DNA of 10,651 nucleotides from the NCBI GenBank assembly GCA_043821645.1, contig JBDRCO010000062.1, positions 1 to 10,651 of the forward strand, read 5' to 3'. This DNA comes from Pseudomonadota bacterium (GTDB lineage: Bacteria; Myxococcota; JACRCW01; JAFGSX01). A program made the translations under genes and the position numbers. The notes under the pieces are model-generated. The model saw only the letters and a list, made by a program, of their open reading frames with translations, searched no databases and was not told the DNA's origin. Of the stretch, positions 1 to 10,651 are shown one piece after another (the stretch's first letter is position 1; the number at the start of each line of letters is the position of its first letter).

Positions 1-2803
1 TCGAGACATTGAGCCCGTAGGGAGCCGTGCCCGGCCTGTCCAGGTGTGAGCCGAGGAGCTGGAAAGCCAGAGAGATGGCCTCATCCAGGCCGAGGGCGCC
101 CGTCGCCACCTTCCGCTCGATGAACCTGGTCGCCATGGTGGAGATGGCATTGACAGAGCGGCCAGCCAGGTTGGTGCCGTCACCCGCCGCACCGTAATTG
201 ACCACCAGCGTCAGCTCGTCGCTGGAGGTGAAGGTCTGCGGCAGGTTGAGGGCCATGTTCTTGTAGGTGGAGGCCGTGCCAAAGCCTCGAATGAGCACGG
301 GTCCGTCGTGAGTGAATGGGATCTGCAAGCTGAAGCTGCCATCCTGGGCCGTCATGCTGTCGAGCACGGCGCCGCGGACGCCATCCGTGAAGTCGAGGGC
401 CTCGACGGTCACGTCAGACACAGGGGTGTCGAGGAACACGCGGCCACCGATGGTGCCGTCCGGGATGGTGATGACGTTGACGGTCACGCTGGCCTGTCGG
501 GCGTTGCCGAAAAGGTCCATGGCTGCGGCGGTAATGGTGAGGGGTCCTTCGGGGAGCCCGGTCGCGTCGAGCTGGCCTATGAGGTGGCCGGAGGTCCCGG
601 AGACCGACGAGGAGCGGCCCGTGATCCAGTCCTGGCCCCCCGCGAACTGCAGCGAGTACACGCCCTCGTTGTCCGAGGCGGTCACCGAGATGGTGACGGC
701 GCCGGCCACGTCGCTGCCACTCGTGGGTGTCACGAAGGAGATGGCCGGTGGAGCCGCATCCACGGCAACCGTCGGGTCGAAGGCCGAAAAAAGCTCCGAG
801 GTGTCCAGGGCCAGGGCGTCGAAGAAGCCACCGGCCACCGTGAAGTTCGAGGGCCTCAGCGCCGTCGGGTTGGCGGTCACCGAGGCGTCAGGAAGCGGCA
901 TGCTGGCGAGCCAGCGTGAGATCTCACGCGCCAGCTCGATGCGGAGGGTGTTGGTGACGACCTGGACAGCCTGGTTGGGCGTGGCGTGGATGGGGGCTCC
1001 GAACTCGTCGCGTCCGCTCAGGACGCCGGACGACAGGTCACGCTCGAGCAACTTGAGGACGTCTAGGGAGGGCAGCGCGGTCCTGGCGAGGCCCTGGGAT
1101 GTGGCGGCCGAGGCCCCCCAGCGAGACAGGCCGATGTGCATCAGACCCATGAAGATGCTTTTTGGCGGGTCTGACGACGAGCCCGTGGACAGGTCGGAGA
1201 CAGAAGTGCGGGCGATGTCGACGCCGTCGGGATTGGTGGTCCGCTCCAGGTGTTTTCCGAAGAGCTGGTAGGCGTGATTCATGGCCGTGCCGAGGTCCTG
1301 ACCGCCGGCCTGGAGAACGAGGCCAAGGTGCGTGGCCAGGGTGGTCAGGGCATTGACCGAGATGTCCTGATAAATGGCGCCGCTTTGGCCGTCGTAGTCG
1401 AGGAAGGTGACCAGCTCGTCGCCGGCCGTGAAGTACACGGGCTGGCCCGTGGCCAGGTCCAGGTAGCCGGACGAGGTCCCGAAGGCCCGGATGAGGATGG
1501 GCCCGGCGTGCTCGGGCATGGGGAGCGAGAAGTTCCCGTCCGTGCTGGCCTGGGTTGCGAGCACGGTCCCTCGGACGCCGTCCGTGAAGTCGAGAACCTC
1601 GACGGTGGCGTGCAGGACCGGGGTGTCCAGGGAAACCCGACCGTAGAGCGTGCCAGGGACGTAGGGCTCCAGGGTGAAGGTGGCGGTGGAGGTGGTCGCG
1701 TTGCCGTAGATGTCTCTGGCCTCGACAGCGACGGTCAGGGGGCCGGACGGGAGGCTGTTGCCATCGACGGTGGCCCTGACCTCGCGGGTGGTGCCGTTGT
1801 GCGACTCCTGCCTGCTCGTCAGGAAGTCCTGGCCGTCCAGGAAGACGAGGGACTCGACCCCCGAAGGATCGTCGGCGCTGACCACGACGTCGAAGGTGCC
1901 GCGCACGGTGGAGGTGGGGGAGGGCGAGAGGAAGGAGATGGTGGGCCCGGCCAGGTCCAGCTCGGTACCCTCGACGCTGAACAGGGGATCCACGGTGGTG
2001 CTCAGGCACAGCATCAGGTCCTGGGTGTCGGCGGCGGTCACGCTGGTGCGGTTGACGTCGCCTTGCAGGAACTCCAGCAGGCCCCTCACGAAGCCCGTCT
2101 CGGAGAAGCGGAAGGTGCTGGCAGTGAACTCGTAGCCTTCGAGGATGATGCGGCCCGTGGTGCCCACCCCGTCGAACTTCATGTTGCTCAGCAGGTCTTC
2201 AGAGAAGCCCTCGACCAGGGTGAGCGGCGTGAAGCGGACGCCCGGCGTGTAGCCGAGGTTCTCGGAGATGACAGCGGCCTGGGCGGAGAGCCCGCCGAGC
2301 AGGATGCCGGCGAGGACGTCGCCGGTCAGCTCGAGGTCCTGCTCGCGCTCGATGGACGGGTCGACAGGGGAGGCCCTGGTGACGTCCAGGTCCGGGGAGC
2401 TGCAGGTCAGGAAGCTGTCGAGGTCGATGGTGGCCTTGGTGAAGGCGTCCTTCAGGGACAGGGAATAGACGAGGGTCAGGTACTGCATCTCGATGTTCAC
2501 GAGATGGGTCCAGGGAGTGATGGCAAAGGTCATCGACGTGCCGACCTCGGGGAGGTAGGCGCACAGCTCGAAGTCCTCGAAGCGCACCAGGGAACCGGTC
2601 ACGAGGTCGGAGAAGAAGCCGCCACTGGCGCAGGCCAGGGCGCTGGTCCGCAGCAGCGGCAGGGAGACGCGGACCCGGCCCTGCTCGTCGGCCTCGGCGG
2701 AGGCGAGAAGCTCTCCGCGGGTGGCGTCGAGGCCGACGCTGTAGATGGACACCGTGGCCTTGCTCACCGGCGAGCCCATGGAGACGAGGCCGGTCAGCTC
2801 GGA
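1..2803 (-). repeat. Intragenic tandem protein modules (383 aa, 399 aa and a partial third copy)
   Basis: Module starts 2803, 1654 and 457 are in frame, 1149 and 1197 nt apart. The two Ig-like segments are also 1197 nt apart. Modules 2 and 3 share LDTPV, LDFTDGVRG, GP(I/V)LIR(A/G)FGT, DEL, SVNA and A(Y/F)QL(F/L)GxHL. Confidence 0.9.
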
Positions 2804-2881
2804 CCTGGCCAGGTCACCTATGGGCGGGGGAGGGCAGCCGACGAGGGCGACGATGGCAAGGCCAAGAGGCAGGCGACGCAT
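1..2881 (-). CDS. Large repeat lipoprotein with Ig-like domains, 3' end outside the window (>960 aa)
   Basis: Manual translation from ATG at 2881 (SD-like AAGGTGG upstream) is open to position 1. N-terminus MRRLPLGLAIVALVGC has a lipobox LVG-C16 followed by PPPP. Three homologous modules start near 2803 (SELTGLVSMGSPVSKATV), 1654 (GTLYGRVSLDTPVLHATVEVLDFTDGVRG) and 457 (GTIGGRVFLDTPVSDVTVEALDFTDGVRG). Ig-like segments DLAGPTISFLSP...DIYGN (~1957-1670) and DAAPPAISFVTP...DLFGN (~760-470). Third codon positions are strongly G/C. The ORF track omits it, presumably because no stop lies in the window. Confidence 0.93.
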   Translation of the reverse strand, partial: MRRLPLGLAIVALVGCPPPPIGDLARSELTGLVSMGSPVSKATVSIYSVGLDATRGELLASAEADEQGRVRVSLPLLRTSALACASGGFFSDLVTGSLVRFEDFELCAYLPEVGTSMTFAITPWTHLVNIEMQYLTLVYSLSLKDAFTKATIDLDSFLTCSSPDLDVTRASPVDPSIEREQDLELTGDVLAGILLGGLSAQAAVISENLGYTPGVRFTPLTLVEGFSEDLLSNMKFDGVGTTGRIILEGYEFTASTFRFSETGFVRGLLEFLQGDVNRTSVTAADTQDLMLCLSTTVDPLFSVEGTELDLAGPTISFLSPSPTSTVRGTFDVVVSADDPSGVESLVFLDGQDFLTSRQESHNGTTREVRATVDGNSLPSGPLTVAVEARDIYGNATTSTATFTLEPYVPGTLYGRVSLDTPVLHATVEVLDFTDGVRGTVLATQASTDGNFSLPMPEHAGPILIRAFGTSSGYLDLATGQPVYFTAGDELVTFLDYDGQSGAIYQDISVNALTTLATHLGLVLQAGGQDLGTAMNHAYQLFGKHLERTTNPDGVDIARTSVSDLSTGSSSDPPKSIFMGLMHIGLSRWGASAATSQGLARTALPSLDVLKLLERDLSSGVLSGRDEFGAPIHATPNQAVQVVTNTLRIELAREISRWLASMPLPDASVTANPTALRPSNFTVAGGFFDALALDTSELFSAFDPTVAVDAAPPAISFVTPTSGSDVAGAVTISVTASDNEGVYSLQFAGGQDWITGRSSSVSGTSGHLIGQLDATGLPEGPLTITAAAMDLFGNARQASVTVNVITIPDGTIGGRVFLDTPVSDVTVEALDFTDGVRGAVLDSMTAQDGSFSLQIPFTHDGPVLIRGFGTASTYKNMALNLPQTFTSSDELTLVVNYGAAGDGTNLAGRSVNAISTMATRFIERKVATGALGLDEAISLAFQLLGSHLDRPGTAPYGLNVS

Positions 2882-2928
2882 GGAGCCACCTTGAGTGAAA
2901 CGGGTGAAACGAGCTGTGTCCGGGTCGC

Positions 2929-3159
2929 CTACTCGACGCCCTCGGCCTTCTTGAGGGCGCGGCCGGCGTAGAGGACCATCCGGCGGATGGCCTCGGGCCT
3001 GAGGATGCTGACCTGCTCGCGCTCGGACAGGAGGTTGGCGTACCAGTCCACGTACTCCATGATACCGAGCGAGAGCCGGAGGTGGACGGGCTCGGTCAGG
3101 TCGTAGGGAGTCGCTTCCGACCTCGATGGTGCTTTCTTCGTGGTTTTGCGCGCTGCCAT
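2929..3159 (-). CDS. Small ribbon-helix-helix (CopG/Arc/MetJ-like) DNA-binding protein, 76 aa
   Basis: ATG at 3159 has GGAAAGG upstream, preferred over the track's start at 3222. MAARKTTKK basic tail, alternating strand VHLRLS, helix IMEYVDWYANLL, then LRPEAIRRMV, which matches the RHH (S)RSEAIR helix B pattern. Confidence 0.7.
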   Translation of the reverse strand: MAARKTTKKAPSRSEATPYDLTEPVHLRLSLGIMEYVDWYANLLSEREQVSILRPEAIRRMVLYAGRALKKAEGVE

Positions 3160-3176
3160 GGCCGTGGCCTTTCCGG

Positions 3177-3205
3177 TTGCGTTTAGTAGCATATGGTACC
3201 AGAAT
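3177..3205 (+). promoter_or_regulatory. Candidate sigma70-type promoter for the beta-barrel gene
   Basis: TTGCGT (3177-3182), 17-nt spacer, CAGAAT (3200-3205), in the AT-richer divergent intergenic region. A minus-strand TATGCT (3193-3188) could serve the RHH gene. Confidence 0.35.
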
Positions 3206-3238
3206 GTTACACAGGACACCACAGGGGATCAAGCACAG

Positions 3239-3922
3239 ATGGATGCTTCGCTGGCTGCACGGCTGTTTTTCCCCGTCCTCCTGCTGGCTCCCGGTCCCCT
3301 GCTTGGCGACGGAGGGGAGCTGGTGGTGAGGCCGATCCTCGGGGGTGAGGCAGCCTTCTTCGACTACCAGCGCGATGGGCTCAAGACCCTGGCGGGGACC
3401 CGGCAGCCCAGCAGCGGCATGGGGCGCTTCGGCGTGGCGCTGGGCTACGGTCTCATGAACGACCTGGAGCTGGGCCTGGGGGCCAGCCTGGGACTGACCG
3501 GAAGCCAGGTGCTGCGGTCGGTGGAGCTGGAGGGCTTTTCCGGGGACCTGTACGTGGACGTGCTCGACGTGTCGGTGCCGGTGACGCTTGGCTACCAGCT
3601 CAACTTCGGACACGAGGTGAGCGCCAGCGTCCAGGCTCAGGTGGGGGTGGCGTATCTCGGCTGGAACGAGCTGGCCCTGGTGGATCCCGGGAGGCCGGAC
3701 AGTGCCGGGAACTTTGCCCGTCTGCCCGTGGCCACGGTCAGGAAGGACCTGGTCGGGTTCGTGGCGGGTGCTGCAGTCTGGGTCGACTGGCGACCACTCG
3801 ACTGGTTCTCGCTCAGCCTGGGGCCGTATGGAGCGTTGAGGATGGCGGGGGAGACGCGGGTCATCTCGGCGGGGGTGTGCTTGCAGCCGGCGTTTGCGTT
3901 CGGGGTGGGGCCTTCGATCTGA
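3239..3922 (+). CDS. Putative outer-membrane beta-barrel protein (small, roughly 8-stranded), 227 aa
   Basis: ATG at 3239 (AGGGGA upstream) avoids overlap with the RHH gene. Hydrophobic N-terminus (LAARLFFPVLLLAP). Many amphipathic Gly/aromatic strands with short turns: RFGVALGYGLMNDLELGLGASL, VSVPVTLGYQLNF, SVQAQVGVAY, FVAGAAVWVDWRPLDWFSLSLGPY, SAGVCLQPAFAF. Confidence 0.75.
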   Translation: MDASLAARLFFPVLLLAPGPLLGDGGELVVRPILGGEAAFFDYQRDGLKTLAGTRQPSSGMGRFGVALGYGLMNDLELGLGASLGLTGSQVLRSVELEGFSGDLYVDVLDVSVPVTLGYQLNFGHEVSASVQAQVGVAYLGWNELALVDPGRPDSAGNFARLPVATVRKDLVGFVAGAAVWVDWRPLDWFSLSLGPYGALRMAGETRVISAGVCLQPAFAFGVGPSI

Positions 3923-4004
3923 GGCAAGTGGCATGTATTTCTATGAACACGACCTGGGAGTACTGTTCAGATTGGCGTTCTGAATCAACGGGGAGGGGAT
4001 GCAC

Positions 4005-4376
4005 ATGCTGTCACGCGTACTGGTTCCTCTTGCACACCTTCTTGCGGGCTGGATGCTCCTGTTGACGGGCTGCGAGGTCTCCTCCGACCTCGTGGCTCGC
4101 AAGCAGGCCGAGATGGACAAGGGCAAGGAGATCGCGAAGCAGCAGGAGCTGGCAGCGCAGCAGCCGATTCGCGATTTCCTGGCCAAGAAACTGGGCATGA
4201 CCGGGGAGGTGGCCGGCAAGCTCGACATCACGGTCATCGACGAGTGGGCCAGCGCCAGGGATGACAAGGGGATGAAGTTCATCTGCAAGAAGGTGCAGGG
4301 CGAATGGACCCTGTTGAGTGCTGGCACGAAGGCTGACCTTCCGGAAGGGGCGCCGTGGGGGCTTGCGGTGGAATGA
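4005..4376 (+). CDS. Small lipoprotein of unknown function, 123 aa
   Basis: GGGAGGGG SD spaced correctly for ATG 4005; ATG 3999 abuts the SD. Lipobox LTG-C, then a charged helix (RKQAEMDKGKEIAKQQE) and a small alpha/beta domain (DEWASA...FICKKVQGEWTLLSAGT). Confidence 0.8.
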   Translation: MLSRVLVPLAHLLAGWMLLLTGCEVSSDLVARKQAEMDKGKEIAKQQELAAQQPIRDFLAKKLGMTGEVAGKLDITVIDEWASARDDKGMKFICKKVQGEWTLLSAGTKADLPEGAPWGLAVE

Positions 4377-4543
4377 GGACGTGGTCCCGCAGGTAGAGCA
4401 GCCTTTTCTTCCACTGGCTGGGAGCCATGTCGACAGCCCACCTTGCGGTGCACGTCGACGGGCTCGGCCTAAAATTCCAGACAGGCTCAAGCGATCAGGA
4501 TGGCTGGGGGTGTCCGGAATCCGGTTGCCTCTGGAATCCGACG

Positions 4544-6559
4544 TCAATTCTCCGGAGCGTTGGAGACAACGACATCAGGGAACAGCTCGCCCCCATCCGG
4601 GGCTGTCCGGGTGGCGTCTTGCAGGGTCGTTACGTCACCGAAGGTCAGGTCGCGTGAAGCCTGTAACTCGATGAGTGTTCTCCCAGGAGCCTCTGCCTTG
4701 AGCTGGGTGAGTTTCTGAACCAGGTTCTTCATGAAGACCGGATCGCGGACCTGAGCTCTCTTGATGGGGGGATGCCCGGCCGCATGGATGGTGCCCGGTG
4801 AGGCACCCGCGGCAACCGCAGTTGATGTTGCCCCGGCGATGACAACACTCAGGTCTCCGAAAACGGTGGCTCGCGGTTCCTCGATGCCAAACTTGCTGGG
4901 GGAAGCAAGAAGGGCCAGCAGGCCCTTGCCCGCGACCTTGCGCACGATGCCGGCCTTTTCATGCCCCACGGTGGCACTTGCCGGGCCTCCGGTATCTGGC
5001 CCGGCCTGCATGCTGCTGCCCGCTGTCAGCTTCTCCACAGGGAAGGTGCCGACCGGGGCTACTCCACCGATGCTCGGTGCGGCGATGTTCACACAAACCG
5101 GGCCAGGATCTGTCCCGGCGAGAAGCGGCAGGCCATGCACCAGACCAAAGCTGGGGGGTGCATCGGTGGATCTTCTCAGGAGCTTGAAGTTGCCGTACTC
5201 CGCCTGGCCAGCCGAGTACATGATCTCGGAGACCGTGCGGTAGGGCAGATCCTCGTCGAGGGCGAGCAGGATGATGCCCTTGAATACTCGCGCCGGGTTT
5301 TCCGCGGCGTCCTGCTTTTCTCTTTCGGCCTGCCTGCTCAGGAGCGCGTGAAGCTGCGTGACGAAGTATCCGTCGACGCCATCCCGCTTGGCAGTAACCG
5401 GGAAGAACCCATCCTGCAGCTCTCCGACCATGGTGATGGTCCTCGTGCCCTCGCTGCCGGGTGGGCTGGATCCCACGAACTGCACAGCTTTCCTGGTCGC
5501 CACCACGATGGGCTCGTTCAGGTCGCAGACGAGCTGTGAACCCGAGGTACCCAGGTTCACCCCGGTCGATAGCAGCAGCCTGGCGGGACCGCTGGCGAGG
5601 TTGCTCAGCGCACGGCTTTGCTGCCAGCACAGGAGCACAAGTCCGGCGGTCGCTGCGAAGGTCAGGAGGTTCACGAGGGCGACAGCAGGGGCTGGCCTGA
5701 GCATCTGGGCCCGGGCCGCCGGATCTGCGCGGCGGAGAGTCCAGGCAAGCAGTGCGTAACCGACGACGACGACAGCCACAGCGGCCAGGGCCAGGTAGCC
5801 TCGGACTTCCAGGTGGTGGCCGAACAGCGCGATCTGGGAAGCCTGGGCTGCCAGCGTCAGTCGCTGGGCCTCACCCGCCGCCTGAAGCAGGTACAGGCCT
5901 GCAAGACCCGAGAGCGGAGCCAGGGCGATCTGGGACGAGGCAAGAGAGGCGGGGCGAGGGGTGCCTGCACCTGCCTGCTCGCCCGAGCCGGTCCGGGGGC
6001 CACCACGGAAGCCCACCATGGCTGCTCCGGAGAGCAGCACGAGCGCCGCTGACAGGGAGGGTATCTCCCAGGAACCATCGAGCTTGAACCAGCCCCAGAG
6101 CCAGAGGGCCGCGGCCAGCAGGCCAAGGACGAGCCAGGCCGAGGGGGCCCGGCGCGATCCGCCAGCTTGCGGTTCGCCGGCAGAAGTGGCGCAGCCGAGA
6201 GCAAGCGCTGCGACGTTCGATCCGAGCAGTCCAAGACCGAGCTTTGCCATCCACATGCCGTGCATGAGGAGCACAAGCGAGGTGAGCTGATCCTGAGGTG
6301 CTCCTGCAATGGCTGCTCGCGCCTCGTACAGAAGTGCAAGCACGACCCCCAGGCTGGCCAGAAGCGGCAGGCGGGTGGCAAGTCCACTCGCGGAGTTGAG
6401 GACCTTGCCCTGACGGCCGGAGACGAGAGCAAGGACAACTGCAGCGACGGTCGCCGCCATGATGGCCCAGAGACCCCAATCTTCAGGGCTCGGAGTGCCT
6501 TGAAGGGCAAGCCCTGCCACGACCACGACACCGAGCGGTGCAAGCCAGCACAGGCGCAT
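4544..6559 (-). CDS. Polytopic inner-membrane protein with degenerate MotA/TolQ/ExbB-like segments and two C-terminal ExbD/TolR-type periplasmic domains (AglS-like and AglQ-like), 671 aa
   Basis: ATG 6559 with SD AGGGGGA. About 9 hydrophobic segments in aa 1-312. ExbD-type signature IILLALDEDLPYRTVSEIMYSAGQAEYGNFKL (aa 429-460). Second signature IELQASRDLTFGDVTTLQDATR...GELFPDVVVS (aa 630-666). Confidence 0.8.
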   Translation of the reverse strand: MRLCWLAPLGVVVVAGLALQGTPSPEDWGLWAIMAATVAAVVLALVSGRQGKVLNSASGLATRLPLLASLGVVLALLYEARAAIAGAPQDQLTSLVLLMHGMWMAKLGLGLLGSNVAALALGCATSAGEPQAGGSRRAPSAWLVLGLLAAALWLWGWFKLDGSWEIPSLSAALVLLSGAAMVGFRGGPRTGSGEQAGAGTPRPASLASSQIALAPLSGLAGLYLLQAAGEAQRLTLAAQASQIALFGHHLEVRGYLALAAVAVVVVGYALLAWTLRRADPAARAQMLRPAPAVALVNLLTFAATAGLVLLCWQQSRALSNLASGPARLLLSTGVNLGTSGSQLVCDLNEPIVVATRKAVQFVGSSPPGSEGTRTITMVGELQDGFFPVTAKRDGVDGYFVTQLHALLSRQAEREKQDAAENPARVFKGIILLALDEDLPYRTVSEIMYSAGQAEYGNFKLLRRSTDAPPSFGLVHGLPLLAGTDPGPVCVNIAAPSIGGVAPVGTFPVEKLTAGSSMQAGPDTGGPASATVGHEKAGIVRKVAGKGLLALLASPSKFGIEEPRATVFGDLSVVIAGATSTAVAAGASPGTIHAAGHPPIKRAQVRDPVFMKNLVQKLTQLKAEAPGRTLIELQASRDLTFGDVTTLQDATRTAPDGGELFPDVVVSNAPEN

Positions 6560-6592
6560 GGCCGTCCCCCTGCGAACGATGGATGGGGGGGG

Positions 6593-6601
6593 ATTCTAGC
6601 A
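6593..6601 (-). promoter_or_regulatory. Candidate extended -10 promoter (TG-C-TAGAAT) for the TolQ/ExbD fusion gene
   Basis: Minus strand TGCTAGAAT at 6601-6593, about 33 nt upstream of ATG 6559, leaving room for the SD. No good -35 seen. Confidence 0.4.
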
Positions 6602-6699
6602 GGGACCCGTTGTTGGCGGAGGAAGATGAAACAGCCTGTCTTTACCGCGAGTCGCGATCAGTGGATCTGCAACAGCGGGTACTTCCGAGTTGACCGCGC

Positions 6700-6708
6700 T
6701 GGTATACT
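6700..6708 (+). promoter_or_regulatory. Candidate extended -10 promoter (TG-G-TATACT) for the SH3-like gene
   Basis: TGGTATACT at 6700-6708, 37 nt upstream of GTG 6746. No good -35 seen. Confidence 0.4.
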
Positions 6709-6745
6709 CCGCGTGTCCATCACGTCCGCAACCTGGGGGGGTGCC

Positions 6746-7009
6746 GTGGCAGCACAGCCTCGCTCCGTCGTCGTGGCCAGCGTCCTGGCCGCAGTTGTTC
6801 TGGTCACGTCTGGCCGGGCCCTTGCCGTCGAGGAGGGGAAGCAGGCCGAGGTGGCTCAGGCCTCGAGCCTGTGGGTGGGGGATGGCAAGCCTGGCATCCC
6901 GGTGAAGCCTGGTGACGTCGTCACGGTGCTCAAGATCCGGAACGGGCTGGCGCGGGTCAAGCGGGCCAGCGACGGGGTCGTGGGGGATGTCCCGGAAACC
7001 GGGACATGA
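6746..7009 (+). CDS. Small secreted SH3-like (SH3b) domain protein, 87 aa, possibly truncated
   Basis: 3' part of track ORF 6167..7009, using an in-frame GTG at 6746 after a G-run. Signal peptide VVVASVLAAVVLVTSGRALA with an A-x-A cleavage site. Then VKPGDVVTVLKIRNGLARVKRASDGVVGDVPE, matching the bacterial SH3 pattern GxxVxVL..NGWxxV...DGxxGWV. Confidence 0.6.
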   Translation: MAAQPRSVVVASVLAAVVLVTSGRALAVEEGKQAEVAQASSLWVGDGKPGIPVKPGDVVTVLKIRNGLARVKRASDGVVGDVPETGT

Positions 7010-7248
7010 TGCTGACTCTGACCTGGGCTGTCTGGGTCGGCACGAGGCCTGGCGTCGGTCAGGCCGCCTCGACCTGGCGCTCGTCGGAGGCGGGAGCCGC
7101 CAGTGGGTCAGACTTCCGGACACCGCCGTAACAACCCGAGCCCTGCGCCCACGGTGGCAACCCGCTGTGGCTGGCACCTCGACGGGGTCACGCCCGTCTG
7201 AACCGCCAAGAGGTATCTGGATGATGCCCGGGAGGTCGGCCGCGCAGG

Positions 7249-8979
7249 TCAGGGACGCTGCGGCGACGCACTTGCCGGACGCACCCGGCGCAGTGCGTCC
7301 TCGAGATCCGCGCGGTCGAAGGGGCGCACCAGCGCGCTCGCCACGCTCAGCTCCTGGTAGGCGTCGCGGTGCTGCTGCGCGTGGTGGCCGCTCATGGCCA
7401 AGAGCGGCACCGGTGCCGCGCCGCGCTCGCGCTCGGCGGCGCGAATGGCGCGCATCGCAGCAATGCCGTCCATGCCTGGCATCTGGATATCCATCAGCAC
7501 CACGTCGGGTTCCTCGGCCTGGCAGCGCCGCACGCCCTCGTCGCCGCTGCTCGCCAGCAGCACCTGGTGGCCAAGCCTGATTAGCATGTGCCGCGCCAGA
7601 TCCTGGTTGACCGCGCTGTCATCGACCAGCAGCACGCGCAGAGGCGCGCTCATGGGTTCGAGGTCGCCCGCGCTGGCATGCGGGGCGGCAAAGGGCAGCT
7701 CGAGCCGGAAGCTGCAGCCGCGGCCGAGCTCACCCTGCACGTCGATGCTGCCGCCCATACACAGCGCGAGCTGACGCGCGATGTAGAGCCCCAGCCCCGC
7801 GCCCTCCTGCGGCCGCGCCAGCGAACCGTCGAGCTGGGTGAAGCTGTCAAAGATGCGCTGCCGGTCCGACGGGGAGATGCCGAGGCCGGTGTCGCTGACC
7901 GTGAACAGACAGCCGAGGGACGAGGCCCGGCTCGCGGCCGGGGCCGCGCGCAGCACCACCTCGCCGCGCGCGGTGAACTTGACCGCGTTGCCGGCCAGGT
8001 TGAGCAGGATCTGGAGCAGCCGTCCCCCGTCACCGTGCACCCGCGGCGGCAGTGCCGCGTCGAGCTCGCAGCGGAGCGCCAACCCCTTGGCGGCACAACC
8101 TGGCGCGATCGCGGCGGCCACCTCGCGCAGCACGTCGCCAGGCGCGAAGTCGGCGGGGCGGATGCTGAAGTGCCCGCTCTGCAGCGCCGAGAGGTCGAGC
8201 AGGTCGTCGATCAGCTCGCCGAGCCGCTTGCCCTGCTGCCGCGCCTGGCCGATCAGCGCCCGCTGCTCCGCGCTCAGCTCGCTGTCTTCGAGCAGGGCGC
8301 TGCTGGCGACCATGGCATGCAGGGGGGTGCGCAGCTCGTGGCTGATGTTTGCCAGGAACTGCGTCTTGGCCTGGTTGGCGGCCTGCAGCCGGCGCAGCGC
8401 CAGCACCCGGGCCTGCTCGTAGAAGTAGGCGAACACGAACACGCTCGCGGCGGAGCTCAGCCAGGTCAGGAAGGCGTCCGCGGGGCGTTCGGCCGGCGGC
8501 ACCAGGTCGGGGAAGGCGACGCCGGCGCGCGCCGCGAGCTCGAAGCCCAGGGGGAGCGCGATGCTGGCGACGGCCCAGAGCAGGCCGCCGCGTCCCAGCA
8601 GAAAGAAAGGGGCGACGATGGTGATGAAGTAGGGCGCCACGTTGGTCAGCCGCAGGCCGCCAGTGAACAGGGTGGCTGCGCCAACCGAGAGGGTGGCGAT
8701 CATCAAGCTGAGGTGGCCGGCGCTGTGCAGCCGTCTATCCAGCGAGAGCTTGACCAGCACGGCGGCCGAACACAGCGAGCTGAGCAGGAACATCCCCGCG
8801 GTCCAGGGCGAGCCATAACCCAGGTGGACCAGGGCCCAGGAGGTGGTGAGCAGCAGGGTGCAGCAGATGTAGCCCACCAGCACGCGTGCGCGCAGGAGCT
8901 CGACCGCGTCTGCGGCCTGGACGGAGCGGGAGCCAAACAGCTCCCGGAAAAACGCGCGGCTGCGGTCAAGCGTGGCCAT
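7249..8979 (-). CDS. Membrane-bound hybrid sensor histidine kinase (TM region, HisKA, HATPase_c, REC), 576 aa
   Basis: About 6 N-terminal TM helices. H-box FLANISHELRTPL (His codon 8340-8338), N-box LLQILLNLAGNAVKFT, G1 VSDTGLGI, F-box IFDSFTQ, G2 GAGLGL. Receiver domain VLLVDD...DVVLMDIQMPGMDG (phospho-Asp codon 7491-7489). Confidence 0.96.
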   Translation of the reverse strand: MATLDRSRAFFRELFGSRSVQAADAVELLRARVLVGYICCTLLLTTSWALVHLGYGSPWTAGMFLLSSLCSAAVLVKLSLDRRLHSAGHLSLMIATLSVGAATLFTGGLRLTNVAPYFITIVAPFFLLGRGGLLWAVASIALPLGFELAARAGVAFPDLVPPAERPADAFLTWLSSAASVFVFAYFYEQARVLALRRLQAANQAKTQFLANISHELRTPLHAMVASSALLEDSELSAEQRALIGQARQQGKRLGELIDDLLDLSALQSGHFSIRPADFAPGDVLREVAAAIAPGCAAKGLALRCELDAALPPRVHGDGGRLLQILLNLAGNAVKFTARGEVVLRAAPAASRASSLGCLFTVSDTGLGISPSDRQRIFDSFTQLDGSLARPQEGAGLGLYIARQLALCMGGSIDVQGELGRGCSFRLELPFAAPHASAGDLEPMSAPLRVLLVDDSAVNQDLARHMLIRLGHQVLLASSGDEGVRRCQAEEPDVVLMDIQMPGMDGIAAMRAIRAAERERGAAPVPLLAMSGHHAQQHRDAYQELSVASALVRPFDRADLEDALRRVRPASASPQRP

Positions 8980-9334
8980 GGATAGAGCCCGTGCTCTCCT
9001 GCCTCACCCCGAGACAAGGCCCGGCAGCATAGGAGATCCGGGCTCTGCCTGCAGGGCTTTTTACGGTGGTCGGGGTGCCTGTCAGGCGCAGGATTGTGGG
9101 GCGTGGACCGCGCGGCCTCAACCCGAGCCCGGTCCCGGCTGCCGCGCTCACACGCAGCGCTCCGGCACAGGAGCAAGCAGGGACCGAGGCCGATCTGCGG
9201 TTCGTTTTTGTCTGCAGCAGCCATCCATCGCTGCTCCGATGACGAGGCGGGGGAGCGGGCTGCGTCCCGAGGCAGGCAGTGTGAATTTTGACCAGCGTGC
9301 CACGTCCACCGGACGCGACCAGAATGGGAGCCAC

Positions 9335-10009
9335 ATGCCACGAACCACATTTCCGTCCCCACTCTTGGGCTGTGCCTCCGTCGTCAGGGCCCTGGCGATC
9401 GGCTTGAGCCTGATCCCGCTCTGGGGGTCTGTGTTGCGCGCCCAGGCAGACGCATCGTCCGAGTGCCGGACAGGCAGCGACGGCCGTGTCGCATGCGGCT
9501 ACGCCTGCCGCATGGGCAGCGACGGGCGCATGGCCTGCGCTGACACACCTGACGGCACCTGCGCCATGGGCAGCGACGGCCAGGTCGTGTGCACCGCCCT
9601 GCGCGGCGCCCGCTTCGCCCCGGTGCCCGGCGTTCGCGCCGAATGCAGGATGGGCAGCGATGGCCATGTGGTGTGCGGATTCACGTGCAGGATGGGCAGC
9701 GACGGCCACGTCGCATGTGCCGACACCCCCAACGGGTCCTGCGCCATGGGCAGCGACGGCCGTGCAGTGTGCTCGCGTCTCGCCGCTTCCCAGGCTGCGG
9801 GCAATCCCGAAGCGCGCAGCGAGTGCAAGATGGGCAGCGACGGTCACGTGGTGTGCGGCTTTGCATGCAAGATGGGCAGCGACGGCCATGTCGCGTGCGC
9901 CAACACGCCCGACGGAACCTGCGCCATGGGCAGCGATGGACACGTCGTCTGCACGCGGCTGGTGGTCCCGGTCCGGCAAGGACCTCAGCGACGACGCCCG
10001 CGGCGGTGA
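9335..10009 (+). CDS. Secreted cysteine-rich repeat protein (9 x CxxGSDGxxxC in three 60-aa units), 224 aa
   Basis: ATG 9335 with SD GGGAG, preferred over the track's 8972 start, which overlaps the kinase. Signal-like N-terminus ending VLRAQA. Three units of the form ECxxGSDGxVxCG(Y/F)xCxMGSDGxxACA(D/N)TP(D/N)GxCAMGSDGxxVC. Arg-rich tail QRRRPRR. Confidence 0.88.
   Translation: MPRTTFPSPLLGCASVVRALAIGLSLIPLWGSVLRAQADASSECRTGSDGRVACGYACRMGSDGRMACADTPDGTCAMGSDGQVVCTALRGARFAPVPGVRAECRMGSDGHVVCGFTCRMGSDGHVACADTPNGSCAMGSDGRAVCSRLAASQAAGNPEARSECKMGSDGHVVCGFACKMGSDGHVACANTPDGTCAMGSDGHVVCTRLVVPVRQGPQRRRPRR
9461..9955 (+). repeat. Nested coding repeat: nine GGCAGCGA(C/T)GG motifs with an exact 180-nt higher-order period
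   Basis: Motif starts 9473, 9515, 9569, 9653, 9695, 9749, 9833, 9875, 9929. Spacings 42, 54, 84, 42, 54, 84, 42, 54. Variation is mostly at third codon positions. Confidence 0.95.
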
Positions 10010-10077
10010 CCTCTGGGTTGGCACGCCGCACGCGGTGGATGGCGGGCCGCTGCGCGATCCCTTGGGTGCCCGATCAT

Positions 10078-10345
10078 GGGTGAAGGACGAATAAACGCCC
10101 GCAGAAGAATCCCCGCAGGCCCCCCCCGCACGTGCTGCAACGCACCTCGACGTCGAAGACCATCTTGAGCAACTGTGCCCACGAAATGCGAGGCAGCTTC
10201 TTCTGCGGCGTGTTCGCCTCGGCTGGCTCCACAGCCGGGACCGCGGCCAGCTGGGCACTGGTCTGGGGACGATCTCGGCGCGTTGCCTGGCGCTGGTGCC
10301 AGCACGCTGTGGTAGCGGATCAGGTTGAACCTGGGATATCCGGGT
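10078..10345 (-). mobile_element. Degenerate IS91/ISCR-family remnant: frameshifted transposase C-terminus plus oriIS-like end
   Basis: Three successive minus-strand frames give YPRFNLIRYHSVLAP / SARQRAEIVP / KLPRISWAQLLKMVFDVEVRCSTCGG. This matches the IS91-family Y2 transposase C-terminus as I recall it (PRxNLxRYHGVLAP..WAxLLxRVF.IDxxxCxxCGG). It is followed by GGGCGTTTATTCGTCCTTCACCC (10100-10078), resembling ISCR oriIS ends. Confidence 0.8.
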
Positions 10346-10366
10346 CGCCACGAGGCCTGGAGTTGG

Positions 10367-10585
10367 TCAGGCCGCGGTATCGAGGTCCTGGTCTGTGGAG
10401 GGGGCCGTGGCGTCCAGGAGCTGGTGGAAGGCTTTGTGGATGTTCTGTCCAGCCTGGTGACCTTGTCGGGGTCACCATTGCTCCAGCCTGCAACGTAGCC
10501 GAAAGAGCAGAGCGACGAGTCCAGGCCGAAGGCCTTCATGAGGCAGAAGGCTACGCTCTCGGCCTAGATCTCGCACAGGTCAGAG
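10367..10585 (-). pseudogene. C-terminal remnant of an ArdC-like / zincin metallopeptidase (MPTase-type) mobile-element gene
   Basis: Reads DLCEI*AESVAFCLMKAFGLDSSLCSFGYVAGWSNGDPDKV, matching the ExEAESVA...GLD...YSFGYVAGW motif. TAG at 10566-10564 replaces the expected Glu. After a frameshift it continues QAGQNIHKAFHQLLDATAPSTDQDLDTAA to TGA at 10369-10367. No HExxH is visible upstream in the window. Confidence 0.75.
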
Positions 10586-10651
10586 AAGTATCATCTCAAG
10601 GAGAGACAGCGAAGGTCTTCGCTGCAATCCAGCGAGCATCTGTCACAGAAG

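Follow-up and report, generated by a model that had tools for sequence, protein, structure and literature searches.

A single chain with AglS-type and AglQ-type TolR domains behind a multi-helix membrane region: a candidate non-conducting envelope module

The window analysed here (the whole stretch of 10,651 nt) contains a single open frame of 671 aa (4544-6559, reverse strand) in which S-type and Q-type TolR paralogues occur together in one chain, an AglS-type periplasmic domain being followed by an AglQ-type one. In Myxococcus xanthus, AglRQS is a gliding and sporulation motor whose AglR is TolQ-like and whose AglQ and AglS are TolR-like, while the MotA/TolQ/ExbB family (PF01618) comprises 5:2 rotary stators. 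We tentatively favour the reading that the protein (hereafter the target) is a non-conducting, membrane-tethered S-Q module, i.e., an anchor or a decoy/brake and not a self-contained motor, because an asparagine stands at the position of the proton-binding aspartate and a TolQ/ExbB channel signature could not be demonstrated in its other helices. An earlier sequence-only reading had placed two different ExbD/TolR-type domains, AglS-like then AglQ-like, after the last helix, and this was borne out by Pfam and blastp for domain 1, by hhalign for domain 2 and by the match of S-, Q- and R-type profiles to three-gene trios.

Table 1. Features of the target gene and its surroundings (positions in the window; aa numbering of the 671-aa frame)
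Feature	Position	Strand	Basis or remark
Whole ORF, 671 aa + stop	4544..6559	-	start ATG at 6559
Shine-Dalgarno-like run GGGGGA	6565..6570	-	5 nt before ATG, read from sequence
N-terminal membrane region, aa 1-289, eight predicted helices, family undetectable	5693..6559	-	hydropathy, positive-inside
Unit 1 of the sequence-only reading, aa 22-130: two helices, loop AAIAGAPQDQL, third helix	6170..6496	-	
Unit 2 of the sequence-only reading, aa 158-280	5720..6088	-	
Last helix, aa 290-313, counterpart of the transmembrane helix of S-type TolRs	5621..5692	-	alignment
Domain 1, aa 334-462, AglS-type TolR/ExbD periplasmic domain	5174..5560	-	
Domain 2, aa 488-667, AglQ-type TolR/ExbD periplasmic domain	4559..5098	-	
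Insertion of ~60 aa in domain 2, aa ~505-565	4865..5047	-	alignment and motif scan; approximate borders
Convergent neighbour, 125-aa protein with lipobox (LLTGC)	3999..4376	+	
Divergent neighbour, 127-aa one-helix protein with SH3_2 domain	6626..7009	+	Pfam
Hybrid histidine kinase/response regulator	7249..8979	-	Pfam HisKA, HATPase_c, Response_reg

The Pfam ExbD model (PF02472) matched aa 400-462 of domain 1 with an E-value of 1.6e-4 and 22.2 bits, under its cut-off of 25.4. By blastp, 39% of residues were identical between aa 334-460 (127 aa) and the S-type TolR encoded in the genome itself, the third gene of an R-Q-S trio on contig C37; a search of the genome with the target returned the region of this gene (C37:187058-187309, E 8e-20). 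Homology was also found to a Pfam-positive TolR (P0007, E 3.7e-16), the conserved motifs KRDG..GYF and PYR..SE.MY.AGQAE.GNF are kept, and domain 1 was present in 114 of the 114 non-self phmmer matches. As target aa 273-460 aligned to aa 29-212 of a 220-aa TolR (P0040), the last helix and domain 1 together (aa ~290-462) are, by alignment, a complete AglS-type TolR. The target thus resembles ExbD/TolR proteins in having a basic cytoplasmic stretch, one helix and then a homologous periplasmic domain, but differs from that family, whose members each have a single helix and a single periplasmic domain, in its two periplasmic domains of different subtypes, in the eight additional helices in front (about nine in all), in the loss of the conserved helix Asp and in its Pfam score under the cut-off.

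Profile comparison assigns domain 2 to the AglQ type: aa 585-667 matched a 15-sequence Q-type TolR profile (hhalign Prob 86-92%, E 8e-7 to 5e-6; reversed control E 0.4); over 52-54 aa, the domain is 35-38% identical to Q-type genes of the same genome. Only these C-terminal 83 aa score clearly, and a weak collinear match to the same profile lies at aa 489-504, around the post-helix motif VNIAAPSIGG with which the domain opens; it closes with ELFPDVVVS. The insertion listed in Table 1 sits in the first half of the domain and is low-complexity and Gly/Ala/Pro-rich, with the motif KVAGKGLLALLAS. The Q-type transmembrane helix is absent from the target.

Elsewhere, the genome encodes six MotA/ExbB-family and nine ExbD-family genes, R-Q-S trios included, and in two large genomes of the phylum the S-, Q- and R-type profiles matched the genes of R-Q-S trios (245/173/193 aa). 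These trios are considered AglRQS-like because their order and sizes agree with those that Table 1 of PMC3169522 lists for aglR-aglQ-aglS (245/162/194 aa). PMC11761067 describes an AlphaFold-based model in which AglR5 is combined with a single AglQ-AglS heterodimer and the periplasmic parts of the heterodimer form a plug. The two domains of the target are thus of the subtypes modelled there as a heterodimer, and its own genome holds the three-gene version; unlike AglRQS, however, the target is one chain instead of three genes, has S ahead of Q, opposite to the order of the genes, has neither a Q-type helix nor a demonstrable AglR part, carries Asn in place of the S-type Asp, and has no glt genes nearby.

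The S-then-Q architecture is not unique to the target. It was found in ~21 of the 114 non-self phmmer matches (among them P0029, P0033, P0035, P0041, P0055, P0087, P0114, and P0117), most of which have at most one helix before the S-domain, several a lipobox-like N-terminus, and three a TonB_C-like C-terminal end (PF03544: 30.7 bits in P0033, below cut-off in P0091 and P0117). The target shares the domain order with these metagenomic chains, and multi-helix N-termini with some of them, but most are lipoprotein-like or single-helix, and TonB_C is absent from the target by Pfam. Long multi-helix N-termini were seen in six other relatives (P0033, P0041, P0043, P0085, P0091, and P0103), to which the N-terminus of the target was not detectably related (z 0.6-2.1, not significant). 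In P0033, an AglR-type three-helix core from which the cytoplasmic domain is missing (by hhalign, Prob 96.8% and E 3e-10; by HMMER, 22.1 bits and E 3e-4, Z = 40,924) precedes S, Q, and TonB_C. As S-then-Q recurs without a channel-like membrane part, it fits a periplasmic binding module that needs no pore. AglR-like helices range from weak to clear among the relatives, so that, against our main reading, the membrane part could have some channel-related function.

No full-length relative of the target was found among 1.84 billion representatives by phmmer, or in the one other genome of its family (82% complete), and a word-indexed protein search returned only the target itself, whether queried with its sequence or with alignment A1. 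Searches of the PDB gave 0 matches by sequence and five chance matches by profile (E 0.4-4.5). Among species-representative genomes, alignments A3 and A4 recovered no relative and a P0033 query only a TonB_C match, while P0035 had one match at E <= 1e-25 in 301 genomes of the phylum, confined to the S-domain. A metagenome scan with alignment A4 yielded 15 loci. One of them (L094), once translated, was an ordinary R-Q-S trio, and nine others (L091-L093, L095, L098-L100, L103, and L104) have separate Q-type ORFs and are likewise ordinary trios; long open frames near S-type genes, checked by translation at four loci and by tblastn at five, were high-GC artefacts or ordinary stand-alone genes. The claim that the architecture had not been described stands for the printed literature searched, but protein libraries hold the S-then-Q chains above, several of them multi-helix: a phrase search returned no TolQ-TolR, ExbB-ExbD, ExbD-TonB, or MotA-MotB fusion and no tandem ExbD, and in a broader literature search and in passages of PMC12204202 other Tol-Pal fusions are mentioned and not an S-Q single chain. 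An S-domain tree, built by a fast method, had good support for 9 of its 98 inner branches, and a common origin of the S-Q fusions was neither supported nor rejected.

The conserved helix Asp of TolR-type subunits is the proton site (TolR D23, ExbD D25, MotB D32), and in the target its position in the S-type helix is occupied by Asn298 (nt 5666-5668). The helix alignment contained the S-type gene of the genome itself, 16 phmmer matches of short length (184-220 aa) and five excerpts of fused relatives; the 'LMD' helix was present in the genome's own gene and in 15 of the 16 short matches, the last (P0028) being gapped across the helix. Among the fused relatives, P0033, P0043, and P0055 had no aligned Asp at the helix, and the last helix of P0041 did not align. 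Asn298 makes the label 'motor', given to the target by the sequence-only reading, doubtful. An Asn in place of the Asp does not by itself prove inactivity.

Asn likewise stands at the Asp position in the genome's own Q-type TolRs, so that single-Asp pairs seem tolerated, and in this lineage a TolR pair may normally have just one Asp; the target chain could also pair with another subunit. If so, it might be a variant axle subunit, with its S-type helix in an AglR/ExbB pentamer beside a free TolR that supplies the Asp, and with extra helices and a Q-domain that modify or localise the motor. The MotA/ExbB- and ExbD-family genes of the genome and the end-to-end alignment of helix and domain 1 with stand-alone S-type TolRs agree with such a role. 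Pairing with the Asn-bearing Q-types of the genome, however, would leave zero Asp, all stand-alone S-types that could be aligned over the helix (16 of 17) keep the Asp where the target has Asn, eight extra helices would need room beside a closed pentamer, and the helix bundle is missing from most S-Q relatives; we consider this explanation unlikely.

The ORF is a real gene, coding from Met1, although an alternative gene-caller model, the one in the protein library, starts at Met34 (638 aa). A frameshifted paralogous fragment on contig C77, which matches aa 1-42 and 60-114, starts at the same Met as Met1 of the target, and the GGGGGA run may act as its functional Shine-Dalgarno sequence. GC3 is 0.69-0.80 in the target vs. 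0.89-0.91 in its neighbours, and the GC3 test did not distinguish coding from non-coding for the N-terminus. Between the target and the C77 fragment (zero blastn matches between window and contig), identity at codon positions 1/2/3 is 0.67/0.74/0.34; third positions thus appear nearly saturated, and the pattern points to protein-level constraint on the N-terminus. Contigs from other public runs of two studies cover positions 4713-6175 piecewise at 95-100% identity and span both domain junctions without indels or stops; the strain variants differ by 20, 14, and 1 substitutions, with no stop or indel. In one RNA run, no contig mapped to the stretch. Judged by these comparisons, the gene is intact and under constraint. 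A lineage-specific fusion that is decaying or without function, a pseudogene in the making, would be in line with its orphan status, the broken copy of its 5' end on C77, the lower GC3, and the low-complexity insertion in the Q-domain, but is hard to reconcile with 671 open codons, variants free of stops and indels, retained core motifs in domain 1, the codon-position pattern, and the Shine-Dalgarno-like run at the start, and we regard it as improbable.

From aa 1 to ~313 the target is polytopic and hydrophobic, and a hydropathy model places helices at aa 4-20, 28-48, 64-84, 93-125, 140-158, 166-184, 211-229, and 255-275, separated by loops of 7-26 aa, before the last helix. Lysines and arginines number 13 in the 'in' loops vs. 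3 in the 'out' loops, and the C-terminal part is therefore predicted to be periplasmic. The cytoplasmic domain that MotA/TolQ/ExbB proteins carry between helices 1 and 2 is absent, and the channel-lining polar residues of that family are not recognisable. For aa 1-289 there were no Pfam or NCBIfam matches and phmmer matched only the protein itself among 1.84 billion representatives, while an ESM Atlas search with aa 1-325 gave no usable match.

The sequence-only reading had seen in this region an internal duplication of a TolQ/ExbB-like unit. Neither the duplication nor the likeness of the units to TolQ/ExbB could be confirmed. A local alignment of unit 1 with unit 2 reached z 1.6-2.3 (24/300 and 8/300 shuffles attained the score), Pfam gave no MotA_ExbB match at E <= 1, and the profile similarity to TolQ/ExbB on which the proposal depended was not found. 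By hhalign, the target scored Prob 0.1-0.5% and E 0.13-0.5 against a 30-sequence ExbB alignment, resembling reversed, shuffled and kinase-helix controls, and E 0.12 against a 43-sequence AglR-type alignment; by HMMER, it ranked 48 of 40,924 genome ORFs (E 80). A unit profile built from the relatives, which ranked the genome's two AglR-type genes, on contigs C37 and C70, 2nd and 3rd among the 40,924 ORFs, did not match it. The register proposed for unit 1 did return as the best alignment, but only at Prob 2.1% and E 0.023 (score 17.4 against the AglR profile minus its cytoplasmic columns; 25 shuffles, mean 11.5, maximum 14.8; reversed sequence 9.9), and HMMER gave 4.6 bits, which is noise; for unit 2, E was 0.31 and shuffles were equally good. 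All that the target shares with MotA/TolQ/ExbB proteins is this marginal same-register likeness of one three-helix unit. That the target is a self-contained single-chain TolQ/TolR-type motor, with two TolQ-like units around its own TolR helix and perhaps oligomeric, is therefore very improbable in view of these searches, of Asn298, of the non-significant similarity to the N-termini of the multi-helix relatives and of a Val (Ala in P0033) for the Thr of the AglR 'GT' motif, even though unit 1 beats 25/25 shuffles in a register pairing GLWAIMAAT, LPLLASLGVV, and AAIAGAPQDQL with GGW.M, L.GLFGTV, and AAVSGADPAKR of the AglR core, the topology would fit a pair of three-helix units plus one linker and one TolR helix, and the profile of the relatives' units recovers genuine AglR-type genes. 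The idea of TolQ-like units is not empty, as P0033 has a demonstrable AglR-type core that lacks the cytoplasmic domain.

We return to the favoured reading of a non-conducting S-Q module. The target would be an inner-membrane protein in three parts: a fast-evolving anchor with some eight helices, an entire TolR unit of the AglS type (basic cytoplasmic loop, transmembrane helix, periplasmic domain), and an AglQ-type periplasmic domain covalently behind it. In a motor of the AglRQS/TolQR type, the S and Q periplasmic halves are on separate chains and are predicted to form a heterodimer above the channel; in the target they may pack together within the chain, as an intramolecular pseudo-heterodimer. 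Such a protein would neither conduct protons nor turn, and its tethered S-Q head would bind the targets of the motor head, peptidoglycan and/or a TonB/GltG-like partner, serving as an envelope anchor or as a decoy/brake for the real motors, whose genes lie elsewhere in the genome.

More speculatively, and with rather low probability, the target and its relatives might form an undescribed class of 'single-chain stator derivatives' of AglRQS/TolQR-type 5:2 motors, with a covalent S-Q pseudo-heterodimer head, in some cases with shrunken AglR-like helices and TonB_C, which lost the proton-binding Asp and are locked in an extended, wall-engaged state as static anchors or dominant brakes against gliding or Tol-like motors. 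The way in which TolR/ExbD periplasmic domains pair, come unplugged and take hold of the cell wall or of TonB-like partners matters for all 5:2 motors, and the AglQ-AglS heterodimer has to date only been modelled; a naturally occurring S-Q tether is a ready-made 1:1 construct for structure and binding work. Relatives with a shrunken AglR core or TonB_C suggest that motor pieces were re-used as non-rotating envelope parts, and a brake or decoy, if true, would be a new way to regulate such motors.

By Pfam, none of the other ORFs of the 10.6-kb contig is a tonB, tolA, or glt-like gene, in agreement with the sequence-only reading, and the contig (C62) has no MotA_ExbB match and hence no AglR (TolQ-like) gene adjacent to the target. 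Rfam families, tRNAs, and tandem repeats were not found in the window. Since convergent and divergent genes flank it, the target gene is alone on its strand; the hybrid kinase lies upstream on the same strand, with the divergent gene in between. The SH3_2 domain of this divergent neighbour scored 23.0 bits (cut-off 21.8), and its start codon is only 66 nt from that of the target.

The target, a minus-strand ORF, codes for a complete S-type (AglS-like) TolR and a Q-type (AglQ-like) periplasmic domain behind a polytopic membrane anchor, and its constituent domains are of known kinds. An exhaustive phmmer search against 1.84 billion representative sequences returned 115 matches including the target itself; for 113 of the 114 non-self matches (designated by P numbers) the best-matching stretch lay within aa 273-538, the sole exception being P0114 (aa 563-666), and none covered aa 1-272. 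Among 20 relatives scanned against Pfam, ExbD was detected in 13, TonB_C in 2 and MotA_ExbB in none. Domain 1 (aa 334-462) matched Pfam ExbD below threshold at aa 400-462, and its best match in its own genome was the last of the three genes in an ExbB-TolR-TolR trio, on contig C37 (48% identity over aa 377-460 in the genome search, 39% over 127 aa). Domain 2 (aa 488-667) matched the second gene of such trios (35–38% identity over aa 613-666), and aa 585-667 were aligned by hhalign with 15 second-gene, Q-type sequences (Prob 86-92%, E 8e-7 to 5e-6). A further weak collinear hhalign match was found at the motif following the Q-type helix, the two matched parts being separated by a ~60-aa Gly/Ala/Pro-rich insertion. 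In two genomes of the phylum, each a single contig of 9 Mb, the R, Q and S profiles matched adjacent genes in that order (245/173/193 aa), which fits the aglR-aglQ-aglS gene order and sizes (245/162/194 aa) listed in Table 1 of PMC3169522; domain 1 is therefore AglS-like and domain 2 AglQ-like, as the sequence-only reading had assigned them. Running S then Q, opposite to the trio genes, the chain is not a simple read-through of adjacent genes. A short motif in which basic residues precede (G/A)(I/L)L(A/G)(A/L)(L/M)(G/A), e.g., 'KGLLALLAS', occurs in the target insertion (4865-5047, aa ~505-565) and again in the linkers of P0033 (aa ~686), P0034 (aa ~255) and P0091 (aa ~721), in two of these proteins directly ahead of TonB_C.

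The open frame is genuine, its N-terminal part included. Positions 4713-6175 were covered piecewise (95–100% identity) by contigs of other public runs from two studies of aquatic and groundwater metagenomes, with zero insertions or deletions. One outside contig piece bridged the S/Q junction (4977-5329) and another the helix/S junction (5357-5859), and no stop arose when 20, 14 and 1 substitutions from outside contigs were introduced into the target. A broken paralogue on another contig of the genome (locus L027) matches the first 114 codons of the target in two frames (55% identity to aa 1-42, 49% to aa 60-114) and shares its Met start, while blastn-level DNA similarity between the two is absent. 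Across the 97 matched codons, the first, second and third codon positions show nucleotide identities of 0.67, 0.74 and 0.34, the signature of protein-level selection in the target frame. A start at Met287, with the upstream 286 codons being a high-GC open-frame artefact, was ruled out by this pattern; such artefacts do occur ahead of S-type genes at other loci. The paralogue is frameshifted somewhere from aa 42 to aa 60 and is flanked by a kinase-like ORF and a second gene.

A hydropathy model predicted nine helices in the target, and the positive charges of inside versus outside loops (13 vs. 3) place both TolR-type domains in the periplasm. Two membrane stretches (unit 1, aa 22-130; unit 2, aa 158-280) had initially been taken for an internal duplication of TolQ/ExbB type, but neither the duplication (z 1.6-2.3) nor the TolQ/ExbB likeness (Pfam, hhalign and HMMER tests) held up statistically. 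Pfam MotA_ExbB gave nothing at E <= 1, a 30-sequence ExbB alignment gave Prob 0.1-0.5%, no better than reversed, shuffled and kinase-helix controls (hhalign), and a 43-sequence AglR-type alignment reached E 0.12 with a loop placed in the cytoplasm by the topology (hhalign). Against a spliced AglR profile, from which the cytoplasmic-domain columns were taken out, unit 1 reached E 0.023 (Prob 2.1%), beating 25/25 shuffles and falling in the register proposed from the sequence alone, and unit 2 reached E 0.31; extending the query with the paralogue fragment brought no gain (E 0.04-0.05). When 40,924 six-frame ORFs of the genome were ranked with HMMER, five ExbB genes and MotA took ranks 1-6 and the target came 48th (E 80). 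The N-terminus also showed no significant similarity to that of multi-helix relatives (z 0.6-2.1; hhalign E 0.09).

Judged from sequence comparisons, the single-chain TolQ-like idea holds in relatives, unlike in the target. Two collinear stretches of P0033 (863 aa), an N-terminal 'EGG.FM' helix and a helix 2-loop-helix 3 segment, matched the full, unspliced AglR profile (each E 2e-4), and P0033 also matched 95 columns of the spliced one (Prob 96.8%, E 3e-10; control scores 13-21). The spliced profile is self-built and may be biased towards such matches; the full one agrees in direction. With HMMER, P0033 scored 22.1 bits, an E of 3e-4 for a Z of genome size. P0041, P0043 and P0103 matched the spliced profile at E 1e-4 to 3e-3, and internal duplication is real in P0033 (z 6.2) and P0041 (z 10.1). 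A profile built from the relatives' units alone ranked the genome's two AglR-type genes second and third among the 40,924 ORFs and left the target unmatched; rank 1 was noise from a frame antisense to the kinase gene (7225-7581 of the window, forward strand, 15.3 bits), a reminder that such helices are readily mimicked by Ala/Leu-rich high-GC frames. P0033, which comes from a metagenome/NCBI source, consists of two AglR-type three-helix cores without cytoplasmic domain, a helix, the S-domain, the Q-domain, a Gly-rich linker and TonB_C, i.e., parts homologous to motor subunits and to the C-terminal domain of TonB in one polypeptide.

The S-Q module is recurrent, often without any membrane bundle: ~21 of the 114 non-self matches are single chains in which a Q-domain comes after an S-domain, counted once rows where the Q-profile matched the TolR helix alone had been removed by eye. 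Nine helices precede S in P0033, six in P0041 and none or one in other tandems, while P0043, P0085, P0091 and P0103 also have long multi-helix N-termini with a Q-like part under threshold. Several family members have lipoprotein-like beginnings, TonB_C-like ends are present in P0033, P0091 and P0117, and of 16 further tandems 9 gave a Pfam ExbD match, on either their S or their Q part. A source name ('biopolymer transport protein ExbD') is attached to just one member; the rest are unnamed metagenome proteins. Searches of two genome samples from the phylum (401 and 301 genomes, two queries) and of a species-representative genome collection turned up no tandem; the stand-alone S-type domain was present in 307 of the 401. 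In a quick, poorly resolved tree of 101 S-domains, tandems were dispersed among stand-alone genes. In the literature open to searching, outside subscription journals and bioRxiv supplements, neither the S-Q single chain nor its variants that add an AglR-like core or TonB_C seem to have been described.

The alignment of the last helix (aa 290-313) took in the S-type gene of the genome itself together with 16 short phmmer matches (184–220 aa) and five excerpts of fused relatives. The helix occupies the TolR-helix position, with Asn298 standing in place of the conserved Asp, the proton site. Asp-to-Asn exchange abolishes the function of MotB, ExbD and TolR. The aligned Asp is also absent from the helix regions of the fused P0033, P0043 and P0055, and the last helix of P0041 did not align with that of the target. 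The genome's own Q-type TolRs have Asn ('PIMNL') at this site, aligned Q-types of other genomes have the helix Asp ('PYLDI'), and within the genome's pairs only the S-type partner carries the Asp.

In the favoured, though tentative, reading, the S and Q domains may pair like the AglQ-AglS head, itself a model (PMC11761067), and the target, not conducting protons itself, would be a tethered binding head acting as anchor, decoy or brake. It could also be an axle subunit of a real motor, its helix lying in the TolR position; this is unlikely, Asn298 sitting in that helix. A decaying gene, as the broken paralogue might suggest, is less probable still, given the protein-level selection on its frame. 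A self-contained single-chain motor, as P0033 might suggest, is very improbable, the TolQ/ExbB likeness having failed, and for the target the surprising 'whole motor in one chain' element stays unproven.

Features around the target and elsewhere in the source genome
Feature	Contig	Coordinates	Strand	Remark
Large Ig-domain lipoprotein	C62	2-2881	-	Big_7 Ig domains; runs off contig
Likely outer-membrane barrel	C62	3140-3922		Pfam match under cut-off
Small lipobox-protein gene	C62	3999-4376		converges on target from downstream
Target ORF	C62	4544-6559	-	671 open codons
Small SH3_2-domain gene	C62	6626-7009		opposite to target, divergent; starts 66 nt upstream of target ATG
Hybrid histidine kinase	C62	7249-8979		further neighbour
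Likely secreted Cys-rich repeat protein	C62	9332-10009	+	inside ORF 8972-10009
Broken paralogue (L027)	C77	4451-4781
Q-type TolR with Asn (L006)	C37	186174-186608
Q-type TolR with Asn (L008)	C87	73681-74106
Q-type TolR with Asn (L005)	C70	98694-99116

The source genome (7.07 Mb, 140 contigs, 94.7% complete) contributes the window as one entire contig of 10,651 bases, in which the target is locally the only gene of its strand, with a divergent gene on one side and a convergent one on the other. No MotA/ExbB or second ExbD gene was found on this contig (C62), nor a TonB or TolA gene, in line with the initial remark that no tonB or tolA gene lies beside the target. Third-position GC was 0.69-0.80 in the target gene and 0.89-0.91 in the kinase and Ig-domain lipoprotein genes, which hints at foreign origin or weak codon adaptation. 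The likely secreted protein is built from about a dozen Cys-rich units matching C(R/K/A)MGSDG(H/R)V(V/A)C, with no Pfam family and no DNA-level tandem repeat reported by the repeat finder. The lipoprotein comprises two long similar halves, each with a 'VE.LDFTDGVRG..L' segment.
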